DNA of 64,000 bases, taken from assembly GCA_964471945.1 (NCBI GenBank), contig CAYYIJ010000002.1, forward strand, positions 10,481 to 74,480, written 5' to 3'. This DNA comes from an uncultured Chlorobiaceae bacterium (GTDB lineage Bacteria; Bacteroidota; Ignavibacteria; UBA10030; SZUA-254). How positions within the stretch are numbered: position 1 is the first letter of the stretch; the number at the start of each line of letters is the position of its first letter. The translations under genes were made by a program, and so were the position numbers. This document shows positions 1 to 64,000 of this stretch, piece after piece. Below the pieces are notes generated by a model. The model was not told where the DNA came from. It did no database searches and saw only the letters and a list, made by a program, of their open reading frames with translations.

Positions 1-2
1 TA

Positions 3-284
3 ATGGTAAGTAGAGCAAAAGAGAAAGGATTCAACTTTACATATCTTCGGGATGAAGATCAAATAGTGGCAGATGCATTCGGTGCTACGCATACACCGCA
101 GTTCTTCGTGTTCGATGAAAAGAGAAAACTACGATACAGCGGTAAAATGGACGACAATTGGAACAATCCGAAAGCAGTTAAAGAAAATTATCTACGCGAT
201 GCAATAGACGCTCTGCTTTCTGGAAAAGATGTTAAAATTCTGGAAACATATTCTATAGGCTGCACAATCAAGTGGAGGACCTAA
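3..284 (+). CDS. Thioredoxin-fold redoxin (AhpC/TSA-like), C-terminal fragment; the gene starts upstream of the window.
   Basis: ORF runs from the window edge; the composition and motifs (FVFDEKRKLRYSGKMDD) resemble redoxin-family C-termini. Confidence 0.45.
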   Translation: MVSRAKEKGFNFTYLRDEDQIVADAFGATHTPQFFVFDEKRKLRYSGKMDDNWNNPKAVKENYLRDAIDALLSGKDVKILETYSIGCTIKWRT

Positions 285-285
285 T

Positions 286-1569
286 TTAATTTCTTGTTGC
301 CGCCGAAGCAGTTTTTTCGTGAGCAACAACCTTATTATAAATCAACATAAATAAAGCTGCTAATGCCCCGACAGCTGCCAGTATGAGCCAGATAACATCG
401 GGATTATTGGCTTCTTTTGCAAATGTTTTATAGATATAACCGCCAAACGTTCCACCAAAAACCCAACCCATTGCAATTGGTAAAAATGCATATCCTTGAA
501 AAAGTCCGATTTGCCCCTTGGGTGCAAGATTGGCTATGTACTCGTAATATCGAGGTGCTTGTGTCATCTCACCGATTGCAAAAATGACGAGTGCCGGTAC
601 TATTATCCAAAGAGTTGGATTGGTAAAAATGATTAACCAGGTTATTGCCGAGAGTGCAAAACCTACTGTTATCGCTGTGATCGGAGAAAGCTTACTTGTC
701 AGTCGGTTGACCAAGACCTGAAGAAAGATTATACTCCACGCACCAGTTGACTCAACTAATTCGAACGGTGCGTCGGCGGAGATGAAGTCTCTAATAAAAT
801 ATGGTATGATTATAAATATTTGCCAGAACATTATCCAATATAGAGAAAATATCATGAGGAATAGCATGAAACGGAAGTTGGTAAGAACATAGAAAAGATT
901 TGAAACTTTTTCCGACAACAGTCCGCCGGGTGCATCTTCGGTGCCCCCCGGCTCCTTATAGAAAATCAGTGTGCTGATAAACATCAATGCACACGAAACT
1001 GCAGAGACAAGATACACATAGCTGATACCGATATTATCACGAACTAAAAAGGCAATTGCTGGTCCAACAGCGCCGCCTATGTTAACAAGCATATAATAAA
1101 TTGCATAACCCAATGATTTTGATTGGAGAGTTGTTGTTTTAGAAACGGTTCCTAGAACTGCAGGTTTAATGAATGAGCCTCCTATCGCTGTAAACACTAA
1201 AACGGCTACAAGAGTCCAGAATAAATGTTCCTTTGCAACCAACTCGGAAAACGGAGGCATACCTGTAGCGCCAATCAGGAAATAACCTATGGCAAGAATG
1301 AAGAAAGCAAATGTAAAAGATTTGCGGAAGCCATATTTATCTGCAAGCGCACCCGCAAATATAGGGAGGAAATAAATTAACCCACCAAAGATGGACGAAA
1401 GCTTACCCGCCTGAAATTCATCGAAATGGAGATGATCCCGCAAGAACACACTTAACACGGTTGCTTGACCATAATAAGCGAGTCTCTCGAATAATTCCAT
1501 TCCGTTTGCCACCCAAAACATTGGATGAAATTCTGTTCGCAGCTTTTGTAAACTTTTTGTTAATTCCAT
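286..1569 (-). CDS. Proton-dependent oligopeptide transporter, POT/PTR2 family MFS (DtpT-like).
   Basis: Twelve or more hydrophobic segments and POT-family signature stretches (LAYYG, FGGLIYFLPIFAGALADKYGFRK). The ORF extends to 1701 with a TTG start. I trimmed to the internal ATG (MELTKS...) 44 codons downstream, which gives a typical POT N-terminus. Confidence 0.8.
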   Translation of the reverse strand: MELTKSLQKLRTEFHPMFWVANGMELFERLAYYGQATVLSVFLRDHLHFDEFQAGKLSSIFGGLIYFLPIFAGALADKYGFRKSFTFAFFILAIGYFLIGATGMPPFSELVAKEHLFWTLVAVLVFTAIGGSFIKPAVLGTVSKTTTLQSKSLGYAIYYMLVNIGGAVGPAIAFLVRDNIGISYVYLVSAVSCALMFISTLIFYKEPGGTEDAPGGLLSEKVSNLFYVLTNFRFMLFLMIFSLYWIMFWQIFIIIPYFIRDFISADAPFELVESTGAWSIIFLQVLVNRLTSKLSPITAITVGFALSAITWLIIFTNPTLWIIVPALVIFAIGEMTQAPRYYEYIANLAPKGQIGLFQGYAFLPIAMGWVFGGTFGGYIYKTFAKEANNPDVIWLILAAVGALAALFMLIYNKVVAHEKTASAATRN

Positions 1570-1751
1570 GAATACTCCTGTCGATTTATAAAGATACCTG
1601 AAACGATATTTTGAATATGTGAAGTTAGTGAAATGTGCTATGAGAAGCAAACTGAGAGCGGCGAGCGAAGGCTGTGAGGGTATTACCAATAAAATTTTCA
1701 ATGTGCAGACGATTTTGAATCTGAATTATATTTCTGTATCTTTTCAAATAT

Positions 1752-2816
1752 TTGAAAGATAACGGATACATGAATATGAAAGCAATTAGATTTCATAACT
1801 TCGGTGATACAGAAGTTTTACGATTAGAGGATGTACCCAAGCCGCGTATAGGTCCAAACAATATACTGCTCCAGATGAAAGCCGCAGCATTAAACCACCT
1901 CGACATATGGGTGCGGAGCGGTTCAAGAGAAAAAAATATTCCGCTGCCTCACATTCTCGGTTCAGACGGATCTGGGATAATTGCAGAAGTTGGTTCGGCT
2001 GTAGATTTTTTCAAAGTTGGAGATAAAGTATTAATCTCACCCGGTATCTCATGCGGCTATTGCGAGATGTGTTTGGGTGGAACAGATAATCTTTGCCGCA
2101 CATACCATGTACTTGGCACGAAGGAGGATGGAACATACGCTGAGTTTGTAAAGCTTCCCGCCGATAATGTTCTACCAATACCGGATGGATTGGATTTCAA
2201 TCAAGCAGCTGCGATACCGCTTGTCTTTTTAACGGCATGGCATATGCTAGTTGGAGTAGCGAGAATAAAACCTGGCGAAACAGTTCTCGTTCATGCGGCA
2301 GGCAGCGGTGTTGGCTCTGCCGGAATTCAGATTGCAAAACTTTTTGGTGCGCACGTGATTACTACTGCTAGTTCAATTGAAAAGTTGAATAAAGCAAGAG
2401 AGCTTGGTGTTGATGATGGAATAAATTATAAAGAAAATGATTTTGTAGAAGAAGTAAAACGAATCACCGATAAACGAGGTGTTGATATTGTATTCGAACA
2501 TACAGGCGGTGAAATTTTCCAGAAAAGTATTCTCACACTTGCCAAAGGCGGCCGACTTGTTACATGTGGTGCAACTTCGGACTATGTTGGCAAGATTGAT
2601 TTACGATATATATATGCCAAACATCTTTCGCTCTATGGCTCATTCATGGGAACAAAGCGAGAAATGATAGAAGTGCTGAATTTTTTCAAGAAAGGTGTAG
2701 GTGCAGTTCAAATGCAACCGGTTATCGACTCGGTGTTTCCTTTAGATAAAGCGGTGGAGGCGCACAAGCGATTAGAAGATAGAAAGATTTTTGGGAAAAT
2801 AGTACTAACAATATAA
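1752..2816 (+). CDS. Zn-dependent alcohol dehydrogenase / quinone oxidoreductase (MDR superfamily).
   Basis: GroES-like N-terminus (GHE-like HILGSDGSG), Cys cluster CGYCEMCLGG, Rossmann motif GAGSGVGSAG. The real start may be the Met 6-8 codons downstream (MNMKAIRF). Confidence 0.8.
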   Translation: MKDNGYMNMKAIRFHNFGDTEVLRLEDVPKPRIGPNNILLQMKAAALNHLDIWVRSGSREKNIPLPHILGSDGSGIIAEVGSAVDFFKVGDKVLISPGISCGYCEMCLGGTDNLCRTYHVLGTKEDGTYAEFVKLPADNVLPIPDGLDFNQAAAIPLVFLTAWHMLVGVARIKPGETVLVHAAGSGVGSAGIQIAKLFGAHVITTASSIEKLNKARELGVDDGINYKENDFVEEVKRITDKRGVDIVFEHTGGEIFQKSILTLAKGGRLVTCGATSDYVGKIDLRYIYAKHLSLYGSFMGTKREMIEVLNFFKKGVGAVQMQPVIDSVFPLDKAVEAHKRLEDRKIFGKIVLTI

Positions 2817-2830
2817 GAAAGGATTATTGT

Positions 2831-3178
2831 ATGAATCATTTTGGTCACATCGAAATACCAACCAGAGATTTTAAGACAGCAAAAAAATTCTTCGGCAGTG
2901 TATTCAACTGGAAATTCCAGGAGGTACCTGAAATGGAGTATGTTCTTTTTCGTGCAGGCATGAAACCGAACGGAGGATTTTTCAAAGTCAAGAAGATGCC
3001 GAAGGATGGACAGGTTAATGTTTATATTGAAGTTAAAGAGATCAATGCAACATTGAAGAAAATCAAAAGATTGGGCGGCTCTGTGATTGTCAAAAAAACT
3101 CCCGTTGCCGACATGGGTTGGTTTGCCATGTTCACAACTCCCGATGGCTGCCGCTTGTTTCTGTGGGAACGGAAATAA
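2831..3178 (+). CDS. VOC / glyoxalase-bleomycin resistance family protein.
   Basis: Single-module VOC fold of 115 aa (HFGHIEIPTRDFKTAKKFF...). Confidence 0.65.
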   Translation: MNHFGHIEIPTRDFKTAKKFFGSVFNWKFQEVPEMEYVLFRAGMKPNGGFFKVKKMPKDGQVNVYIEVKEINATLKKIKRLGGSVIVKKTPVADMGWFAMFTTPDGCRLFLWERK

Positions 3179-3257
3179 AAATTTCACGCAAAGCTCTCAA
3201 AGATACGCAAATATATTTTTCCCCTCTGAGTCTTTGCGTGAACTATTCTAATGCCTT

Positions 3258-4205
3258 ATGACAACATTTTCAGATATAGAGCGAGCGTATGAAGCCTTAA
3301 AACTCGTTGTTCATAAAACACCTCTTTTATCATCGCGGTCTTTTAATGAACTTGCCACCAACGAAATTTATTTTAAAGCAGAAAACTTTCAGCGAGTTGG
3401 CGCATTTAAATTTCGCGGTGCATATAGCAAGATAGCTTCGCTAAGTGCCGAAGAAAGAAAGCGGGGTGTGATTGCACACTCATCTGGTAACCATGCTCAA
3501 GGTGTGGCGCTTGCGAGTAAAATCTTTGGTGTGAAAGCAGTTATCATAATGCCCCACAATTCCGTGGTCAGCAAAGTAGAAGCAACAAAAGGATATGGAT
3601 CGGAGGTCGTTTTTTGTGATGTATCAACGGACGAACGGGAAAAAACAACACAAGAGCTAATTAACAAACACGGCTACATGCTCATCCATCCTTACGATGA
3701 CGAAAAACTTATTGCTGGACAAGGAACGGTCGGATTGGAAATTTTTCAAGATATAAAAGAGCTTAATTATCTTTTTGTCCCTATTGGCGGCGGGGGCTTA
3801 ATCTCAGGATGTGCAATTGCCGCTAAGCATCTTTGTCCAAGCATTAAAGTAATAGGGGTTGAAACTGACGGTGCTAACGATTGTTATCAATCATTCCGAG
3901 CAAAGAAACTGATTAAACTTCGAGCAGCCAACACGATTGCAGATGGCATGAGAACTCTATCAGTTGGCAAGCTCAATTTCGAAATCATCATGAATTATGT
4001 TGATGATGTTATCACCATCAAAGATGAAGACATTTACCCAATGATAAAATTCTTTCTTGAGAGGATGAAAATTCTTGTCGAGCCGACTGGCGCCGTTGCT
4101 CCTGCCGCAGTAATGAAAAATGTTTTGGGATTAAAAGGAAAAAAAATTACCGCTGTTATTAGTGGTGGAAATGTTGATACTGATGTTCTTAAACAAATTC
4201 TTTAA
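3258..4205 (+). CDS. PLP-dependent threonine/serine dehydratase family enzyme (threonine ammonia-lyase / serine racemase-like).
   Basis: PLP lysine motif FKFRGAY, SGNHAQG, and a Gly-rich loop GGGGLISG; 315 aa. Confidence 0.8.
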   Translation: MTTFSDIERAYEALKLVVHKTPLLSSRSFNELATNEIYFKAENFQRVGAFKFRGAYSKIASLSAEERKRGVIAHSSGNHAQGVALASKIFGVKAVIIMPHNSVVSKVEATKGYGSEVVFCDVSTDEREKTTQELINKHGYMLIHPYDDEKLIAGQGTVGLEIFQDIKELNYLFVPIGGGGLISGCAIAAKHLCPSIKVIGVETDGANDCYQSFRAKKLIKLRAANTIADGMRTLSVGKLNFEIIMNYVDDVITIKDEDIYPMIKFFLERMKILVEPTGAVAPAAVMKNVLGLKGKKITAVISGGNVDTDVLKQIL

Positions 4206-4446
4206 TAATCACTTCCAATAAAATAATCGTGAAGAATCGACACATCTCCATTGCAAAAAACATAATACCCACAATGGGACGACGCGAATAATTTTAGTTG
4301 AGATAATTCAACAATAAGAGCGGTATCAGTTCGGTGTGATATTTTCACCAGAAAAATTATCTGATAAATTCTTTAGAATCGAGATGTTTCGCATCGCTCA
4401 ACATGACAAAAAAGAATAATTCAGAAGTCTTTATATTATTACTCTC

Positions 4447-5199
4447 ATGGATTTCTCAATAATAATCTTAATTTCGTTTATATTTTTTATTATCGCTTTG
4501 CTCTACTCTTCAGTGGGGCACGGCGGTGCATCTGGATATTTGGCGGTGTTATCCTTATTTACTTTTAAACCGGATGAAATGGCATCAACCGCGTTGCTCA
4601 TAAATGTAACAGTAGCCGGGATTGCGTTTTACTCTTATTATCGTTTAGGATATTTTTCTCCAAAACTTACATTACCGTTTTTGTTAACTTCAATTCCGCT
4701 CTCATTTATCGGCGGCATGCTGAATATCCCAAAATATTATTACAGTTTCTTGCTCGCCATGGCGCTTATTACCGCAGCACTTCGTTTAATGATTAAATTG
4801 GAATCTAAAACAATAGTCGAACCAACTTACAAACATACACGAATGGCAGTTGCACTACCTGTTGGTGGAGCGATTGGTTTTATCTCCGGAATTGTCGGGG
4901 TTGGTGGAGGAATATTCCTAAGTCCGATAATTCTTCTAATGAAATGGGCAAATCCAAAATTCACAGCCGCAACTTCGGCATTATTTATAGTGATGAATTC
5001 CATTTCAGGAATTGGTGGAAGGATTATAGATGACAGATTTTCAACAGGTAATTTTTTGCCTTTCATGGCTGCGGCGATAGTGGGCGGATTTGTCGGGTCG
5101 ATTTGGGGTGCGAAGAAATTTTTACATCAAACACTCAGAAGATTACTCGGAATTGTTCTATTAATTGCGGCAATAAAACTGTTGATTGCATCTCTGTAA
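4447..5199 (+). CDS. TauE/SafE family sulfite/anion exporter permease (DUF81).
   Basis: A 250-aa polytopic protein with the internally duplicated GxGGG motifs typical of TauE/SafE (GHGGASGY, GVGGGIF). Confidence 0.8.
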   Translation: MDFSIIILISFIFFIIALLYSSVGHGGASGYLAVLSLFTFKPDEMASTALLINVTVAGIAFYSYYRLGYFSPKLTLPFLLTSIPLSFIGGMLNIPKYYYSFLLAMALITAALRLMIKLESKTIVEPTYKHTRMAVALPVGGAIGFISGIVGVGGGIFLSPIILLMKWANPKFTAATSALFIVMNSISGIGGRIIDDRFSTGNFLPFMAAAIVGGFVGSIWGAKKFLHQTLRRLLGIVLLIAAIKLLIASL

Positions 5200-5410
5200 T
5201 TCAGTGCGCTTAGTGTTGACTTAATTCACAGCCGAGGCGAGGAGGAAACAAAGATAACTTCGAGAATTTTTAAATATTTTATCATGTTGCAAGTGAAGAA
5301 CATTTTTTTTACCTTTTTAAACAGAAATTTAATTAGACTTAGCACGAAACAATAAATTATTAATCAATAACGACTAATAACTCAAAACTCATAATTCATA
5401 ACTAAAATAT

Positions 5411-5775
5411 TAGCGTAGCTTCGGCTGCTGTCTTGGCTTGAAAACGTGGAAATTTTTATGCATGCAAGATGGAGCCAGCATACGCCCCGAAAGGGGCGTG
5501 GCTGGTGTATCCTTTGTGTGCGGGCATCCACGTGCCTCAAGTCAGAGGGTAATCGGTTTCACGCCCTTTGTATTTCTGTGGCACCCGTGTAGTAGACGGT
5601 CACCGACCGTCGTTCGTAGAATACCTTGTTCGCCGATCTGTTGATCGGCTACTACAGCCCGCCGCAAAGATTCAGCCAAACGTGGTAGCCGCACCCTTTA
5701 CGGGTGCGTGTCTCAGGAAACACAGAAATCCCGCTTTAAGTAGATAAACCCACGGCTCAAAAGTCTGCGGTTACT
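5411..5775. ncRNA. Candidate structured non-coding RNA; GC-rich, ORF-free element of unknown class.
   Basis: GC content is well above the flanks. Multiple perfect hairpins are visible: ACGCCCC-GAAA-GGGGCGT nested in CCAGC/GCTGG, GACGGTC/GACCGTC, GCCGATC-tgtt-GATCGGC, GCACCC-tttac-GGGTGC. A long-range pairing ATTTCTGTGGCACCCG / CGGGTGC...CACAGAAAT is also present. The only ORF here (5438..5644) has a junk-like product. Confidence 0.3.
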
Positions 5776-5793
5776 AAGAAAATTTGAAACACT

Positions 5794-5832
5794 TGATATT
5801 CTTAAAAATGTGTGGTATATTATATACCACAG
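5794..5832 (+). promoter_or_regulatory. Sigma-70-like promoter (TTGATA, 17-bp spacer, TATATT) overlapped by a perfect palindrome TGTGGTATAT|ATATACCACA; candidate operator for the downstream HTH repressor.
   Basis: Read directly from the sequence, 20-50 nt upstream of the HTH start codon. Confidence 0.4.
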
Positions 5833-5849
5833 TATAAGGAGTTACAAGT

Positions 5850-6212
5850 ATGACTTTTGGTGAATTTGTTAGAAAAAAACGTATTGAAGCCGAGCTTGGT
5901 CTTAGAGAGTTCTGTATAAAGGCAGAGGTAGACTCAAGTAACTGGAGCAAAATTGAACGTGGAATACTTCCTGCACCTTCGAACCGGGAGTTCCTTGAAT
6001 CGCTGGCTAAGTTGTTAAAATTGAAGAAAGGTGAAACAGATTGGTACATATTTTTTGATCTTGCTTCCCTTTCTCAACAAAAGATTCCGGACGATGTTTA
6101 TGAAGATAAAAATGTATTAGCCGCTCTTCCAGTATTTTTTAGAACAGTCCGGGGCGAAAAACCGACTGAAGAAGAATTAGATAATCTGATAACTCTTTTA
6201 AAGCAGAGGTAA
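5850..6212 (+). CDS. XRE-family helix-turn-helix transcriptional regulator (CapH/ImmR-like).
   Basis: N-terminal HTH_3-like segment (TFGEFVRKKRIEAELGLREFCIKAEVDSSNWSKIERG); 6 nt upstream of the peptidase gene. Confidence 0.75.
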   Translation: MTFGEFVRKKRIEAELGLREFCIKAEVDSSNWSKIERGILPAPSNREFLESLAKLLKLKKGETDWYIFFDLASLSQQKIPDDVYEDKNVLAALPVFFRTVRGEKPTEEELDNLITLLKQR

Positions 6213-6217
6213 AAAAA

Positions 6218-6829
6218 TTGGGAGCCGACATATCGGGATTACAAATACCGTTCCTTTGGGATGATGAGATACGGAAGAAGGCAGACGAATTCAGGAAAAA
6301 ATATTGGGGTGATAAAATTCCTATCGATGTTGAACTGATTGCCGAGAGAGATTTAAAAATTTTGATTATTCCGATTCCTGATCTCCGTTACAAAGCTCAT
6401 ACAGAAGCATATCTTTCAGGTGATCTAAAAGAAATTTCGTACGACCCCGCTGCTCCTGACATCAGAATTCGTTTTTCGATAGCACACGAAATCGGTCATT
6501 TCGCTCTTCATGCAAACATAATTCGACAACTCAGACCAAGTTCAATAGATGAATGGAAAGAAATTCAACGAGCTTTGCCCGATGTTTTTTGGGGACGCGC
6601 AGAATATCAGGCGCGGGAATTTGCTGGAAGACTGTTGGTTCCCCCTGAGTTGTTGATTCAGGCGTTGAGAGAATTACAACCCTTGATTGAAAAAGCAAAA
6701 GCCATTGCGCCGAATTTGGAAATACCTGTTATTAAAGAACTCGTTTCGCCGAAACTTGCAAAGAAGTTTTTCATATCAGATGAAGTAATAGTGCGACGGA
6801 TGGATGCTGAGGGAATTCAGATAAAGTGA
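6218..6829 (+). CDS. ImmA/IrrE-family zinc metallopeptidase (M78, DUF955; CapP-like).
   Basis: HExxH motif in IAHEIGHFALH plus a downstream Glu; the typical partner of an XRE HTH. Confidence 0.75.
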   Translation: MGADISGLQIPFLWDDEIRKKADEFRKKYWGDKIPIDVELIAERDLKILIIPIPDLRYKAHTEAYLSGDLKEISYDPAAPDIRIRFSIAHEIGHFALHANIIRQLRPSSIDEWKEIQRALPDVFWGRAEYQAREFAGRLLVPPELLIQALRELQPLIEKAKAIAPNLEIPVIKELVSPKLAKKFFISDEVIVRRMDAEGIQIK

Positions 6830-6838
6830 AATGACCAG

Positions 6839-8050
6839 ATGTCAGAGATGAAAGAAAGAAATATGATATTTATCAGCCACGCTTGGGAAGACTTTGAATT
6901 TACAAAGTGGCTTGCATTACAATTAGCCAAAGAAGGTTTTGGCGTTTGGTGTGATTTGACAAAATTACTTGGGGGAGAAAATTGGCCAAGAGAAATAAAT
7001 GAAGCATTGCAAAGAAGAACATGTAAATTTCTATTTGTTCTTTCGAGATCATCAAATACAAAACCCGATCCTCTTGGCGAACTTGAAACTGCAAGAAAGA
7101 TAATGAGGCGAGAAAATATCAGCAATTTCATTGTACCTCTTAAGATAGATAGTATCGTTCGGGATCAAGTTGATTATAGACTTCAAGAAATTCAAAGCCT
7201 CTCATTTGAATCCGGTTGGGCAAAAGGTCTGTCGGATTTGTTAAAGATGTTAAATGAACAAGGAATTCCCAAGAATCTTTCATTCAATCCTCAAGCTGTC
7301 AACGAATGGTGGAAAAGATACGGTACGGAGTCAAGAAAGATTCTTGAAACGCCAGAAAACCTTTCTTCAAATAGATTTTCGATACATCACTACCCTACAA
7401 CAATTTTTGCTCACTTTGTGGATGAGAAACCTCGGATAATATCTAGAATTATTGAATCAATTCCCCTTTCAACATTAGATATTATACATGGCGAAGATGA
7501 GCTTATAGAAAACTCAAAGACAGGTCTCTATTACTTAACAAGACTTTCAAATCAGACATTTGAAAAAGGGATGGTTAATAAAGGACTTCGAAGTTTCACC
7601 CTCGCAAAATCAAAAGGTTGCTGCTACTATTTCCACGAAGAATTACTTAATAATGGAAGGATAAAATACAGAAATAGTGGTGAGCTGGATCCGAGAATAA
7701 AATTGTGGGGAAAATTTGGGACTGAGAAATGGTACTGGGCTTTGCGAGTACGATTTATGATGGAGCCACAACTTCATTATTTGGTACAATCTCATGTATT
7801 GGTTCAAAATAAAAAAGGGTTCAGTCCTGCACCAAAAGGAGTTTACAAATCGTGGAGGAATGACAAATGGAGAGATAAGTTAAAGGCATCAATGGTACAC
7901 CTAGCAGAAGACAATTCAGATATAAGATTTGGACTCGGAGCAAATAATAATCTAACAATTTCAAAGGAATCCACTTTATACACCTGCCCAGTAAGTTACG
8001 AAGAACCAGCAGAACAATCGGAAATAGAGGACGCAGATACTGATGGCTGA
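6839..8050 (+). CDS. TIR-APAZ protein of a short-pAgo (SPARTA-type) system.
   Basis: N-terminal TIR-like domain (MIFISHAWEDFEF...GFGVWCD...FLFVLSRSS...GELE) followed by a roughly 260-aa APAZ-like region. An 8-nt overlap (ATGGCTGA) with the downstream Argonaute gene indicates translational coupling. Confidence 0.7.
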   Translation: MSEMKERNMIFISHAWEDFEFTKWLALQLAKEGFGVWCDLTKLLGGENWPREINEALQRRTCKFLFVLSRSSNTKPDPLGELETARKIMRRENISNFIVPLKIDSIVRDQVDYRLQEIQSLSFESGWAKGLSDLLKMLNEQGIPKNLSFNPQAVNEWWKRYGTESRKILETPENLSSNRFSIHHYPTTIFAHFVDEKPRIISRIIESIPLSTLDIIHGEDELIENSKTGLYYLTRLSNQTFEKGMVNKGLRSFTLAKSKGCCYYFHEELLNNGRIKYRNSGELDPRIKLWGKFGTEKWYWALRVRFMMEPQLHYLVQSHVLVQNKKGFSPAPKGVYKSWRNDKWRDKLKASMVHLAEDNSDIRFGLGANNNLTISKESTLYTCPVSYEEPAEQSEIEDADTDG

Positions 8051-9578
8051 GCTAATCAAACTCGAAGAACCTGAATTAATATTTGGACACAACCAGGCTT
8101 TGGAAGATCCAAGAGATGGTTTATCATTATTTGGCCCGCTTAAAGAAAATTCTCCCTTTGGAATCAATTATGGTCTAATTGGAACTGAAGCAGGTATCAA
8201 TAGATTCTACAGATGGCTAAAAACCACTAAGAGTTTGCTTGCTCATAATGAAGTTTCTAAAAGAATACTTTGGATACCATTCCCAGGTTTTGAAGAAATA
8301 TTCAGAATTCCATTTGCTGACGAAGCAATCACAACAAAAATCGTCGATGCCGAAATACTTAAACAAATATTAAAAGACGATGATGCTTTTCAAAGAGTTT
8401 ACAAAGCAGTTGACCTTTTTGAAGAACCAATTAGAGAGTTTTACAAGAGAGCTGATGAAGGAATCAACATTTGGTTTGCAATATCACCAGAATCAGTATT
8501 TAAAGAATGCAGACCTAAGTCTACTATAGATGATCCACTGAAAATAGTGAGCAGGGATGCAATAAAGAAAAGAAAGGAAATAGCGAAGCTAACAAGAGGT
8601 GGACAAGAATTTATTTTTAACGGACAAGAACAGGACTACTTCGCATATAATTTCGATAATGATTTTCGTCGCCAGCTTAAAGCTCGTTTGATTCTTAATA
8701 ATATTAAAGATCCTGTACAGATTATTAGAGAATCTACATTGACACAACAAGACTTCTTAGATAAATGGGGAAATCCTGAACGAGATCTTGAACCTGATTC
8801 TCAAGTCGCATGGAATTTGCTCTCAGCAATTTTTTACAAAGCAGGTGGAAAACCCTGGAAACTTAAGGGAATCAGAGAAGGTGTTTGTTATCTTGGTATG
8901 GTATTTAAAAAATTAGAGGGCGAAACGGATAAACGATCAGCATGTTGTGCGGCTCAAATGTTTCTCGATTCGGGAGATGGGGTGGTGTTTAAAGGAGCTG
9001 TAGGTCCCTGGAAATCACCCGAAGGCGAGGATTATCATCTTGATTACAATGCTGCAAAAGAAATAATTCATAGAGCTGTTGCTGCTTATAAAGATTTATT
9101 TGGAAACAACACTAATCCAAAAGAAATATTCCTACATGGTAGAACTTATTTGAACGAGGAAGAATGGCGAGGTTTTTCAAATATCGCACAGAGTGGAATC
9201 AAGATCGTTGGGATTAGAATCAGGCAAGGCAATTTCAAATTATTCCGTTCAGGGAGATTTCCAGTTCTGCGTGAAATGGCATTAATTGAAAATTATAAGA
9301 AAGGATATTTGTGGAGTACGGGTTTTATACCTAAACTAAAAACCTATCCTTATCAAGGTATTCCCTACCCGTTAGAGATTGATATTTGCAAGGGTGATTC
9401 TGATTTGTTAACAATAATGAAAGATATTTTGGCCCTTACTAAATTGAATTATAATAGTTGTCACTTTGCAGATGCTGTGCCAATCACCTTACAGTTTGCT
9501 CAAAAGATCGGAGATATATTAACGGCAGGTCCAATTGAAAAGGATACTGCCCCATTACCTTTCAAGTTTTATATCTAA
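8043..9578 (+). CDS. Short prokaryotic Argonaute (MID-PIWI, catalytically inactive).
   Basis: PIWI signature YKAGGKPWKL. No Asp at the RNase H catalytic positions. Length of 511 aa matches MID+PIWI-only pAgos. Confidence 0.75.
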   Translation: MAELIKLEEPELIFGHNQALEDPRDGLSLFGPLKENSPFGINYGLIGTEAGINRFYRWLKTTKSLLAHNEVSKRILWIPFPGFEEIFRIPFADEAITTKIVDAEILKQILKDDDAFQRVYKAVDLFEEPIREFYKRADEGINIWFAISPESVFKECRPKSTIDDPLKIVSRDAIKKRKEIAKLTRGGQEFIFNGQEQDYFAYNFDNDFRRQLKARLILNNIKDPVQIIRESTLTQQDFLDKWGNPERDLEPDSQVAWNLLSAIFYKAGGKPWKLKGIREGVCYLGMVFKKLEGETDKRSACCAAQMFLDSGDGVVFKGAVGPWKSPEGEDYHLDYNAAKEIIHRAVAAYKDLFGNNTNPKEIFLHGRTYLNEEEWRGFSNIAQSGIKIVGIRIRQGNFKLFRSGRFPVLREMALIENYKKGYLWSTGFIPKLKTYPYQGIPYPLEIDICKGDSDLLTIMKDILALTKLNYNSCHFADAVPITLQFAQKIGDILTAGPIEKDTAPLPFKFYI

Positions 9579-9809
9579 TCATTTAGTAAACAAAAATTGT
9601 TCTATTTATATCTTCAAAGAATATGTAAGTTTTTCCTTGAGAATTGGTATACCAAAGGATTCTAAAAACAAATCAATCTTGAAACAAGATACTATCTTCA
9701 ATTTTCATTTTTGAAAATCAACGTCTAAAATCTTTCCAGTTTTTCATCTTTTCAACCAAAATCTAACATTTATCTCTGGCATAATAATTGATATTTATAA
9801 ATACCAATT

Positions 9810-10271
9810 ATGAGAGAAGAAACTGCAGAAAACGTAGCAAACGAAGAAATTCCACTCTATACCATCAGCACAGCAGCGAAGTTGTTGGGTATTTCTGTTC
9901 ACACTTTGAGGATGTATGAGCGTGCCGGACTTATATTGCCATTCCAAAAAGAATCAAGTCATCGTCTTTACTCTCAATCGGATATCGAAAGGTTGCGTTG
10001 TATTCGAAAGGCAATTAACGAAGATAAAATCGGAATAGCAGGCATTCAACGTATCCATGCTTTAATACCTTGCTGGGAAATTCTTCCTTGCACCCAAAAA
10101 GATCGGGAACATTGCAATGCTTTTAAAAGTCACCAAGTGGGATGCTGGACATATAATCACAAAAATAATGTATGTGAAAAAAAGGATTGTAGGTTGTGCA
10201 AAGTGTATAAAAAAGCTATGGATTGCAATAGCATAAAGAATAGTATCATCACAGCAACAAATAAAAATTAG
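9810..10271 (+). CDS. MerR-family transcriptional regulator with a Cys-rich C-terminal sensor tail.
   Basis: MerR HTH (YTISTAAKLLGISVHTLRMYERAGLI). The last ~70 aa contain 9 Cys (PCWEILPC...HCNAF...GCW...VCEKKDCRLCK...DC). Confidence 0.7.
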   Translation: MREETAENVANEEIPLYTISTAAKLLGISVHTLRMYERAGLILPFQKESSHRLYSQSDIERLRCIRKAINEDKIGIAGIQRIHALIPCWEILPCTQKDREHCNAFKSHQVGCWTYNHKNNVCEKKDCRLCKVYKKAMDCNSIKNSIITATNKN

Positions 10272-10295
10272 GAAACCAAAATCTCAAAAAGAATT

Positions 10296-11525
10296 ATGAA
10301 AAAACTACTCATACTTGGCGCCGGAACAGCCGGCACGATGATGTTGAACAAATTCAGCGGCGCACTCGATAAACATGAATGGCAGATAACGATCGTCGAT
10401 CAGCATGAAACACACTACTACCAACCCGGATTTTTATTTATCCCGTTCGATATTTACACGAAGAAAGATGTCATAAAACCGAAAAGAGATTTCTTTCCCG
10501 CAAGTACAAACGTTGTGGTATCCGAAATTCAAAAGATCGAGCCAGAAAACAATCGCGTTCTTCTTGCTAACAACGCTGTACTGCCATACGATTACCTGAT
10601 AATTGCAACCGGTGCAAAAATTAATCCCGATCAAACCGAAGGAATGACTGGCGAATTGTGGCGGAAAAATATATTCGACTTTTATACCATCGAAGGGGCT
10701 TGTGCTCTGCGGGAATTTTTCAAACGCTGGCAGGGCGGCAAGCTCGTTATCAACATAACCGAAATGCCGATTAAGTGTCCGGTAGCACCTCTCGAGTTTG
10801 CATTCCTTGCCGATTGGTATTTTACGGAAAAAGGAATCAGGAATAATGTCGATATTCATTTCGTCACTCCACTTCCAGGTGCATTTACAAAACCGCGGGC
10901 ATCGGCGATACTCGGCGACTTCCTTGATAAAAAGAATATCCATCAAACCACCGAGTTCAACATTGCTCGGGTCGATAATGAAACTAAAAAAATAGTTTCC
11001 TGGGATGAAAATGAAATTCCGTTTGACGTCCTCGTAACCATCCCGACGAATATGGGCGACGAGGTTATCGCTAGAAGCGGTATGGGAGATGAATTGAATT
11101 TCGTTCCGACCGACAAAGAGACACTCCGGGCAAAGAATCATGACAATATCTTTGTCATCGGCGATGCGACCGATTTACCAAGCTCGAAGGCAGGTTCAGT
11201 TGCTCACTTCCAATCAGATATTTTGTTCGAGAATTTTATGAATATCATCGATGGCAGAGAGCCGCAGGAAAAATTCGACGGGCACGCTAACTGTTTCATC
11301 GAATCGGGTTTTGGAAAAGGTATACTGATCGACTTCAATTACGATACCGAACCGCTGCCCGGCAAATTTCCGCTGCCCGGTGTCGGACCATTCTCTCTTC
11401 TTGAAGAAACAAAGATGAATCATTACGGCAAGATTATGTTCAGGTGGATGTATTGGAATTTCCTGTTAAAGGGATTAGAACTGCCCATCGAATCCAACAT
11501 GTCAATGGCTGGTAAGAGGTTATAA
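10296..11525 (+). CDS. FAD-dependent pyridine nucleotide-disulfide oxidoreductase, sulfide:quinone oxidoreductase-like.
   Basis: N-terminal GAGTAG dinucleotide-binding motif; ~410 aa. Genomic context with DUF1641, DsrC/TusE and DsrE-like genes. Confidence 0.65.
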   Translation: MKKLLILGAGTAGTMMLNKFSGALDKHEWQITIVDQHETHYYQPGFLFIPFDIYTKKDVIKPKRDFFPASTNVVVSEIQKIEPENNRVLLANNAVLPYDYLIIATGAKINPDQTEGMTGELWRKNIFDFYTIEGACALREFFKRWQGGKLVINITEMPIKCPVAPLEFAFLADWYFTEKGIRNNVDIHFVTPLPGAFTKPRASAILGDFLDKKNIHQTTEFNIARVDNETKKIVSWDENEIPFDVLVTIPTNMGDEVIARSGMGDELNFVPTDKETLRAKNHDNIFVIGDATDLPSSKAGSVAHFQSDILFENFMNIIDGREPQEKFDGHANCFIESGFGKGILIDFNYDTEPLPGKFPLPGVGPFSLLEETKMNHYGKIMFRWMYWNFLLKGLELPIESNMSMAGKRL

Positions 11526-11526
11526 A

Positions 11527-12198
11527 ATGAATGAAGAAAGTTTACAGCTTAAAATCGATGTAATCAATATGAAATTAGATTTAATTCTTGAAGAGATAGA
11601 CCTCCAAAAGCGTCATCGTCGCGAGATGGATGACTTGAAAGACGATCTTATGCGCGTTGGCAAAGACGTTTATCAAACAGCGGTTGTAGAATTAGAGGAT
11701 GTGCATGATTATCTGAACACGGGCGATGTTTTATTTTTGGGAAAGAAAATCCTTCGCAATGTTGGAACGCTGACAAAAACATTCGAACAGCTCGAAAGCA
11801 TCAGAGATTTTCTTCAAGATGCAGCTCCGTTGGCGCGAGAATCGTTTATAGACTTTATGAATAAATTAGACGAGTTCGACCGTAAAGGTTACTTTACCTT
11901 CATGAAAGAATTGGGGAAAGTCGCAGATAGAGTTGTAACATCCTTCACGCCTGAAGATGTGAAGCATCTCGGTGATAATATCGTCACGATTATCAACACA
12001 GTTAAAAGTCTGACTCAACCGGATATGCTTCATACAATCAACAACGCGCTTTCTGTTTATAAGAGAATGGATATCGAAGTGAAAGAAGATGTTTCTCTTC
12101 TTTCGCTTTTAAAAGAACTGAACACGCCAGAAGCAAAACGCGGCTTGGCTTTCGCAATAAGATTTTTGAAAAGCTTGGTAAATCCAATAAAAGAATAA
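11527..12198 (+). CDS. DUF1641-family protein, a common partner of SQR / type-II NADH dehydrogenase genes.
   Basis: A 223-aa helical protein immediately downstream of the flavoprotein; identified by gene-context pattern. Confidence 0.5.
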   Translation: MNEESLQLKIDVINMKLDLILEEIDLQKRHRREMDDLKDDLMRVGKDVYQTAVVELEDVHDYLNTGDVLFLGKKILRNVGTLTKTFEQLESIRDFLQDAAPLARESFIDFMNKLDEFDRKGYFTFMKELGKVADRVVTSFTPEDVKHLGDNIVTIINTVKSLTQPDMLHTINNALSVYKRMDIEVKEDVSLLSLLKELNTPEAKRGLAFAIRFLKSLVNPIKE

Positions 12199-12214
12199 AA
12201 TAAAAGGAGATTAT

Positions 12215-12532
12215 ATGGCAACAAAAGTAATAGCAGGAAAAACAATCGAGTTTGATGCAGATGGACATCTGGCAAAACGCTCGGATTGGAACGAAGAGAC
12301 GGCAAAAGAGTTGGCAAAGGAGGAAGGGATCGATAATCTAACAGATCGTCACTGGCTTGTCATCAAATATATGCAAAAGGAATTCAATGAAAAAGGCGAC
12401 GCACCATCAATCAGAAAATTAACAAAGGAAAGCGGTGTCGATACAAAAGAGTTATACGCACTGTTTCCGAAAGGACCTGCAAAAAAGGCGGCGAAGATAG
12501 CAGGTCTTCCAAAACCAAAAGGTTGTATTTAA
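12215..12532 (+). CDS. TusE/DsrC-family sulfur relay protein.
   Basis: 105 aa with the conserved C-terminal arm ...PKPKGCI (penultimate Cys), typical of DsrC/TusE. A good SD sequence (AAAGGAG) precedes it. Confidence 0.7.
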   Translation: MATKVIAGKTIEFDADGHLAKRSDWNEETAKELAKEEGIDNLTDRHWLVIKYMQKEFNEKGDAPSIRKLTKESGVDTKELYALFPKGPAKKAAKIAGLPKPKGCI

Positions 12533-12549
12533 CATAAGGAGAAAAAGTT

Positions 12550-13050
12550 ATGAATGACATTTATGAACCAATAAAAAAAGTTTCAATCGTTGTATCCAGA
12601 GGCTCGCTCGAAGGAGTTTATCCGGGATTGATAATGGCAAACGGTGCAAGGATGGAAGGAATTGAAGCAACACTCTTTTTTACCTTCTTCGGCTTGCATG
12701 CAATCATCAATAAAAAAATGGATAAGATTAAAGTCGCTACGGTTGGAAATCCAGCAATGTGTGTTCCCTCGGCAATGGGACCCGGGCTTCCGACGTGGAT
12801 GGGTGCAATTCCAGGCATGTCGTGGTTTGCAACCGGAATGATGAAAAAAGAAATAGAGAAACTCGATATACCTCCGATAAGGGAATTTATCGAAATGATC
12901 CATGATGCCGGCTGTGAGATTTATGGATGTAAAGCAACGGTCGATATGTTCCATCTGACGAAAGAAGATTTTTGTCCGCAAGTTGATGATATCATATCGG
13001 TCGGTCAGTTTTATGAAAAATCTGCTGGGGCGCAGATCATCTTTACCTGA
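12550..13050 (+). CDS. DsrE/DsrF-like family protein.
   Basis: A ~165-aa DsrE-like fold with conserved Cys; SD sequence AAGGAG upstream; sulfur-cluster context. Confidence 0.5.
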   Translation: MNDIYEPIKKVSIVVSRGSLEGVYPGLIMANGARMEGIEATLFFTFFGLHAIINKKMDKIKVATVGNPAMCVPSAMGPGLPTWMGAIPGMSWFATGMMKKEIEKLDIPPIREFIEMIHDAGCEIYGCKATVDMFHLTKEDFCPQVDDIISVGQFYEKSAGAQIIFT

Positions 13051-13119
13051 TAGGCAACAGATTTTTTTTCTGGTATATTTCTAAAAATATATTTACATTG
13101 AGCAAAGAAAATTATTCTT

Positions 13120-13290
13120 TGGTTTCGTCTCCGAGTTTCACAACCTAAGTCTTAGAGATATGGTTGTGTAACCGATGAGTCTGCGGACTCTTCCCAATAA
13201 TAAGAGATTGGGAAAACGGTGATGGCGGAAACGGCATCGCCACCCGGCTTGTCCCGAATTTGTTTTGGGACTTGGAAAGGAGAGATAAAT
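13120..13290 (+). promoter_or_regulatory. Structured 5' leader of moaA; candidate Moco (molybdenum cofactor) riboswitch.
   Basis: A GC-rich patch with four clean hairpins (CACAACC/GGTTGTG, TCCCAAT/ATTGGGA, GTCCC/GGGAC, GGTGATGGCG/GCCATCGCC-like), directly upstream of the Moco biosynthesis operon. The Moco motif itself could not be verified by eye. Confidence 0.35.
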
Positions 13291-13385
13291 AATTTTATCA
13301 TTTATTCATTCCAAGAAGAGATGGGGATTTTTATTTTAATGCAAAAGTTAAAATTAAAAATGAAAAAATATTTATTTATGAAAAA

Positions 13386-14396
13386 ATGATGCCATTAATT
13401 GATTCTTTTAGAAGAGAACATAAATATCTTCGTATATCAGTAACTGATAGGTGCAATCTTCGATGCAGCTACTGCCAGCCCGCCGATGGCGTTCTGGCGG
13501 GCATGCCCCCGCAAGGTATTAAGTTAAAAGAACGGAGCGAGATATTGAGCTTCGATGAAATTGAGCGGGCTGTCAAAATATTTTCTTCGATGGGTATAAA
13601 CAAAATCCGGATCACGGGTGGCGAGCCGTTGGTTAGAAAAGATTTACCAAGGCTTATTCAGAGATTGGCAATTATCTCCGGGATCGAAACCGTAGGTGTA
13701 ACGACAAACGGAGTTCTCTTAAAATCATTCGCTGCCCAGCTAAGGCAAGCTGGAGTTACGAACTTGAATTTCAGCTTAGATTCTTTACACCAATCGCGGT
13801 TCGAAGAAATTTCAGGTCAGAATTATTTCAACGATGTAATTAATGGAATTGAAGCCGCGCTTGTGGCGGGTTTTCAGCCGCTCAAACTGAATGTAGTAGT
13901 AATGGGCGGTATCAACGATGATGAACTTATCGACTTCATCGAATTTGTTCGCAATAAACCTATTAATGTTCGCTTTATCGAGTATATGCCTTTTAAATTT
14001 AATGGCTGGGGTAAAGCCATCTTTGTTTCTTATCAAGAGATGATAAAAAAAATCGAGCAAAGGTATAAATTAATTCCATTGCAAACAAACATTTCATCTA
14101 ACACCAAGGATTATTGGATTGATGGAGTGGTAGGAACTATAAGTTTTATAACGCCGATGTCTGACCATTTTTGCGGAACATGTAATCGTATTCGATTGAC
14201 CGCCGATGGCTTGATAAAGTCCTGCCTGTTTCACCCAGCGGAAATAAATTTACGCTCAGCTCTTCGCAACGGTGAAACCGATGATACAATCAAAGAGATG
14301 ATATATTCAGCACTTAAACAAAAACAATATACGCATCCGGTTTTGGAAGCTTTAGCGGGTATTGAAAACCAGAGTATGGCGGAAATTGGCGGCTAA
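13386..14396 (+). CDS. moaA: GTP 3',8-cyclase MoaA (radical SAM).
   Basis: CNLRCSYC radical-SAM motif plus a C-terminal Cys cluster (CGTCNRIRL). Confidence 0.9.
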   Translation: MMPLIDSFRREHKYLRISVTDRCNLRCSYCQPADGVLAGMPPQGIKLKERSEILSFDEIERAVKIFSSMGINKIRITGGEPLVRKDLPRLIQRLAIISGIETVGVTTNGVLLKSFAAQLRQAGVTNLNFSLDSLHQSRFEEISGQNYFNDVINGIEAALVAGFQPLKLNVVVMGGINDDELIDFIEFVRNKPINVRFIEYMPFKFNGWGKAIFVSYQEMIKKIEQRYKLIPLQTNISSNTKDYWIDGVVGTISFITPMSDHFCGTCNRIRLTADGLIKSCLFHPAEINLRSALRNGETDDTIKEMIYSALKQKQYTHPVLEALAGIENQSMAEIGG

Positions 14397-14423
14397 TTTG
14401 AATACATTACGTCCTTTGCAACT

Positions 14424-15383
14424 TTGCGAGAGAATATTTCACGCAAAGCCGCTAAGTCAACAAAGGGAAATATTATGATTGATATATCAAACAAAATAAA
14501 AACACTAAGAACTGCCATTGCGCAGGCAACACTCAAACTTTCAAACAACACTATCGAGCTTGTTCATCAAAATAAAATCCCAAAAGGTGATCCACTTTCT
14601 GTCGCAAAAGTAGCCGCAGTCCAAGCCGCCAAAAACACAAGTCAAATTATTCCATACTGCCATCCAATCCCCGTCGATTATGTTGGAGTTGATTTTGAGT
14701 TTGGTGATAAAAAGATTGATGTTACCGTTACTGTAAAAGCGATCTATAAAACCGGCGTTGAGATGGAAGCTTTAACTGCTGCATCGGTTGCAGTATTAAC
14801 ACTTTACGACATGATGAAGATGCTCGATGATAAGATGGAAATCGTTTGGGTGAAATTAATCGAGAAGAGTGGTGGTAAATCGGACTTTAAAACAAAATAC
14901 GATAAACCTCTCCGTGCTGCGGTGCTTGTAATGTCTGATTCAATTGCAACTGGAACAAAATCGGATTTATCGGGACAACTTATAGTCGAACGTCTGAAAA
15001 AGGAAGGCGTTGAAATAATAGATTACAAAATCGTTCCAGACGATGTAGAAAAAATCAGTCAGGTATTAATTCATTATTCAGATGAAGAAAAATTAGATTT
15101 GGTGATGACAACAGGAGGTACAGGTTTTAGTCCGAGGGATTGCACGCCTGAAGCAATGCAAAAAGTAATCGAAAGAGAAATACCCGGAATTCCTGAAACC
15201 ACAAGGAGTTACGGTCAGGAGCGGACGCCCTTTTCTATGCTTTCACGTGCAAAATCCGGGTTGCGTGGAAAAACTTTGATAGTAAATTTGCCCGGCTCAA
15301 AGAAAGGCGTTGCCGATTCTTTGAACGCACTCTTTCCCGGATTATTGCACTCATTCAAAATGATGTGGGGAGGAGGACACTGA
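14424..15383 (+). CDS. moaC: Bifunctional MoaC (cyclic pyranopterin monophosphate synthase) - MogA/MoaB (molybdopterin adenylyltransferase) fusion.
   Basis: N-terminal half is MoaC-like (GDPLSVAKVAAVQAAK...EMEALTAASVAVLTLYDM). C-terminal half is MogA/MoaB-like (VLVMSDS...TTGGTGFSPRD). The start may be the internal Met (MIDIS). Confidence 0.85.
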   Translation: MRENISRKAAKSTKGNIMIDISNKIKTLRTAIAQATLKLSNNTIELVHQNKIPKGDPLSVAKVAAVQAAKNTSQIIPYCHPIPVDYVGVDFEFGDKKIDVTVTVKAIYKTGVEMEALTAASVAVLTLYDMMKMLDDKMEIVWVKLIEKSGGKSDFKTKYDKPLRAAVLVMSDSIATGTKSDLSGQLIVERLKKEGVEIIDYKIVPDDVEKISQVLIHYSDEEKLDLVMTTGGTGFSPRDCTPEAMQKVIEREIPGIPETTRSYGQERTPFSMLSRAKSGLRGKTLIVNLPGSKKGVADSLNALFPGLLHSFKMMWGGGH

Positions 15384-15460
15384 ATCAATGCAAAAGTCAA
15401 AAGTAAAAAATAAAAAGATTTACCTAACAGTCTATTCATCTTTGCTAGATGTAGAAATTT

Positions 15461-16675
15461 ATGATAACTTTTGAAAAAGCAATAGAGAAAATTTTAAAAC
15501 ATACACATCGGTTGCCAGCGATAACTATAAGTTTATCTGAATCGCTTGGATATGTTCTTGCAGAAAAGATCAAAACGAAAGAACCGTTACCACGGTTCGA
15601 TTCTTCAGCTGTGGATGGATATGCGGTCAGGATTGAAGATTTTAATAGCGATTCTAAGAAATCATTAACCACTCTGCCAGTTATTGGTGAAGTTAAATCA
15701 GGCGATACCATTATACCGATCTTGCGGAAAGGTTTTGCGATAAAGATATTTACAGGTGCTGTTGTTCCAAGGAATGCAGCTGCCGTTGTGATGCAAGAGA
15801 ATACCAAAGAAAAAAATCATGCTGTTAAAATTTTAAGAAAACCAAGGAAAGGCGAGAATATCCGTCGAGCAGGCGAAGAATTTGTAAAAGGCGGAACCGT
15901 AATTGAACAAGGCACACACATTACACCGCCCGTTATTGGTCTGCTGGCATCAATGGGATATACAAAAATTCGTGTCCACCGTAAACCTAAAGTCGGGTTG
16001 ATTGTAACGGGGAATGAATTGAAGTCGTTAAATTCGAAATTGCGACTTGGCGAGATATACGATTCAAACTCGGATGCACTCTCCGCTTGTCTGACTTCAC
16101 TCGGTATAAAACCGCTGGTTGTTATGCGAACTAAAGACAATAAGAAATCAATCCGCTTAGCATTATCGAAAGCTATTCAACTTTCGGATGTTATTATTTC
16201 AATCGGTGGTGTTTCTGTAGGTGAGTATGATTTTGTAAAAGAAGTTTTACTTGAGCTGGGAGTCAAGAAAATATTTTGGAAGGTTGCAATAAAACCCGGG
16301 AAACCAAATTTCTTCGGCATCAAAGGGAAAAAGTTGATATTTGGATTGCCTGGTAATCCCGTTGCAGCATTGGTTTCTTTTCATCAATTAGTGAAACCCG
16401 CCATCAATAAGCTCGTGGGATTGGAAAATGAAAATAAATTTGTTTCCACTGCGAAACTTCAGGCAGCGTTGCGAAAGAACCAGGGGCGTTTAGAGTTTGT
16501 ACGTGGAATATTTTCGAGAAATTCTGATGGTGAGTTAATCGTAACTCCAACTAAAGGACAAGATTCGCATATACTCAGTGGACTTACGAATGCAAATTGC
16601 TTGATCAATTTTCCCAAGGATGATAATCATCTTAAAAAAGGTTCAAGTGTGGAAGTAGAGTTGTTAAGATGGTGA
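15461..16675 (+). CDS. moeA: Molybdopterin molybdotransferase MoeA.
   Basis: MoeA domain order and the GGVSVGEYD, GLPGNPVAA motifs. Confidence 0.85.
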   Translation: MITFEKAIEKILKHTHRLPAITISLSESLGYVLAEKIKTKEPLPRFDSSAVDGYAVRIEDFNSDSKKSLTTLPVIGEVKSGDTIIPILRKGFAIKIFTGAVVPRNAAAVVMQENTKEKNHAVKILRKPRKGENIRRAGEEFVKGGTVIEQGTHITPPVIGLLASMGYTKIRVHRKPKVGLIVTGNELKSLNSKLRLGEIYDSNSDALSACLTSLGIKPLVVMRTKDNKKSIRLALSKAIQLSDVIISIGGVSVGEYDFVKEVLLELGVKKIFWKVAIKPGKPNFFGIKGKKLIFGLPGNPVAALVSFHQLVKPAINKLVGLENENKFVSTAKLQAALRKNQGRLEFVRGIFSRNSDGELIVTPTKGQDSHILSGLTNANCLINFPKDDNHLKKGSSVEVELLRW

Positions 16676-16682
16676 GGATGAG

Positions 16683-16726
16683 AATTGGAAAAATTGAAAA
16701 GATTGAAAAGATTGAAATGATTATAA
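16683..16726. repeat. Short tandem repeat, about four copies of a 9-mer (ATTGAAAAG-like), in the moeA-MOSC intergenic region.
   Basis: Direct reading: gaattggaaaaattgaaaagattgaaaagattgaaatgatt. Confidence 0.5.
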
Positions 16727-16748
16727 TCTGGCAAAGAATTAACAACAA

Positions 16749-17234
16749 ATGACCAATGACAAATTACAAGGCAAAGTAGTTGCTCTCAGTATCAGTGAGC
16801 AGGGGGGTGTTCCAAAAACAAATGTTCAATCAGTTAGATTGATTGAGAATTGGGGCATTGAAGGAGATGCTCACGCGGGAAATCAACATAGGCAAATAAG
16901 TTTGCTTGCAATCGAGAGTATCAGGAAAATGCAAGCCAAAGGACTGGGGGTTCGACCAGGCAATTTTGCAGAAAATGTTACAACCGAATTTCTTAATCTT
17001 CTTGAATTCGAAGTTGGAGACCGACTCATCATCGGCGATGCAGAGCTTGAAATAACTCAAATCGGGAAAGAATGCCACAGCCGATGTGCAATTTATTACA
17101 GTGCAGGTGATTGCGTGATGCCTCGTGAAGGAATATTTGCACGAGTGTTAAAGAGTGGCAAAGTTAGGGCGGGTGATTCAATTAAAGTGAAAAATTTTAA
17201 AGCCATTGAATTATTAAAAAAGAAGAGTACTTGA
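16749..17234 (+). CDS. MOSC domain-containing protein (YiiM-like).
   Basis: A 161-aa MOSC beta-barrel fold with conserved Cys (GKECHSRC). Confidence 0.7.
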   Translation: MTNDKLQGKVVALSISEQGGVPKTNVQSVRLIENWGIEGDAHAGNQHRQISLLAIESIRKMQAKGLGVRPGNFAENVTTEFLNLLEFEVGDRLIIGDAELEITQIGKECHSRCAIYYSAGDCVMPREGIFARVLKSGKVRAGDSIKVKNFKAIELLKKKST

Positions 17235-17819
17235 GTGTTGGAATTAAGGGATGATATTATTGCTGGAGGTAAAAGTGAACGGATGGGACGCGGCAAAGCT
17301 CTTCTCGATTATCATGGTAAACCCTTTGTTCAACATATTGCAGAAAAACTACAAGGAGTTTTCAAAAAAGTAATCATCATTTCTGATAAAGGAGAACAAC
17401 ACAAATTTTTACGTTTACCGATCTATGAAGATATTTATAAAGAATGCGGTCCCCTCGGTGGCATTCACTCAGCATTCATTAATACGGATACAAAAAATAT
17501 TTTTGTCACATCGGTTGACTTACCATTAATAGAAACAAACATGATTCAATTTCTTCTTGATCAAATAAGCGATGCCGATGTAATCCTATTCTCGACAGAT
17601 GATCGGGTGCAGCAGTTGTTCGGATTATACGGGCAGACGTGTATGGAAACTCTACCAAACCATATTCAGCGAAATCAATATTGTGTTCGGGGGTTAATTG
17701 AACAGCTTAATTCAAAAATGTTACCAGCAGAAACTTGTTTGGGAATCAATCGGATCAATTCATTGGCCAATATAAATACAACGACCGATTACATTGAGAT
17801 TTACAATCATTTCGCTTAA
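17235..17819 (+). CDS. mobA: Molybdenum cofactor guanylyltransferase MobA.
   Basis: N-terminal nucleotide-binding motif IIAGGKSERMG..K; GTG start overlapping the upstream stop. Confidence 0.8.
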   Translation: MLELRDDIIAGGKSERMGRGKALLDYHGKPFVQHIAEKLQGVFKKVIIISDKGEQHKFLRLPIYEDIYKECGPLGGIHSAFINTDTKNIFVTSVDLPLIETNMIQFLLDQISDADVILFSTDDRVQQLFGLYGQTCMETLPNHIQRNQYCVRGLIEQLNSKMLPAETCLGINRINSLANINTTTDYIEIYNHFA

Positions 17820-17901
17820 AATCTCCAAAATTTAATATTTTTCAAAGTGTGTGATATAACCCAACATTTAATTACAGATTTTTGTATATTAATATAGTAT
17901 T

Positions 17902-19401
17902 ATGAGAAAAATAATCGGAAGAATATTCCTTTCATTACGAATAAAAATAGCGATGTCGGTAAGTATCGTTTTTCTGTTCGCAGGCGGCTTATTTATGTAT
18001 TTTGCCCATCAGACCGGATATACGATGCTCGAAAAACAAGCTCAAGCAAAGGGCCATGGTGTCATAGAATTCGGTAAGGCAATTCTTGAATATATTATGC
18101 TATCCGGGAAAAACGATCAACTACAAAATGCACTCCAACGGGCAGTTTGGTCGGGCGAGGCAAAGGATGTCTTAATTTTAGATGACAATGGCATCATTTT
18201 GATGAAAGCCAACGGACGGCAATACAAAGATCGTATTCCGATTGAGCAGTTTAAAAAAGTTTCTAAGTTCCCGGATGATCTATTCATGTCAATCAATGAA
18301 CATGATTCTCTTTATGAGTTTGTAATCTCCCCCATTCTCAAAAAGCCTGAATGTTATGACTGTCATACTGAAAGAGACAAGACTAAAGGATACATTGCAG
18401 CGAAGATTTCAATGAGTGATATTCGTTCTGCATCAGTTGAACACAGAACAATGAATATATTTATGACAGTCGTTACTTTTTTGGGTATTGGCGGGATATT
18501 ATTTATCGCTCTGCTTTACTTGGTTGTTCGTCCTATCCATAAATTACGGAATCAGATAACGAAGAGTGAGCACCAAATTGATCAACTTGAACATGGTGAG
18601 CAAATAGAATTTACTGAGCTGGAGGTACCCAGCCAAGAGGATGAAATTACTGATTTGATGAAAGCTTTCAATAAACTCATCAAACGACTTAACGAAGGGA
18701 ACAAAAAACTTCATGAGTTACATCAAGGACAGCTCGAACAAGCAGATCGATTGGCAACTACAGGTGAAATGGCGGCAAGCATAGCCCATGAGATTAAAAA
18801 TCCTATTGCTGGCGTGTTAGGAGTGCTTCAAGTATTTGATGGCGACATACCGAAGGATGACGCCCGTAAAGACATCATCACCGAAATGATGGTACAACTT
18901 GAAAGAGTTAATCAAGCTGTAAACGATTTATTAAGTTACGCACGCCCAACGCCCCCAACCTTTGAGGCAGTTCTTTTAAACGACTTAATTCAAAAAACCG
19001 TATCATTGCTTTCTCAACAGACCAAAAAGAAACACATTTCTATTGATACATCTTTCGACGATGAATCAATTGTAATATCGGCTGATCGAAAACAAATCCA
19101 ACAGGTTCTCTGGAACATCATGCTGAACTCCATTCAAGCTATCGATATGATTGGAAAACTTTCCGTGTCTATCACTCAATCAAATTCTTCTGTCGAGATT
19201 CGAATTATTGATTCAGGAAAAGGTATTCCCCAGAAACAGCTATCGGATGTTTTTAAACCATTCTTCACAACAAAACATAAAGGTACTGGTTTAGGAATGA
19301 CGATATCTAAACGAATTATCGAACAGCATGGTGGTTCAATTAATCTTGAGAGTACGGTTGGGAAAGGCACTATCGTAACTATTCATTTACCAAAAAATTG
19401 A
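17902..19401 (+). CDS. Sensor histidine kinase with a periplasmic c-type heme-binding (CxxCH) domain.
   Basis: Two TM segments flank a ~160-aa periplasmic domain containing CYDCH; HisKA H-box SIAHEIKNP; HATPase_c N/G boxes. Confidence 0.8.
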   Translation: MRKIIGRIFLSLRIKIAMSVSIVFLFAGGLFMYFAHQTGYTMLEKQAQAKGHGVIEFGKAILEYIMLSGKNDQLQNALQRAVWSGEAKDVLILDDNGIILMKANGRQYKDRIPIEQFKKVSKFPDDLFMSINEHDSLYEFVISPILKKPECYDCHTERDKTKGYIAAKISMSDIRSASVEHRTMNIFMTVVTFLGIGGILFIALLYLVVRPIHKLRNQITKSEHQIDQLEHGEQIEFTELEVPSQEDEITDLMKAFNKLIKRLNEGNKKLHELHQGQLEQADRLATTGEMAASIAHEIKNPIAGVLGVLQVFDGDIPKDDARKDIITEMMVQLERVNQAVNDLLSYARPTPPTFEAVLLNDLIQKTVSLLSQQTKKKHISIDTSFDDESIVISADRKQIQQVLWNIMLNSIQAIDMIGKLSVSITQSNSSVEIRIIDSGKGIPQKQLSDVFKPFFTTKHKGTGLGMTISKRIIEQHGGSINLESTVGKGTIVTIHLPKN

Positions 19402-19404
19402 TAT

Positions 19405-20778
19405 ATGAGTTGTAAAACGATTCTTATTGTTGATGATGAAAAATTGATTCGTTGGTCCTTGGTTCAGGAGCTTACAAAATTAGGTTTCAAAACAATCGAG
19501 TCGGAATCTCTACGGCATGCCCGATCAATAATTGACAGCGAAGAAGCCGACTTAATTCTTCTCGATCAAATGCTGCCCGATGGAACAGGTATTGATTTAC
19601 TTACTGAGTTAAAAAAAGATGGCATACTTATCCCCGTTATAATGCTCACTGCAGTCGATAAATCAAATACTGCAGTACAGGCAATGAAATTAGGCGCGTT
19701 TGATTACATAACAAAACCAGTGGATTTTGAAATATTAAAAATATTAATTGAGAAAGCATGTGAATCAAGCCGATTAAAGCGACAAGTAGTCCAATTTTTA
19801 AAAGATCAACAAAGTACTTGTGGTTTTTACGGGTTGTTAGGGACATCAGCTCCAATGAAAAATGTTTGCGAACAAATTGCAAAGATCGCATCGAGCAGTA
19901 TTACGACGGTTTTAATAACAGGTGAAAGCGGGACTGGAAAAGAATTAGCGGCTAAAGCTATTCATTTTCTTAGTGAAAGGAAAGATAAACCACTCATCAC
20001 TGTAAACTTCTCGGCTCTCACGGAAACATTGGCTGAAAGCGAACTCTTCGGTCACGAGAAGGGTGCCTTTACTGATGCTCGACAGCAAAAGAAGGGAATG
20101 TTTGAGCTTGCCGACGGTGGAACAATATTTTTAGATGAAATCGGCGACACATCTCCAAAAATACAAGTAAAATTACTTAGAGTTTTAGAACAAAAAACTT
20201 TCCAAAGGGTTGGTGGAACTTCCGATATTACAGTTGACGTGAGAATTATTGCAGCAACAAACCGACATTTGGAAAAGCTAATAAAGGAAGAGAAATTCCG
20301 AGCAGACCTTTTTTATCGGCTCAATGTCGTAAATTTGCATCTACCTCCACTGAGAGAACGAAAAGAGGATATTATTCAATTAGCAGAATACTTTCTGCAT
20401 GAATTTAACAAAACATTTCATAAAAATTTTAAAGGACTTTCCGAGGAAACAAAGAAGTTATTCATACAGCATGGTTGGCCCGGAAATGTTCGCGAGTTGC
20501 GCAATGTAGTTGAGCGTGCTGTTCTTATGGATGAAGGCGATTATATCTTCTCGCATTCTGTCGAGTTGGGACACCTCCATACTTTAGGTCATGAAAGCCA
20601 CCCGGCACCTATTACTCTCGGTCAAGAAGGACAATCGCTTACAGAGATTGAAAAACAAGTCCTCCTTCAGGCATTAGAAAAAACAAATCATAATCAATCG
20701 CAAGCTGCAAAGTTATTGAAGATAAGTCGCGATACACTACGTTATCGCATGAAAAAATATGGGATGTTCGATCGGTGA
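19405..20778 (+). CDS. Sigma-54-dependent response regulator (NtrC family: REC + AAA+ + Fis-type HTH).
   Basis: REC domain Asp pocket, Walker [15 protein letters not shown]-like loop (EKGAFTDA), and a C-terminal HTH. Confidence 0.85.
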   Translation: MSCKTILIVDDEKLIRWSLVQELTKLGFKTIESESLRHARSIIDSEEADLILLDQMLPDGTGIDLLTELKKDGILIPVIMLTAVDKSNTAVQAMKLGAFDYITKPVDFEILKILIEKACESSRLKRQVVQFLKDQQSTCGFYGLLGTSAPMKNVCEQIAKIASSSITTVLITGESGTGKELAAKAIHFLSERKDKPLITVNFSALTETLAESELFGHEKGAFTDARQQKKGMFELADGGTIFLDEIGDTSPKIQVKLLRVLEQKTFQRVGGTSDITVDVRIIAATNRHLEKLIKEEKFRADLFYRLNVVNLHLPPLRERKEDIIQLAEYFLHEFNKTFHKNFKGLSEETKKLFIQHGWPGNVRELRNVVERAVLMDEGDYIFSHSVELGHLHTLGHESHPAPITLGQEGQSLTEIEKQVLLQALEKTNHNQSQAAKLLKISRDTLRYRMKKYGMFDR

Positions 20779-20925
20779 GGATTTTAACCCATGCAGGGTT
20801 GAGAATTTTAACACAAGGGCATAAATCATTTTATAACCCAAGGCGTAAAACTATCGAAAACAACTCACTTTTTAGCATATAACATTTCATGAAATGTTGG
20901 CATAATTATTGTGCCTTTTGTTTGA

Positions 20926-21357
20926 ATGCTAAATGTTACTGAATTAGATTATTCGTCAAACGTCACATCGAGCGACTTGTTAACCTCAAACAATCAAAAG
21001 GTCAAACAGATTTTGGTGGTTGATGATGAGCCATTAGTTTGTTGGTCTATAAAAAATTGCCTGTCCAAGGCAGGGTATTCCGTCGTAACTGCGGAATCAG
21101 CTGAAAGGGCAATCGAAAAATTGTATACAACATGCTTTGATCTCATTGTTACGGACATGAAATTACCTCAACATGATGGCTTTGATGTTGCCGAAATGGC
21201 ACATAAGCTATCTCCTAAGACGCCAGTCATCATGATTACAGCTTTTGGAGATAGTGTTTCAAGGGAACGGGCACAAAATACAAACATCAGCCGTTTCATT
21301 GATAAACCATTTAATATGAACGAGTTCACAAAACTTGTTTCGAGCCTTCTACATTAA
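20926..21357 (+). CDS. Stand-alone response-regulator receiver (CheY-like) protein.
   Basis: REC domain only (VVDDEP...TDMKLP). Confidence 0.75.
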   Translation: MLNVTELDYSSNVTSSDLLTSNNQKVKQILVVDDEPLVCWSIKNCLSKAGYSVVTAESAERAIEKLYTTCFDLIVTDMKLPQHDGFDVAEMAHKLSPKTPVIMITAFGDSVSRERAQNTNISRFIDKPFNMNEFTKLVSSLLH

Positions 21358-21530
21358 GATTTTATCAAGTACAATCTTTACTTAGTTTCCTCGTTCTAAA
21401 TCTCACTTTTGCGTATCATTCCCCACCTTGTTGGGTTATTTGACCCAAGTCTTAATACCGATGCCGCCTCGTCAAATTTGAATTAACCTAATTTCAGACA
21501 TTTTTAACCACTTTTCAACCTTTTGTTTCT

Positions 21531-21546
21531 TGGCATTAGAAGTGCA
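21531..21546 (+). promoter_or_regulatory. Candidate sigma-54 (-24/-12) promoter TGGCAT-N5-GTGCA upstream of the octaheme cytochrome gene.
   Basis: GG and GC elements spaced exactly 10 nt apart (TTGGCATTAGAAGTGCA); an NtrC-type activator is encoded 1 kb upstream. Confidence 0.4.
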
Positions 21547-21564
21547 TTAATATTATACGATATA

Positions 21565-22800
21565 ATGTTCTCTTTTAAAATGATAAAATCCGCTTTAAAA
21601 ATTTTTATTTTCTGCAGTATCTGTTTAACTGTCTTTCTTGGGCTCGGATCTTCAGACCAGATTACGGTATTGGTTCCGAATTCAACGGATTCACTTGCCT
21701 ATGAAAATAATTCTCTTTTTATCATTTCGGTCGATAAAGAATTTTCCAAAGAATTATTAGTATCAACTCAATGGGAGTCTGAAAGAGTTATCAGCATCAA
21801 CACAAAAGAAACAAAGGAAAATTTTCCGAAAGAATTTTATAAAATATTCCCGCCTCAATCCTCAATACAAACATTAGCTTACTCCTTTGTTTTAAGTTCT
21901 GGTTATACTAAACCCGAAACCCTTTCGTATAAATACTCAGACACTATGACGATTCGAAAGTTCTGGCAATCGACATCGTTTGCAAATTTTATCAAGAGAG
22001 TTACTGAGTTTAACGCACCATCAATTTTGCTAAATATTAAGGGATGGAAAGATTCACTATACACTACAGAGTTTGATGATCCTGGTGATGATTCGCGAAA
22101 GCTATTTAAAATAAACATACCATTAATTTCGGGAAATAATACTATTTATTTTTCTGTAACTGGACATACGGAAAGCAGGGTGGAGTATTTTGTAAACCAT
22201 GTTCGTGAATCATCGTCAACCGAGTCGCGCGATAAACGTTTTCATAATTCTGAACTCGAGCAAACCTGCTCACCGTGCCATGAAGGACTACCAAGTTCGG
22301 CAAGCGGAGACAATATGACAGCTGATTGTTTGTCTTGTCATAAAACCATTTCACATGGAGAAAAAGTCCACGGTCCAGTCGATATGAAAGAATGTTCAAG
22401 TTGTCATTCTTGGTCTAAAGATAAAAATTCCGTTGTTGTTGAAAAAGGCGTACCAGAGGTTTGCTACGACTGTCATACAGAAACAAAATCCGTTGTTGAA
22501 AATTCCGCATTTCCACACGCCGTTGGCAGTGAATGCGTTTCTTGTCATTCTCCTCATAGCTCAAGAGGTTCTAAATTGTTAAAACAAGATGTATTCCGAA
22601 TATGCTCGTCTTGTCATGAAGATTACGTCGTAAATCATCCTGTTGAAAGACACCCTCTTCGATTTACTAAGATTAGTAATAATAAAAATGAAGAAATTTC
22701 CTGTGTTAGTTGTCATAATCCTCACGGTTCAAACAATAAAGCAATGTTGAAAGCTGCCGGCGGGAAAATGGCAATCTGTCTTAATTGCCATAATAAATAA
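21565..22800 (+). CDS. Multiheme c-type cytochrome (about 8 CxxCH motifs) with an N-terminal signal/anchor.
   Basis: Eight CxxCH motifs in the C-terminal half. The ORF starts at 21523, but the sigma-54 promoter candidate lies inside that extension, so an internal Met (21565 or 21580) is more likely. Confidence 0.8.
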   Translation: MFSFKMIKSALKIFIFCSICLTVFLGLGSSDQITVLVPNSTDSLAYENNSLFIISVDKEFSKELLVSTQWESERVISINTKETKENFPKEFYKIFPPQSSIQTLAYSFVLSSGYTKPETLSYKYSDTMTIRKFWQSTSFANFIKRVTEFNAPSILLNIKGWKDSLYTTEFDDPGDDSRKLFKINIPLISGNNTIYFSVTGHTESRVEYFVNHVRESSSTESRDKRFHNSELEQTCSPCHEGLPSSASGDNMTADCLSCHKTISHGEKVHGPVDMKECSSCHSWSKDKNSVVVEKGVPEVCYDCHTETKSVVENSAFPHAVGSECVSCHSPHSSRGSKLLKQDVFRICSSCHEDYVVNHPVERHPLRFTKISNNKNEEISCVSCHNPHGSNNKAMLKAAGGKMAICLNCHNK

Positions 22801-22801
22801 G

Positions 22802-23659
22802 ATGATGCCAAAACTAAAAATATTGATAATGTTTTTGATTCTCCTCAATACAGACCTAAAATCTCAAGATGTGAGCGACATCGGTATCGGTGGCGGCAAT
22901 GGAATAGTGTTAATTCCGGCGTTAACTACTACCCCGCTATCTGAATTTCGTTTTCAGACAAACCACGAATTTTTCACTCATAAAAAACTAAACAGCGTAA
23001 CATCATTAAACCTCACCGCTGGTTTTTCTACCCATCTGGAACTATTTCTTAAAGCGTCCACCGAAGATTGGGCGAACTCAACACCTTTGAGGCGAATAGG
23101 ATATGGCGCCAAGTTTATACTGCCAATAAGCGTTAATATAATTAATCAGCCCGCGATCTGGTTCGAGAGTATTAACGGAGTTAATGACCTTGACAACTCT
23201 CTTTTAAAAAGCAAACTAATTCATACCGCCGCAGTTATCAACCCGGCTATTTTAAATTTCACGCCAACAATCCTGGTAGGAATTACAGCTGCAAATTCAT
23301 CTAATCGATTATTTGTTGGGGCTGGAACTTCGCAAACAATAAGCGAGGAAATTAGGTTGGGCTCTGAGATTTCTTACAACTACTACGGTTCAGGCGATGT
23401 GCGTGGATCTGTCTTAATAAATAAACGTATATTTTCAAATGTAGGGATACAATTTGTGTCAACTTATCTCGCATCATCATCATTGCACACCTGGTCGTTT
23501 TCTCTTGGCTTAGTTCTGTCCACTTCTCAAATAAATTTTAGCCCGCAAGCATTAGAACAGAGTGATAAAAAATTAATACCCGATATTGATGATTTGATTA
23601 AGAGCCTTGAAGATGAAGGCAAAAAAGATGAAACGGAAGAAAATAAAAATGATAAATAA
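22802..23659 (+). CDS. Hypothetical exported protein (signal peptide; possible outer-membrane beta-barrel).
   Basis: Signal peptide, beta-rich composition with alternating hydrophobic residues, and an acidic/Lys-rich tail. Confidence 0.4.
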   Translation: MMPKLKILIMFLILLNTDLKSQDVSDIGIGGGNGIVLIPALTTTPLSEFRFQTNHEFFTHKKLNSVTSLNLTAGFSTHLELFLKASTEDWANSTPLRRIGYGAKFILPISVNIINQPAIWFESINGVNDLDNSLLKSKLIHTAAVINPAILNFTPTILVGITAANSSNRLFVGAGTSQTISEEIRLGSEISYNYYGSGDVRGSVLINKRIFSNVGIQFVSTYLASSSLHTWSFSLGLVLSTSQINFSPQALEQSDKKLIPDIDDLIKSLEDEGKKDETEENKNDK

Positions 23660-24662
23660 ATATATAATAATTACGCTGCAAGTTTTAATTGCTTTTTTGT
23701 TGATGAGCTGCGGCGCATCAAAGGATGCTCAAAAAGTTGAGCTCGTTTGGCCCTTGCCTCCGGATGAGCCTCGTGTAAAATATATTAAAACTTATCAGAG
23801 CGAGGATGAATTCCTCTCTGGATTTGGTAAAGCCGTTCAGATCATAGCTGGCGACAAATCTACTATAGGCTTATCACGACCTTTTGACGTTACAACCGAT
23901 GGAAAAGGTAAAATATTTGTCTCGGATATGGAACAGGGGTTAGTGATGTTCGATGAAGTAGAAAAAAAGGTTATTCCCTTAGGACAAAAAAGTATATATC
24001 CGCTTGGCAGAGTAATTGGAATAGCGTACGGTAATAACAAACTCTTTGTCGGCTCAGTGGAAATCAAGGGAATCGTCGCGCTAACACTCGATGGAGAAGT
24101 AATCCAAACTATCGGAGCTTTAGGACAGTTTCAAAATCCGGTTGATGTAGCTTATGACAAATATTTAAACCGTGTAATCGTTGTAGATAATAAAATACAT
24201 CAAGTGGTTGTATTTTCTGAGCTTGGTGATTCGTTGTTTACTATTGGACAAAGAGGCGAAGGCGATGGTGAATTTAATTTTCCGCAAAGCGCCGCTATTG
24301 ACAAACAAAGTAATATTTATGTTGTGGATGCTTTCAATTATAGAGTCCAAGTTTTTGATAAAGATGGAAAGTTTATTCGCAAGTATGGTCAGCAGGGCGA
24401 TGTTTATGGATTGTTTAGCCGTCCTAAGGGTATTGCTTTAGACAACTATAATAATATCTATGTTGTAGATGCTATACACAACAACTTCCAGATTTTTAAT
24501 AACGACTTCGAACTGCTTATGTTCGTCGGTAGATATGCAGTAGATGATAATAAAGGTTTTATGAATCCTGTTGGTATCGACATAGATGAATCAAACAGGA
24601 TATACGTAGCAGATCAGTTGAATTCGCGCGTACAAGTATTTCAACTGTTAAAAGGTGATTAA
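23649..24662 (+). CDS. NHL-repeat (six-bladed beta-propeller) lipoprotein.
   Basis: Lipobox LLMSC. Six NHL-like repeats (FxxPxGVAxDxxGNIYVVDxxNxRVQVF pattern). I trimmed to the Met that gives a proper signal peptide. Confidence 0.75.
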   Translation: MINKYIIITLQVLIAFLLMSCGASKDAQKVELVWPLPPDEPRVKYIKTYQSEDEFLSGFGKAVQIIAGDKSTIGLSRPFDVTTDGKGKIFVSDMEQGLVMFDEVEKKVIPLGQKSIYPLGRVIGIAYGNNKLFVGSVEIKGIVALTLDGEVIQTIGALGQFQNPVDVAYDKYLNRVIVVDNKIHQVVVFSELGDSLFTIGQRGEGDGEFNFPQSAAIDKQSNIYVVDAFNYRVQVFDKDGKFIRKYGQQGDVYGLFSRPKGIALDNYNNIYVVDAIHNNFQIFNNDFELLMFVGRYAVDDNKGFMNPVGIDIDESNRIYVADQLNSRVQVFQLLKGD

Positions 24663-24743
24663 ATTATTTTCTCATACGCCTCGTGAGAGATTAATTACAA
24701 TTAACGATGAGGCAAATAAGATAACAAATTAAGGAGTAATTTC

Positions 24744-25493
24744 ATGAAAAAAATCCTTTTCTTAACCACACTGATACTTATTGTGTCAACATGGGTTATG
24801 GCACAAACGCAAGGAACTGCGTTTATGGCAGGTGCAAAGCACGATCTAAGAGTAAACTCCGGAAAAGCATCGCAAGATTCGATTGCCGGCGCATCCGATA
24901 GGTTATGCTCATATTGCCATTCACCACACATTCCTGCAGCCGGAATCAAAGACCCACTTTGGGCACGCGCTGCAAAAGGTACGAACAATTGGGGTAAATA
25001 TTCTGGTCAACAATTAGATGCAACGGTTGTTGATCCGTCCGACCCAACCGGTGACCAACATAAGAATGAATCAAATATGTGTATAAGCTGCCACGACGGC
25101 ACTGCTATGTACACATCTGCGTCTTATGTTAAGAGACCACATGTTTCCAGTAACCCAACCTGGACTGGCGGCAGCCCGATTGCTTTCACAGCACGTAAAT
25201 CGAATTATGGAACACGTGGAAGAAATGCAATAGTCGGTGGAACCGATTATGTGGATTTAAGCCACACACATCCTGTTAATTTTGATTATAGTGATGCAGT
25301 AACAGCGGACGGGGGACTTTATGCTTCAGTTAACCCAAAGTATGTTTTCCATGATGGTACACAAAAAATTGGACGTTTGTTTAATGACAAGGTTCAATGT
25401 TCATCCTGTCATAATCCACACAAGAAGGACACAAAAATGCTTCAAGGAGATACCGCTGATGGGAAGCTTTGTGTTGCATGTCATGCAAAGTAA
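24744..25493 (+). CDS. Tetraheme c-type cytochrome, secreted.
   Basis: Signal peptide plus four CxxCH motifs (CSYCH, CISCH, CSSCH, CVACH); SD sequence AAGGAG upstream. Confidence 0.8.
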   Translation: MKKILFLTTLILIVSTWVMAQTQGTAFMAGAKHDLRVNSGKASQDSIAGASDRLCSYCHSPHIPAAGIKDPLWARAAKGTNNWGKYSGQQLDATVVDPSDPTGDQHKNESNMCISCHDGTAMYTSASYVKRPHVSSNPTWTGGSPIAFTARKSNYGTRGRNAIVGGTDYVDLSHTHPVNFDYSDAVTADGGLYASVNPKYVFHDGTQKIGRLFNDKVQCSSCHNPHKKDTKMLQGDTADGKLCVACHAK

Positions 25494-25507
25494 TCTCGGT
25501 TAGTTGT

Positions 25508-25545
25508 GTATAAAATTCTGGGGCTTTTTTAATGCCCCAGAATAT
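25508..25545 (+). terminator. Rho-independent terminator.
   Basis: TTCTGGGGC-ttttttaat-GCCCCAGAA hairpin followed by a T-rich tract. Confidence 0.6.
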
Positions 25546-25577
25546 TTTTACTATTTAATATTATTGGCAAGGGAATT

Positions 25578-27251
25578 TTGTTGAGAGTTAGTATTAAGAT
25601 ATTAATCTTATGGCTGGCATTTGATTTTATATCATTTAGCCAAATTAGCTATTGGGGTGGTGATGTACGGTACCAATTCCAATATCATGATGTTTCTACA
25701 TCAGATATTATATCAAAATTTTATCGGCATAGTCCCAGAATATCGCTTAAGACTTCAGGATATATTTTATCCCCCTCTATAGCTTCGATAAATCTTAGCT
25801 CATCCCTATTTACAAATTTCAATCAATCACATTCTAAGAATTTTTATTTTTCTTCCAAACAAATCTCTTGCAATTATTACAATTTAAATGCTACAATTCT
25901 TCCCGAATTTTTAATAAGATTTAATATAACTGCATCTGAAAACGAAATTGAATCGAAATCCGAAACCGCGAGTTATTCTGAATATCCGTCTGATTTCAGG
26001 AACAGCCAGCAAAGAATAAACTTAAGTTCAGATAAAATTGAATTTTTACCTAACATCAGTTTATCCGTTGGCAGAAGCAGAAATTGGTCTGTCTCATCTT
26101 ATTCAAAAACTGATCAAACTCAACACGACTATTCAATATCATTATCAAGAGGAACAGGTAATTCAAACATTTCACTTTCAGGATATATGATTGAAAATTT
26201 CGAAAAATCAAGAGAATATTATAATCGTTATTACCGTATCCAGTTAAATGGCATGAAAGAAATCTCGAAAACGGGTAAGCTCAATTTTAATTCTGAACAT
26301 TATCGACACAGTTCATTTACTTTCACAAATCTTAATACAAATTACAACGACAAAGCAAGCGAACAATTGAGATATCAAACATTAATTTCAGGAAGGATTT
26401 CTGAAACCGAGGTTACTTCAAACGTTAGCTACGGACTTTCACAGTCCGTTAATTATTCATTTGAAAAACATTATCATTTGGGTTATAGTATTAACGGCGG
26501 GGGTGCAAGTGATTATTTTATTATCGATAAACCGAGTGGAGTGTTCCGAAAAATTAATACATTCGGATTAGGGAATGGGGCTACCTTTCAACACAATAGA
26601 CAGATAGGTAATTTGGGATTTGGGAACGGATTAACAATCGGTTACAGCAGACAGTTTAATCCTGACAAACAATATTCTATAAATTACGGTCTGAGCAGCT
26701 CAATTACCACCGATATCAACGGTATTGGTGTTAATGGAAACTTTGATATCGGAGGGAGCCGAACATATTTATTCTTAGAACGAGCCGAGTTTTCAAAGAA
26801 CGCAACCTTATCGCTTTCAACAAGATTGTTTGACGTAGTTTCGTCTGAAACAGTAATAGATTATCGCGACGAAAAAATAACAGAATCTGAATCATTTGAA
26901 CGCACCTTTCGGCAAATACGTATGAACCAACGGCTTCACGGTTCTGCTTATTATTACATTCCGATGAATTTAAGTTTCAGCGGCAGTGTTTTCTTGAACA
27001 TGTTTCCGAAATTAACTAAACACTATAACGCCAATTTTTCTTTCAGCAGCCCCTATTTTTTCGTCGCAAATCTATCGTTTGCATATTCAATTTCTTTTTC
27101 TTACGAACCTTTTTATCGCCGTACAATAATAGACCACACTGCTGAATTTAGATATTCGTTGAGAGCGTTGCAGTTTCATCTTAAATTGAGAGAACATAAA
27201 TACATCAACAATCGGCGGGATGTACTATTTACAATTATCCGTCCGTTTTAA
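25578..27251 (+). CDS. Hypothetical outer-membrane beta-barrel protein (porin-like).
   Basis: Signal peptide, high N/S/Y/G/T content with amphipathic beta-strand periodicity, and a C-terminal aromatic residue (…IRPF). Confidence 0.45.
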   Translation: MLRVSIKILILWLAFDFISFSQISYWGGDVRYQFQYHDVSTSDIISKFYRHSPRISLKTSGYILSPSIASINLSSSLFTNFNQSHSKNFYFSSKQISCNYYNLNATILPEFLIRFNITASENEIESKSETASYSEYPSDFRNSQQRINLSSDKIEFLPNISLSVGRSRNWSVSSYSKTDQTQHDYSISLSRGTGNSNISLSGYMIENFEKSREYYNRYYRIQLNGMKEISKTGKLNFNSEHYRHSSFTFTNLNTNYNDKASEQLRYQTLISGRISETEVTSNVSYGLSQSVNYSFEKHYHLGYSINGGGASDYFIIDKPSGVFRKINTFGLGNGATFQHNRQIGNLGFGNGLTIGYSRQFNPDKQYSINYGLSSSITTDINGIGVNGNFDIGGSRTYLFLERAEFSKNATLSLSTRLFDVVSSETVIDYRDEKITESESFERTFRQIRMNQRLHGSAYYYIPMNLSFSGSVFLNMFPKLTKHYNANFSFSSPYFFVANLSFAYSISFSYEPFYRRTIIDHTAEFRYSLRALQFHLKLREHKYINNRRDVLFTIIRPF

Positions 27252-27265
27252 TTCTTTAATAAATT

Positions 27266-29428
27266 ATGAATAAATATATAAAACCTGCAATAATTACGAT
27301 AATCGGAGTTGTATTATCAGTCTCAGCATTTATGCCTGCAGTTGATGCTCCATTTTTTAATGATGACAACGTTTACATCATAGGCAACAAAAACTTCGAC
27401 TCACCTATAAATGAAGTATGGAAATTCTTTTTTAAGCGAACAAACAATTACGAGTATTTGCCAATCCGAGATATCGTGTATCGTGTCGAGTATGAAATGT
27501 TTGGCGAGAATCCATTAGGTTATCGCATAGTTAATTATTTGTTATATATTCTTTGCTGTCATCTGGTTTACCGTGCATCCAAATTAATTGTGCAATTATT
27601 CAAACAAAAGAACTTAATCTCAGGCGAAACACTAGTTGGATGGATGCCAGCTATAATTACAATTATGTTTGCAGCGCATCCTGCACATGTCGAATCGGTG
27701 GTTTGGATTTCGAGTATGAAAGATTTGCTTTCCGGTGTGTTTATGTTTCTTGCATTGTTCTATTTCATAAAAGGTATTATAGGTGAAGCGTTAATAAAAA
27801 AGTATCTTTATTCAAGCTGGGTTTTATTTTTAGCGGCTTTGCTATCTAAATCTACTGTAATACCTCTCGTATTTATGATTTTTGTTATTGCGTCTGTCCG
27901 CTTTGGAATCAGCAGACAAAATTTTAAACAAGTATTCAAAACAACACAGCCATTTTTGATAATAGGAGTTGTGTTCCTTTTTGTTTACATGCATTTCGGT
28001 TCCGACTCGAAGATTCTTGCTGCGCCGTTTTTGTTTGGAACGCTTGAATCAGTAGTCAACAATTTTCATATTCCGATACTCATACTCGGATATCTTGTTC
28101 GTATTGCACTTATACCGATTAATTTACGGTTGATTTATGATGTAATAGATTTTGGAGCACCCTTTATTATTGCCATTGTATTCGGAGCAGTTTGCATAAT
28201 TGTCAGCATATTTGCTTTACGTTATCTCAACAGACGGCTTACACTTATAGCTTTTGGAATAATTTGGTTTACCGTTTTTACTTTGCCATACCTTCAAATT
28301 ATTCCATTCAATTCGTGGTCATTTGCAAGCGAACGGTATCTGTTCCTTTCAATCTATGGATTAGTACTCATGATTGCAGCGGTGATTATATCATTGAATA
28401 AAAAAACAGGTATGATTATTACCATCAGCATTGTTATTTTTTATCTTTCGAGTACATTTAGTTACAGTTCTATCTGGAAAACTCAGGATACACTGGTCGA
28501 AAATAATGCACGTTACAATCCCAATAATACTTCCTCACAAATGATGTATGTTGAATTAGTACTCATACCACAGAAACGGTATGGCGAAGCATTAGAAATT
28601 GCTGCCAAATCAGGGAAAACTGAAATAGATAAAGAACGCTTTGTTCGTTACATCAAAGTTTTTCAAGCTTACGATTATGAACAGTGGGATGAAATCGAAA
28701 AGCATTGCGAGTGGTTAGAAGGAATGACGGGTATGAATAGCTCGAACGGATTTTTGAACATCCTTGCTACACATTATGAGAATAAAAAAGATTTTCTAAA
28801 AGCTATTGAATATTATTACTATGCAATGGAAGGAACTTACACAAATGAAGATCGAAATGTGTACGCTCAAGTAATCGAGAGGTTGCGTCATTCATACACA
28901 CATAAGATAGACGAATTGGAATCGTTGATAAAAAAATCACCAAATCATGTAAATATGATCGGGGCTTTAGCAAATCAACAGATGCAAATATTTATGTTAG
29001 ATGAAGCCCAGACAAATTACGCTAAGGTGCTGCGGCTTGATCCGGAAAACAAAATAGCACATTATAATCTTGGCTTGCTGTTACGTAAAAAGGGTGAGCA
29101 GCAATTGTCGGTTGAATATTTACAGCGTGCAATCGATTTAGGATTTACAAATGCGATGGTGTTTAACAACTTGGCAATCGGTTACAAAAATATTGATGAA
29201 GCGGTAAAAGCGGAAGAAATATTTTTAAAAGCCATCGAGGTTGACGAAAATTACTGGTATGCTTTATTTAATTTAGCCAAGTTGTATGCTGTACGCGAGA
29301 AAAATGACAAAGCTGTCGAGTATTTTCTAAAAGCTCGAAGGATAGTAATCGAACAAGGTTTATCGCCTGATAATATTGATACATATTTATCGGTTATAAA
29401 CAAATCTCAAAGACCGGAAAAAGAATGA
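27266..29428 (+). CDS. Polytopic membrane protein with PMT/ArnT-like glycosyltransferase-fold N-terminus and C-terminal TPR repeats.
   Basis: About 11 TM helices in the first 400 aa and TPR-like repeats in the last 250 aa; architecture typical of DUF2723/PMT_2-TPR proteins. Confidence 0.5.
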   Translation: MNKYIKPAIITIIGVVLSVSAFMPAVDAPFFNDDNVYIIGNKNFDSPINEVWKFFFKRTNNYEYLPIRDIVYRVEYEMFGENPLGYRIVNYLLYILCCHLVYRASKLIVQLFKQKNLISGETLVGWMPAIITIMFAAHPAHVESVVWISSMKDLLSGVFMFLALFYFIKGIIGEALIKKYLYSSWVLFLAALLSKSTVIPLVFMIFVIASVRFGISRQNFKQVFKTTQPFLIIGVVFLFVYMHFGSDSKILAAPFLFGTLESVVNNFHIPILILGYLVRIALIPINLRLIYDVIDFGAPFIIAIVFGAVCIIVSIFALRYLNRRLTLIAFGIIWFTVFTLPYLQIIPFNSWSFASERYLFLSIYGLVLMIAAVIISLNKKTGMIITISIVIFYLSSTFSYSSIWKTQDTLVENNARYNPNNTSSQMMYVELVLIPQKRYGEALEIAAKSGKTEIDKERFVRYIKVFQAYDYEQWDEIEKHCEWLEGMTGMNSSNGFLNILATHYENKKDFLKAIEYYYYAMEGTYTNEDRNVYAQVIERLRHSYTHKIDELESLIKKSPNHVNMIGALANQQMQIFMLDEAQTNYAKVLRLDPENKIAHYNLGLLLRKKGEQQLSVEYLQRAIDLGFTNAMVFNNLAIGYKNIDEAVKAEEIFLKAIEVDENYWYALFNLAKLYAVREKNDKAVEYFLKARRIVIEQGLSPDNIDTYLSVINKSQRPEKE

Positions 29429-29470
29429 TTGATTTCCTCTCTGCAAAATCCCTTGCCAGAGAGACGAGGG

Positions 29471-29487
29471 TTGGAACTGCTGCTGCA
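29471..29487 (+). promoter_or_regulatory. Candidate sigma-54 promoter TGGAAC-N5-CTGCA upstream of the second NHL gene, preceded by a strong inverted repeat at 29437..29462.
   Basis: GG-N10-GC spacing is correct; this is a weaker match than the one at 21531. Confidence 0.3.
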
Positions 29488-29545
29488 AAGTGGCATTCCA
29501 ATCCTCACTGTATTATATTAATATAGCAACAAAGAAACCGATTGT

Positions 29546-30553
29546 ATGCAATGGTTTAAGAATACATATTATTTAATCTTCATCCTTCTTATTCTCATAA
29601 GAATAGAATTCGCTTTTGCCCAGAGTGAGGGTAAAAAATTGGTTTGGCCCCCCCAACCTCAGAAGGCACGCATACAACATCTTCAGACGATCAGCTCGTT
29701 GAAAGATATAGAGAAAGAACCTTCCTTTTTTGCCAAGTTATTAAAATGGGCTTTCGGTGGCGCTACAACGTCAAAATGGTTAGTCCAACCTGTGGGTATT
29801 GCCGTTTCAGAGAATGGAAAAATTTTTGTAGCCGACCCAGGTTCAAAAGCAGTACACGTTATAGATTTGGAAGAGAGTACACACGGATATTTACTCGAAT
29901 ACGAAAACGATAAATTAATTTCACCCGTCGGTTTAGCAATGTCCGAAGGCGGGTTATTATACGTATCCGATTCAGAGAAAGGCGAGATTTTTGTAGTGGA
30001 TGCAAAATTAAAACTGAAATTTCGGATTAAAGAAAAACTTATCCGACCTACTGGTATGGTCATAATAAACAACAAATTGTATGTCGTCGACACAGGGCAG
30101 CACAAAATAGTTGTTTTTAATTTGAAAGGTGAGTATTTGAGCGAATTTGGTTCACGGGGGGCGGGTGAATGTGAGTTTAATTTTCCTATAACTATAACCG
30201 CGAAAAACAACTATCTGTATGTAGTTGACGCGTTAAACTATCGAATACAAATATTTGACCTCGAAGGTAAATACATTTCCTCGTTCGGCGAGCTTGGGAA
30301 TGCGGCGGGCTTTTTTTCAAGCCCCAAAGCTATCGCTATCGATTCAGACTCAAATATTTATGTTACAGACGCAATGTTTGATAACTTCCAGATATTTAAT
30401 CAGAAAGGTGAACTGCTGTTATTGATTGGGAAATCCGGAGCTGTCGCCGGATTGTTCAGCAGTCCTAACGGAATTTTTATAGATAAATCAGATAAAATTT
30501 ACGTTGTTGATACGTTCAATAAAAGAGTACAAATTTTTAAATACATAAAATGA
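29546..30553 (+). CDS. NHL-repeat beta-propeller protein (paralog of 23649..24662).
   Basis: Signal peptide plus six NHL repeats. Shares blocks with the first NHL protein (YRIQIFDLEGKYI, NFQIFN). Confidence 0.75.
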   Translation: MQWFKNTYYLIFILLILIRIEFAFAQSEGKKLVWPPQPQKARIQHLQTISSLKDIEKEPSFFAKLLKWAFGGATTSKWLVQPVGIAVSENGKIFVADPGSKAVHVIDLEESTHGYLLEYENDKLISPVGLAMSEGGLLYVSDSEKGEIFVVDAKLKLKFRIKEKLIRPTGMVIINNKLYVVDTGQHKIVVFNLKGEYLSEFGSRGAGECEFNFPITITAKNNYLYVVDALNYRIQIFDLEGKYISSFGELGNAAGFFSSPKAIAIDSDSNIYVTDAMFDNFQIFNQKGELLLLIGKSGAVAGLFSSPNGIFIDKSDKIYVVDTFNKRVQIFKYIK

Positions 30554-32433
30554 TACCACGACTGTATATATTCATAACCATTGCGTTAACTGTTAGTTTT
30601 GCAACAACAGCATTTGCACAAACGAGAATTATTGATACAAAACATAATTTAAGCGTCAGCGGCACAGGCACAGTAAAAGCATTGACCGAAAGACAAACCT
30701 GTGTGTTCTGTCACACACCTCACAGCCCAAAACCAAACTCTCAGTTGTGGAATCGGCAGGATCCTGTTGGCGACTATGTTTTATATTCGAGTGAATATTT
30801 GACGAATAAAAATTATCCAAGTCCAAGCCAGCCGAATGCAGTTTCAAAACGCTGTCTTTCCTGCCACGACGGCACGATAGCGCTTGGCGCAGTTTATAAT
30901 GTTTCTCCCAGTTCAATCACGATGTCGGGTGGAATAACTACAATGCCCGAAGCATCAATTGGATACATAGGAACTTCACTCGCCGACGATCACCCTGTGG
31001 GTTATAATTATGACCCGATAGCGGATCCTGAACTCGTCGCACGTTCATTTCCATGGAATACGAGAGTAAAATTGGATCCAGATGCATCGAATGGTACTGT
31101 TGAATGCCACACCTGTCATGATGCACACGATAACCAACACGGGAATTTTTTAAGAATGTCTAATAACAATGCAGAACTGTGCAACTTTTGTCATAACAAA
31201 ACAAACTGGAATTCGTCAGCACATCGGATATCTAATCAAGCCCTTACTCCTCCGGGTTCAAGCGCTACAACAGTTGGAGAGTGGGGATGTCGTAATTGTC
31301 ATAAATCGCACAGCGGCGCTGGAAAGCCCTATCTTCGACCCCTAGTTGAAGAAAATAATTGCTTTACACCGGGTTGCCACGGCAGTTTCTTAAAAGGTAA
31401 CAACACAAAAGACATCCAAACTACTTACTCGAAAATTTTTACCCACCCAACTATAACAGTTAGCGGTAAACATCTCAATCCCGATAACGCTGGAAGTCTT
31501 AACATTCCAAACCGACACGCTGAGTGCGAAGATTGCCACAATTCACATCAAGCAAAGAAAGGACTTCATACTAAGAGGACCAATCAAGTATCGAATGTTT
31601 TGATCGGAGTAAGAGGTGTTACGCCGCCCAACGCCGATATATGGACGCAACCCAATCAGTCAAATTATACAATTGAATATCCATCTATGCAGGAAAACCA
31701 GATTTGTTTTAAATGCCATTCGTCGTATGCTTTTGGAATTGTTCCCAATGGCGTAACGACTATTATTGGTCCTTCGGGTACAAACTTAACGGACCAAGCA
31801 ATGGAATTTAATCCAGCAAACAAATCGGCACATCCGGTACGAGTAACTTCCGATAATTTCTTCGGCTCATCATATCCAAGAGCATTAACAACTTATCAGA
31901 TGCATGATGATTGGAATCAAGTTGGCAATCAATCGATGTATTGTTCGGATTGTCATGGAAATAACCAACAGACATCTGATATGATTCCACAAGGTCCGCA
32001 TGGCTCGGACCGAAAATTTATGCTCACAGGGAAAGCTGGTTATTGGCCCACAAACGCTTTTAATATTTTATGGTCGCTTGACGATATTAAAAACAATAAA
32101 AATAACTGGCAGAATGATCTTTTCTGTACAAATTGCCATCCTGTTTTCAGTGAAGGAAATTTTAAAAATAAAGTACACGCCACTAATGTTCACCAGAGCA
32201 GTGAAGTAAAATGTATAACCTGTCATGTTGTAGTGCCTCATGGGTCAAAGCATTCAAGATTGATCGGATATGAAACTGATGTTATACCATACAATTATAT
32301 GGGCAGCGGAATATTTGATAAACTGGTAATTACTAATTTTCAGAAATCATCGGGTCCTGTTGCTTATGAAAAAAATAACTGTTCTATGAATGGAATTTGT
32401 CATGATTCTCCAGAAGGTTTTTATCGAAAATAA
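30550..32433 (+). CDS. Large multiheme c-type cytochrome (about 10-11 heme sites).
   Basis: Signal peptide plus ten or more CxxCH motifs and one CxxxxCH-like site; 4-nt overlap with the upstream NHL gene. Confidence 0.8.
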   Translation: MIPRLYIFITIALTVSFATTAFAQTRIIDTKHNLSVSGTGTVKALTERQTCVFCHTPHSPKPNSQLWNRQDPVGDYVLYSSEYLTNKNYPSPSQPNAVSKRCLSCHDGTIALGAVYNVSPSSITMSGGITTMPEASIGYIGTSLADDHPVGYNYDPIADPELVARSFPWNTRVKLDPDASNGTVECHTCHDAHDNQHGNFLRMSNNNAELCNFCHNKTNWNSSAHRISNQALTPPGSSATTVGEWGCRNCHKSHSGAGKPYLRPLVEENNCFTPGCHGSFLKGNNTKDIQTTYSKIFTHPTITVSGKHLNPDNAGSLNIPNRHAECEDCHNSHQAKKGLHTKRTNQVSNVLIGVRGVTPPNADIWTQPNQSNYTIEYPSMQENQICFKCHSSYAFGIVPNGVTTIIGPSGTNLTDQAMEFNPANKSAHPVRVTSDNFFGSSYPRALTTYQMHDDWNQVGNQSMYCSDCHGNNQQTSDMIPQGPHGSDRKFMLTGKAGYWPTNAFNILWSLDDIKNNKNNWQNDLFCTNCHPVFSEGNFKNKVHATNVHQSSEVKCITCHVVVPHGSKHSRLIGYETDVIPYNYMGSGIFDKLVITNFQKSSGPVAYEKNNCSMNGICHDSPEGFYRK

Positions 32434-32559
32434 TTCTTTAAAAACAGGTAAATTACCCCCAAAAATAAAGGATAAAATGGATAAAACAAGATTTTACTTG
32501 ATATTGTGCATTGACAAGTTTATATTTAATATTAGAATAGGATAATTTAAATAATAGCA

Positions 32560-32676
32560 ATGATACTTACATTAGAAGAAAAATTATCAATTTCATTTTG
32601 GTGGTTAGTAGCGTTAGGCATAACAGGGTATTTATGCCTCGGAATTGCCAATACGGTCGTGGTAATTCTCCAGTAA
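32560..32676 (+). CDS. Candidate small membrane peptide (38 aa, single TM helix), absent from the ORF track because it is under 60 aa.
   Basis: ATG...TAA ORF MILTLEEKLSISFWWLVALGITGYLCLGIANTVVVILQ, preceded by a TTGACA-16-TAGAAT promoter-like sequence. Confidence 0.3.
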   Translation: MILTLEEKLSISFWWLVALGITGYLCLGIANTVVVILQ

Positions 32677-32741
32677 TCTACCTATACGGTATAGATCCTA
32701 ATCCATCGTTTAATTTCCTGATAAAGGAAAATGAGATCATA

Positions 32742-33329
32742 TTAATATTTTTGATTGTACAATTCCTTTACTCCCTCTTTGCCAAGAACGTAATCAAATT
32801 CCATGGCACATACCTCAAAAATAGTTAACCTCCCGTCCAGATTAATTATATGACAAGGTTTACCATTTTCAAGCTCAACCTCGTCGATCAATAAAACATT
32901 TTTTTCAATCGTAAGCGGGTAAGCAATACAGTAAAACGGTTTAAGTGAAAATTGATTCAAGCCTTCAGCAATACAAGCTTTCTGAAGTGTGCAAAGCCCT
33001 GCATTATCAAGGAATACACAACCATAATCAAACACTTGTGTCCCTACTGATCTCCCCGATGGAAAATCTGTATCACTTACTTCAATTTTTTCAAACCATA
33101 ACTGCGGATTGTGTTCCTGATGTGGCTCCATGTATCTACGAATCATCTCAGCGTTAGCAAGAATCTTATCGCTCTCGGAAATATCGACAAACACACCCCA
33201 CCGACAGCATGCACCTTTGCAGCTTTTAACATCACAACCAGATGTAAAGCGAAGATTAAAAATGTTCTCATCAATTTTCAGTTCAGGAATGTGAGCAAGA
33301 TGATGTATCCGAAGAATTTTTTTATTCAT
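32742..33329 (-). CDS. DUF3109-family protein.
   Basis: Cys-rich motif CKGACCRWGV. I trimmed to MNKKIL..., the Met that follows an AT-rich leader. Confidence 0.5.
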   Translation of the reverse strand: MNKKILRIHHLAHIPELKIDENIFNLRFTSGCDVKSCKGACCRWGVFVDISESDKILANAEMIRRYMEPHQEHNPQLWFEKIEVSDTDFPSGRSVGTQVFDYGCVFLDNAGLCTLQKACIAEGLNQFSLKPFYCIAYPLTIEKNVLLIDEVELENGKPCHIINLDGRLTIFEVCAMEFDYVLGKEGVKELYNQKY

Positions 33330-33467
33330 AGTATATGAAGTTACCTCTTTAATCAAGAAAATACAAACGAGGGTGGAAGGGAATATCGAAGATATTGAAA
33401 ATTTGGATTTACTTTTGTATAATCTATAAATTAAATCATTAACCCATTCTGGTAACGAGAAAATACA

Positions 33468-34223
33468 ATGAGTTTGATTATACACCGTCTACGCAAGATT
33501 GTTCGAAACATGCCCAGTTTATTTCTTGGTCACAATATTTATGTCGACACTAACAAACTACGACTAATTGACCGTGTGTTTCGATGTGTTCAACCTTCTG
33601 CGATGTCATTTGCAGATTTAGGCGGGGTGTGGAAAGTGAATGGCGCATACTCCCTTTATGCGCTGAAGAAGCATTCCTTAGATCGAGGTATACTCGTTGA
33701 TACCGATTTTCCTGACGGTCTTTTTGAAAAACTTTCGAGGATACCTCGGCTTCACCTTATCAAAGGTAACTTTGCCAATGCAGATGTTGTCCACTGTATT
33801 GGAATGATCGATGTAGTCTTTTTCTTCGATGTGCTGGTCCATCAAGCTAATCCATCATGGGATGCCATTTTGTCGATTTACGCAGAAATAGCTCCCTGCT
33901 TGGTGATTTACAACCAACAATATGTGTTCGGCAATCAGTCGGTACGCCTTACCGATCTGCCGATAGAGAAATACATGTCAATAACCTCAAGAAGACGTGA
34001 AGAATTCTGCAGATATGTCTACGCACACGCAGATGAAATACACCCAACCTACGGAAAGCCATGGCGCGATGTACATAATATATTCCAGTGGGGAATTACT
34101 GATCAGGATATTCGTACTAAAATGGCTGAGTTGAGTTTTCGTGAGGTTTACTTTCAGAACTGTGGGAGATTCTCAAATCTTGAGGCATTCGAGAACCATG
34201 CTTTCATTTTTGTTCGTGATTGA
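33468..34223 (+). CDS. Hypothetical protein; class-I SAM-dependent methyltransferase-like.
   Basis: Motif-II-like DVVFFFDVLVH and a Rossmann-like pattern; a weak assignment. Confidence 0.4.
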   Translation: MSLIIHRLRKIVRNMPSLFLGHNIYVDTNKLRLIDRVFRCVQPSAMSFADLGGVWKVNGAYSLYALKKHSLDRGILVDTDFPDGLFEKLSRIPRLHLIKGNFANADVVHCIGMIDVVFFFDVLVHQANPSWDAILSIYAEIAPCLVIYNQQYVFGNQSVRLTDLPIEKYMSITSRRREEFCRYVYAHADEIHPTYGKPWRDVHNIFQWGITDQDIRTKMAELSFREVYFQNCGRFSNLEAFENHAFIFVRD

Positions 34224-34236
34224 TTTGGACGCTAAT

Positions 34237-34275
34237 CATTACATAAAAAATGGGATGCTGCCGAGGGGGTAGCAT
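34237..34275 (-). terminator. Rho-independent terminator for the protease gene.
   Basis: GGGATGCT-N11-AGCATCCC hairpin followed on the minus strand by a T-tract (plus-strand cataaaaaatg). Confidence 0.55.
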
Positions 34276-34303
34276 CCCATCTAAGCGTTCTATAATTGAA
34301 GAG

Positions 34304-36124
34304 TTACGGTTTTACCATGTAGAACTCGTAGCTTCCGCTTCCGCTGTAGCTGTATATTCTCCACCTGTAATATCCGGCTGTACCATTGTAGGAAATGTTC
34401 TCGTTGGAGGTACTGCTCAACGAGCTTGCAACGTTACTCCAGGTTAAACCATTCCACTTCTGGAGATAGAGATCAAAATCCGCATTTATAGGACCTCGCA
34501 AGCATCCTTGATGCGTTCCACTTACGCTACTGTAATAATATGTGCCGTTGGGTTGAATCTGCGATGCACCTGTACCTGAGAGTGAGCCAGTGTACAGTGT
34601 ACCGGGGCATGGTGCAGTCGAGGTAGTGGTAAAGCTCCACACAGATGACCATGCACTCGTTCCAGCAGTATTACTTGCGTTAACCCGCCAGTAATATAGT
34701 GTACCATTAGCAAGTCCCGTAACCGCTTGAGATGTTGAGGTAATTCCACTCTGGTCGAATACGGTTGTTGAGAATGCTGAGCTTGTAGATACCTGCAGGC
34801 GATACGATGTTGCACCGCTAGAAGCATTCCAGCTAAGCGTTGGACTTGTTGAAACACCGGTTGCACCATTTGCCGGGGAAGAAAGTGTCGGCGCTGATGG
34901 TGGTGTCGGCGTTACTCCAAACAACGAGTAGAGCAGCTTATTAGGTGTTCCCGTAGGAACGCTTGTGATTTTATTCAGTGTTGCATTGTTAACAATTGCA
35001 CTTGCAACTGTAGCCGGTGTTGAGCCGGGATATTGATGCAAGTACAATGCTGCTACTCCAGCCACATGCGGTGATGCCATCGAAGTACCGGAGATGGTAT
35101 TCGTTGCTGTGGTGGAAGTGTGCCATGCAGACTTGATGCTTGAACCCGGAGCGAGTATGTCGACACATGAACCGTAATTCGAATAAGAAGTTGCAAAAGC
35201 ATCTGTACTTGTTGTTGCTGCAACTGTGATAGCTTCAGGAACACGAGCGGGCGAATAGTTGCACGCATTCGCATACGAATTCCCCGCCGCAATTGCATAC
35301 GTGATTCCATCTGCGATTGATCGCTTAACCGCATCATCCAAAGTTGTTGATGCACCTCCGCCCAACGACATATTTGCAACTGCATTGTTGGTTGTATGAT
35401 GACCAGTAACCCAATCTACACCAGCAATAACACCTGTTGTGGTACCATTTCCGCTATTATCAAGCACACGCACAGCATAAAGTTTTACTGCCTTAGCTAC
35501 ACCATAAATTGTACCGCCTACCGTCCCTGCAACGTGTGTACCGTGACCATTACCGTCTGTGCCAGTACCTCCGAATGCATCGTAACCAAATACAGCACGT
35601 CCACCGAATTCAGTGTGGTCAAACTTTATTCCAGTATCGATAACATATACATCAATACCAGAACCGGTATAATTATAGTTGTATTTTGTATCAAGCGGTA
35701 AACTCGCTTGATCGATACGATCTATGCCCCAAGTTGCATTGTCCTGCGTAACCGATATACGCATCACTTGATCTTCTTCGATATAAGCGATGCGCGGATT
35801 GTTTAAAAGTCCTCGGATGGCAGCTTCAGGAACTTTGATGGCAAATCCTTTCAATGCATGTTGGTAAATATAGTTTGCTTTTCCACCAATTTGTTTAGCA
35901 AGTTTATCAGTTTCTCCTGCTACATCAGTTACATCTTCTTTAAACACCACGATGTAAGAATTAGGGATACGTCCCTCATCCGGTGCCTTGAAAAACTGGA
36001 TAGACTGTTGTTCGAGAGCGGTCTGCGGTGGAGTAACCATAGGTGTCTCTTCATTACAGCCGCCGATTGCCATAAGAAACAGAATGACAATGTATGCAAG
36101 AATATGGACTCTTTGCATAAGCAA
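34304..36124 (-). CDS. Secreted subtilisin-like serine protease (peptidase S8) with an I9 propeptide, Fn3-like and PPC (pre-peptidase C-terminal) domains.
   Basis: Catalytic-triad motifs VIDTGI (Asp), HGTHVAGT (His), GTSMASPHVAG (Ser); lipoprotein-type signal peptide. The GC content is noticeably higher than neighbouring genes. Confidence 0.85.
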   Translation of the reverse strand: MLMQRVHILAYIVILFLMAIGGCNEETPMVTPPQTALEQQSIQFFKAPDEGRIPNSYIVVFKEDVTDVAGETDKLAKQIGGKANYIYQHALKGFAIKVPEAAIRGLLNNPRIAYIEEDQVMRISVTQDNATWGIDRIDQASLPLDTKYNYNYTGSGIDVYVIDTGIKFDHTEFGGRAVFGYDAFGGTGTDGNGHGTHVAGTVGGTIYGVAKAVKLYAVRVLDNSGNGTTTGVIAGVDWVTGHHTTNNAVANMSLGGGASTTLDDAVKRSIADGITYAIAAGNSYANACNYSPARVPEAITVAATTSTDAFATSYSNYGSCVDILAPGSSIKSAWHTSTTATNTISGTSMASPHVAGVAALYLHQYPGSTPATVASAIVNNATLNKITSVPTGTPNKLLYSLFGVTPTPPSAPTLSSPANGATGVSTSPTLSWNASSGATSYRLQVSTSSAFSTTVFDQSGITSTSQAVTGLANGTLYYWRVNASNTAGTSAWSSVWSFTTTSTAPCPGTLYTGSLSGTGASQIQPNGTYYYSSVSGTHQGCLRGPINADFDLYLQKWNGLTWSNVASSLSSTSNENISYNGTAGYYRWRIYSYSGSGSYEFYMVKP

Positions 36125-36420
36125 TTCTCCTTATTTTGGTTTTTGATGATAGTGATTTAGATGGATAATTGTAAGTAATTTTTTTGACAAAGTCAACTTT
36201 ATTTGCTTTAACATTTAATTCTGCTGCCAAAGAAAGAAATTGATTGGGTCTTACTGTGGTAGCGCTAAATCCGTCCTTGAAAACAATAATTAATTCTTTC
36301 TGATCGACATGAAATGTATCAATTCCGACAACCGATCTGGCTCGCATGGTAAGTGAAGGAATAACACGTCCGTATCGTCTTTACGAATCTTTTGCAGACC
36401 ATAGTTTATCTGCGTTATAA

Positions 36421-37953
36421 TCAACTATCCTGTGAATGCTCACTTACTCTAAGCAATTTTTTCAGGTAATCGTGCCACTTCATATATGCTTCGAGATACG
36501 TTTCTCTTTTCTTGGGGTTCGGTTCGATCACTTTCACGGGAGACAATCCAATGAATGCATCTTCCACTGACTCATAAATTCCCACACCAATGCCGGCACC
36601 ACGGGCAGCTCCTTGAGCAGCATCAGTGTTATAGAGTGTTACAGGTACATTCGTTACAGTTGAAAGTGCCTCACAGAAAATTGGATTCAGGAACATACCC
36701 GAGTTGCTCGCTTTTATTGCTCGAACTTCTAACTTCATCCCGGATATAATTTCCAATCCGTGTTTAAACGCAAAAGCAATTCCTTCCTGCGCCGCCCGAA
36801 GAATATGTGCCTTACTATGAATTGTGAAATCTAAATTACATACTGCCGCTCCTATGTTTTTGTTATTTAACACTCGTTCAGCTCCGAGTCCATAGGGGAG
36901 AATAACGAGCCCTTCTGAGCCAGCCGAAATTAACTCGGCGAGTTTGTTCATCTGCGAGTATGTAAGCGTATCATTTCCAAACGTAACAACATTCCGCTTG
37001 AGCCAGCTATTAATCATGCTTCCACAATTAATAATGAGGCGTATCCCATATCTCGGTTTGCTTTTTGTGTGATTAACATGCAGGAATGTATTCATACGAG
37101 ATTGAGAATCGGCAACGGCTTTTTCGGTTACACCGAAGATAACGCCGGTAGTGTCTGCCGACACCGCAGCTTCACCTTGCCTCAGAACGTTAAGGGAGAA
37201 TGAACTGTTTTGCTGATCGCCTGCACGATATGTAACTTTAGTCCTCGGTTTCAGTCCTAACTCAGTAGCTGCTTTTTCTGTGAGAACTCCTTGATCGTAA
37301 AAATTTGGAACCACCCGAGGAATCAATTCCTGAGAGATTCCGAAATGACGCAGTACAAAATCAGCAATTTTGTCTTCCAAATAATTCCATAAAATCATCT
37401 CCGATAACCCTGTTGGCGTTGTAAGGATTTCACCTGTCATTATCATCGCGATATAATCACCTGGCAACATCGCCTTATAAATATGTTGGTAGATATCGGG
37501 CTCGCGATCCATAACCCATTTTAATTTCGATGCAGTGAAGTTGTTTAGAGAATTAAGCAAACGATGGAAACAGGTTTGTTCACCAAGCGAATTTAATGCC
37601 CTCTCACCGATATCAGCCGCACGGGTGTCGCACCAGATAATTGCAGGCCTTAGCGCTCTATTGTTTTTATCAACGATTACCAGTCCGTGCATTTGGTATG
37701 ATATACCGATGGCACGGACATCGTGCAGATCAACACCTGATTTTTCTTTAAGAATCGCAGTTACCTTCTTCACATTATCCCACCACAAAGATGGGTTCTG
37801 CTCAAACCAATCAGGTTTTGGAGAGAGTATTTCCATTTTTTGCTCGGGTGAACTCGCAGAGGCAATCACTACCCCAAATGCAGAATCGATAAGTGATGCT
37901 CTTATAAATGAGCTTCCTATATCATAACCGAGTAAATACCCCTCATTTGCCAT
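36421..37953 (-). CDS. FGGY-family carbohydrate kinase (xylulokinase-like).
   Basis: N-terminal GYDIGSSFIRASL and the FGGY_N/FGGY_C arrangement; 510 aa. Confidence 0.8.
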   Translation of the reverse strand: MANEGYLLGYDIGSSFIRASLIDSAFGVVIASASSPEQKMEILSPKPDWFEQNPSLWWDNVKKVTAILKEKSGVDLHDVRAIGISYQMHGLVIVDKNNRALRPAIIWCDTRAADIGERALNSLGEQTCFHRLLNSLNNFTASKLKWVMDREPDIYQHIYKAMLPGDYIAMIMTGEILTTPTGLSEMILWNYLEDKIADFVLRHFGISQELIPRVVPNFYDQGVLTEKAATELGLKPRTKVTYRAGDQQNSSFSLNVLRQGEAAVSADTTGVIFGVTEKAVADSQSRMNTFLHVNHTKSKPRYGIRLIINCGSMINSWLKRNVVTFGNDTLTYSQMNKLAELISAGSEGLVILPYGLGAERVLNNKNIGAAVCNLDFTIHSKAHILRAAQEGIAFAFKHGLEIISGMKLEVRAIKASNSGMFLNPIFCEALSTVTNVPVTLYNTDAAQGAARGAGIGVGIYESVEDAFIGLSPVKVIEPNPKKRETYLEAYMKWHDYLKKLLRVSEHSQDS

Positions 37954-38551
37954 AGTTTAGAATATATTTTTTATAATCGTCAGGTGAATCGACGTTGATG
38001 AAAATCCCTTCGTCTTTAACATCAACTTCTTGAATGTCCTGCTCATGACTTCGCACAACCGCTCTCGCACCAATATCAAGCGGAGCGTTTCGAATTTCAT
38101 TAAAAAGTGTTCTATCGAAGATAACTGGGTGTCCGCGTTGTCCTTGATATGTTGGAATAATAATTCTTTTCTTCGATAGCCAATACCCTTGAAGCAGATT
38201 AACCAATAGCGATTGCGTAAGAAGAGGGTGATCCACGGGACAGATCATTGCACCGTGGATTTCTTCTGGATCGGTCTTAGCCATATCTAAATTATTTAGT
38301 CCGGCGATTGTTGATGTAAGCTGCCCTTTCTGCCAATTATCGTTAATAACAACTTTACCCTCGAACCATGTTAATGTTTTTTGAATCTCTTTCGCTTCAG
38401 CACCGAGGACTATAACAACATCTATTATCCGCGCTGAGTGAAGGACTTCAACAATATGTTGGAGAAACGTTTTCCCTCCGATTTTCAGGAGAGCTTTTGG
38501 TGTACCCATGCGTTGGGAAGAACCGCCAGCGAGTATTATTCCAGAGATCAT
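37943..38551 (-). CDS. MobA-like NTP transferase (MocA-type molybdenum cofactor cytidylyltransferase).
   Basis: N-terminal IILAGGSSQRMG..K motif. Confidence 0.7.
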   Translation of the reverse strand: MISGIILAGGSSQRMGTPKALLKIGGKTFLQHIVEVLHSARIIDVVIVLGAEAKEIQKTLTWFEGKVVINDNWQKGQLTSTIAGLNNLDMAKTDPEEIHGAMICPVDHPLLTQSLLVNLLQGYWLSKKRIIIPTYQGQRGHPVIFDRTLFNEIRNAPLDIGARAVVRSHEQDIQEVDVKDEGIFINVDSPDDYKKYILNYGK

Positions 38552-39642
38552 AGTGATGTAATTCTTTTTCTCATTTGACGCAGGGGTTGGTTTTCATCAT
38601 GACGTACATGAATCAATTCAGCAACTATGCTAATGGCAATCTCCTCAGCTGTTACCGCACCAATGTCAATGCCTATCGGTGCATGAACACGCTTGAGTTG
38701 TTCATCTGTAACTCCATGCTCACGGAGATGCTCGTATGTTGTCAGTACTTTCCGTTTACTCCCAATCATGCCGATATACTTCGCGGTTGTTTTCACAGCT
38801 TGTTCCAGTACGATCTCATCGTATTTATGTCCACGGGTTACAATAACAATGTATGTTGATTGGTTAATCGTTAAATGGTTAATTGCGTTTGCATAATCAA
38901 GCACAATTGTCTTAGTTGCTTCAGGAAAACGCTGAGAGTTTGCATACTTCTCTCTATCGTCAACAACCGTTACGCGGAAGCCAGCAATCGCAGCAGTTTT
39001 GGAAACGAACTTTGAAATATGTCCACCGCCAAAGATGATAAGACTCGGAGTACCTGTAATCGGTTCAAATATCAATTCTCCGAATGGTAGTTCAATGAGT
39101 TGGGTTTCTTGTCTGTGATGCGCTTTCTTTAATAATTCTTCCAAATCTTTTGTCAGATGAGGAATCCTGCTCGTCAGAGGTATTGCCGAGCATGAAGAAC
39201 GGGAGATAAGCTGTTTCCACTCGATTTTCCCTTCCCCTGAAAGTAAACTTGCAAGCACACAATCTTCTCCTGCATCACGAAGTACTTTCAATTCCTGATA
39301 CAGTGATTGATGCGTTTTCGAAATGGGCTCAATCAACACATCGAGACTTCCACCACAAATCAATCCGCTATCCCCGCCGTAGGCGGGTTCTAGATCATCT
39401 TCATTCAAATTGAATGTCATCACTTCCACGCTACCGGTTTGATATAAACGATTAGCATGAAGTATGACATCTCCTTCCATACACCCACCACCAATTGTTC
39501 CTATAGATTTCGTTCCACCGTTTGTAATGAGCATTTTTGAAAGGGCGGAAGCAGGCGTTGAGCCGGAAGTTGATATGATGGTTGCGAGCATGATGCGGTC
39601 TTCATGCTGGAGTGCAGAGATTATTTCTTGGTAAATATCCAT
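38548..39642 (-). CDS. XdhC/CoxI-family molybdoenzyme maturation factor.
   Basis: XdhC N-terminal domain plus XdhC Rossmann domain (IIFGGGHISK). Confidence 0.75.
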   Translation of the reverse strand: MDIYQEIISALQHEDRIMLATIISTSGSTPASALSKMLITNGGTKSIGTIGGGCMEGDVILHANRLYQTGSVEVMTFNLNEDDLEPAYGGDSGLICGGSLDVLIEPISKTHQSLYQELKVLRDAGEDCVLASLLSGEGKIEWKQLISRSSCSAIPLTSRIPHLTKDLEELLKKAHHRQETQLIELPFGELIFEPITGTPSLIIFGGGHISKFVSKTAAIAGFRVTVVDDREKYANSQRFPEATKTIVLDYANAINHLTINQSTYIVIVTRGHKYDEIVLEQAVKTTAKYIGMIGSKRKVLTTYEHLREHGVTDEQLKRVHAPIGIDIGAVTAEEIAISIVAELIHVRHDENQPLRQMRKRITSL

Positions 39643-39874
39643 TATAGTTGATGATGGAGGATTGATGATTCTGAATTCAATTTTTCAAGATTATAAAATA
39701 TAGCGTGTTGGAATGTGAAGTGCAAACGAAAAAATGGAATAAGTGAAAGAACCGATATATGATTTTGCGATCCGAGGATTTATTTCGTATAAGTTTTATG
39801 CTACAGCGGTAGTATTTCGATTTGCGTTAGTAACGTATATGGCCCTAACTGACTTTTTAATGCATGATTAGGGA

Positions 39875-42742
39875 TTATGGCGCCTGCAAAATTAGCTCCC
39901 CGTTCCGTTTCACTTTCACCCAACAACCCCTTCCTGATAAAAGTGTATCTGTTTGAATATAAGTATCATCGTACATAAAAAATTTTGAGCCAACGATATC
40001 AGACGGAACTTGTATAATTGAATTTACAGCAACTGACTTAGTTAATGCGCCAATCATATTCCATCCGGCAACGACGTCAATTGTATCGTTTGTGAAAGAA
40101 TCGCCTGCTAATTCAATGTTTTGAGTTGTTATAAATTTCAGCCAATAACCTTTTCCGTTCTCAAGTGCTTCCGTAATAACATAGCTGCCATTGTAAGCAA
40201 ATGCCTCCGATATCGCAGTTGGATAAAGAATGTTTTTGCTGTAATCATCAACGACCAACGGAACAGAAATCAGGTTCCATCCCTCATTGTACGTTGTTGC
40301 AATGTTTACCGCACCGGGAGTAAATTCGTCGGCTCCAATATCTGGGGTTGTTGGATTACGCGTCATTCCATCTATGTCGGATGCGATTCCTGCAATCGGT
40401 GTGCCCGCAGCATTCACAGGCGATGTAACAGCCGTCTGAATATGTAAGTTACCGCTGCTTGGTGATACAAACAACGGATCTGCACTTATACTCGCTGCGT
40501 CCTGTGTAGGAAAAAACGATGCTCGCCAATTAACTATCGTTATTCTATTTCCTGAGTTATATCCAACTACACCCTGTGAAGTAGGTGCAAACAGATCGTT
40601 ATTATTAGATGTAAAATCAGCCGGCACCGACGAAAGATAGATACAGTAAGCTTTATTATCAGTTGATGTTCCAATAAGATTTGTTTGGTTATAAACGATA
40701 TTATTCTTCATTACAATATTTGATCCGCCGTGTAATTCGAATCCTGATGTACGGCTTGAAGCAGAGGTTGAGTTATCGGTTCCCTCAAGATATATCGAAT
40801 TAAAGTAATAACGATCACCGCTGTTTGCAATATCATTGCTGTAAATGCCCCGTGAATAATTCACATTGCTTCCAGCACCTGAGGACAAAATACTATAAAT
40901 GAAATTGTTAAATACCAATGCGTTCGATCCAGTACCTGCGCTATTTTCAATACCGCACGCCCAGTAATAATTGACTTGATTCTTGATATTACCAATTATA
41001 TTACCACTTACTTTCGCATTTATTGTGCCTTCTGACAACCAAATGCCCCATAAATCGTTATTTCCGCTTTTCTGAGTCCAATCGTGGATGAAATTATTTT
41101 CAATCATAGGACCTAACTGCCATCGCGTGACAATTGCAGCCATTCCATGTTTGGTGAACTCGCAGTTTGATATACGATTACCTGCGTCTTTATATGTCGA
41201 GCTGTATCCATATAATAAAATACCATAACAGCCCTCCGCACTCGAAAGAGAATCTGCCCCCGTGCGTACATTTATATTTTTAACAACATTGCTGTCTGCG
41301 AACGATTCGTCAATACCAGATATAAAAACACCAATCTTCCCATTCGTACCTAGAGCATTGATGGTCATATTTCGATTGTTCATGCCCGTATTCGAGCCAT
41401 TAATCGTTACTTTTGATGTTCCATAAATCGCAATTCCGAATGGCTCTATTGATGTGGAATTAATGTTCACGATGGGTGATATTCCCGCAGAGGGTTTAAT
41501 AATAATACGGCGAATTAAGTTATAGGTGTAGTCAAGCGGACCAATTGTAAGAGGCGGTTCGCTATATGTAGAGTTGATAAGTGATAATGTAATATCGTTC
41601 GAGATAATATTATGATTTAATGTATCAATTGCTTTTTTAAGTGTTGGAATATTTCCACCGCTTCCTACAGTAAATGTACCCGAAACCAGAACGGCACCAT
41701 AAAAGCTTGACGCCAAAGAGTCGTTACCGCTATTTTGATCGTCGCTGAGGAATGAATATGCAACCATTGAATATTGACCCCCAATCATCGGCGTGTAAGG
41801 GCTGAACTCCACCAGCGCCGTTTGTTCAACATTCAATGATGATATTATTTGGTTATCCTCATAAACGGTCCCAGATGGTGGTATGATTCGAAACCGTACC
41901 GGAATGTTTGCCTGAGCATTTGCTCCTGCATTTTGAAATGTAACAAGTGGGTCAATTGATTCACCCAACAACACCTTGCTGCCGTTGAATGGATAATCAA
42001 TAGAAATAACAGCTATGTCATTAGGAACCTTAGGTCGGACGACCTGGACGAGATCAATTCCAACATAATCAGAACTGAGTCCTGATAATCCACCATTATA
42101 GATAAGGTAACGGAACGCAATATAAATATTGCTTCCACTTGGAACAAAATTATTTAGTGGATAGCGCTTTTCCCCCCAGCCATTTGTAGATGTTTTAAAA
42201 TAATCAACCAAAACCGTGAAAGAAGAAAGTTCTGTGTCGGTCGTTGAAATACGAACTTCGATTGAATCATCCCAAGCGGAAAAATCCGGCGAGCGGTTCC
42301 AGAATGTAAGTGTATCACTTGAACTTATAGATTGAATCTGAGGTGAGATTAGCCATTCATCAATATAGAAATCGTTGGCACCCTGATAATTTGCAGCAGC
42401 ATGTCCATTGCCGCTGTATGCGGTTAAAATCGCGGTATTCCCTTGAAACCAAGGACCTGTTGTTCCCCCACCATCGGCGTTAACTGTTTTCCAACCGGTA
42501 GGAGGAAAACCTGTTACACCTTCAAAACTTTCCTGAAAGATAATAGTGGATGTCGGTAAAAGAAGTTGTTTTTGTTCTGATTGGATCGAGGACGGAATAT
42601 TAATAACAGGAATAGAGACGCTGTGCTTCGAATGAACAGTACTGGCATCACTAAGAGTTTTTCGCTTAACAACTGACTGGGGAAACAATCCTGCTGTGAG
42701 CAGAAGAAGCGTAATAATAATATTTACACTGCGGGCATTCAT
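39875..42742 (-). CDS. Large secreted protein with parallel beta-helix repeats.
   Basis: Signal peptide and a long central region of Gly/Asn/Ser-rich ~22-residue repeats characteristic of a right-handed beta-helix. No recognisable T9SS tail. Confidence 0.45.
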   Translation of the reverse strand: MNARSVNIIITLLLLTAGLFPQSVVKRKTLSDASTVHSKHSVSIPVINIPSSIQSEQKQLLLPTSTIIFQESFEGVTGFPPTGWKTVNADGGGTTGPWFQGNTAILTAYSGNGHAAANYQGANDFYIDEWLISPQIQSISSSDTLTFWNRSPDFSAWDDSIEVRISTTDTELSSFTVLVDYFKTSTNGWGEKRYPLNNFVPSGSNIYIAFRYLIYNGGLSGLSSDYVGIDLVQVVRPKVPNDIAVISIDYPFNGSKVLLGESIDPLVTFQNAGANAQANIPVRFRIIPPSGTVYEDNQIISSLNVEQTALVEFSPYTPMIGGQYSMVAYSFLSDDQNSGNDSLASSFYGAVLVSGTFTVGSGGNIPTLKKAIDTLNHNIISNDITLSLINSTYSEPPLTIGPLDYTYNLIRRIIIKPSAGISPIVNINSTSIEPFGIAIYGTSKVTINGSNTGMNNRNMTINALGTNGKIGVFISGIDESFADSNVVKNINVRTGADSLSSAEGCYGILLYGYSSTYKDAGNRISNCEFTKHGMAAIVTRWQLGPMIENNFIHDWTQKSGNNDLWGIWLSEGTINAKVSGNIIGNIKNQVNYYWACGIENSAGTGSNALVFNNFIYSILSSGAGSNVNYSRGIYSNDIANSGDRYYFNSIYLEGTDNSTSASSRTSGFELHGGSNIVMKNNIVYNQTNLIGTSTDNKAYCIYLSSVPADFTSNNNDLFAPTSQGVVGYNSGNRITIVNWRASFFPTQDAASISADPLFVSPSSGNLHIQTAVTSPVNAAGTPIAGIASDIDGMTRNPTTPDIGADEFTPGAVNIATTYNEGWNLISVPLVVDDYSKNILYPTAISEAFAYNGSYVITEALENGKGYWLKFITTQNIELAGDSFTNDTIDVVAGWNMIGALTKSVAVNSIIQVPSDIVGSKFFMYDDTYIQTDTLLSGRGCWVKVKRNGELILQAP

Positions 42743-42787
42743 TATTAATTGTACAACAATCAGATTAGAAAATCAAACATAGAAATC

Positions 42788-42826
42788 CCGTCCCTCCATA
42801 ACATAAATGGAGGAACGGGTTTTCAC
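42788..42826. terminator. Intergenic stem-loop (bidirectional terminator-like) between the T9SS cargo and beta-helix genes.
   Basis: CCCGTCCCTCCAT-N7-ATGGAGGAACGGG hairpin with T-rich flanks on both strands. Confidence 0.5.
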
Positions 42827-42855
42827 TTTCATCTAATCCACCTGAATAGAGAAAT

Positions 42856-44814
42856 TTATTTCATCATCATCATCTTTCGAACACTTGTGTAGTTTGCTTT
42901 TTCACCAAGAGCGTTCGCATTAATCTTATAGAAATAGACACCGCTGCTGAGTGTGTTTCCAGCCGCATCGAGACCATTCCAAGAAATAGAATAACTGCCA
43001 GCATTTAATTCTCGATTAACCAATGTTATAACCTGTTGACCAAGTACATTGTAAATCGATATGTTGACTTCGCTTGCTGTTGGGACGTTGAAAGAAATCT
43101 CAGTTGTTGGATTAAATGGATTTGGATAATTTTGATGTAAAGAATATTTCTGAGGAATTTCACTATCCATTTCCTTAATCACAAGTACCAAGCTTGTAGT
43201 ATATAACTCCATATCACTTGCCGTGTAGTTATTAGCGCCATCCACAACGATCGGTGAGCTTTCGGTTACACTGTAATTTTCTTTATCAACAACGAGCTTA
43301 TAGCTGCCCGGTGCTAATCCATGAATATCGAATGTTCCGTCATCTTCGGTGATATCATAGCCAACAACAGCATTCGATGCTGTAGAAACTGCATAAACAG
43401 TAACACCGTTGATCGCACTGCTTTGAGCTGATTCGCGTACGCTGCCGCTGATGCTCGCAAATCCAGCAACCAGAATTGGCTGTACACAGATGTCAATACC
43501 TGTTGTTGCCCCGGTTACCAAGAAACTATCAGCATTTACCCAGCATGTAATACCACAGCTATCTACGTCATACCATGCGGGAGCGTAGTATGCTAATGGA
43601 TATGCTTTTGCGAAATGGTAACCTGTATATATGTAGTTGAAAGAATAATTTCCCAGAGAATCCGTTATTGTGCTCCGGATTGGAAAAATACCACGAGGTG
43701 TCTTTTTAAATAAAACAACTTTTGAAAGAACTCCGTCCCCATCCAAATTCTTCACCATACCTGCAACTGAATTCTGGGCTTCAGGATTGCTCACAAGATC
43801 GAAATTAATGTTAGATGTATCGGATACTAAAAATAATCTATCGGCATCATACGGTGTACTTTTATTATTATAGAATTCGGGGATGTATCCCAATTTGGCA
43901 GCGAGGATTATATAACTTAAGCTATCAGGTACATGAGCTAAATAATTACCGTTGCTATCTGTCCTGACAACTCTCATTACCCCAAGCAGGGTTCCAAAAC
44001 CTTCCAGCATGTACATCTCACTTCGGCTTCCAAAGAGCGATCCTTCTTGATATTGCATTCTTTGAACTTGGCGATTTGACCGCATGATAACAACAAATGC
44101 TCCTTTAATTGGATCACCCGTAGCACTATCGATAACCGTACCACTCACCGCAACAAGTCTTGCGGGCGGTGGTGGTGGAATACGGGTAAGTCCGAAATTC
44201 GCAACACTTGTATCACGGGGCATGACTGAAACGGGTGTAGCATCCCGGTGATGTAATACGTTATCATACCACTCCGGAATATATGTCCACTTCGTTGCAA
44301 AAACAAGATATACTCCAGAATCGATCGGCATCGAATAATATCCATTCGAATCCGTTCTTGCTTCGCGGAAATAGACAAAGCCGTTTGGTGTAAAGAATCG
44401 CACTCTAACACCCCTAATCGGTTGTTGTGTGAAATCATCAATAATGGCTCCAGAGATGATACCCTTATTTCGCGCGGGCGGCTGACTACCGGGAATAAAT
44501 GTTACATCATTACTTGGCTCACTCTCTCCTAAATAGTTAAGTGCTGTAACGTAATATCTATAGATGTGCCCCGGGGGTACAAATTGATCAACGAACCCAG
44601 GCATTCTTGCCATTGCTATGGGAATAAATGGGAGCGCATCAAGGGCTTTATAAATTCTATATCCACTCGCTCCAGAAGATGGCTGCCAAGTTAGGTGTGC
44701 GTAATTTCCCATTGGCTCTACTGTTAAATCTGCGGGCGCAGGTGGAACGGTTTGCGCCGCGGTAAAAACAATAAAGATCAATGAGAATATTGTGAATAGT
44801 GTAACTTTATACAT
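42856..44814 (-). CDS. Secreted surface protein with Fn3 and carboxypeptidase-regulatory-like domains and a T9SS type-A C-terminal sorting domain.
   Basis: C-terminal tail matches the Por/T9SS type-A sorting-domain consensus (NYPNPFNPTTEISF...IYNVLGQQV...SGVYFYKI); AGGAGG RBS. Confidence 0.7.
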   Translation of the reverse strand: MYKVTLFTIFSLIFIVFTAAQTVPPAPADLTVEPMGNYAHLTWQPSSGASGYRIYKALDALPFIPIAMARMPGFVDQFVPPGHIYRYYVTALNYLGESEPSNDVTFIPGSQPPARNKGIISGAIIDDFTQQPIRGVRVRFFTPNGFVYFREARTDSNGYYSMPIDSGVYLVFATKWTYIPEWYDNVLHHRDATPVSVMPRDTSVANFGLTRIPPPPPARLVAVSGTVIDSATGDPIKGAFVVIMRSNRQVQRMQYQEGSLFGSRSEMYMLEGFGTLLGVMRVVRTDSNGNYLAHVPDSLSYIILAAKLGYIPEFYNNKSTPYDADRLFLVSDTSNINFDLVSNPEAQNSVAGMVKNLDGDGVLSKVVLFKKTPRGIFPIRSTITDSLGNYSFNYIYTGYHFAKAYPLAYYAPAWYDVDSCGITCWVNADSFLVTGATTGIDICVQPILVAGFASISGSVRESAQSSAINGVTVYAVSTASNAVVGYDITEDDGTFDIHGLAPGSYKLVVDKENYSVTESSPIVVDGANNYTASDMELYTTSLVLVIKEMDSEIPQKYSLHQNYPNPFNPTTEISFNVPTASEVNISIYNVLGQQVITLVNRELNAGSYSISWNGLDAAGNTLSSGVYFYKINANALGEKANYTSVRKMMMMK

Positions 44815-44876
44815 AATAACCTCCTAAGGTTATGTTATTGAATATACGGGCATATTTTTGAAAAACTTTTTCACGC

Positions 44877-45593
44877 TTATTTATTTTTGTCAAACTTCAG
44901 TTGTTCAATCCGCAGCTCAATAAAAGAGCGTTGAGTTTTGGATATCTTCTCAAATGAAAGCTCAATGTATTCCGACAATGCTTCTGTTTTTAGATTCATT
45001 TTTTCTAAAGCATTCGCAACCATTAGGCGGGTTTCAACATTTACTGCTAATTCAGGATTTAACCTAAAAACTTCTTTTACTTTCAATACACAGGTTGCAT
45101 AAAATCTGTTTTCGTATAGAACCTTTGCTCCATTCAATTGCTTCAAGCCATTATCAGATACTATTGATCGAGGTGTTAATGTGTTTTCTTTGTTCGTTCC
45201 GTGAACTGTTGTTGTTGTGGGAATAAGAAGTTTTCCATCATCATCTCTGATTGGGACAGAGCGCACCTTCTCCATCGCTAACTTTAATAAAAGCTCTTCT
45301 TGTGTCAGCATCCGCAGATCTGAGAGATCGATAATAACGAATTCGGGAATTGTTATTTTTTTTATTCCGCCTAATAAAATAGTTACGGAAGATTTTCTCT
45401 TTAGTTCAATTGAGTCTTCGGGTTTTAATACATCGCCAACAGAAACAGTTTTCCATTCTTCCTGAATGTTGGGGCGAGCCAGAACAGTTCCCTTGACTGC
45501 AACAATTTTAATATCCGCACCATAGCTAAGCGAGGTAAGTGTAAAGATCAATAGATAATAAATTATTTTTTTCATGTTTAATCTCTTTTTCAA
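44877..45593 (-). CDS. Hypothetical exported protein, FecR-like N-terminal domain.
   Basis: Signal peptide; KIVAVKGTV...WKTVSVGDVL...DSIEL pattern resembling the FecR sensing domain. Confidence 0.35.
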   Translation of the reverse strand: MKKRLNMKKIIYYLLIFTLTSLSYGADIKIVAVKGTVLARPNIQEEWKTVSVGDVLKPEDSIELKRKSSVTILLGGIKKITIPEFVIIDLSDLRMLTQEELLLKLAMEKVRSVPIRDDDGKLLIPTTTTVHGTNKENTLTPRSIVSDNGLKQLNGAKVLYENRFYATCVLKVKEVFRLNPELAVNVETRLMVANALEKMNLKTEALSEYIELSFEKISKTQRSFIELRIEQLKFDKNK

Positions 45594-47608
45594 TTCGTTG
45601 ATGGTACCTCAACAACCCTCATCCAGCCCTTCAGCTGACCAAGATTTATTTCAGCATCTTGTAAATATGCTTGTGCGCCAATATCCCATGCTTTTTCAAA
45701 ACTTTTAGTGATGGCAGTTGTTTCAATCGCTATCCAGATGGTTTCAGTTCCTTTATCATTTTTCCGAACGATGTATCGCTTTGGGTTTTCACTCAAAATA
45801 TGGGCTTCTTTCGGATCAATACCTGTATCAAACATCATATAGATGTGAGAGTCCTCTGGATTTTGAGGAGGAATTATATCTATGAAGGCGGTTGAAATTC
45901 CAATGCTCATTAATAAAGATGAATAACAGACCGTAATATCATCACAATCACCGCCGTTCAAAGCAAGTGTTTCGGACGGATACTGCACAAAATCTTTACT
46001 CTTTTTGGGATCCTGAACATACTGAAGGCGCTCAGCCATAGAATTGAAAATAACTTTTGCCTTCTCAAAATTTTGCGTGACTGTGGGAACACTATCGAGA
46101 TGTGCTTTTTTACTATTTATAGCTCTTCGGGTGAATTTTATGACGTCGGGATCGTCAGGTGTAACAAAATATCTTAGCAGCATCACGTCTCCATCCCAAT
46201 CGTTGCGGCCTCGAACTAAAACACGTGTTTGATAGCGATCATCGTAATCGGAATCAATTTCAGCGTTTACATAAACCGTTCCATCATAAATAGAAAACTT
46301 TTTCACACCTGTTATTAAATCACTAAACACTGCAAAGAAGGGAATTTCTATCACCTCGTCTGGCGCGATGGAATACGATCCCGTTTCCGTCGGTGCATTC
46401 ATAAGCTCGCTAATTAAAAAGCTTACTTTCGCATTAATTGGATATGACGATATATTTCTCACACGGGCTTTACCAAGTGGTTGGAAGGCATATATCTGGT
46501 GAGAAGCAGTGAACACTTCGTTGAGCATCTCAACGTATTCGAGTCGTGCCAGTGTTTCTCTCGTTCTGCCAAGGCGGGCAGTCATCGAAAGTATAAACCT
46601 ATCGGATGTAAACGGCGAATAATCAATATCGCTGTATGACGTTGACTTGAAAGTGTTAATATCAATTTTGTTCGTGCGTTTAGTTTGATTAACAAATTTC
46701 AGGTAGCTTATATCGAACCCTATCGGCTGAAGCCGTATTCCCACTCCGATTGCGGCGGCTTCAATGTTCTCGATGCCATTTGAGTATATACCGGAACGAA
46801 CTTGCAACCATTTCATCGAAGTCCACTCAGCACCTATTTGGATTTTTTTCCTCGTATCACCATCAACACCAACGGAAACATTCTCAATTCCTTTGTATAT
46901 AATTCCCATCCGCATCGATTTCGCTAATTTCAACTGGTATTCTTGAATTTCGTTTTTAAATACTTCTTCTTGTATCTCAAATAAATTTTTAAAAACTAAT
47001 CCCATGACCCAGCAGTAATTCATATTATACAGCATTCCTAAGTCGAACGTCCATGAACTTGCACTGTGATCTTCTGTCTCAGTTTGAATAACATTGCTTG
47101 TATCAAAATAATATCTTGTATCTGATGCTTCGCTATCGAAAAATCTTGCGCTCATTCCAACCGAGATATCTTTGGAAATTCGGTAGTTATATCCAAGCGC
47201 ATAACTTTGATGATAAGAAATATTCTTGTCATACCGTGTAGAGAGAATGTTTCCGCTTGAATCGTAAATAATCAAGTTTGATGGCACAACAAATTCAAGC
47301 ATCTTCCCGGGAGAATAAATTATCGCTGCTGCCTGGTTACTGAAAAAACTTTTCCCTGCCCCAAGTGAATGTAATCTAAACCCGGATTGTCGTTCTAATG
47401 TACTTATATAATTTGAAATACTAACTTCCCAATCTTTAATAAGACTCAATCCCGCTGGATTCCAATCAAGCGAGTAAGGGCCGTCGGTCAACGATGTGAA
47501 GGCGCCTATGCCAACACCACGAGCCGAGCTTAAATACTGAGCATTTGATATGTATCCTGTGACAACCATAATGAAAATAATATTTTTAGTATACTTTACT
47601 AAATTCAT
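45590..47608 (-). CDS. Exported protein with a C-terminal transglutaminase-like cysteine-protease domain.
   Basis: Signal peptide; transglutaminase-core Cys motif GGDCDDITVCYSSLL plus downstream His/Asp; the N-terminal half is beta-rich. Confidence 0.55.
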   Translation of the reverse strand: MNLVKYTKNIIFIMVVTGYISNAQYLSSARGVGIGAFTSLTDGPYSLDWNPAGLSLIKDWEVSISNYISTLERQSGFRLHSLGAGKSFFSNQAAAIIYSPGKMLEFVVPSNLIIYDSSGNILSTRYDKNISYHQSYALGYNYRISKDISVGMSARFFDSEASDTRYYFDTSNVIQTETEDHSASSWTFDLGMLYNMNYCWVMGLVFKNLFEIQEEVFKNEIQEYQLKLAKSMRMGIIYKGIENVSVGVDGDTRKKIQIGAEWTSMKWLQVRSGIYSNGIENIEAAAIGVGIRLQPIGFDISYLKFVNQTKRTNKIDINTFKSTSYSDIDYSPFTSDRFILSMTARLGRTRETLARLEYVEMLNEVFTASHQIYAFQPLGKARVRNISSYPINAKVSFLISELMNAPTETGSYSIAPDEVIEIPFFAVFSDLITGVKKFSIYDGTVYVNAEIDSDYDDRYQTRVLVRGRNDWDGDVMLLRYFVTPDDPDVIKFTRRAINSKKAHLDSVPTVTQNFEKAKVIFNSMAERLQYVQDPKKSKDFVQYPSETLALNGGDCDDITVCYSSLLMSIGISTAFIDIIPPQNPEDSHIYMMFDTGIDPKEAHILSENPKRYIVRKNDKGTETIWIAIETTAITKSFEKAWDIGAQAYLQDAEINLGQLKGWMRVVEVPSTN

Positions 47609-47614
47609 TCGTCC

Positions 47615-48520
47615 TTACAAATTTACCCTTAATAGTCGATTATGAATCGATGCAGCTTGAACTAAAACGCTATCCTGGTATCCCTCAATTTTCATAGTAA
47701 ACCGTTCTTCCGACATGAATGTAAACATGAATTGTTGAAAACGTCGAGTTGGCAGTAATGCCAATATTTTTGTGGGGATAAAAATTTCCCCCCTGGTATT
47801 TCTAATGCGAAGGTGAATTGTGGGTAACCATGTTTTTTGTTGTAATCCACCCTCTCGACTGATAATAATATGTACATATTGGTTGGTACAATTCCACTTG
47901 ATACGCATTGGTTCTGTAACCTGAATATAAGGTGGTACGATATCCGTTACTTGCATTTCGGGTGGACCTTTGAACGACGCATCAAAAGTGCCGGTTCCCT
48001 TTTTGTCTGTTCCTTTCCATGTGTATGTCTTGCCGGGGTTGTAGTTGTATGATTTTCGGAAATGATATTTATATCCTATGATCGTATCCATCATAGACAT
48101 GGGTATTCTTTGATATCTTACGTGTTTACCGAGTGTATCTGAATCGAGACTTAGTGTTCCAACGTCTAATGAGGTATAAGCAATGACACGACCATTATGT
48201 AGAATTGGTTTTGACGTATCGATAAATATCGCTTCTGCTTTTATAAGGCTATCTTGTCGCGAGAACATTTCATTCCGAATACTCGAAAAAATTAGTCTGC
48301 CATAATATTTCATGTAATCGCCGCTAACCAACCCCGTGCTGTCGACTCCTGACGTAATAGATACAGAATCTGCGATTGTTCCGACCGTAATCATTTCTAT
48401 AAATCGAGAATCATCCTGATTATCAATAATTTCTATCGGACCAGTGTCTTGGCAACCAGACCCTAACATGAGGAGAAATATTATTACGAAGCTTAAAAAA
48501 GTATTATTTTCTTTTTTCAT
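47615..48520 (-). CDS. Hypothetical lipoprotein.
   Basis: Lipobox LMLGSGC; no recognisable domain. Confidence 0.4.
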   Translation of the reverse strand: MKKENNTFLSFVIIFLLMLGSGCQDTGPIEIIDNQDDSRFIEMITVGTIADSVSITSGVDSTGLVSGDYMKYYGRLIFSSIRNEMFSRQDSLIKAEAIFIDTSKPILHNGRVIAYTSLDVGTLSLDSDTLGKHVRYQRIPMSMMDTIIGYKYHFRKSYNYNPGKTYTWKGTDKKGTGTFDASFKGPPEMQVTDIVPPYIQVTEPMRIKWNCTNQYVHIIISREGGLQQKTWLPTIHLRIRNTRGEIFIPTKILALLPTRRFQQFMFTFMSEERFTMKIEGYQDSVLVQAASIHNRLLRVNL

Positions 48521-48931
48521 ACTAAATCTAATTTAATTAATTTTTTATTATCTTTCCCATAATTTGAGACTTCTGAAAAATCACCCCGCCGCTCTTTTCC
48601 TTGAAGCCCGCATGTGATTTATGATTTTCTTTGTTAAGAGCAGCGGGATAATTGTTTATTATAAATCAATGTTCGTGCCAACGAAAATGTGTCCATTATG
48701 CATCGATTTTGCACAATGTTATTAGGGGAATCGCAGGAAAATGTAGGGAAACTGCTGGAACGATTGCCTTCAGGCAATCCTCAGATACCGATGATGTGTT
48801 TATGGAGTGGACAACTAAAAATTATTATTTTTCTTGGTGACTTATATTTTATAGTTACTCGTAGTTAATTTATCAAATAGGCTAAAGACCTTGATGCGAG
48901 CGGCTTTTCAATAGTGGTTGTCTAAAAGGTA

Positions 48932-48966
48932 AAAAAGGAGTCATGCTGAAATAAATTCAGCATGAC
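48932..48966 (-). terminator. Rho-independent terminator downstream of the CHASE2-sigma-54 activator gene.
   Basis: Perfect 13-bp stem GAGTCATGCTGAA-ataaa-TTCAGCATGACTC with a T-tract on the minus strand. Confidence 0.55.
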
Positions 48967-49036
48967 TCTGGACTTTTTGGACCACCCCTACAAAAATATA
49001 CTAATCCCTGCGGATTTTAGTCCTTAGTTCATGTTT

Positions 49037-51700
49037 TTAGAGATGTCCTGATTCTATTTTAAACTCGCCCCGATAAGCAGAATTAATAATCTCGGTAAGA
49101 TAATAATGATACTTCTGTGGCAAATTTTTATATTTTGACTTCGATGCTATCGTTATTTGTTCAATTGATTTTTTTGGGTCAACAAACTCGATTCCGTTTC
49201 GCAGGTACTCTTGTAATTTCTTCTCAACTTTATTATTAATTATCGAATCTTCTATCTGCGATATTATTATAACGGTTTTAGAAATATTCCATTGAGAATC
49301 ATAGAATGCTTTAAAGCAATAACCTCTAAAATATTCAGCAACCGTTCCACGATTTAATCCACCAAGGTCGTCCGCTGTTTCTGAGATCGAGTTCCTTGAG
49401 AATTCTTTCTCCCGTAATAGTGATATGATTTTTTCTTCAAGATCGATTGAAGTCTTTTCCCCCTGAGTAATTTCTTCGGAAACATCCTTCATCCGAACCA
49501 TCGTGCGTCCCTCGGCTTTTGCTAAAAGTACTGCACGCTTGATGACGCTTTGTAACTCTCGGATATTACCTCTCCATGCGTATTGCTTCAATATCTCTAT
49601 AACGCTCTTGCTGCATCTTATCGCTTTGTCCTCCTGATTCATAAAATACTCAACCAAGATTGGTATATCCTCAATTCTTTCGCGAAGCGGTGGTAGATGC
49701 ACTTCAAGTACGTTCAGCCGATAGTAAAGATCTTCACGAATTATTCTTTCAGCGACGGCTTGCTGAAGATTTTTATTCGTTGCCGTAATTACCCGCACGT
49801 CTACTTTCTTTGTCTGCATTCCACCAACACGTTCAAACGTGCCGTCTTGCAGCACCCGAAGAAGTTTTATCTGAAAATTTTCGCTTGTTTCACCTATTTC
49901 ATCAAGGAAAATTGTTCCACCATCTGCTATTTCAAACCGTCCCGCTTTGTCTTTGACTGCTCCTGTGAATGCGCCCCTCTCATGTCCGAAAAGTTCACTT
50001 TCTAACAGCCCCTCTGCCAATGCACCACAATTCACAGCTATAAACGATTGTTTTTTCCGACTAGAATTTTCATGAAGTGCCCGTGCAACCAATTCTTTTC
50101 CTGTTCCGCTTTCACCATAAATAAGTACTGCTGCATTGTTGTTTGCAATTTTTTTGATAAATGATACAATACCTACCATTGGTCCATTATTTCCATAGAT
50201 GATTCCACAGAATTCTTTGCACGGTGCTTCCATGTCTCCATCGGTAATATTTGCAGGTTGTAAGTCTTCTGCCAATTCTTTTAACCGACCAACTTCTGTT
50301 TTGTACTTTATTATTTCTTCCTGTAGCTGCGTTCGACGTTTTTCGGCATCATTCTGACGAAGCGATTGAAATTCTTTTTCTAACTTAACTAACTGCAATT
50401 CTTTTACTTGAAGAAGTGAATCGGTTTTTTCTTTTTCTTTTTTAAGAATGTCGATGTGTCCGTGAATTATTTTTTGTTTATATATTAGCATTGAAATGGT
50501 AACAAGAAAAATTGTGCTTATCGGTGCCGCAATCAGAAGCACGTAGGAATAATACGAGAAAATAATAAACGAAATAAGAATGAGCGTTGTTGCAAGCACG
50601 ATCAACCCAATCAATCCATACAATTCCCGCTTAATCCCCATTAAGAAAGTACTTATAATTCCGCAGAGCAGTATAATTATTAGATCGAGGAGTTCTGGGC
50701 TGTATCTCAGAAAGCTACCGTGAAGGAGGTTGTGAAGAAAAAATGCATGTATGCCTATTACTGGGAACTCGTTGTCGAACGGAGTTTTTATGAATTTACT
50801 TCTACCCTCTGCAATTATTCCTACGAGAACAATTTTATCGCGGAACTGCTCAAGTAATTGTTCGTATATCAAATCTGTTTTAATTCTATCATAACTCTTT
50901 AAAAAATTTACAACAGATATCATCTTTAGAGTATTAATTCCACCTATATAATTGATAGAAGCAGCGCCATTTTTGTCAACGGGAATATGAAATATAGCTT
51001 CCCGAGTTTTAATTTTTACTTCATCAGATGAAATTACTACATCCGATTTGGAAGCTTTAACATTAACACGAAAAATTTCGAGCGCAAACGAAGGAAGAAT
51101 ACTTGTAACATTTTGAATAAAAAGTGGAATTCTCGATTCGTTAATAAGATGTGTATGACCTATTGCGTTTACATTTTTCAATATGTTCTCAAATGGAAGT
51201 TCCGCTTGATGACCTTGAAGTAAGCTTACGCCTTGCGGTTTCTTATGAAGGAACCTGTCCGGAATTATAGAAATCGTATCTTGGGATTGTTCTTCAGAAA
51301 GCTCCTTAAAAAAACCGCTAACGACAACATTATTCGTCTTTCCTACAACTGCAGCAAGCAGATTATCATATTCTTGCAATTCTCGCTCAGACTCAGTTAG
51401 CGCTATATCAAAACCTATGACACCAACATCAAGTTCGCGCAACGCATTAATCAACAACGCATAATAACTTCTCTTTAGTGGTAAGCCCCCCAATGATGCA
51501 ATATCGTCGTTATCCAGATAAAGTATTACTATCGAGGTATCAACAGATTTTGCACCTCGAAATTGATATTCGATTGAGAGAATGCTACGGTCAATGTTCG
51601 CAAAAACATCTGGAAAAAGTAATGATATGAGAAGAATGATAATTGATACACAAACACCGAGGATAATTTGTTTTAGATTTCTTAACCGCATCGATTTCAC
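49037..51700 (-). CDS. Membrane-bound sigma-54-dependent activator with an N-terminal CHASE2 extracytoplasmic sensor domain.
   Basis: N-terminal TM segment, ~350-aa extracytoplasmic domain, three more TM helices, coiled coil, then an AAA+ sigma-54 activation domain ([23 protein letters not shown]) and a ~170-aa C-terminal extension. Confidence 0.8.
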
Positions 51701-52951
51701 TCAGCGCTGAGAAAGACCTTGTTTGTGTAACCATTTTTCGGGATCGAGTTTTTCTCTGCCTTTATATATCTCAAAATGAAGAACCGAGCCGTAAATCGAA
51801 TCACCGCTTTTCCCAAGTTGATGACCCTCTTTCACTTTAGAACCTTCGTTCACAAAAATTTCTGATAGATGGGCATAGACTGTTCTATATCCATTTTTAT
51901 GATTTACAATAACTAGATTTCCAAATGATGGGAGCCAATAGATTTTTGACACCTCACCATCGTCTACAACATGAACATTCGTCCCGATGGGAACTGCAAT
52001 ATCAATTCCGGTATTTTGTGTCATCGTGCCTAAGGTCGGATGTTGTTGTAAACCGAAGCGTGATGCTAATTTCCCGTTTGCAACGGGCCAGCGCAATCGA
52101 CCACGCTTCGCCGCAAATCCAACACCCGGCTCCACCAACTCATCTTCTTTCTTTGATAATTTCTCTTGTTTTTTTCTATCCTCCTCGATTAGCTTCGTAA
52201 TTATTTGCTCTATCTCCCTTGCGTCTTGTTTTCTTCGGTCTATCTCACGTTTATAATTTTGTTTGTTTTTTCTTATGTCAGCTAAAAGTTTTTTCCTTTC
52301 CTTCAATTTACCGGTTAGCCGTTTTTCTTCTTTCTTTTTTTCTTCAATCAAAAGCTTTTGTTCTGCCAATTGATGCTGCAAAAATATGTTTTGTTCCTCA
52401 TGATTGCGTTGCTTTGAGTCAATTTTATTTAAATCCTCTTTTCGTTGGCTCGAAAATCTTTTTAGATATTCTGATCGTACCAAAAGCTGATTAAATGATT
52501 TCGACGCAATCAATAATTCAAGATCATAAGTGTGCCCATTTTTATATGCCATCGTTACATAATTTGCATAATGATTTTTTAGATACCTGAGCTGCTCCCC
52601 TAATTCATCAATTTTTTGTTTTGTCTCAGTGATATCTTTTTTCAGTGTTGTTTCGCGCTCATGGAGATTCTTAATAAGTTTCTTTATTAATCCGCTTTGC
52701 CGATCATAGATTGCCAATAGTTCAAGAGTAGAACGTTCTTTCTTTTCGCTCTCATTAATTTTTTTATCATATGTCTCAATTTCTTTTCTCAATTTCTCAA
52801 GCTGTGATTGTTTTTTCTTGAGATCGTCGGTTTGTGAATATGAGAATAGACTTAACGATTGAAAAATCAATAAAAGTACAACAATGTAGTTTAACGATCC
52901 CGCGTTCAACGTTTTACTACCTTTGCATGTGGTGGGACAGTAAAGGAACAT
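51701..52951 (-). CDS. M23-family murein endopeptidase with an N-terminal coiled coil (EnvC/NlpD-like).
   Basis: Signal sequence, long coiled coil, and C-terminal M23 motifs (GIDIAVPIGTNVHVV...HLSEI). The start is ambiguous: the ATG gives a 46-nt overlap with the upstream gene, and an alternative TTG start is coupled to the upstream stop. Confidence 0.75.
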   Translation of the reverse strand: MFLYCPTTCKGSKTLNAGSLNYIVVLLLIFQSLSLFSYSQTDDLKKKQSQLEKLRKEIETYDKKINESEKKERSTLELLAIYDRQSGLIKKLIKNLHERETTLKKDITETKQKIDELGEQLRYLKNHYANYVTMAYKNGHTYDLELLIASKSFNQLLVRSEYLKRFSSQRKEDLNKIDSKQRNHEEQNIFLQHQLAEQKLLIEEKKKEEKRLTGKLKERKKLLADIRKNKQNYKREIDRRKQDAREIEQIITKLIEEDRKKQEKLSKKEDELVEPGVGFAAKRGRLRWPVANGKLASRFGLQQHPTLGTMTQNTGIDIAVPIGTNVHVVDDGEVSKIYWLPSFGNLVIVNHKNGYRTVYAHLSEIFVNEGSKVKEGHQLGKSGDSIYGSVLHFEIYKGREKLDPEKWLHKQGLSQR

Positions 52952-53673
52952 ATCACCGGTTTGTTGAAAATAATCTCATCATATACAATGGTAACACTTC
53001 GATTCTCCGCTTGAGATACAATTCGGATGAGATATGGTACCGCAATATCTTCGTTATATTCAATTTCCGAAACATTGACGCCTATTTGTTCGTTCCCATC
53101 AAAATCAGTTGTACGGTAAGACGAAGCAACAAATACATCTCCATCAATAGATATTTCTGTTAATTTTTCAGGGGAAGCATATCGGAAAGTGTATTGCTCC
53201 TTTTCTATAGAAAAATTTAATAAAGTATCTCGTTCATTTAATGTTGGAACTTCTCCAACTAGTGCGTTGATTATTTCGTGTGTCTTCATTCGTATTGGAA
53301 GAAAAGAATGCAGCCGCTCTCCAGCTGGATCTCCTACCATCACGGTGTTGTCCATCCTATTATAAAAAATAAACTGGTTCTGAGAAAGCGTAAAGGTTCC
53401 CACCCGGACACCGAACGGACCTTTTAAATCGATACGAAGTGAGTCGGGTTTAACTAACTCCATCATAAAAGAACCCACGTTTGATTCATCGGGATCTTCA
53501 ATCGTGATTGTTCCCTTAGCTTTGGCTGTTGTGATTCGGTTATTGCGCTCATCGACTTTCGATAATACTTCGTGATAGGATAGATTACGTTCCTTCACGG
53601 CTTTCTTTGATGGTGCACATCCAAAAAGTCCAGTTAAAACAATTATTATCAGAACTGCCCAACATCGATTCAT
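52906..53673 (-). CDS. DUF4292-like (LolA-fold) lipoprotein.
   Basis: Lipobox LTGLFGC. I trimmed to the Met whose ATG overlaps the upstream TGA (ATGA coupling). Confidence 0.45.
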   Translation of the reverse strand: MNRCWAVLIIIVLTGLFGCAPSKKAVKERNLSYHEVLSKVDERNNRITTAKAKGTITIEDPDESNVGSFMMELVKPDSLRIDLKGPFGVRVGTFTLSQNQFIFYNRMDNTVMVGDPAGERLHSFLPIRMKTHEIINALVGEVPTLNERDTLLNFSIEKEQYTFRYASPEKLTEISIDGDVFVASSYRTTDFDGNEQIGVNVSEIEYNEDIAVPYLIRIVSQAENRSVTIVYDEIIFNKPVICSFTVPPHAKVVKR

Positions 53674-55343
53674 GGACTGCCTCTCTGAATTTTTTCCTTT
53701 ATCGATTGATTGTTTGGATCTAGTTCTGATGCTTTTTGCCAATATTCTAATGCTTTGGATTTATCCGATAACTTAAAGTAAATATCCCCAAGGTGATCAT
53801 GAATGACGGTACTCGTAGAACCTAATTCAACTGCTTTACGAACCCATCGTTCTGCCTCTTTGTAGTCGCCGAGTTGATAATAAATCCAGCCATAAGTATC
53901 AAGATACGATTGATTTTCTGGTTGTTGTGATAGAGCTTCCTTCGACATTTTCAATGCTCGCTCAAGTTGAAGTCCACGCTCGCATAGACTATATCCATAA
54001 TTATTTAAAAGTAAATGATTCTTGGGTTCGATCCGCAACGCACGTTCATAAATGCTATCCGAATCTTCAAATCGTTTCAGTTCATCATAAACAAGCCCTA
54101 ATGCACTCATCGCATCTATACTTTTCTCGTTAAGCTGAAGCGCCTTTTCTAATATCGACGCTGCATCGGTTGGCTTGTGCAGACGTTGATACGATATTCC
54201 TAAGAGAAAATAAATTCTGAATTCCTCAGATGCAAATTTTTTTCCTTCATTTAGTATATTGATTGCATCCTCAAACCGATTACGGTCGTAGTAGATTGAT
54301 GCAACCCCTACCCATCCATCGGGATTCCATTTTACAAGGTCTATGACTTTAAAATAATTAATTAACGCGGCCGAATCGTTCCTCATTATATTATTAATGG
54401 CGCCTAGAAACCAAAATGGCCTCCAATCGGATGGATAATTAAACTTAATTTTCTCAAATAAGTTGATTGCAAGCGGAGCAACGGCCGAGTCTTTCTGGAT
54501 AAACGAAACAAATATCTGCCCAAATCGGATCAGCTCATCGGCAGAAAGTGTATCTCTCTTCATAACATATTCCAACTGTTCGCTCGCACGTTTATAATCT
54601 TGCCTTATAAGATAAACGTGCGCTATGGCTGCCCTAAGTTCTAAATTCTCCGGGTAGCGTTCTGTAAGATCATTATAAATAGTGATTGCTGCATCAACAC
54701 TATCTTGTCGAAGATAAACGTCGCCAAGTGTTTTTGCAATTTCAAAGTTCCCCGGATCAAGCGTAAGAATTTTTCTGAGTGCATCAGCCGCTTTATCGTG
54801 TTTTTCCATTGAGCGATAAATTTGTGCCATTTGGTAATAAGCATCTTCGTCCGGTCCAAAACGATCAACAATCTCTTGGAAAATTTCAATCGCTTTCATC
54901 GGGTTCCGCATCATTTGCAGCCGGGCGAGCGTATGCCATCCTTCACGATAATGTGGGTCAAGCTTAATTAATTTCTCGTATGCTTTTGTAGCCTTTTCAA
55001 TATCGAGCGCATTTATGTATATTTCTGCAAGTGTTTGCTGGTAGGTGCGATTCTTTGGATTTAAAGTAACAGCTTCGCTAGCCATTTGAATTGCAAGATC
55101 GTTTTTCCCAAGTATTGCATAATCTTTGGCTATAGCATGATAGATCGCAGGATCTTTCATGTGTTTTAATGCATCCTGATATTCAAGAATTGCCTTAGCA
55201 TAATCTCCCTTCTGATCGAGAAGAGATCCTTGAAGAAAATGTTCAAGCGCAACCTTGCGGTTCTCTTCTGGAATCGTGGGCTTAGTACCTGAACAACCCA
55301 CAAAGAGAAAAACAATTGATAATATTGATAAACTGAACTTCAT
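53670..55343 (-). CDS. TPR-repeat lipoprotein.
   Basis: Lipobox FLFVGCSG and about 12 TPR units. Confidence 0.7.
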   Translation of the reverse strand: MKFSLSILSIVFLFVGCSGTKPTIPEENRKVALEHFLQGSLLDQKGDYAKAILEYQDALKHMKDPAIYHAIAKDYAILGKNDLAIQMASEAVTLNPKNRTYQQTLAEIYINALDIEKATKAYEKLIKLDPHYREGWHTLARLQMMRNPMKAIEIFQEIVDRFGPDEDAYYQMAQIYRSMEKHDKAADALRKILTLDPGNFEIAKTLGDVYLRQDSVDAAITIYNDLTERYPENLELRAAIAHVYLIRQDYKRASEQLEYVMKRDTLSADELIRFGQIFVSFIQKDSAVAPLAINLFEKIKFNYPSDWRPFWFLGAINNIMRNDSAALINYFKVIDLVKWNPDGWVGVASIYYDRNRFEDAINILNEGKKFASEEFRIYFLLGISYQRLHKPTDAASILEKALQLNEKSIDAMSALGLVYDELKRFEDSDSIYERALRIEPKNHLLLNNYGYSLCERGLQLERALKMSKEALSQQPENQSYLDTYGWIYYQLGDYKEAERWVRKAVELGSTSTVIHDHLGDIYFKLSDKSKALEYWQKASELDPNNQSIKEKIQRGSP

Positions 55344-55468
55344 TCAAAATCTTTCATATTTTACAAAAATATAGTAATTTAAGTGAGTATTCACAAACGC
55401 ACATTGACTTTCAGAAACAAATTCAATACATTAAACCGCATGTAATATATATCACCAACGAGGATTGT

Positions 55469-56143
55469 ATGATAAAATCGAAAAAAGTTAATTATATTCT
55501 TATAATAATAGCTCTCTGTGTATTATTCGCGGGGTGTGGTAGTTCGGAAGAAACCGAGAAAGAAAGCTCTCCCCCGCAACTCAGCGCTACTGAGGCGCTG
55601 CAAAAAGAATTGGCAAACTTAAAGATGGAAAACGAAAAACTCAAAAATCAGGTTGCACGGCTTGAGCAAGAGAAGCGAACCGCTACAGCCCGTGCTGCAG
55701 AATTAGAAACCCAGCTTGTTGAACAAAAAAATAAAACTATCACTCCCCCTGCGACAGTGCAACCAACCATTACAGATGCACGCGAGAACTATAAAGAGGC
55801 ACTCAAGCTATTTCACAATCGTGAATACATTGAAGCTTCTACAATATTTCAAGCACTCCTAGATTCTGATGTACCAATTGAGCTTCAGGATAATTGTTAC
55901 TATTGGTTGGGCGAATGCTGCTTTGGCTTAAAAAAATACACTGATGCAATAAAAAAATTCGAGCAGGTATTTTCTTTCAAGATATCTGAAAAGAAAGATG
56001 AGTCTCAGGTAATGATTGCGAACAGTTACTTGGCAATGGGAAACAAGGAAAAAGCAAAAGAAGAGTATGAGAAACTTATCAAGAAATTTCCTGCAAGTCC
56101 GTTTGTGAAAAAAGTAAAAGAAAAACTTGTAAAACTTCAATAA
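55469..56143 (+). CDS. CpoB/YbgF-like protein (N-terminal coiled coil plus C-terminal TPR).
   Basis: Signal/lipobox (LFAGCGS), a coiled-coil segment, and a TPR-like C-terminus. Confidence 0.5.
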   Translation: MIKSKKVNYILIIIALCVLFAGCGSSEETEKESSPPQLSATEALQKELANLKMENEKLKNQVARLEQEKRTATARAAELETQLVEQKNKTITPPATVQPTITDARENYKEALKLFHNREYIEASTIFQALLDSDVPIELQDNCYYWLGECCFGLKKYTDAIKKFEQVFSFKISEKKDESQVMIANSYLAMGNKEKAKEEYEKLIKKFPASPFVKKVKEKLVKLQ

Positions 56144-56165
56144 CAAAACTAACAACTAGGGATTT

Positions 56166-56476
56166 ATGGATAGATCTCGATACGATATTCGGTTGGTTAA
56201 TTTAACATTTGGGAAATCAGTCTTGCGTCTAAAGTTGATAGTCAAACCAAAACTTCAGAATCCACAAATTCAAAGTTTTTACACGATAATGGTTTCACTA
56301 TCGAAGGAGCCACTCGGCAATAAAAGAAAAATGCAGCGAAGAAACCGGGGTTCGAGGATTTATGTGTCCCATCACCATTGAGGGAAATCCCTGTCTGATT
56401 GAGTTAGCATACGAAAGCGGAATTGGGGAGAAAGAAAGCATAGGGTTTGGTATGTTGGAAGTCATTAAAAAATGAT
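56166..56476 (+). pseudogene. Decayed gene remnant ending in a Cas6-like C-terminal glycine-rich loop.
   Basis: Frameshifted ORFs. The last 38 codons read MCPITIEGNPCLIELAYESGIGEKESIGFGMLEVIKK*, which matches the Cas6 GhGxxxxxGhG signature. No CRISPR repeats are nearby. Confidence 0.3.
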
Positions 56477-57142
56477 GAATGCTTGAGGATAGAGTAACAG
56501 ACAAAGGAAATGATATGGTTCGGACTGATGCGTCTTCCAATGCAGGATGTTAACAATCGGGCAGAAAACAAAAAATTATCAAATAACTTGATTTTATTAA
56601 TAAACCGAGCGATATTACTTCATAATAATAACTATACAAAAGGGTATTTTATGGAAACAAACAAAACAGAAGCACAACCCGAAGTTGGAGAATTCAAAGG
56701 AAAACCAACTTTACGAATCCCACTTGTAGAAGAGCCATCAGCCAATACACCGTGGCATTGGTTTACGTTTGGCAAAAGCAAAGCAAAAGCAATCGTAAAG
56801 TACTACGATGCCATTAAGAAGTTTGCCGAAGAATAGCAAAAGGTGGCTTTCAACCCGGCAATAACCCAAGATGAAGGTAACCTTTAACTAAGTTCGAGAA
56901 AATTATGTGAAAGCCGTCAAAGATTTGTTGTTGCAACACCTGAACTTATTCGAATATTTGATGGAAAAGACCTTACACAAACGATGCAAACGAAGTTGAA
57001 AGCGGTTGGTATGGATACTGAAAATAATAAAGTACAGTTTGATAGCACATACACGAAGGTAAAAACAAAACTAGTTACTATCAAAGATATTCAATTACTG
57101 ACTTTTCTCCACCAATTACATTTTCTAATGCATGATAAGATT

Positions 57143-58726
57143 CTACCTAGATCCACTCGCCCTTCCTTCACCCAATGTTTTCTCGTATTCTTGTTTGTAA
57201 CGTTTTAAACCATTGAATATCGCTTCGGCTATTCGCTGTTGTCCTTTGGCACTTTTTAAAATATTCTCGTCGTTTTTGTTCGAGAGATATCCCGCTTCCA
57301 CAAGCACATTTGGCATCGAGGCACCAACCAGAACATAAAAACCTGCTTGCTTCACTCCATTATTTAACAGATCGAGATGTCTACCCATTTCCTGTGCAAG
57401 TATTTCAGCAAACTGCTCGCTGTATTTTACATACGCGCTTTGCGCCATCGTAAGAAGGATAAAATTCTCTTCTGTCAATTTTTGATAACGTTTTTCATAA
57501 TCCTGTTCCAACTTTACAACCTCATTTTCACGTTCGGCAATTCGAAGAGCATGATCTGTTTTTCCAGGGCGAAGGAGGTATATCTCAAAACCGTTTTCTG
57601 TCCGATTTTTTCTCGGCATAGAGTTGCAATGGATACTGATGAAAAGCTTTCCACCATTCTGGTTTGCAATCTGTCCCCGACGATATAATTCGACAAAGGT
57701 ATCTGTTTTACGTGTGTACACAACATTAACGCCGGGTAAATTTTTTTCAATGAGTTTTCCTAATTTCAATGCAATAGACAGGGTAATATCTTTCTCGCGA
57801 GTGCCAGTAACTCCGATAGCCCCTGGGTCATCGCCACCGTGGCCTGCATCTATTACAACAACATCAAGCTTCCACTTATCGCGTTCACGCTGAAGCTCAC
57901 GCTCATAATTGCGTGTTCTGCGTGCTTCCTCTTGTTCTTTCGTGGCTGTCTGAAGTGCGATGAGGATATCGGTTCCATTTTCACCAATCATCGGTTCGGC
58001 AGCATTGATTTGTCCCTTTAAACGTAACGTAAGCTGGACAGATGTTGGATATTGAAATGCCAAAATTTGTTTGACTATCCCGGTAGGTTTGATACTCTTA
58101 ATGGTATTTATATCTGCACGGGTATTGGCAAGTGTGATATAAAACCATGTATCATTTCCGATTTGCTTGGGCCAGCATTCGTAGTCATTGATCTTCTTTT
58201 TACTGTGTATCTGTACGAGCAAGCCATTCGATTTTTCATCGAAACTTAAATTCGTAACATCAAATGCAGACTTCATTGTCTCAGTCCCGATAGTAATCCG
58301 AATTCCATCGAAAGAAATCTCTTCGACTATTACAGTTTTGAGAATTGAAATGATTTCGGTTGTTGGAATAAAAAATGAGTTTGCAACAAATATTATGTTT
58401 GCAGATAATTGTAAGAGATTTGCATTCTCTTTTTTATCGACTATAACAACAAACGGATTGTTTGCTGTAAATTTCAGTGTGAATTCATCCGTGCGTAACT
58501 CAATTTTTTTCGATTCGCTGTTGATGTATGTTTTAAGCTTTAAAACTTGCGCAAAATCATTCAATGAACAGTACAGAACATTGTTTTTTAGGAATGCACC
58601 AATATTCGTATTGAGTGATGGAGTTTTTGGGAATTGAATTGGTATTGAATTTTGTGCCCCAGTAGAAGTCGCCGAAATGTATATCAAAGCAAAAAGAATA
58701 AAGCGTAACGTGGTTCGGGCGCTCAT
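57143..58726 (-). CDS. N-acetylmuramoyl-L-alanine amidase (Amidase_3, AmiC-like) with an N-terminal AMIN-like domain.
   Basis: VVVIDAGHGGDDPGAIG and ISIHCNS zinc-ligand motifs, plus a signal peptide. Confidence 0.8.
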   Translation of the reverse strand: MSARTTLRFILFALIYISATSTGAQNSIPIQFPKTPSLNTNIGAFLKNNVLYCSLNDFAQVLKLKTYINSESKKIELRTDEFTLKFTANNPFVVIVDKKENANLLQLSANIIFVANSFFIPTTEIISILKTVIVEEISFDGIRITIGTETMKSAFDVTNLSFDEKSNGLLVQIHSKKKINDYECWPKQIGNDTWFYITLANTRADINTIKSIKPTGIVKQILAFQYPTSVQLTLRLKGQINAAEPMIGENGTDILIALQTATKEQEEARRTRNYERELQRERDKWKLDVVVIDAGHGGDDPGAIGVTGTREKDITLSIALKLGKLIEKNLPGVNVVYTRKTDTFVELYRRGQIANQNGGKLFISIHCNSMPRKNRTENGFEIYLLRPGKTDHALRIAERENEVVKLEQDYEKRYQKLTEENFILLTMAQSAYVKYSEQFAEILAQEMGRHLDLLNNGVKQAGFYVLVGASMPNVLVEAGYLSNKNDENILKSAKGQQRIAEAIFNGLKRYKQEYEKTLGEGRASGSR

Positions 58727-58934
58727 AATGAAAAAAAAGCTCTTAGGAAAATAATAAATAATTTTATACGTGGGAATCTTGTGTGCGAATCAAATCGGTT
58801 GTGGATTTCCTGTCCGGTTACTTTATTTCTTGTAATAATGATTACTGATAATGGGCTTTTCATGTCCGTTGTTAGATGTTAGATATTGGATGTTCGTTGC
58901 TTTTTGTTCATAGTTCTTTGACTTCAATCATTAG

Positions 58935-60077
58935 TCACACGAAGCTTTCGATAATAACAATGTTTCTTTTCTTTAATTCTTCAATCAACGGTACTAGTGG
59001 TACGCTTTGTTCTGGCGGAAGGACTCCGCGGGCGGTTATTCTTCCATCCATAACCATTTGTATGATTATAGATGTTGGAAAGGACGTTGTACGCGCCATT
59101 GCCGATATATTTAATTTATCATCATAATAATCTATCATCTCATACATGAGTGATTTTTGTTGATTGTTGATCGTACCTATAATCCAAACTTTCATCAATA
59201 CAACATCCTGTCCTGTGGATGGAAGTTTTTTCTTCAACAGCTCCTGGAAAACTTCCCTTGCTGTCCGCAATGAATTACCGACCATAATCGGCTCGGAGCT
59301 TGCAAAACCGAGATCGAATAATGTTTTGAACTTCTCACAATGTCCTTTGTATCGAATCGTTTTGTAATCAAGCTCCCTGACTTTTCCTTCGAACATCTGT
59401 GTGAGAGTCGAGACACCGCCGGAGGTATTGAATGCTTCCATTTTCCCAAACGGTTTCGAAAATTCAATTTCTTCAAGGTCAGCCATCGCCTCCACGAGAT
59501 TTATTTTACTATCGCGAATCACTTCTACCGGTTCAAGGTATTCATTGATAAGCCCCTCAACCGAAAATACGAGTATATAATTCAGGGGCGGCTGAGGGTA
59601 TCTCGGTAATCCACCGACACGAAGATGTATCTCGTCAACATTCTCAAATATTTTTGCACCACCTGCACCTAAAATAGTGGCAATCCCCGGCGCTAAACCA
59701 CAGTTTGGTAAAATCAAAACATTCGCCGACTTGGCTTTTGCATCAAGCTCCATTTGTTTGTAGACAACATCCATGTTTCCGCCAAGATCACAGAAGTGCT
59801 TTCGTGCCTCGATTGCTGCTTTAGTCAACATTAAATTATGATTATAAGAAGTCGCTCCACAAACAACATCGACACGACCCATCAAATCAATGAGATCATC
59901 GTAGTAGCTGACATCGAGTTTTACCGGCTCAACATTTCTGCCAATCGTTTGTGCAATATTTTTTGCACGTTCAAAGTCGATATCTGCAAGTATCACCTTC
60001 TCGACCCCATCAGAATGTGCAAGATCGTATGCCATTGCACTTCCCATCATGCCTGCACCAATTACAAGTGCTTTCAT
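58935..60077 (-). CDS. Saccharopine dehydrogenase family NAD(P)-binding oxidoreductase.
   Basis: N-terminal Rossmann GAGMMGS and the Sacchrp_dh_NADP/C architecture. Confidence 0.7.
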   Translation of the reverse strand: MKALVIGAGMMGSAMAYDLAHSDGVEKVILADIDFERAKNIAQTIGRNVEPVKLDVSYYDDLIDLMGRVDVVCGATSYNHNLMLTKAAIEARKHFCDLGGNMDVVYKQMELDAKAKSANVLILPNCGLAPGIATILGAGGAKIFENVDEIHLRVGGLPRYPQPPLNYILVFSVEGLINEYLEPVEVIRDSKINLVEAMADLEEIEFSKPFGKMEAFNTSGGVSTLTQMFEGKVRELDYKTIRYKGHCEKFKTLFDLGFASSEPIMVGNSLRTAREVFQELLKKKLPSTGQDVVLMKVWIIGTINNQQKSLMYEMIDYYDDKLNISAMARTTSFPTSIIIQMVMDGRITARGVLPPEQSVPLVPLIEELKKRNIVIIESFV

Positions 60078-60712
60078 TTCAAAATTTCTCCTGTAGCAAT
60101 ACTCCAGAAGAGTAAATCTAATTCATCCATATCTATTTTAATCTTTTTAGAAAAATTCCGAAATTTTTCCTCGATTTGCAAATATTTCTTTGCAGTAAGT
60201 GTTTTAGGTAACTCGCGAAGAACACCGAGACGAAAAAGACTTCTGAGAATATGACGGTCGAGGATCGCTAAATTGCGATGACCGATATTTCGGAGGAAGT
60301 GCGACGATTCTTTCCAGCCCAAACCCTTAACATTTTTAACAAACCAAAGGCGCAATTCTTCACTCGGTTGATTATTTGAAAGTTGTTTTAAGATCGAAGG
60401 AAATTGTATTTTCAGCAGCCGCAGATATCTCGATTTATTTTTATGAAATCTGATGTAGCAATCCTTGTTTCGAAGAATCGATTCTGGATTAACTTGTCTG
60501 TTATGGAAGTTATTCTTTTTTAGCATCCTGATTACTTTATCGGCATTCACTGCGCTTGACTGAGGAGTCAGCAGACAGTAAACAAGCTCGTAGAAATATT
60601 CCGAAGTTGGAACCGATGAAAAATCACTGAGCCGACTTCGGATAGCAGATTTCTGTTTAACATATAATTGCTGCAATTCTTTATAGGAAATTCTCTTTTT
60701 TGATTTAATCAT
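60074..60712 (-). CDS. ogg: Ogg2-type 8-oxoguanine DNA glycosylase / N-glycosylase-DNA lyase (HhH-GPD).
   Basis: HhH motif VKGLGWKESSHFLRNIG followed by a catalytic Lys/Asp region (LAILDRHI). Confidence 0.6.
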   Translation of the reverse strand: MIKSKKRISYKELQQLYVKQKSAIRSRLSDFSSVPTSEYFYELVYCLLTPQSSAVNADKVIRMLKKNNFHNRQVNPESILRNKDCYIRFHKNKSRYLRLLKIQFPSILKQLSNNQPSEELRLWFVKNVKGLGWKESSHFLRNIGHRNLAILDRHILRSLFRLGVLRELPKTLTAKKYLQIEEKFRNFSKKIKIDMDELDLLFWSIATGEILK

Positions 60713-60899
60713 AATGAAAAGATACGTAAAGATGGCAGGAAATACAAAGAGAGAAGATTCCGATGAGATTCTCTATGCACGATTCATGCTGCATGATGTA
60801 AACAGTCTTAACATGAATCATGAATCTTGAAGCCTGAATCAATTAAAAATATTTGTGGTTTTTTTCAATTGTAATCTGTACATTGAGTAGCAAAATATT

Positions 60900-61769
60900 T
60901 TGAAAAAGAACATGGCACACGTTTCAAATCCTAAAGCAGAAGAAATATTAGATAAAGAATTCAAATGCCTCAACGCCGGTTTCGTCCGCTTGGTCGATTA
61001 CATGGGCGGTGATGAATCGATCGTTCAGGCGGCACGTGTATCGTACGGCAAGGGAACGAAATCAATCAGCGAAGATCGGATTCTCCTTCGTTATCTGATG
61101 CGCCACTTACATACTACACCATTTGAGATGGTTGAATTGAAATTCCATGTCAAACTCCCGATATTTGTCGCTCGTCAATGGATTCGTCACCGTACTGCAA
61201 ACGTAAATGAACTATCGGGACGTTATTCGATCATGAAAGATGAATTTTATGTCCCTTCGGCTGAAGCGGTTAAAAGACAAAGTGTCAAAAACAAACAAGG
61301 TCGCTCCGATGATGATGTTTCACCCGAGCTACAACAAAAAATTTTAGACGTGCTTCTATTAGATCAGCAATCTACTTATAAGCATTATGAAGAATTTCTA
61401 AATGATAACATCGCACGCGAGCTTGCCCGCATCAATCTTCCGCTTTCGCTTTATACCGAATGGTATTGGAAGATCGACTTGCACAATCTCCTTCATTTCT
61501 TAAAGCTGAGGATGGATAAACATGCACAGTACGAAATCCGCATTTACGCTGAAACGATGGGAGAAATTGTTAAGCGTGTAGCCCCGATAGCATGGGAATC
61601 ATTTGAGGATTATGCTTTATATGGTGAGCGATTCTCAAAAGCTGAGCTGCAAGTAATTGCTGATAATCTCGATATAAAAAAGATCACAAAAGAATCTATC
61701 GAGAAGTACGAATTGAAGGGATTAGAAGCGGATGAGTTTTTGGAGAAACTTAGAAAGCTTAAAGGATAA
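60900..61769 (+). CDS. thyX: FAD-dependent thymidylate synthase ThyX.
   Basis: ThyX signature RHRTANVNELSGR (RHRx7S). Confidence 0.85.
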   Translation: MKKNMAHVSNPKAEEILDKEFKCLNAGFVRLVDYMGGDESIVQAARVSYGKGTKSISEDRILLRYLMRHLHTTPFEMVELKFHVKLPIFVARQWIRHRTANVNELSGRYSIMKDEFYVPSAEAVKRQSVKNKQGRSDDDVSPELQQKILDVLLLDQQSTYKHYEEFLNDNIARELARINLPLSLYTEWYWKIDLHNLLHFLKLRMDKHAQYEIRIYAETMGEIVKRVAPIAWESFEDYALYGERFSKAELQVIADNLDIKKITKESIEKYELKGLEADEFLEKLRKLKG

Positions 61770-61770
61770 T

Positions 61771-62151
61771 TCATTCATGCCTATTGTTAATTTTTCTCAT
61801 TTGTTTGATCTCGCTTCTTCGCTTCTTCTTTGGCTTCAATGCTTTCTGAAGTAACTCTACAAATTTTCTAACAGCATCTCCTCTGTTCTTCCACTGGCTC
61901 CGCGATTCTTGCGATACGATGTGAAGCATTCCTTCCACATCAATCTGGCTTTTTAGATTTTTCAGAATGCTATCTCGCTGAAGCTCAGATAAACTTGGAG
62001 AGCTAACCACATCAAAAAGCAATTCCACCTTTGTTTCAACTTTGTTTACGTTCTGTCCACCCCTGCCGCCGCTGCGTGCAAACTTGAAACGTAATTCAGA
62101 GATTGGAATTTCTAAATTTTGGTTGATATATATTTTCTCAAACGCTAACAT
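61771..62151 (-). CDS. arfB: Alternative ribosome-rescue factor ArfB (peptidyl-tRNA hydrolase, RF-1-domain protein).
   Basis: GGQ motif (SGGRGGQNVNKVETKV) and a basic C-terminal tail. Confidence 0.8.
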   Translation of the reverse strand: MLAFEKIYINQNLEIPISELRFKFARSGGRGGQNVNKVETKVELLFDVVSSPSLSELQRDSILKNLKSQIDVEGMLHIVSQESRSQWKNRGDAVRKFVELLQKALKPKKKRRSEIKQMRKINNRHE

Positions 62152-62341
62152 ACTTTGGTACTAACATACTAAATTGCTCAACCACTTCAAACCTTGCATT
62201 TCCATTCAATCTTTGCTAATTTGGATTACCCTGCTGTGCTTGCCTTGTAAGATGATCTCGGCTGAGGTTGAGGATGGCAGGGTGAGGTGTTTTCAGCCTG
62301 ACAAAATGCCTGTGAAAGATTGCAGATTACAAATTACAGAT

Positions 62342-64000
62342 TTGGGAATTTATTCATTGCTAGAAGAAGTCAAACATAAAATATTTCAATCGGAAAAATT
62401 TATAAACTTTACCGATAAAGTTGCAAACCTTCAACCTGGCGCCCCATTAAGCACATCTGGGGTGAATGGGTCGCTATTAGCTTTCCTCGCTGCAAATCTT
62501 TTTGAACACGAAGATCGACAGATTGTTTTGATTGCCTCAGAAGAAGATATAGCTGAAAAGCTCCGCGATGATTGTGCTGTAATTGTCGGTGAACAAAATG
62601 TACGATTATTTGGCGCTCGCCCAATCCATCAAGCTCAAATGCTTGACATGTCTTCTACTATACTACAGATCGAGACATTAAAATCTCTTGCGACCGGGAA
62701 ACGACTAATTATTGTTGCCTCACCGAACTCGATAGTAGAAAAAATTCCTCCACCTGAAAATTTTAATCGAACAATTATCGACATCGAAGTCAACAAAGAG
62801 TATAATTTCCAGAAATTCATAGAACAACTTGAGCAAATCGGATTCGATAGAAAAAATTTCGTCGAGAGTTACGGCGATTTTGCTGTTCGTGGAGGAATCA
62901 TAGATGTGTTTCCATATGTCGGTGAGAATCCGATTAGGTTAGAGTTTTGGGGTGATACTGTTGAATCTATTCGTGAGTTCGATGTGTTATCCCAGCGTTC
63001 GATTCAAGAATTGAAATCGGCAAGCATCGTCCCGGCGTTAACTACGGATGACACGGAAACAACACCAATGCACACTGCATCATTATTTGATTATCTAAAT
63101 AAAGATGCAATCATCATTCTTGATGAACCTGAAATCATCAAAAGAGAAATCGATGAGTTCCGAAAGGAAAGTGTAACAAACTTATTTACTTACGAGGAAA
63201 TTCTCCAACATGTTGGAAAATATCAGCTTATTCATAGTTCTGCTTTCAAATCGGATCAATCTGAAATCCAAAATCTGAAATCTGAAATCACCTGGGATTT
63301 TAGATCCCAGTCACAGCCCTCATTCAACGGCAGCATCAATCATCTCGTCGATCATCTCGATAAACTAACTAACGAAGGATACAAAATTTTCCTCGCAAGC
63401 GATACAAAGGCAGAGGCAGATAGATTGAAAGAGTTAATTGAAGAAGATGTAACAAAACCGGAAAACCCTGAAGGTGATTTAAGATTCAAGATTCAAGATG
63501 CGGGATCTTCTTCATTCAGCGTACAACCTAAATCTTACATCCAACCGGTGTTTATAGCTGAGACAATCCATTCTGGCTTTCTCTATCATTCTGCAAAGTT
63601 AGCTGTTTTCACAGAACATGAAATCTTCGGTCGGGTAAAGCGTCGCGGATTAATAGCTCATCGTCGCTTTAAAGGTTTTTCACAAAAAGAGCTGCAACAA
63701 CTCAAACGCGGCGATTATGTCGTTCATATTGATCATGGCATCGGCGAGTTTGCTGGCTTGACAAAAATAAAAATCGGTGGCGTTGAACAAGAGGTGATGA
63801 AAGTATTGTTTCTTGAAAACGATAAGCTGTATGTTAATCTCAACTTTATAAACAGAGTGCAAAAATATTCATCGCAGGAAGGGCACGTTCCGAAACTTAC
63901 CAAGTTAGGTTCACCCGATTGGGAGCGGATGAAAGCAAAAGCCAAACACCGCATCAAAGATATTGCACGCGACCTCATTGCACTCTATGCGAAACGAAAA
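62342..64000 (+). CDS. mfd: Transcription-repair coupling factor Mfd, N-terminal ~550 aa; continues beyond the window.
   Basis: Open frame to the window end with UvrB-homology and RNAP-interaction regions (...VHIDHGIGEFAGL...KLGSPDWERMKAK). There is no in-frame ATG after the upstream stop, so a TTG start near 62342 or 62357 is assumed; coordinates are approximate. Confidence 0.75.
   Translation, partial: MGIYSLLEEVKHKIFQSEKFINFTDKVANLQPGAPLSTSGVNGSLLAFLAANLFEHEDRQIVLIASEEDIAEKLRDDCAVIVGEQNVRLFGARPIHQAQMLDMSSTILQIETLKSLATGKRLIIVASPNSIVEKIPPPENFNRTIIDIEVNKEYNFQKFIEQLEQIGFDRKNFVESYGDFAVRGGIIDVFPYVGENPIRLEFWGDTVESIREFDVLSQRSIQELKSASIVPALTTDDTETTPMHTASLFDYLNKDAIIILDEPEIIKREIDEFRKESVTNLFTYEEILQHVGKYQLIHSSAFKSDQSEIQNLKSEITWDFRSQSQPSFNGSINHLVDHLDKLTNEGYKIFLASDTKAEADRLKELIEEDVTKPENPEGDLRFKIQDAGSSSFSVQPKSYIQPVFIAETIHSGFLYHSAKLAVFTEHEIFGRVKRRGLIAHRRFKGFSQKELQQLKRGDYVVHIDHGIGEFAGLTKIKIGGVEQEVMKVLFLENDKLYVNLNFINRVQKYSSQEGHVPKLTKLGSPDWERMKAKAKHRIKDIARDLIALYAKRK

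What the first reader, a model, noticed from the sequence alone, without database searches (positions are those of the whole stretch)
5411..5775. ORF-free, GC-rich, hairpin-dense 360-nt element immediately upstream of the defence island
In an AT-rich genome this stretch is strikingly GC-rich and forms a series of perfect local helices. These include ACGCCCC-GAAA-GGGGCGT with a GNRA tetraloop nested in CCAGC/GCTGG, GACGGTC-acc-GACCGTC, and GCCGATC-tgtt-GATCGGC. Others are GTGTAGTAG...CTACTACAG and GCACCC-tttac-GGGTGC. A long-range closing helix, ATTTCTGTGGCACCCG with CGGGTGC...CACAGAAAT, competes with one of the local hairpins. The only ORF across it (5438..5644) has a nonsense-like product. 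It resembles a stable structured RNA (housekeeping sRNA, ribozyme or element-associated ncRNA) rather than protein-coding DNA. One stretch (ACAGAAATCCCGCTTTA) weakly resembles the RNase P CR-V/P4 segment, but the partner CR-I sequence is absent, so I could not assign a class. Its position directly at the left edge of the HTH/peptidase/SPARTA block is suggestive: ncRNA genes are common integration or anchoring points for defence islands.
Basis: seen in the sequence. Interest (0 to 1): 0.6.

Follow-up and report, generated by a model that had tools for sequence, protein, structure and literature searches.

The report
New structured RNA leading defence cassettes
The GC-rich hairpin cluster is a real, conserved, folded RNA element of a family that no RNA database lists, and in uncultured Ignavibacteria-like bacteria it always sits at the front edge of small mobile anti-phage gene cassettes, so it is a good candidate for a new regulatory or mobility-linked RNA.

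Summary
Window 5411-5777 has 53% GC against 39% for the window and 26-28% in its flanks.

It matches none of the 4227 Rfam 15 families, holds no tRNA or tmRNA, and codes for no conserved protein.

It does have relatives. I found about ten copies in metagenome contigs and Ignavibacteria MAGs, including one much more divergent subfamily. The shared core is about 211 nt (window 5411-5685).
- An invariant 23-nt 5' module carries a UUCG hairpin.
- A long irregular hairpin follows, whose stems covary (21 pairs changed on both sides, 98% of cells paired, 0 of 500 shuffles as good).
- The tip loop stays GNRA, and invariant G-U pairs mark the + strand as the folded one.
- A rival fold is also conserved.

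The window copy has a 69-nt hairpin insertion and a second module (5683-5777).

Wherever the downstream DNA is visible, the element precedes defence genes on the same strand: SPARTA here, type III and IIG restriction-modification, PDC-S02 and HicAB elsewhere. The upstream core genes differ from locus to locus.

Best reading: a new, portable 5' leader RNA of mobile defence cassettes. Its mechanism is untested.

The parts
5327..5410 (+). AT-rich upstream region with TAACT-type repeats. It is loosely conserved in front of the element in several copies and is a possible promoter region. No transcription start site was determined.
   Evidence: Alignment of the 130 nt upstream of TAGCG in 12 sites. 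Similar ACTCATAACT...AAAT strings occur in L024, L025, L026 and L043. GC is 0.28.
5411..5433 (+). Module 0: the invariant 23 nt TAGCGTAGCTTCGGCTGCTGTCT. It contains hairpin P0, GUAGC-UUCG-GCUGC (5415-5419 / 5424-5428).
   Evidence: It is identical in all 12 aligned copies, including the divergent subfamily. P0 variants GCAGC..GCUGC (L026 323) and GUAGC..GCUAC (L024 1642) keep the pairing. Logan contigs of the same strain break exactly here.
5435..5543 (+). Long irregular hairpin of the core (fold I).
- P2: 5435-5441 / 5537-5543
- P3: 5444-5450 / 5527-5533
- P4: 5460-5468 / 5513-5521
- P4b: 5471-5473 / 5510-5512
- P5: 5474-5478 / 5502-5506
- Tip hairpin: 5482-5488 / 5493-5499, with a GAAA loop
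   Evidence: RNAalifold and pair counts. With nine copies, 11 pairs change on both sides, 98.8% of cells pair, and 0 of 500 shuffles reach this. With 12 copies, 21 pairs change on both sides. The GNRA loop is kept (GAAA, and GAGA in L030).
5543..5570 (+). P8 hairpin AGAGGG-(loop)-CCCUUU. Its 14-nt loop, UUAUCGGUUUCACG in the consensus, varies at only a few single positions within the main subfamily. The window has UAAUCGG.
   Evidence: Alignments. The divergent subfamily keeps a hairpin here, AGAGGGUG..CACCCUUU, with a different loop.
5576..5587 (+). 3' strand of the alternative helix P7, CUGUGGCAC, which pairs with 5532-5540. The consensus is CUGAGGCAC, so the window copy has two mismatches.
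   Evidence: 93.9% of cells pair, with only wobble-compatible changes. P7 competes with P2 and P3. Single-sequence MFE folds use it.
5588..5656 (+). Window-specific 69-nt insertion. It is a Y-shaped domain closed by GUGUAGUAG / CUACUACAG, and it holds the perfect hairpins GACGGUC-acc-GACCGUC and GCCGAUC-uguu-GAUCGGC. It replaces a U-rich linker.
   Evidence: The covariance-model alignment places a 70-nt insert in the linker. All other copies lack it.
5657..5685 (+). 3' tail of the core: GCCCGC (5657-5662, the 3' strand of P6, pairing with 5520-5525) followed by ...CAGCCAAACGUG.
   Evidence: P6 pairs 114-119 / 191-196 are kept, with a compensatory A-U in L031 and U-A in L026 and L031. The covariance-model match ends at 5684.
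5683..5777 (+). Module B, an accessory structured module. A 9-10 bp helix, GUAGCCGCA / UGCGGUUAC, closes it and encloses GCACCC-uuuac-GGGUGC, the 'RNase P-like' ACAGAAAUCCCGCUUUA, and GGCUCAAAAGUCUG.
   Evidence: It is homologous to L024 213-307 (blastn E 8e-6; nhmmer E 1.6e-5). The closing helix is kept through five one-sided wobble changes. Only two copies are known.
5793..5831 (+). Promoter-like site (TTGATA-17-TATATT) and palindromic operator (TGTGGTATATAATATACCACA, 5811-5831) of the HTH gene. This belongs to the cargo, not to the element.
   Evidence: Promoter scan. The same operator and promoter sit upstream of HTH-M78 relatives that lack the element.
5850..9578 (+). Cargo:
- HTH regulator (5850-6212)
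- CapP-like M78 peptidase (6218-6829)
- TIR-APAZ (6839-8050)
- short pAgo (8043-9578)

Together this is SPARTA with a CapH/CapP-type regulator pair.
   Evidence: Pfam. PADLOC: capP 6e-15, Aga_TIR-PNTD1-PNTD2 3.5e-80, pAgo_I 4.7e-179.

Best explanation
Window 5411-5777 is one copy of a previously uncatalogued family of structured RNA elements, found so far in Ignavibacteria-type (FCB group) genomes and metagenomes.

**Anatomy (shown).** An invariant 5' module with a UUCG-capped hairpin is followed by a core of about 190 nt. The core folds into a long irregular hairpin (P2-P5, GNRA tip) and a second hairpin (P8). A 3' tail can instead invade the hairpin (P6+P7), giving two mutually exclusive folds. 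The window copy adds a 69-nt inserted hairpin domain and an accessory module B.

**Where it sits (shown).** It lies at the 5' edge of small, recombinase-less accessory or defence cassettes, on the same strand as the cargo. The flanking core genes differ from locus to locus, and a locus can hold more than one copy.

**How it most likely works (inferred).** It is transcribed as the 5' leader of the cassette.
- The terminal hairpin would stabilise the transcript.
- The bistable core would act as a switch, by binding a protein or a ligand or by its folding kinetics.
- In the complete form of the family, this switch would decide whether the invariant 5' segment AGCUUCGG pairs with its exact complement CCGAAGCU. 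That complement sits in a hairpin that otherwise occludes the start-codon region (GGAGCUUAUG) of the first gene.

**The window copy.** That start-proximal hairpin and the family's usual first gene (a conserved protein of about 123 aa) are missing. In their place is a SPARTA operon with its own CapH/CapP-type promoter and operator. So this copy is either an upstream read-through leader, a separate small RNA, or a leader left behind after cargo exchange.

**Confidence.** That this is a conserved structured element of a new family is about 0.9 likely. The figure of 0.5 given for this explanation applies to the leader/switch mechanism.
For: **Not a known RNA.** No Rfam family matches, even at E<=10. 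No tRNA or tmRNA is present.

**Homologues.**
- A scan of metagenome contigs returned eight loci whose first ~190 nt match at E 1e-25 to 1e-41.
- Covariance model R1 scores 192-251 bits on them and 214 bits on the window.
- It then found copies upstream of a conserved small protein in Ignavibacteria-type contigs, at 230 bits and, for a divergent subfamily, 76-77 bits.

**Structure.**
- With nine copies, 98.8% of cells pair and 11 pairs change on both sides. None of 500 shuffles reaches this, and slid controls give 32-44% paired with 0-3 such pairs.
- With 12 copies, 21 pairs change on both sides and the covariation score is 0.369 against 0.126 for shuffles.
- Unpaired junction bases are invariant while the stems vary.

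**RNA, and the + strand.**
- Invariant G-U pairs sit at columns 58-106 and 65-99, and mostly at 74-91.
- The tip loop stays GNRA (GAAA or GAGA), and P0 has a UUCG loop.

**Two folds.** P6 and P7 are 94% paired with compatible changes. Single-sequence MFE folds choose them, although they exclude the covarying P2 and P3.

**Leader position.**
- In L030 and L027 only hairpins lie between the element and the start codon, and the upstream gene is divergent.
- The H2 module ACACCGAAGCUCC...GGAGCUUAUG is conserved in L027, L040 and L043, with a variant (ACUCCCGAAGCUCC) in L030. It contains the exact complement of module 0's AGCUUCGG.

**Cargo.** SPARTA; type III Mod/Res twice; type IIG Eco57I-like; PDC-S02; HicAB; PIN/protease.

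**Dispersal.**
- Upstream genes are TauE, LpxC/FabZ, PurM, FtsX, FBPase and asparaginase.
- L027 holds two copies.
- Five of the eight metagenome contigs end inside the element or within ~75 nt after it.
- Logan contigs of the window's own strain break at 5404-5433.
Against: - No transcript data exist. Neither the transcription start site nor the 3' end is known, and no convincing conserved promoter was found upstream.
- There is no terminator-type expression platform. The proposed long-range pairing of module 0 with H2 involves invariant bases, so covariation cannot test it.
- In the window the cargo has its own promoter and operator, and HTH-M78 relatives work without the element. The window copy may therefore be functionally uncoupled or decaying. 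It deviates at two otherwise invariant positions and weakens P7.
- Module 0 also occurs alone, and as degenerate tandem fragments (L030 5733 and 5823; L031 1771; L026 323 and 761; L024 1642). Modules are shuffled and interrupted by small palindromes. This fits a recombining or selfish repeat as well as it fits a leader.
- The divergent subfamily was aligned by the model itself, which biases pair counts towards the structure.
Confidence: 0.5

Rival explanations
1. Selfish, modular intergenic repeat (ERIC-, BOX- or Correia-like). The element would be a dispersed, transcribed, imperfect-palindrome repeat that spreads or recombines on its own. It would accumulate in variable regions, and its RNA fold would be kept only because it must be tolerated within transcripts. 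It would have no dedicated role in defence.
For: - It is multi-copy and dispersed, and assemblies break at it.
- It has a mosaic of separable modules: module 0 alone, the core, module B, H2, and hairpin insertions.
- Truncated copies exist (L025, L024 1642).
- A site-specific 69-nt insertion is present, as seen in ERIC variants (the ERIC comparison rests on general knowledge).
- The same lineages carry small GC-rich palindromes that insert even in frame into a protein.
Against: - Junction and loop bases are invariant while stems covary. That is the signature of a functional fold, not of a decaying repeat.
- Its orientation matches the downstream gene in every visible case, and the downstream genes are always accessory or defence genes.
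- No terminal inverted repeats or target-site duplications were found.
- Only one copy occurs in 64 kb of this genome.
Confidence: 0.2
2. DNA-level recombination or capture site. The invariant 5' segment (core CTTCGGCTGCTG), perhaps presented on folded single-stranded DNA as at an integron attC site, would be the crossover site. A recombinase encoded elsewhere would insert and exchange defence cassettes there.
For: - Cassette-array-like layouts exist, such as L026 (module 0, hicBA, core, module 0 plus element) and L024 (PDC-S02, module 0, hicBA, element).
- Tandem degenerate 5' fragments lie upstream of intact copies, like integration scars.
- Sequences diverge right after GCTGCTG(T).
- The cassettes lack their own recombinase.
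- Complete integrons are known in Ignavibacteriae (PMC9024848).
Against: - No integrase or transposase lies within the held flanks of the window, L027, L030 or L043.
- A crude scan found no R''/R' (RYYYAAC / GTTRRRY) pair with a stable stem.
- At 211 nt the element is larger than attC sites (57-141 nt).
- GNRA and UUCG tetraloops and many G-U pairs point to RNA.
- The right-hand island borders carry no matching site or direct repeat.
Confidence: 0.15
3. Stand-alone trans-acting or catalytic RNA, that is, a small RNA or self-cleaving ribozyme carried by the cassettes. The invariant single-stranded loops would bind a protein or another RNA, or the RNA would process the transcript.
For: - It has long invariant unpaired stretches, such as the P8 loop UUAUCGGUUUCACG and GAUGGAG.
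- In the window and in L024 the cargo appears to have separate promoters.
- Stable hairpins close the element at its 3' side.
Against: - No terminator follows the element.
- In the restriction-modification loci it is contiguous with the coding region.
- It resembles no known ribozyme class in Rfam.
Confidence: 0.1

Closest known systems
Orphan riboswitch-like or cis-regulatory 5' leader RNAs found by comparative genomics (Weinberg/Breaker-type motifs)
   Same: - Junction bases are conserved and stems covary.
- It sits on the same strand directly upstream of coding regions.
- It has alternative pairings, and the start-codon region lies in a hairpin.
   Different: - It matches no Rfam family.
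- The downstream genes share no metabolic theme but are diverse defence systems.
- It is multi-copy and mobile.
- No ligand or classical expression platform has been identified.
ERIC / BOX / Correia-type structured intergenic repeats
   Same: - It is a dispersed repeat with a long imperfect palindrome, and it is probably transcribed.
- It has a modular build, variants with inserted segments, and truncated copies.
   Different: - It shows strong compensatory covariation with invariant loops.
- It has a strict orientation and is exclusively associated with defence cargo.
- No terminal inverted repeats or target duplications were seen, and its copy number appears low.
Integron attC sites and cassette arrays
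   Same: - It is a folded, repeated element separating promoter-poor accessory cassettes (toxin-antitoxin, restriction-modification).
- Sequence is conserved within a lineage, and no recombinase lies inside the cassettes.
   Different: - It is 211 nt and branched or bistable, rather than a single 57-141 nt hairpin.
- It has no RYYYAAC / GTTRRRY cores.
- It lies at the 5' side of its cargo.
- It carries RNA-type tetraloops.
- No IntI was seen.
RNase P RNA
   Same: One 15-nt stretch, ACAGAAAUCCCGCUU, resembles the CR-V / P4 3' strand (from general knowledge of RNase P).
   Different: - No Rfam RNase P model scores, and no CR-I partner is present.
- The stretch lies in accessory module B, which most family members lack.
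Large mobile-element-associated ncRNAs (HEARO/omega RNA, ROOL, GOLLD, IS110 bridge RNA)
   Same: It is a large structured RNA encoded on mobile DNA, with a conserved scaffold next to variable sequence.
   Different: - No IscB, TnpB or IS110 gene is adjacent.
- The variable positions pair with each other, so they are not guide segments.
- It scores against no Rfam model.

Membership tests
Any Rfam 15 family (including RNase P, tmRNA, T-box, 6S, EAR, HEARO, ROOL, GOLLD, group I/II introns and known ribozymes) | Covariance-model score at or above the family's gathering threshold | tested here: not met
   The window produced no hit in this region at gathering thresholds. At E<=10 only noise appeared, at 11-17 bits. 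The same held for homologous copies L030 and L043.
RNase P RNA | Paired CR-I / CR-V strands forming P4 | tested here: not met
   A CR-V-like string lies at 5722-5738, but no complementary GAGGAAAG-type partner exists in 5411-5777. No model hit was found.
tRNA / tmRNA integration target | A tRNA or tmRNA gene, or a fragment of one, at the island border | tested here: not met
   ARAGORN finds none in the window. Only one related island, L043, abuts a tRNA, and it does so on its far side.
Structured functional RNA (generic) | Helices maintained by compensatory substitutions in independent homologues | tested here: met
   With nine copies, 11 pairs change on both sides. With 12 copies, 21 do. 98-99% of cells pair, 0 of 500 shuffles reach this, and slid controls give 32-44% paired.
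Structured functional RNA (generic) | A transcript of defined ends | not testable with these tools
   No expression data were available. The promoter scan was inconclusive.
Cis-regulatory 5' leader / riboswitch | Location in the 5' UTR, on the same strand as the regulated gene | tested here: met
   It is co-oriented with the next gene in the window, L024, L027 (both copies), L030, L040 and L043. In L027, L030, L040 and L043 only hairpins separate it from the start codon.
Cis-regulatory 5' leader / riboswitch | An expression platform coupled to the sensing fold | tested here: inconclusive
   Competing folds are seen (P2/P3 against P6/P7). A start-codon hairpin has a 5' strand complementary to module 0. 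The bases involved are invariant, so covariation cannot test the pairing. The window copy lacks this hairpin.
Cis-regulatory 5' leader / riboswitch | A specific ligand or binding partner | not testable with these tools
   This needs in-line probing or binding assays.
Integron attC site | R''(RYYYAAC)...R'(GTTRRRY) cores closing a single imperfect hairpin of 57-141 nt | tested here: not met
   A pattern-plus-fold scan of the window (4-11 kb) and of seven loci found none. The core is 211 nt.
Integron attC site | An integron integrase in the array or genome | tested here: inconclusive
   None lies within the held flanks. Whole genomes were not available.
MITE / ERIC / BOX-type repeat | Many dispersed copies per genome | tested here: inconclusive
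   Two copies lie 3.1 kb apart in L027, and contigs break at the element. But only one copy occurs in this 64-kb window. No complete genome was available.
MITE / ERIC / BOX-type repeat | Terminal inverted repeats and target-site duplications | tested here: not met
   No flanking direct repeats were found at the island or element borders. This was a limited test.
SPARTA (neighbouring cargo, for context) | TIR-APAZ protein plus short pAgo | tested here: met
   PADLOC scores Aga_TIR-PNTD1-PNTD2 at 3.5e-80 and pAgo_I at 4.7e-179. Pfam finds TIR_2.

The most novel reading that the evidence does not exclude
A new class of bistable leader RNA acts as the common front end of mobile anti-phage cassettes in Ignavibacteriota. 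It would be a sensor or switch, binding a protein or a small molecule, that sets when horizontally acquired defence operons are expressed. These operons include restriction-modification systems, SPARTA and toxin-antitoxin pairs. Its invariant 5' segment might double as the site where cassettes are exchanged.
Probability: 0.3. Interest if true: 0.85.

Novelty: new variant of a known kind. Interest (0 to 1): 0.66.

Why it matters
Defence islands are usually described by their proteins alone. Here a conserved, covarying RNA of about 210 nt matches no catalogued family and recurs in front of unrelated defence systems. It is often followed by an equally conserved small protein of unknown fold.

If it controls expression, it would be a shared RNA-level regulator of immune genes, a largely open topic outside CRISPR and retrons. 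If instead it marks where cassettes are exchanged, it would point to a capture mechanism that is not an integron.

Either way, it gives a searchable marker (model R1) for finding new defence cargo in a poorly studied phylum.

Tried and rejected
**Known families.**
- Rfam at gathering thresholds and at E<=10, on the window and on homologues, gave nothing.
- ARAGORN gave nothing.

**Searches for relatives that found none.**
- blastn of the element against the phage and plasmid collections found no match.
- Two DNA-pattern scans of viral contigs gave only two chance hits to an unrelated terminator hairpin. A pseudo-protein scan of viral contigs found nothing.
- TauE-anchored loci in 185,579 species genomes gave 11 loci, none with the element and none syntenic. 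No 'empty site' could therefore be reconstructed.
- Contexts of seven M78-peptidase relatives lacked the element. It is not part of the HTH-M78 module.
- Searching the spurious ORF as a protein gave no hits.
- MerR and TauE look-ups for island-free strain variants found none.

**Structural ideas I dropped.**
- The attC-type core-site scan was negative.
- The search for flanking direct repeats or target duplications, including the tRNA 3' end in L043, was negative.
- The 12-nt repeat AATTGTTCTATT at 5151 and 9595 is judged chance, since about 120 such pairs are expected in 64 kb.
- The outer helices of the RNAalifold model (columns 3-23 with 138-158) are probably wrong. The local hairpins P0 and P8 have better support from variants.
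- My first column assignment for a 'P1' helix was wrong and is discarded.
- The 9-nt complementarity of module 0 to the 16S 530 loop is judged chance.

**Other.**
- The structure of the co-occurring small protein (pLDDT 87) has no significant PDB match.
- Literature searches found no description of the element. One possibly relevant 2026 preprint could not be opened.
Full report
**1. The observation**

The stretch is as described. Window 5411-5777 has 52.6% GC, against 38.8% for the window and 26-28% in the flanks on either side.

As RNA, 5401-5790 folds to -151.3 kcal/mol on the + strand. Shuffles average -116.6, giving z -5.65. The - strand gives -137.2 and z -5.05.

The only ORF (5438-5644) has no relative among 5.8 billion proteins.

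**2. What it is not**

- No Rfam 15 family matches. The gathering-threshold scan of the whole window found only a Moco riboswitch at 13117-13298. A permissive scan of 5200-6000 gave noise at 11-17 bits.
- ARAGORN finds no tRNA or tmRNA.
- The phage and plasmid collections hold nothing similar.
- The RNase P lead therefore fails.

**3. Surroundings**

Upstream lies a TauE exporter gene (4447-5199). Downstream lie an HTH regulator, a CapP-like M78 peptidase, TIR-APAZ and a short pAgo. That is SPARTA behind a CapH/CapP-type pair, and MerR follows.

The HTH gene has its own promoter and a palindromic operator at 5793-5831. The same operator and promoter sit in front of HTH-M78 relatives that lack the GC-rich element. 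So the element is not part of that regulatory module.

TauE relatives in Bacteroidota and Ignavibacteriales MAGs (69-72% identity) also lack it. So it is not a fixture of the TauE locus either.

Short-read assemblies of the same strain break exactly at 5404-5433. That was the first hint of a repeated sequence.

**4. Finding relatives**

DNA patterns gave nothing in viral contigs. I then fed the spurious ORF to the degenerate-pattern locus finder, so that six wobble-tolerant anchors were scanned at once.

- This returned eight metagenome loci.
- nhmmer shows that the first ~190 nt of the element are conserved in all of them (E 1e-25 to 1e-41).
- One locus, L027, holds two copies. A separate match to the 3' part (5684-5786) occurs in L024.
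- Five of the eight contigs end inside the element or within ~75 nt after it.

**5. Anatomy**

Aligning nine copies shows a core of about 211 nt (window 5411-5685). The window copy has an extra 69 nt (5588-5656) in place of a U-rich linker, and the covariance-model alignment confirms this.

The parts of the core are:
- An invariant 23-nt 5' module, TAGCGTAGCTTCGGCTGCTGTCT. It holds the hairpin GUAGC-UUCG-GCUGC. Variants GCAGC..GCUGC and GUAGC..GCUAC keep the pairing.
- A long irregular hairpin, P2-P5, tipped by CGCCCC-GNRA-GGGGCG.
- A second hairpin, P8.
- A 3' tail.

Pair counts:

| Alignment | Cells paired | Pairs changed on both sides | Shuffles as good | Slid controls |
|---|---|---|---|---|
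| 9 copies | 98.8% | 11 | 0 of 500 | 32-44% paired, 0-3 pairs |
| 12 copies (model-fitted) | 98.0% | 21 | 0 of 500 | 33-42% paired, 2-7 pairs |

Junction and loop bases are invariant, while variation sits in the stems. Invariant G-U pairs and the RNA-type tetraloops mark the + strand and favour RNA over a DNA structure.

The 3' tail carries GCCCGCC and CUGAGGCAC. These are complementary to GGYGGGC and GUGCCUCAG inside the hairpin (P6 and P7). They are 94% paired, with wobble-compatible and two compensatory changes. P7 excludes P2 and P3, yet single-sequence MFE folds choose P6-P7-P8. The element therefore looks bistable.

Module B (5683-5777) has one homologue, L024 213-307. The closing helix is preserved there.

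**6. A wider family and its usual partner**

Covariance model R1 finds a single copy in the window (214 bits) and none in 19 control loci.

In L027 the element is followed by a small ORF. Searching that protein gave 54 relatives at 71-91% identity, one of them from an Ignavibacteria MAG. Both clusters whose contexts I could fetch carry the element upstream:
- One scores 230 bits.
- The other is a much more divergent subfamily at 76-77 bits. It keeps the 23-nt 5' module unchanged and rebuilds P2-P5 with different sequences.

Including it raises the count to the 21 double-sided pairs shown in the table. This alignment was fitted by the model, which biases pair counts towards the structure.

In these complete versions the leader continues through variable hairpins to a conserved module, ACACCGAAGCUCC...GGAGCUUAUG, that encloses the start-codon region. 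L030 carries a slightly different version, ACUCCCGAAGCUCC. Its CCGAAGCU is the exact complement of AGCUUCGG in the 5' module. The window copy lacks this module and the small protein.

**7. Context**

| Side | Genes |
|---|---|
| Downstream, same strand | SPARTA with CapH/CapP (window); type III Mod-Res (L030; L027 after the small protein); type IIG Eco57I-like (L043); RadC-like (L040); PDC-S02 nuclease and HicAB (L024, L026) |
| Between the two L027 copies | An inverted PIN/DUF4325/protease set |
| Upstream | Unrelated core genes: TauE, LpxC-FabZ, PurM, FtsX, FBPase, asparaginase |

- In L030 the element plus the restriction-modification system sits inside the lpxD | lpxC-fabZ-lpxA cluster.
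- No recombinase lies in any held flank.
- The 5' module also occurs alone in front of hicB. It also occurs as degenerate tandem fragments upstream of intact copies.
- Small GC-rich palindromes are inserted in leader loops, and even in frame in the small protein.

**8. Interpretation**

*Shown:* this is a conserved, covarying, + strand structured element of a new family. It is modular and repeated, and it sits at the 5' edge of mobile defence cassettes.

*Inferred:* it is transcribed as a leader, and its bistable core governs the fate of the downstream message. In the complete form this would work by freeing or occluding the start region through the complementarity between module 0 and H2. The window copy is then a leader whose original cargo end has been replaced by a self-regulated SPARTA operon.

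*Rivals:*
- an ERIC/BOX-like selfish repeat;
- a recombination site at CTTCGGCTGCTG;
- a stand-alone small RNA or ribozyme.

None is excluded. A crude attC test and a search for flanking repeats were both negative.

**9. Novelty**

The element has no Rfam match. I found no description of it in the papers I could search. Complete integrons are known in Ignavibacteriae, but the defining attC features are not met here.

I rate it a new variant of a known kind: an orphan structured RNA motif associated with mobile DNA. Interest is moderately high.

Noticed in passing
window 13117-13298 (+): A Moco (molybdenum cofactor) riboswitch at 61 bits, E 3e-12. It sits upstream of a radical-SAM MoaA-like gene (13386-14396).
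   Followed up: no
window 5793-5847: SPARTA here sits behind a CapH/CapP-type HTH + M78 peptidase pair. A palindromic operator, TGTGGTATATAATATACCACA, overlaps face-to-face promoter-like sites. The same operator occurs in relatives that carry other effectors (an 816-aa protein, a NACHT protein).
   Followed up: partly
L027 6208-6606; L040 7001-7363; L043 7001-7372 (proteins P0121-P0174): A highly conserved protein of 120-134 aa, with the invariant pattern HYECGF..K..K.GVTPEGC.V...KT.FETPIP. It always lies between the RNA leader and restriction-modification-type genes. It matches no Pfam, NCBIfam or PADLOC family. The AlphaFold model is confident (pLDDT 87) but has no significant PDB fold match.
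   Followed up: partly
L027 6220-6260 and proteins P0134, P0145, P0157, P0170: Small GC-rich palindromes (CCCGCC...GGCGGG) are inserted in frame at three different sites of that small protein, giving 'RRSPKDGGG', 'PARRSLKDEGG' and 'LPDRRLLGG'. They also insert into loops of the leader. This recalls Rickettsia palindromic elements.
   Followed up: no
L027 6177-6210; L030 6195-6232; L040 6944-7003; L043 6942-7003: A conserved start-proximal module, ACACCGAAGCUCC-(variable hairpin)-GGAGCUUAUG. Its CCGAAGCU is the exact complement of AGCUUCGG in the invariant 5' module, several hundred nucleotides upstream.
   Followed up: partly
L030 4196-10750: The element plus a type III Mod-Res pair (about 4 kb, opposite strand) interrupts the lpxD | lpxC-fabZ-lpxA gene cluster.
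   Followed up: partly
L043 10703-10777 (-): A tRNA gene lies at the far (right) border of the island formed by the element, the small protein and a type IIG enzyme. No matching direct repeat was found at the left border.
   Followed up: partly
L024 137-165 and L018 5545-5570: A tandem 11-nt repeat, TGTTAAGAAATTGTTAAGAAAT, preceded by GTTACT. It occurs in two otherwise unrelated cassette junctions. The window has a GGTTACTAAGAAAATTTG variant at 5769-5786.
   Followed up: no
window 5151-5162 and 9595-9606: A 12-nt direct repeat, AATTGTTCTATT, at the end of TauE and just after the pAgo stop codon. It brackets the island but is most likely chance.
   Followed up: partly

What the first reader, a model, noticed from the sequence alone, without database searches (positions are those of the whole stretch)
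5850..6829. CapH/CapP-like HTH + ImmA/IrrE metallopeptidase pair placed co-directionally in front of the SPARTA genes
An XRE-type HTH gene (120 aa) and an M78/ImmA-IrrE zinc peptidase gene (HEIGH motif, 203 aa) sit 6 nt apart. The peptidase gene ends only 10 nt before the TIR-APAZ gene. Such HTH-protease pairs are known as DNA-damage-responsive switches: ImmR/ImmA on ICEBs1, and CapH/CapP on CBASS and other defence operons. Here the pair appears fused into the same transcriptional unit as a short-pAgo system, which suggests SPARTA expression is gated by a stress-cleavable repressor. A perfect 20-bp palindrome, TGTGGTATAT|ATATACCACA, overlaps the -10 of the promoter in front of the HTH gene at about 5806-5832. 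It is a textbook autoregulatory operator.
Basis: partly seen in the sequence, partly recalled or inferred. Interest (0 to 1): 0.7.

Follow-up and report, generated by a model that had tools for sequence, protein, structure and literature searches.

The report
Repressor-protease switch fused onto SPARTA operon
A small DNA-binding repressor gene and a zinc-protease gene, with their own promoter and repressor-binding site, are joined directly in front of a SPARTA (short Argonaute) immune system; the same portable cassette precedes many other immune systems in distant bacteria, so this SPARTA copy is probably kept off until the protease cuts the repressor.

Summary
The window carries:
- an XRE-type HTH gene (5850-6212, 120 aa);
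- 5 nt later, an M78 peptidase gene (6218-6829, 203 aa, HEIGH motif);
- 9 nt later, TIR-APAZ (6839-8050);
- short pAgo (8043-9578), overlapping TIR-APAZ by 8 nt.

The palindrome is 21 bp, TGTGGTATAT-T-ATATACCACA (5811-5831), not a perfect 20-mer. It covers the -10 of the promoter TTGATA-17-TATATT.

Comparison with 165 related loci shows a conserved portable cassette of promoter, operator, HTH and M78.
- The HTH gene lies directly upstream of the M78 gene in 164 of 167 loci.
- The core GTGGTA-N6/7-TACCAC sits on the -10 in 103 of 140 distinct upstream regions and in none of the control stretches.
- What follows co-directionally differs between loci: SPARTA, a DUF4365-APAZ short pAgo, a CBASS cyclase, OLD/Gabija-like ATPases, NACHT/STAND proteins, restriction-modification genes.
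- None of the 7 nearest SPARTA loci has the pair.

The HTH keeps an invariant FFR in the first C-terminal helix, as at the mapped CapH cleavage site. The peptidase lacks the GAF domain and cysteine switch of CapP, and the pair is co-directional with its cargo, as in ImmR-ImmA-int. So this is not a canonical CapH/CapP pair. It is a new variant of a known kind of regulator, and its inducing signal is unknown.

The parts
5793..5821 (+). Sigma-70-type promoter: -35 TTGATA (5793-5798), 17-nt spacer, -10 TATATT (5816-5821), with TG at 5813-5814 as an extended -10.
   Evidence: Best promoter match in 5200-10400, 10 of 12 positions plus the TG. The same TTGACA-17-TATATT layout occurs in the closest relatives L086, L087, L090 and L083. 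DNA similarity to family loci begins here, at 5792-5844.
5811..5831 (.). Operator: 21-bp palindrome TGTGGTATAT-T-ATATACCACA covering the -10 and the expected transcription start.
   Evidence: Read directly; the only such palindrome in 64 kb. The core GTGGTA-N6/7-TACCAC is exact in 76 of 140 homologous upstream regions, has at most one mismatch in 103 of 140, and occurs in 0 control stretches; median position is -42 from the HTH start. The window holds only this one site.
5836..5841 (+). Shine-Dalgarno AAGGAG, 8 nt before the HTH ATG.
   Evidence: Read from the sequence.
5850..6212 (+). XRE-family HTH repressor, 120 aa. It has an N-terminal five-helix HTH domain and two C-terminal helices (87-100 and 107-119). 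The invariant F97-R98 (FFR, nt 6135-6143) is the predicted cleavage site.
   Evidence: Pfam HTH_31 at 8e-7. AF2 model with pLDDT 89. Foldseek hits to SinR, DdrO, CapH NTD 7t5u and the phi106 repressor. Family conservation of LP-FFRT-RG-KPT.
6218..6829 (+). ImmA/IrrE-type M78 zinc peptidase, 203 aa, TTG start. HEIGH is residues 90-94 (nt 6485-6499), and E129 is the likely third zinc ligand. It has no GAF domain and no cysteine.
   Evidence: Pfam Peptidase_M78 at 3e-12. PADLOC capP at 6e-15, covering only profile positions 3-136 of 242. Invariant H90, E91, H94 and near-invariant E129. AF2 model with pLDDT 92, a small sheet plus helices. Foldseek hits to IrrE/PprI and CapP. Alignment to CapP 7t5t.
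6839..8050 (+). TIR-APAZ (SPARTA), 403 aa. It starts 9 nt after the M78 stop and carries a 30-aa internal deletion relative to its relatives.
   Evidence: Pfam TIR_2 at 3e-19. PADLOC Aga_TIR-PNTD1-PNTD2 at 3.5e-80. Matches to solved SPARTA TIR-APAZ chains. Deletion shown.
8043..9578 (+). Short pAgo (MID-PIWI), 511 aa, overlapping TIR-APAZ by 8 nt.
   Evidence: PADLOC pAgo_I at 4.7e-179, full length. 80% identical to the pAgo of L168.

Best explanation
One promoter at 5793-5821 drives a four-gene operon: HTH, M78 peptidase, TIR-APAZ and short pAgo.

Proposed mechanism:
1. The HTH protein dimerises through its two C-terminal helices.
2. The dimer binds the 21-bp palindrome that covers the -10 and the transcription start, so it blocks RNA polymerase. 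This holds the whole operon, including its own gene and SPARTA, at a low self-limited level.
3. On an activating signal, the M78 peptidase cuts the repressor in the first C-terminal helix at the invariant FF|R (F97/R98).
4. Cutting destroys dimerisation and DNA binding, and the operon fires as a pulse of SPARTA.
5. When protease activity falls, newly made repressor shuts the promoter again.

The promoter, operator, HTH and M78 form a portable cassette. It has been recombined at the very 3' end of the M78 gene onto many different immune systems, and SPARTA is the cargo here.

Shown here: gene identities, layout, operator conservation, variable cargo, the catalytic residues, the FFR motif, and the absence of a GAF domain.

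Inferred: DNA binding, cleavage, co-transcription and inducibility.

The signal is unknown. The ssDNA-binding groove of CapP/IrrE lies between the peptidase and GAF domains, and this protein has no GAF domain. It may work like the GAF-less ImmA.
For: Layout:
- Gaps of 5 nt and 9 nt and an 8-nt overlap.
- No promoter-like or terminator-like site on the + strand between 5822 and 6838.

Operator:
- Unique in the window.
- Conserved at the -10 in 103 of 140 relatives against 0 controls.
- Present in nearly all cargo-bearing loci, about 30 nt before the HTH start.

The pair as a unit:
- The HTH gene is directly upstream of M78 in 164 of 167 loci, with gaps of -19 to +17 nt.
- The M78 family has 732 clusters at 50% identity with E <= 1e-30, nearly all 195-220 aa.

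Protease:
- HExxH plus Glu are conserved.
- The fold matches IrrE and CapP.

Repressor:
- Xre HTH domain plus two C-terminal helices.
- Invariant F97-R98 in the first of these helices. CapH is cut between F82 and R83 in the first helix of its C-terminal domain, with F81 in the dimer core (Lau 2022 preprint).

Cargo:
- Co-directional immune genes follow within about 50 nt in many loci. They include DUF4365-APAZ plus pAgo, a CD-NTase, OLD/GajA/AriA-like ATPases, NACHT/STAND proteins, type IIG, type I and type III R-M genes, helicases, and PDC-M30A.

Junction and SPARTA relatives:
- Homology among relatives ends in the last ~5 codons of M78.
- SPARTA relatives have their own 158-235-nt upstream regions and no HTH, M78 or operator.
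Against: - Nothing here measures transcription, DNA binding or cleavage.
- About 57% of family loci with enough flanking DNA have no co-directional ORF near the M78 stop (58 of 135 do). Some downstream neighbours are housekeeping genes (SelA, a sulfatase, TyrRS). The pair can therefore exist without cargo and must have a function of its own.
- The peptidase lacks the GAF domain and cysteine switch through which CapP is known to be controlled (2026 CapP preprint). How, or whether, it is switched is open.
- The promoter scan covers only sigma-70 consensus sequences. An atypical internal promoter in the M78 gene cannot be excluded.
- The TIR-APAZ here has a unique 30-aa deletion, so this SPARTA copy may not be fully functional.
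Confidence: 0.6

Rival explanations
1. The HTH is only an autorepressor that buffers expression. It holds a horizontally moving, potentially toxic operon at a fixed low level in any host. The M78 peptidase has another substrate, for example a phage or plasmid protein or a cargo component, so there is no induced cleavage of the repressor.
For: The operator sits on the cassette's own promoter, and the cassette carries a near-consensus sigma-70 promoter across phyla, which suits host-independent expression. The peptidase has no recognisable sensor domain.
Against: The HTH and M78 genes are inseparable in 164 of 167 loci. The HTH keeps an invariant FFR in the position where CapH is cut. In every characterised HTH/M78 pair the protease cuts its partner repressor (Lau 2022 preprint; PMC10233336).
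Confidence: 0.15
2. The pair is a self-standing toxin-antitoxin-like or abortive-infection module of the Xre-COG2856 / RosmerTA kind. It lies next to SPARTA as a separate defence or addiction unit and does not regulate SPARTA.
For: Xre-COG2856 pairs were predicted to be TA systems and are abundant in genomes and mobile elements (PMC3632139; PMC8649781). PADLOC RmrA profiles hit the peptidase part at 2e-9. Many family loci have no cargo.
Against: RmrA is a fused protein of about 380 aa paired with a toxin gene, and only the peptidase core matches here. For an ImmR/ImmA pair annotated as a TA system, the protease was not toxic and the data rejected the TA model (PMC10233336). A gap of 9 nt or less, or an overlap, to varied immune cargo with no room for a promoter points to operon fusion.
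Confidence: 0.12
3. The pair is the remnant of a prophage or ICE immunity region (ImmR/ImmA). It lies beside SPARTA by chance, and SPARTA is expressed from its own promoter.
For: The gene order HTH then GAF-less M78 is that of immR-immA. PHROG phrog_87 (phage metallo-protease) matches at 2.5e-15.
Against: There are no integrase, phage or conjugation genes nearby; the neighbours are sulfur-metabolism genes. The HTH has no match in 50,697 phage or 72,556 plasmid records at E <= 1e-8. The same cassette recurs before many unrelated immune genes. Only 9 nt precede the TIR-APAZ start codon.
Confidence: 0.05

Closest known systems
CapH/CapP (CBASS-associated HTH repressor and ssDNA-activated metallopeptidase; Lau et al. 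2022; Calloji et al. 2026 preprint)
   Same: - An Xre HTH repressor with a two-helix C-terminal dimerisation region and an FF-R motif in its first helix.
- An M78 peptidase with HExxH plus a Glu ligand; CapP 7t5t is the only PDB sequence hit.
- Association with varied immune operons, including a CBASS cyclase in L032.
   Different: - The peptidase is 203 aa and lacks the GAF domain (CapP is 288 aa: peptidase, HTH and GAF domains). It also has no cysteine-switch cysteine.
- The pair is co-directional with its cargo and fused to it. Lau et al. report that all their cases lie on the opposite strand.
- The operator lies on the -10, whereas the CapH site is upstream of the -35.
- ssDNA sensing cannot be assumed.
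ImmR/ImmA of ICEBs1 and phage phi105-type repressor/anti-repressor pairs
   Same: - The repressor gene is followed by a short GAF-less M78 protease gene in one operon.
- In ICEBs1 a further gene (int) follows in the same transcript (my own knowledge, not tested here).
- The repressor is inactivated by cleavage in its C-terminal part.
- The phi106 repressor 9sf2 is the only full-length PDB sequence match to the HTH profile (E 8e-4).
   Different: - The pair is not in an ICE or prophage, and no integrase or transfer genes are nearby.
- The downstream genes are immune effectors.
- The HTH has no sequence match in phage or plasmid collections.
DdrO/IrrE (PprI) of Deinococcus
   Same: IrrE gives the best structural matches to the M78 model (8sln, 3dti; TM 0.58-0.59 on the query). 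DdrO appears among the HTH fold matches. It uses the same logic: a protease cuts the repressor's dimerisation domain.
   Different: IrrE has a GAF domain and binds ssDNA in the peptidase-GAF groove. It controls a chromosomal DNA-repair regulon through a different motif and is not a cassette with cargo.
RosmerTA / Xre-COG2856 predicted toxin-antitoxin pairs
   Same: An HTH and an M78 peptidase next to variable partner genes in defence contexts; PADLOC RmrA hits on the peptidase core.
   Different: RmrA is one fused protein paired with a small toxin. Here there are two separate proteins with a conserved operator, and the cargo consists of whole immune systems.
SPARTA (short pAgo clade S2A; Koopal et al. 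2022)
   Same: A TIR-APAZ plus short pAgo gene pair with overlapping genes; the TIR catalytic Glu is present.
   Different: Koopal et al. found the APAZ protein to be the only conserved neighbour, whereas here a regulator pair is fused upstream. TIR-APAZ lacks 30 aa that all close relatives have.

Membership tests
CapH/CapP | Repressor with an N-terminal Xre HTH domain and a C-terminal two-helix dimerisation domain | tested here: met
   AF2 model with pLDDT 89: helices 3-76 form the HTH domain, followed by H87-100 and H107-119. CapH NTD 7t5u matches with TM 0.77 on the target.
CapH/CapP | Cleavage site Phe|Arg in the first helix of the C-terminal domain | tested here: inconclusive
   An FFR motif (F96, F97, R98) lies in H87-100, and F97 and R98 are invariant in 40 relatives. 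This matches the F81, F82|R83 description for CapH. Cleavage itself cannot be tested here.
CapH/CapP | Peptidase with HExxH, a downstream Glu zinc ligand and an M78 fold | tested here: met
   H90, E91 and H94 are invariant and E129 is at least 90% conserved. E129 aligns to the CapP motif. Foldseek matches CapP and IrrE.
CapH/CapP | C-terminal GAF domain forming the ssDNA groove with the peptidase domain | tested here: not met
   The protein is 203 aa. The PADLOC capP profile is covered only at positions 3-136 of 242. In the AF2 model, residues 143-197 are four helices with no beta-sheet domain. Family members are 195-220 aa.
CapH/CapP | Cysteine-switch loop (present in many but not all CapP proteins) | tested here: not met
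   The protein contains no cysteine.
CapH/CapP | Pair encoded upstream of the regulated operon and on the opposite strand | tested here: not met
   Here the pair is on the same strand, 9 nt before the cargo. The same holds in cargo-bearing relatives.
CapH/CapP | Peptidase activated by single-stranded DNA or DNA damage | not testable with these tools
   This needs biochemistry or reporter assays.
ImmR/ImmA | Repressor gene followed by a short single-module M78 anti-repressor gene in one operon | tested here: met
   5-nt gap, same strand. The HTH and M78 genes are adjacent in 164 of 167 loci.
ImmR/ImmA | Resides in, and controls, an ICE or prophage (integrase, excision or transfer genes) | tested here: not met
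   The neighbours are TauE, a PALP enzyme, MerR and a Pyr_redox_2 (SQR-like) oxidoreductase, followed by DsrC and DsrE genes. There are no hits in the phage or plasmid collections.
Xre-COG2856 TA / RosmerTA | Antitoxin with fused HTH and Zn-peptidase domains, paired with a toxin gene | tested here: not met
   The HTH and peptidase are separate proteins. RmrA profiles (363-400 positions) match only the peptidase core. The downstream genes are SPARTA.
SPARTA (short pAgo S2A) | TIR-APAZ gene plus short MID-PIWI pAgo gene in one operon | tested here: met
   PADLOC scores of 3.5e-80 and 4.7e-179. 8-nt overlap. Matches to solved SPARTA chains.
SPARTA (short pAgo S2A) | Intact TIR catalytic Glu and full-length APAZ | tested here: inconclusive
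   The Glu is present (E81, aligned). About 30 aa at the start of APAZ are missing relative to the aligned 431-aa relative P0122; the other close relatives are also 431-432 aa. About 44 residues of chain 8j8h_B have no counterpart.

The most novel reading that the evidence does not exclude
The pair defines a previously undescribed, pan-bacterial 'plug-in' expression switch. It is a self-contained cassette of promoter, operator, repressor and GAF-less protease, and the operator half-sites (GTGGTA/TACCAC) are kept across more than 15 phyla. The cassette is recombined at the last codons of the protease gene onto unrelated immune systems: SPARTA, a DUF4365-APAZ short pAgo, CBASS, Gabija/OLD-like systems, NACHT proteins and R-M systems. 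Its protease senses something other than ssDNA, for example an invader-encoded trigger. That would make SPARTA, so far treated as constitutively expressed, an inducible system here.
Probability: 0.3. Interest if true: 0.7.

Novelty: new variant of a known kind. Interest (0 to 1): 0.52.

Why it matters
SPARTA and other short-pAgo systems have been studied only under artificial promoters. Their only conserved neighbour was reported to be the APAZ partner (Koopal 2022), and no paper in the searched library links CapH/CapP to Argonautes. This locus, together with the DUF4365-APAZ/pAgo locus L126, gives natural examples of a short-pAgo system wired to a dedicated repressor-protease switch. That makes it possible to test whether NAD-depleting Argonaute immunity is transcriptionally gated.

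More broadly, the cassette is compact, found across many phyla, and has one conserved operator and interchangeable cargo. It is a convenient model for how immune operons acquire regulation by recombination. It also raises the question of how a GAF-less M78 protease is switched on, which is still unresolved for ImmA. Finally, the cassette could be a useful flag for unknown immune genes, such as the 816-aa protein in L083, the 499-aa protein in L085 and the 342-aa protein in L019.

Tried and rejected
- **Rfam and tRNA/tmRNA scans of 4000-11000 and of the upstream gap.** They found nothing, so there is no tRNA-type integration site.
- **Search for the HTH in plasmid and phage collections.** No match.
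- **C-terminal 43 aa of the HTH against PDB sequences.** Only chance EF-hand/calmodulin matches came up (E >= 0.08), so a direct sequence alignment to the CapH C-terminal domain was not obtained. The FFR parallel rests on the paper's text.
- **NCBIfam.** No curated family exists for the HTH or the M78 peptidase; there is only a far sub-threshold spr1629 hit.
- **blastn of the 650-nt upstream gap against all fetched loci.** Only the promoter/operator region (5792-5844) is shared, so the structured region 5480-5710 is not part of the cassette. One exact-pattern scan of viral contigs for that region found nothing.
- **Idea that SPARTA loci in general carry the pair.** Rejected: 0 of 7 nearest SPARTA loci have it, and only 1 further pAgo locus appears among 165 M78-family loci.
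- **Idea that the pair is always followed by cargo.** Rejected: 58 of 135 loci have a close co-directional ORF, and some of those are housekeeping genes.
- **Organism name.** It could not be recovered; the exact proteins carry no source name.
Full report
**1. What is in the sequence**

Four co-directional ORFs are packed together on the + strand:

| ORF | Coordinates | Length | Start |
|---|---|---|---|
| HTH | 5850-6212 | 120 aa | ATG |
| M78 peptidase | 6218-6829 | 203 aa | TTG |
| TIR-APAZ | 6839-8050 | 403 aa | ATG |
| short pAgo | 8043-9578 | 511 aa | ATG |

Family assignments:
- The first is an XRE-type HTH (Pfam HTH_31, 8e-7).
- The second is Peptidase_M78 (3e-12). HEIGH is at residues 90-94.
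- The third and fourth are a SPARTA pair. PADLOC gives Aga_TIR-PNTD1-PNTD2 at 3.5e-80 and pAgo_I at 4.7e-179. TIR-APAZ also matches solved SPARTA chains.

The gaps are 5 nt, 9 nt and an 8-nt overlap.

Upstream lies the best sigma-70-type promoter match of the region, TTGATA-17-TATATT with an extended-10 TG, at 5793-5821. An AAGGAG ribosome-binding site lies 8 nt before the ATG.

The palindrome is 21 bp, TGTGGTATAT-T-ATATACCACA, at 5811-5831. It is the only palindrome of that quality in the 64 kb, where 0.52 are expected by chance. No promoter-like or terminator-like site lies on the + strand between the HTH promoter and the TIR-APAZ start.

**2. The pair is a conserved, portable cassette**

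The peptidase belongs to a tight family of proteins about 205 aa long.
- A word-indexed search found 167 relatives.
- A profile search of 1.84 billion representatives found 732 clusters at E <= 1e-30, nearly all 195-220 aa.

I fetched 80 genomic and 80 metagenomic loci with an alignment of the family (A1), plus loci for the closest relatives. Findings:
- In 164 of 167 loci a homologue of the 120-aa HTH lies immediately upstream of the peptidase. The gaps are -19 to +17 nt.
- The hosts span Ignavibacteria, Bacteroidota, Verrucomicrobiota, Nitrospirota, Thermodesulfobacteriota, Acidobacteriota, Chloroflexota, Spirochaetota, Patescibacteria, Actinomycetota and others.
- The HTH is more conserved than the peptidase.

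**3. The palindrome is a real operator**

In the relatives, the region about 30-45 nt before the HTH start carries the same core, GTGGTA-N6/7-TACCAC.
- It is exact in 76 of 140 distinct upstream regions.
- It has at most one mismatch in 103 of 140.
- It occurs in none of the control stretches taken from the same loci.

The core always overlaps the -10 of a TTGACA-type promoter. A distant clade carries two tandem copies. The only DNA similarity between the window's 650-nt upstream gap and any family locus is 5792-5844, which is the promoter plus operator. The cassette therefore starts at the -35. The window contains no second operator.

**4. What follows the cassette varies, and is often an immune system**

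The closest relatives of the pair precede different genes.

| Locus | Relation to the window | Downstream, co-directional | Gap |
|---|---|---|---|
| L083 | M78 84% identical | 816-aa protein of unknown family | 20 nt |
| L085 | M78 78% identical | 41-aa ORF, then a 1487-aa PD-(D/E)xK-NACHT protein and a 499-aa protein | - |
| L087 | M78 75% identical | OLD/GajA/AriA-like ATPase | 8 nt |

More distant members precede:
- a DUF4365-APAZ protein plus short pAgo (L126: M78 35% identical, exact operator at -32);
- a CBASS CD-NTase (L032);
- AriA-like, OLD and KAP ATPases (L063, L023, L066);
- a STAND ATPase (L061);
- a UvrD/GajB-like helicase (L028) and ResIII helicase-nucleases (L021, L145);
- type IIG, type I and type III R-M genes (L076, L115, L005, L046, L066);
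- a LmuA-like protein (L026) and PDC-M30A (L132).

The pair is not always followed by cargo. Of 135 loci with at least 500 nt downstream, 58 have a co-directional ORF starting within -60 to +150 nt of the M78 stop. Some of these are housekeeping neighbours such as SelA, a sulfatase and TyrRS.

Among close relatives, DNA homology ends in the last ~5 codons of the peptidase gene. The window ends in ...GIQIK, whereas most of the family ends in ...GISPIQE. That is where the cargo is joined.

**5. From the SPARTA side the link is rare**

The seven nearest SPARTA loci have TIR-APAZ 44-65% identical and pAgo up to 80% identical to the window's. None has an HTH, an M78 peptidase or the operator. The three closest of these keep 158-235 nt of their own upstream DNA; the four further loci are. 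In the window only 9 nt precede the TIR-APAZ ATG. The native upstream region has therefore been replaced by the cassette. This is the strongest sequence-level argument that SPARTA here depends on the HTH promoter.

**6. What the two proteins look like**

The peptidase model is confident (pLDDT 92). It shows a small sheet plus helices and no second beta-rich domain.
- Its best PDB fold matches are IrrE/PprI (8sln, 3dti), CapP (7t5t) and the M. tuberculosis transcriptional regulator 6cz6.
- By sequence profile, the only PDB hit is CapP (1e-6), over the HExxH...E region.
- H90, E91 and H94 are invariant, and E129 is at least 90% conserved, so it should be an active enzyme.
- It has no cysteine.
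- It covers only positions 3-136 of the 242-position PADLOC capP profile.

CapP is 288 aa, with peptidase (1-141), HTH (142-182) and GAF (182-288) domains. It binds ssDNA in the groove between the peptidase and GAF domains and uses a cysteine-switch loop (2026 preprint). Those control elements are absent here.

The HTH model (pLDDT 89) has a five-helix Xre domain followed by helices 87-100 and 107-119. Its fold matches include SinR, DdrO, the CapH N-terminal domain and the phi106 repressor. The C-terminal motif LP-FFRT-RG-KPT is the most conserved part outside the DNA-binding helices, and F97 and R98 are invariant. CapH is cleaved between F82 and R83 in the first helix of its two-helix dimerisation domain, with F81 in the dimer core. 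The window protein has F96-F97-R98 in the equivalent helix. This parallel is suggestive and has not been tested.

**7. Most likely mechanism**

1. The HTH dimer sits on the operator across the -10 and the start site.
2. It represses the four-gene operon, including its own gene.
3. The peptidase, once activated, cuts the repressor at FF|R, and the operon fires.
4. New repressor resets the promoter.

My confidence in each step:

| Step | Confidence |
|---|---|
| Autorepression and operon fusion | ~0.8 |
| Cleavage of the HTH by the M78 peptidase | ~0.65 |
| A DNA-damage or ssDNA trigger | ~0.3 (the known sensor parts are missing) |

The layout of repressor, GAF-less protease and downstream gene in one transcript is closer to immR-immA-int of ICEBs1 than to CapH/CapP. 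The ICEBs1 layout is from my own knowledge. Lau et al. describe CapH/CapP pairs as always divergent from their operon.

**8. Rivals**

- **Pure dosage-buffering autorepressor, with the protease acting on another substrate (0.15).** This fits the lack of a sensor domain. It does not explain the strict HTH-M78 linkage or the FFR motif.
- **Self-standing TA-like or RosmerTA-like module (0.12).** This fits the older Xre-COG2856 prediction and the loci without cargo. However, the RmrA match covers only the peptidase core. An ImmR/ImmA pair annotated as a TA system was shown not to behave as one.
- **Prophage or ICE remnant lying next to SPARTA by chance (0.05).** There are no mobile-element genes nearby, no hits in phage or plasmid collections, and the same cassette recurs before many immune genes.

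**9. Novelty**

Repressor/M78-protease switches are known: ImmR/ImmA, DdrO/IrrE and CapH/CapP. CapH/CapP-like pairs were already linked to several immune systems. The following are not in the searched literature:
- this clade, which is GAF-less, co-directional, and has an operator conserved across phyla on the -10;
- its linkage to short-pAgo systems. No paper holds CapH, CapP and Argonaute together, and Koopal et al. list APAZ as the only conserved neighbour.

I rate it a new variant of a known kind and of moderate interest.

**10. Caveats**

- No expression or biochemical data exist for this locus.
- The promoter and terminator scans are simple consensus scans.
- The cargo survey is a sample: 30 downstream proteins were annotated from loci chosen for having a large nearby ORF. 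It is not a census.
- TIR-APAZ here has a 30-aa deletion that no close relative shares, so this SPARTA copy may be impaired.

Noticed in passing
window 5480-5710: A GC-rich, strongly structured stretch lies in the 650-nt gap between TauE and the HTH promoter. The RNA fold z-score is -5.07 on the + strand and -3.84 on the - strand. It has no Rfam family and no copy in any fetched locus or in viral contigs. It is not part of the conserved cassette and may be an undescribed structured RNA.
   Followed up: partly
window about 7433 (TIR-APAZ residue ~199): TIR-APAZ is 403 aa, whereas its closest relatives are 431-432 aa. About 30 residues at the start of the APAZ part are missing in frame. Residues 226-269 of CrtSPARTA chain 8j8h_B have no counterpart. 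The catalytic Glu is kept. This SPARTA copy may be impaired.
   Followed up: partly
window 5404 (start of L001 and L002): Two independent Logan assemblies of the same locus (SRR11582139 and SRR11582140) both break at the same base, 446 nt upstream of the HTH gene. This suggests an assembly-graph branch, that is, strain variation or a repeat to the left of the cassette.
   Followed up: no
window 3258-5199 and 9810-13050: The SPARTA cassette is not in a defence island. It sits alone among sulfur-metabolism genes: a PALP enzyme (cysteine-synthase-like), TauE, MerR, a Pyr_redox_2 (SQR-like) oxidoreductase, DsrC and DsrE.
   Followed up: no
window 9784-9811: A 28-bp near-palindrome (ATAATTGATATTTATAAATACCAATTAT; 16-nt arms, 94% complementary) runs up to and into the MerR start codon (9810-9812). 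It is probably the MerR operator.
   Followed up: no
L126 7630-11529: A second, independent short-pAgo system lies behind the same cassette: HTH, M78 (35% identical, exact operator at -32), DUF4365(REase)-APAZ (477 aa, overlapping the M78 stop by 16 nt) and a short pAgo (495 aa, 27% identical to the window's).
   Followed up: yes
L085 1078-7155; L083 6748-9198; L019 8032-9060: Proteins with no family match lie directly behind the cassette: a 41-aa ORF and a 499-aa protein flanking a NACHT protein (L085), an 816-aa protein (L083), and a 342-aa protein (L019). They are candidate unknown immune genes.
   Followed up: partly
L010, L013, L023, L027, L036, L056 (upstream of the HTH gene): A distant clade of the cassette has two tandem operators (GTGGTA-N7-TACCAC followed directly by a second copy). 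It also has a shorter distance from the -35 to the operator, which places the -10 in the operator centre.
   Followed up: partly
P0339 (HTH relative): An HTH 53% identical to the window's is annotated from a Lokiarchaeota MAG, so the cassette may cross the bacteria/archaea boundary, or the bin may be contaminated.
   Followed up: no
window 6170-6212 (HTH residues 102-115): The HTH C-terminus GEKPTEEELDNLI resembles the calmodulin EF-hand flank GEKLTDEEVDEMI. The match is weak (E >= 0.08) and I judge it to be chance.
   Followed up: yes

What the first reader, a model, noticed from the sequence alone, without database searches (positions are those of the whole stretch)
6839..9578. SPARTA-type defense operon: TIR-APAZ plus a catalytically dead short Argonaute
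Two translationally coupled genes share an 8-nt overlap (ATGGCTGA). The first encodes an N-terminal TIR-like domain (FISHAWEDFEF...GVWCD...FVLSRSS...GELE) fused to a ~260-aa APAZ-like region. The second encodes a 511-aa MID-PIWI protein carrying the PIWI hallmark YKAGGKPWKL but no acidic residues at the RNase H catalytic positions. This architecture is that of short pAgo/TIR-APAZ (SPARTA) systems. On guide-dependent recognition of invading DNA these trigger TIR NADase activity and abortive infection. No annotation-free ORF caller would name it, and it is the clearest immune system in the window. The host is a low-GC FCB-group bacterium, a lineage where few SPARTA systems have been characterised.
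Basis: partly seen in the sequence, partly recalled or inferred. Interest (0 to 1): 0.85.

Follow-up and report, generated by a model that had tools for sequence, protein, structure and literature searches.

The report
SPARTA Argonaute defence with added regulator
This is a real SPARTA anti-plasmid/anti-phage system (a dead short Argonaute plus a TIR NAD-destroying partner), a well-known kind, but here it is wired behind a portable repressor/protease switch and its partner protein has a unique 30-residue internal deletion.

Summary
Two + strand ORFs, 6839-8050 (403 aa) and 8043-9578 (511 aa), overlap by ATGGCTGA. The first is a TIR-APAZ (PADLOC 3.5e-80) and the second a short pAgo (PADLOC 4.7e-179). 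The pAgo aligns end to end with the CrtSPARTA and MapSPARTA Argonautes (about 50% identity, E about 1e-130). The TIR catalytic Glu (E81), the MID 5'-phosphate pocket, the sensor-loop Trp, the C-terminal Ile and the acidic TIR-APAZ tail are all present. Three of the four DEDX positions are non-acidic. So this is a SPARTA, from a divergent Bacteroidota/Ignavibacteriota subclade.

1. The pair is the 3' half of a four-gene operon. An XRE-type HTH gene (5850-6212) and a short M78 peptidase gene (6218-6829) sit 9 nt upstream, behind a promoter overlapped by a perfect palindrome (5811-5831). This HTH/M78/operator cassette recurs in 81 metagenome loci in front of RM, CBASS, DISARM and Avs-like cargo. 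None of 16 other SPARTA loci has it.
2. The TIR-APAZ lacks 30 residues (a hairpin plus helix of APAZ-N) that all 91 aligned relatives and all library representatives retain.

The claim that few SPARTA systems from this lineage are characterised is wrong. Interest is moderate.

The parts
5793..5821 (+). Sigma-70-like promoter: -35 TTGATA (5793-5798), 17-nt spacer, TG-extended -10 TATATT (5816-5821).
   Evidence: One search gives the best-scoring site in the region (10 of 12 matches). The -35 box TTGAYA and the spacing are conserved in cassette homologs, and homology among them starts exactly at the -35 box.
5811..5831 (.). Candidate operator: a perfect palindrome, TGTGGTATAT-T-ATATACCACA (TGTGGTA-N7-TACCACA), overlapping the -10 box and the likely transcription start.
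   Evidence: It is the only match in the 64-kb window, with 0.06 expected by chance. The motif is present within 130 nt upstream of the HTH gene in 36 of 62 non-redundant cassettes and in 0 of 62 control regions. Six cassettes have the symmetric variant TGTTGTA...TACAACA.
5850..6212 (+). XRE-family HTH repressor gene (120 aa). The HTH is at residues 3-63. The conserved LPVFF-RT motif is at 93-99 (candidate cleavage site F97/R98), followed by a C-terminal helix.
   Evidence: Pfam HTH_31, E=8e-7. An HTH gene lies directly upstream of the M78 gene on the same strand in 75 of 81 cassette loci. The FFRT motif is at least 90% conserved across 73 non-redundant homologs.
6218..6829 (+). ImmA/IrrE-type M78 zinc metallopeptidase gene (203 aa; HEIGH at residues 90-94). 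It has no GAF domain and no cysteine switch.
   Evidence: Pfam Peptidase_M78, 3e-12 over residues 49-195. PADLOC capP, 6e-15, covering only profile positions 3-136 of 242. The family alignment has H90, E91, H94 and H98 invariant and no conserved Cys.
6839..8050 (+). TIR-APAZ gene (403 aa). It starts 9 nt after the M78 stop codon.
6863..7255 (+). TIR NADase domain (about residues 9-139). The catalytic Glu E81 is encoded at nt 7079-7081.
   Evidence: Pfam TIR_2 covers residues 10-134. E81 aligns with Crt/Map E77, whose E77A mutant is the published catalytic-dead control (PMC10474274, PMC9097488). E81 is invariant in 92 sequences.
7334..8008 (+). APAZ domain (about residues 166-390; N-, L1- and L2-like regions), truncated in its N-like part.
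   Evidence: PADLOC PNTD1-PNTD2. The second aligned stretch covers residues 205-395 against Crt 236-424. The model matches APAZ-only chains such as 8oze_E at TM 0.71 and rmsd 3.5.
7433..7438 (+). Junction of a unique in-frame 30-codon deletion, between R199 and I200. In relatives the missing segment (P0122 residues 200-229) is a beta-hairpin plus a short helix of APAZ-N.
   Evidence: Alignments A1 and A2: the 91 other sequences have 29-59 residues there, including a Phe that is at least 90% conserved. The P0122 model shows E208-211, E214-217 and H221-225 at pLDDT about 95. No truncated representative was found in the 1.84-billion-protein library.
8000..8047 (+). [quoted passage not shown] This is the candidate autoinhibitory tail.
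   Evidence: The region has low pLDDT, so it is predicted to be disordered. The role of the tail in Bab/MapSPARTA is described in PMC10899771.
8043..8050 (+). The 8-nt overlap ATGGCTGA between the TIR-APAZ stop codon and the pAgo start codon (translational coupling).
   Evidence: Overlaps of 4-8 nt also occur in the relatives L003, L005, L009 and L094.
8043..9578 (+). Short pAgo gene (511 aa): MID at about residues 1-272 and an inactive PIWI at about 273-511.
- 5'-phosphate pocket: R209, K213, Q226 and K266.
- Sensor-loop residue W323.
- C-terminal sequence K508-F-Y-I511.
- Residues at the DEDX positions: K289, Y331(?), R367 and Q487.
   Evidence: PADLOC pAgo_I, 4.7e-179. Matches to 8ifk_B at 5.8e-133 and 8fex_B at 1.8e-127, both full length. 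Family-invariant residues are listed.

Best explanation
The two genes are a genuine SPARTA module. It has been captured as cargo of a portable repressor/protease regulatory cassette, giving one four-gene operon: promoter/operator, HTH, M78, TIR-APAZ, pAgo.

Proposed mechanism:
1. A dimer of the XRE-type HTH protein binds the palindrome TGTGGTA-N7-TACCACA, which overlaps the -10 box. This keeps the whole operon, including its own gene, at a low level. This step is inferred from the conserved operator.
2. On a stress signal the M78 peptidase cuts the repressor. The likely site is the conserved FF/RT, between the HTH and the C-terminal dimerisation helix. Cleavage derepresses the operon. This is inferred by analogy with ImmR/ImmA, DdrO/IrrE and CapH/CapP. 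The signal may be DNA damage or ssDNA, but that is unknown, because this family lacks CapP's GAF domain and cysteine switch.
3. TIR-APAZ and the catalytically dead short pAgo are made by coupled translation and form a heterodimer. The heterodimer loads 5'-phosphorylated small RNA guides.
4. Pairing with complementary invader ssDNA displaces the acidic tail, the complex tetramerises, and the TIR domains hydrolyse NAD(P)+. The cell stops growing or dies. This is established for Map, Crt and BabSPARTA and is inferred here from conservation of the key residues.

The TIR-APAZ also lacks a 30-residue hairpin-plus-helix of APAZ-N. That subdomain lines the guide-distal end of the duplex channel. Whether this copy is still active is open; I put it at about 55%.
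For: SPARTA identity:
- Profile and PDB hits.
- The ORF1 model matches SPARTA TIR-APAZ chains.
- E81 is invariant.
- The MID pocket, W323 and the C-terminal residues are invariant in 58 pAgos.
- The DEDX positions map to K289, R367 and Q487.
- The C-terminal tail is acidic.

Operon structure:
- The intergenic gaps are 5 nt and 9 nt and the last two genes overlap by 8 nt, all on the + strand.
- No terminator-like site on the + strand lies between the genes.

Cassette:
- The M78 family is tight, at about 204 aa.
- HTH and M78 are adjacent in 75 of 81 loci.
- The operator occurs in 36 of 62 cassettes against 0 of 62 controls, and six cassettes have a symmetric half-site variant.
- Homology starts at the -35 box and ends in the last 4-5 codons of the M78 gene, after which the cargo is unrelated.
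- In 28 of 52 loci with enough downstream sequence, a co-directional ORF of at least 150 aa starts within about 300 nt of the M78 stop.
- The identified cargo is mostly defence genes: CBASS HNH-SAVED plus CD-NTase, type IIG/III-like RM, DISARM DrmA (7e-194), an Avs-like STAND NTPase, HNH nucleases and PDC-M41A.
- The FFRT motif is at least 90% conserved, and CapH is cut at F82/R83 (PMC13228613).

No sign of decay outside the deletion:
- Identity to outgroup SPARTA is 0.345, against 0.343 +/- 0.011 for 41 sister sequences.
Against: - The SPARTA-plus-cassette combination is seen only in this organism. The window and two Logan assemblies, L001 and L002, carry the identical sequence. None of 16 other SPARTA loci has the cassette, and none of 83 other cassette loci carries SPARTA. 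There is therefore no comparative support for a functional coupling.
- Promoter scanning uses an E. coli-type consensus. An internal Bacteroidota-type promoter inside the M78 gene cannot be excluded.
- The peptidase lacks the ssDNA-sensing GAF domain of CapP, so the inducing signal is a guess.
- The deleted segment contains a Phe conserved in at least 90% of relatives. It also corresponds to the Crt region that holds the duplex-contacting residues Arg201 and Lys211 (PMC11156904). The complex may therefore be impaired.
- AlphaFold's confidence in the truncated domain does not show that the domain is stable.
Confidence: 0.72

Rival explanations
1. This is an inactivated SPARTA remnant. The 30-residue in-frame deletion removes two strands and a helix of the small APAZ-N sheet. 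The heterodimer then cannot hold the guide/target duplex, or it misfolds, and the locus no longer protects the cell. This rival is compatible with the operon reading. It concerns activity only.
For: - The deletion is unique among 92 aligned TIR-APAZ proteins. The others keep 29-59 residues there, including a nearly invariant Phe.
- It is also unique among library representatives.
- In the full-length relative the segment is a confidently folded element.
- The equivalent Crt region holds the duplex contacts R201 and K211.
Against: - The reading frame is intact and every family-invariant residue outside the gap is kept.
- There is no excess divergence relative to sister sequences in either gene.
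- The truncated protein still models as a SPARTA-like APAZ.
- Most APAZ-pAgo contacts are with PIWI. Deleting another duplex-contacting APAZ helix had little effect in MapSPARTA (PMC10474274).
- The same sequence appears in independent assemblies, so it is not an assembly artefact.
Confidence: 0.4
2. This is an ordinary stand-alone two-gene SPARTA that merely lies next to an unrelated XRE/M78 pair. That pair could be a toxin-antitoxin-like or mobile-element immunity module. SPARTA would be expressed from its own promoter and would not be controlled by the HTH protein.
For: - Published surveys found no gene other than the APAZ partner specifically associated with short pAgos (PMC9097488).
- None of 16 other SPARTA loci has the pair.
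- Bacteroidota-type promoters are not covered by the scan.
Against: - Only 9 nt separate the M78 stop codon from the TIR-APAZ start codon, with no terminator between them.
- In the cassette family, unrelated cargo is joined directly at the 3' end of the M78 gene, on the same strand, in 28 of 52 loci, and that cargo is mostly defence genes. This is the pattern of a regulator with cargo, not of a chance neighbour.
- No integrase or phage genes lie nearby.
Confidence: 0.15
3. This is not SPARTA but a different Argonaute or TIR system, such as SPARSA, SPARDA or a Thoeris-like TIR gene next to a long pAgo fragment.
For: Pfam's Piwi model does not hit ORF2.
Against: - ORF2 aligns over its full length to SPARTA Argonautes at about 50% identity. 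SPARSA, SPARDA and SPARHA Argonautes score far lower.
- ORF1 has a TIR domain, not a SIR2 or nuclease domain, fused to APAZ.
Confidence: 0.02

Closest known systems
SPARTA (short pAgo/TIR-APAZ, clade S2A): MapSPARTA, CrtSPARTA and BabSPARTA
   Same: - Two overlapping genes in the order TIR-APAZ then pAgo.
- pAgo of 511 aa (507 in the solved systems), about 50% identical over its full length.
- TIR catalytic Glu present.
- MID 5'-phosphate pocket of the (H/R)-K-Q-K type.
- PIWI without DEDX.
- Sensor-loop Trp and C-terminal Ile present.
- Acidic C-terminal tail on TIR-APAZ.
- Host in the FCB group.
   Different: - TIR-APAZ is only about 33% identical to the characterised ones.
- It lacks 30 residues of APAZ-N. 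At 403 aa it compares with about 420-430 aa in its own subclade and 450-480 aa in mainstream SPARTA.
- The whole subclade carries substitutions at residues that matter functionally in MapSPARTA: TIR F45/W46 become W49/P50, TIR Y105 becomes Arg, and MID H207 becomes R209.
- The acidic tail is short, about 13-16 aa.
- The genes are preceded in the same operon by a repressor/protease pair.
CapH/CapP (CBASS-associated HTH repressor and ssDNA-activated M78 peptidase; Lau et al. 2022, Calloji et al. 2026)
   Same: - An adjacent XRE-type HTH gene and M78 (HExxH) peptidase gene next to defence operons (CBASS, DISARM and others).
- A conserved DNA site in the promoter.
- A conserved Phe-Arg dipeptide in the repressor between the HTH and the C-terminal helix, as at CapH F82/R83.
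   Different: - The peptidase is 203 aa with no GAF domain and no cysteine-switch loop. It matches only positions 3-136 of the 242-position capP profile.
- The pair is co-directional and co-transcribed with its cargo. All reported CapH/CapP-like modules are instead divergently oriented and share a promoter region with their cargo.
- Here the operator overlaps the -10 box. The CapH site lies upstream of the -35 box.
ImmR/ImmA of ICEBs1, and phage-like XRE/ImmA pairs (from my own knowledge of Bose and Grossman's work; also cited)
   Same: - A small ImmA-type peptidase without a GAF domain.
- The repressor and anti-repressor protease genes lie in one operon with downstream genes (immR-immA-int).
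- Repression is relieved by cleavage of the repressor.
   Different: - The cargo here is a defence system, not integration or excision functions.
- No integrase or mobile-element genes lie nearby.
- The activating signal is unknown.

Membership tests
SPARTA (short pAgo + TIR-APAZ) | The Argonaute consists of MID and PIWI domains only. | tested here: met
   The 511-aa protein aligns over residues 1-511 to the 507-aa CrtAgo and MapAgo. PADLOC pAgo_I covers profile positions 3-493 of 493.
SPARTA (short pAgo + TIR-APAZ) | The PIWI domain lacks the DEDX catalytic tetrad. | tested here: met
   hhalign of the family profile against TtAgo maps D478 to K289 (invariant in the family), D546 to R367 and D660 to Q487. 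E512 maps to Y331 in a loop, which is uncertain. The alignment is weak (E=0.0021) but spans the whole PIWI domain.
SPARTA (short pAgo + TIR-APAZ) | The MID residues that bind the guide 5'-phosphate are present. | tested here: met
   Crt H207 and K211 correspond to window R209 and K213. K213, Q226 and K266 are invariant in 58 homologs. Arg replaces His across the whole subclade.
SPARTA (short pAgo + TIR-APAZ) | The partner protein has an N-terminal TIR domain with the catalytic Glu. | tested here: met
   Pfam TIR_2, 3e-19. E81 aligns to E77 and is invariant in 92 sequences.
SPARTA (short pAgo + TIR-APAZ) | A complete APAZ domain (N-, L1- and L2-like regions) follows the TIR domain. | tested here: inconclusive
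   APAZ is detected. However, APAZ-N lacks 30 residues, a hairpin plus a helix, that all relatives keep.
SPARTA (short pAgo + TIR-APAZ) | The two genes lie together in one operon. | tested here: met
   They overlap by 8 nt at 8043-8050.
SPARTA (short pAgo + TIR-APAZ) | The proteins form a heterodimer and show guide-RNA and target-ssDNA-dependent tetramerisation and NAD(P)ase activity. | not testable with these tools
   This needs biochemistry or an in vivo NAD assay.
CapH/CapP regulator module | An XRE-type HTH gene lies next to an M78 (HExxH) peptidase gene beside a defence operon. | tested here: met
   Pfam HTH_31 and Peptidase_M78 hits. PADLOC capP, 6e-15. The genes are 5 nt apart.
CapH/CapP regulator module | The peptidase carries a C-terminal GAF domain that forms the ssDNA-binding groove. 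| tested here: not met
   The protein is 203 aa and M78 covers residues 49-195. Only capP profile positions 3-136 of 242 are matched. The whole family is about 204 aa.
CapH/CapP regulator module | A cysteine-switch loop is present (found in about a third of CapPs). | tested here: not met
   The 31-sequence family alignment has no conserved Cys.
CapH/CapP regulator module | The module is divergently oriented from its cargo and shares the promoter region. | tested here: not met
   It is co-directional here and in 28 of 52 cassette loci. Lau et al. report that all CapH/CapP-like modules lie on the opposite strand.
CapH/CapP regulator module | The repressor binds a conserved promoter site and is cleaved by the peptidase on ssDNA or DNA damage. 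| not testable with these tools
   There is only indirect support: the conserved palindrome and the conserved FFRT motif.

The most novel reading that the evidence does not exclude
This would be the first Argonaute defence system placed under a dedicated inducible switch. SPARTA would be kept silent by a self-cleavable-type XRE repressor and switched on by a minimal, GAF-less ImmA-like protease. That protease belongs to a Bacteroidota/Ignavibacteriota cassette family that carries its defence cargo co-directionally, a layout distinct from CapH/CapP. In addition, the naturally truncated TIR-APAZ would still work, which would show that half of the APAZ-N sheet is dispensable and would define a smaller SPARTA.
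Probability: 0.25. Interest if true: 0.6.

Novelty: new variant of a known kind. Interest (0 to 1): 0.4.

Why it matters
SPARTA kills or arrests its own host, yet how native hosts control its expression is essentially unstudied. Published surveys describe short pAgo systems as stand-alone. This locus gives a concrete, testable case of an Argonaute abortive-infection module wired to a repressor/protease switch.

It also exposes a compact, portable promoter/operator/HTH/M78 cassette. That cassette drives RM, CBASS, DISARM and Avs-like cargo in Bacteroidota and Ignavibacteriota. It differs from CapH/CapP in domain content and in gene orientation.

The natural 30-residue APAZ-N deletion is a ready-made structure-function probe for what the N-like lobe contributes to duplex sensing. 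That is relevant to SPARTA-based nucleic-acid detection tools.

If the deletion simply inactivates the system, the locus is an ordinary decaying SPARTA and matters little.

Tried and rejected
- Pfam's Piwi model and NCBIfam gave no hit for ORF2. These libraries are insensitive to short pAgos, so this is not evidence against the assignment.
The match was not significant (probability 0.2) and I discarded it. I then fetched TtAgo from plasmid pTT27 and used that instead.
- The SPARTA structure papers state that DEDX is absent but do not name the replacing residues.
- The M78 protein has no sequence match in the PDB at E<=0.01.
- Rfam found nothing for the GC-rich element at 5400-5790, either at gathering thresholds or at E<=1. 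The only hit was a junk match (ACAT, E=0.59). ARAGORN found no tRNA or tmRNA.
- The genome-contig scan with a single protein returned only 3 loci, so the wider SPARTA sample came from other tools.
- I looked for insertion boundaries. The only bracketing repeat is a 12-nt exact match, which is about chance level.
- I considered a prophage or ICE immunity module and rejected it, because no integrase or phage genes lie near the locus.
- I considered an assembly artefact for the deletion and rejected it, because two separate Logan assemblies and the NCBI record carry the same 403-aa gene.
- Cluster look-up gave no names or accessions. The organism is therefore inferred only from its nearest homologs and from a T9SS sorting-domain protein.
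Full report
**1. Observation**

The window has two + strand ORFs, at 6839-8050 (403 aa) and 8043-9578 (511 aa). They overlap by ATGGCTGA at 8043-8050.

**2. Identity of the two genes**

ORF1 evidence:
- ORF1 has a Pfam TIR_2 domain at residues 10-134 (E=3e-19).
- It matches the PADLOC TIR-APAZ model Aga_TIR-PNTD1-PNTD2 at 3.5e-80.
- Its best PDB matches by sequence are TIR-APAZ chains of CrtSPARTA, MapSPARTA and BabSPARTA, at E=1e-41 to 1e-33.
- An AlphaFold model built on 92 sequences has mean pLDDT 88.8. Its 35 best structural matches are all SPARTA TIR-APAZ chains (E about 1e-30).
- APAZ-only chains superpose on the model at TM about 0.7 and rmsd 3.5-4.0. The whole-chain TM of about 0.47 reflects the free orientation of the TIR and APAZ domains in an isolated chain.

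ORF2 evidence:
- ORF2 has no Pfam or NCBIfam hit.
- It matches PADLOC pAgo_I over the whole profile at 4.7e-179.
- It aligns over residues 1-511 with the 507-aa CrtAgo (5.8e-133) and MapAgo (1.8e-127) at about 50% identity. SPARHA, SPARDA and SPARSA Argonautes score far lower.

**3. Functional residues**

Numbering and roles come from PMC10474274, PMC11156904 and PMC10899771.

TIR-APAZ:
- The TIR catalytic Glu E77 corresponds to window E81 (nt 7079-7081). It is invariant in 92 homologs.
- The C-terminus is EEPAEQSEIEDADTDG, 50% Asp/Glu. This fits the autoinhibitory tail, although it is short.

pAgo MID domain:
- Crt H207 and K211 correspond to window R209 and K213.
- K213, Q226 and K266 are invariant in 58 pAgos.

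pAgo PIWI domain and C-terminus:
- The sensor-loop Trp (W323), the NYN motif and the C-terminal K-x-Y-I are conserved.
- I fetched TtAgo from plasmid pTT27 to check the catalytic tetrad.
- A profile alignment (E=0.0021, 235 columns) puts TtAgo D478 on K289 (invariant in the family), D546 on R367 and D660 on Q487. E512 falls on Y331 in a loop with acidic neighbours.
- The nuclease is therefore dead at three or more of the four positions. The alignment is weak but internally consistent.

Subclade-wide differences from MapSPARTA:
- The NAD-pocket pair F45/W46 is W49/P50 here.
- Y105 is Arg here.

**4. Where it sits in the family**

- The pAgo search found 4306 homologs at E<=1e-20. The exact protein is already in NCBI, unnamed.
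- About 40 sequences at 56-80% identity form a subclade. Their contigs carry Bacteroidota, Ignavibacteriaceae and Ignavibacteriota titles. Mainstream SPARTA pAgos are about 46-50% identical.
- The window encodes a T9SS sorting-domain protein. This supports an FCB-group host.
Crenotalea (now Thermoflavifilum) thermophilum and Maribacter polysiphoniae are both FCB-group Bacteroidota.

**5. First addition: a unique deletion in APAZ-N**

- Every full-length relative is 418-480 aa. Only the window protein is 403 aa.
- Alignments show a single gap between R199 and I200. There, all 91 other sequences have 29-59 residues (median 35) with the consensus g....lpyp.......llsFA.a.dl...lg. The Phe is at least 90% conserved.
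- In the closest full-length relative modelled (P0122, pLDDT 89.2), the missing 30 residues (200-229) form two short strands and a helix at pLDDT about 95.
- In CrtSPARTA this corresponds to part of APAZ-N (residues 167-280). APAZ-N is a four-stranded sheet near the guide's 3' end. The stretch contains the duplex contacts Arg201 and Lys211.
- An exhaustive search of 1.84 billion representatives found 212 clusters at E<=1e-30. Almost all full-length hits align in two stretches broken at query residues 195-205. No other truncated representative was found.
- The same gene occurs in two separate Logan assemblies, so it is not an assembly error.
- Outside the gap there is no sign of decay. Identity to 50 outgroup proteins is 0.345, against 0.343 +/- 0.011 for 41 sister sequences. 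For the pAgo the values are 0.475 against 0.472 +/- 0.010.
- The deletion is therefore either recent or tolerated. Sequence alone cannot decide which.

**6. Second addition: the pair is the back half of a four-gene operon**

- A 120-aa HTH_31 protein gene (5850-6212) and a 203-aa Peptidase_M78 gene (6218-6829, HEIGH motif) lie on the same strand. The gaps are 5 nt and 9 nt.
- PADLOC scores the peptidase as capP (6e-15), but only over profile positions 3-136 of 242.
- The best promoter-like site in the region is TTGATA-17-TATATT with a TG extension, at 5793-5821. It is overlapped by a perfect palindrome, TGTGGTATAT-T-ATATACCACA, at 5811-5831.
- That palindrome is the only match in the 64 kb, with 0.06 expected by chance.

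**7. The HTH/M78 pair is a portable cassette**

- The peptidase belongs to a tight family of proteins about 204 aa long. A metagenome scan found 431 relatives, of which 80 loci were fetched.
- Among 81 non-redundant loci, the HTH gene lies directly upstream on the same strand in 75.
- The motif xGT(G/T)GTA-N7-inverted occurs within 130 nt upstream of the HTH gene in 36 of 62 cassettes. It occurs in 0 of 62 control regions.
- Six cassettes carry TGTTGTA...TACAACA, a matched change in both arms, as expected for a site bound by a dimer.
- DNA homology between cassettes begins exactly at the -35 box and stops within the last 4-5 codons of the M78 gene. The downstream sequence is unrelated.
- In 28 of 52 loci with at least 1 kb of downstream sequence, a co-directional ORF of at least 150 aa starts within about 300 nt.

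Cargo that could be identified:

| Locus | Cargo |
|---|---|
| L046 | HNH-SAVED plus DncV-like CD-NTase (CBASS) |
| L077, L084 | N6_Mtase/Eco57I type IIG enzymes |
| L014 | Methylase plus ResIII helicase |
| L049 | DrmA (DISARM), E=7e-194 |
| L011 | PD-(D/E)xK domain plus Avs1b-like STAND NTPase |
| L036 | HNH nuclease |
| L079 | PDC-M41A (candidate defence gene) |

Some cargo is unknown or not defence-related: an 816-aa protein with no family hit (L010), DUF4159 with DUF4175 (L012), T2SSF (L037) and a phospholipase C (L032).

In the repressors, LP-x-FFRT (window L93-T99) is at least 90% conserved across 73 sequences and is followed by a conserved helix. CapH is cut at F82/R83.

**8. Is the SPARTA-cassette link general?**

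No.
- None of 83 other cassette loci carries a TIR-APAZ or pAgo gene.
- Profile searches find no HTH or M78 of this family within 5 kb in 16 other SPARTA loci from genomes, metagenomes and viral contigs.
- Koopal et al. 2022 reported that no gene other than the APAZ partner specifically associates with short pAgos.
- The CapH/CapP papers do not mention Argonautes.
- Full-text searches found no paper linking Argonautes with XRE/M78 regulators or describing dedicated SPARTA regulators.
- The combination is therefore a single capture event, seen in one organism.

**9. Mechanism (best estimate)**

Shown by sequence:
- The gene order, gaps and overlap.
- All the domain assignments.
- The conserved operator and its position over the -10 box.
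- The cargo-swapping behaviour of the cassette.

Inferred:
- The HTH dimer represses the operon.
- The M78 peptidase cuts the repressor at FF/RT on some stress signal, and this derepresses SPARTA.
- SPARTA then acts as published. It loads RNA guides, recognises invader ssDNA, displaces its acidic tail, tetramerises and depletes NAD(P)+.

The signal is unknown, because this family lacks CapP's GAF domain and cysteine switch. In its small peptidase and co-directional layout the module resembles ImmR/ImmA more than CapH/CapP. That comparison rests on my own knowledge of ICEBs1 and.

**10. Verdict**

This is a SPARTA system, which is a known kind with thousands of homologs.

It is a new variant in two respects: the repressor/protease cassette in the same operon, and the truncated APAZ-N. 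Neither is shown to be functional, and both are seen in a single lineage. Interest is moderate, at 0.4.

Noticed in passing
window 5400-5790 (+): A GC-rich intergenic element (50-55% GC, against about 38% around it) lies between the TauE-like gene and the cassette promoter. It folds with MFE -151 kcal/mol (z=-6.2 on the + strand, -4.6 on the - strand) and has several UUCG/GAAA-type capped hairpins. It has no Rfam family, tRNA or tmRNA match and no copy elsewhere. Both Logan contigs start at its 5' edge (window 5404). It is a candidate unknown structured RNA.
   Followed up: partly
window 5151-5162 and 9595-9606: A 12-nt exact direct repeat, AATTGTTCTATT (72% identity over 32 nt), brackets the whole block: the GC-rich element, the cassette and SPARTA. 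One copy lies inside the 3' end of the TauE gene and the other 17 nt after the pAgo stop codon. It could be an insertion footprint, but statistically it is about chance level.
   Followed up: no
loci L010-L092 (for example L046:2480-4877, L049:8730-14856, L077:3504-6575, L011:1200-5660): A widespread cassette consisting of promoter/operator, an HTH gene (about 120 aa) and a GAF-less M78 gene (about 204 aa). The metagenome scan found 431 relatives. It carries varied co-directional cargo: CBASS, DISARM DrmA, type IIG RM, an Avs-like STAND NTPase, HNH nucleases and several proteins with no known family (such as the 816-aa ORF in L010). Its layout differs from published CapH/CapP. The unknown cargo may include new defence genes.
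   Followed up: partly
loci L055, L064, L076, L086, L039, L059 (upstream of their HTH genes): An operator variant, TGTTGTA-N7-TACAACA, replaces TGTGGTA-N7-TACCACA. The change is matched in both half-sites. This suggests co-evolving repressor/operator specificity groups within the cassette family.
   Followed up: no
window 6839-8050 and 8043-9578; relatives L003-L009: The whole subclade differs from MapSPARTA and CrtSPARTA at residues reported to matter functionally. The TIR pair F45/W46 is W49/P50 here (an invariant GGENWP motif), TIR Y105 is Arg, and the MID residue H207 is Arg (FRRQLKA). The NAD pocket or guide 5'-end preference may be altered.
   Followed up: partly
L094:1-10124: In this relative the SPARTA pair is inserted inside a type I RM operon, between hsdM and hsdS/hsdR. 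In L004 a 1016-aa methylase-like gene starts 9 nt after the pAgo gene. SPARTA in this subclade is often embedded among RM genes, unlike in the window.
   Followed up: no
window 13117-13298 (+): A Moco/tungsten riboswitch (Rfam RF01055, 61 bits) lies upstream of a MoaA-like radical-SAM gene. It follows a sulfur-metabolism cluster comprising an SQR-like gene, DsrC and a DsrE-like gene. A MerR-family regulator with a Cys-rich C-terminus (9810-10271) heads that cluster.
   Followed up: no
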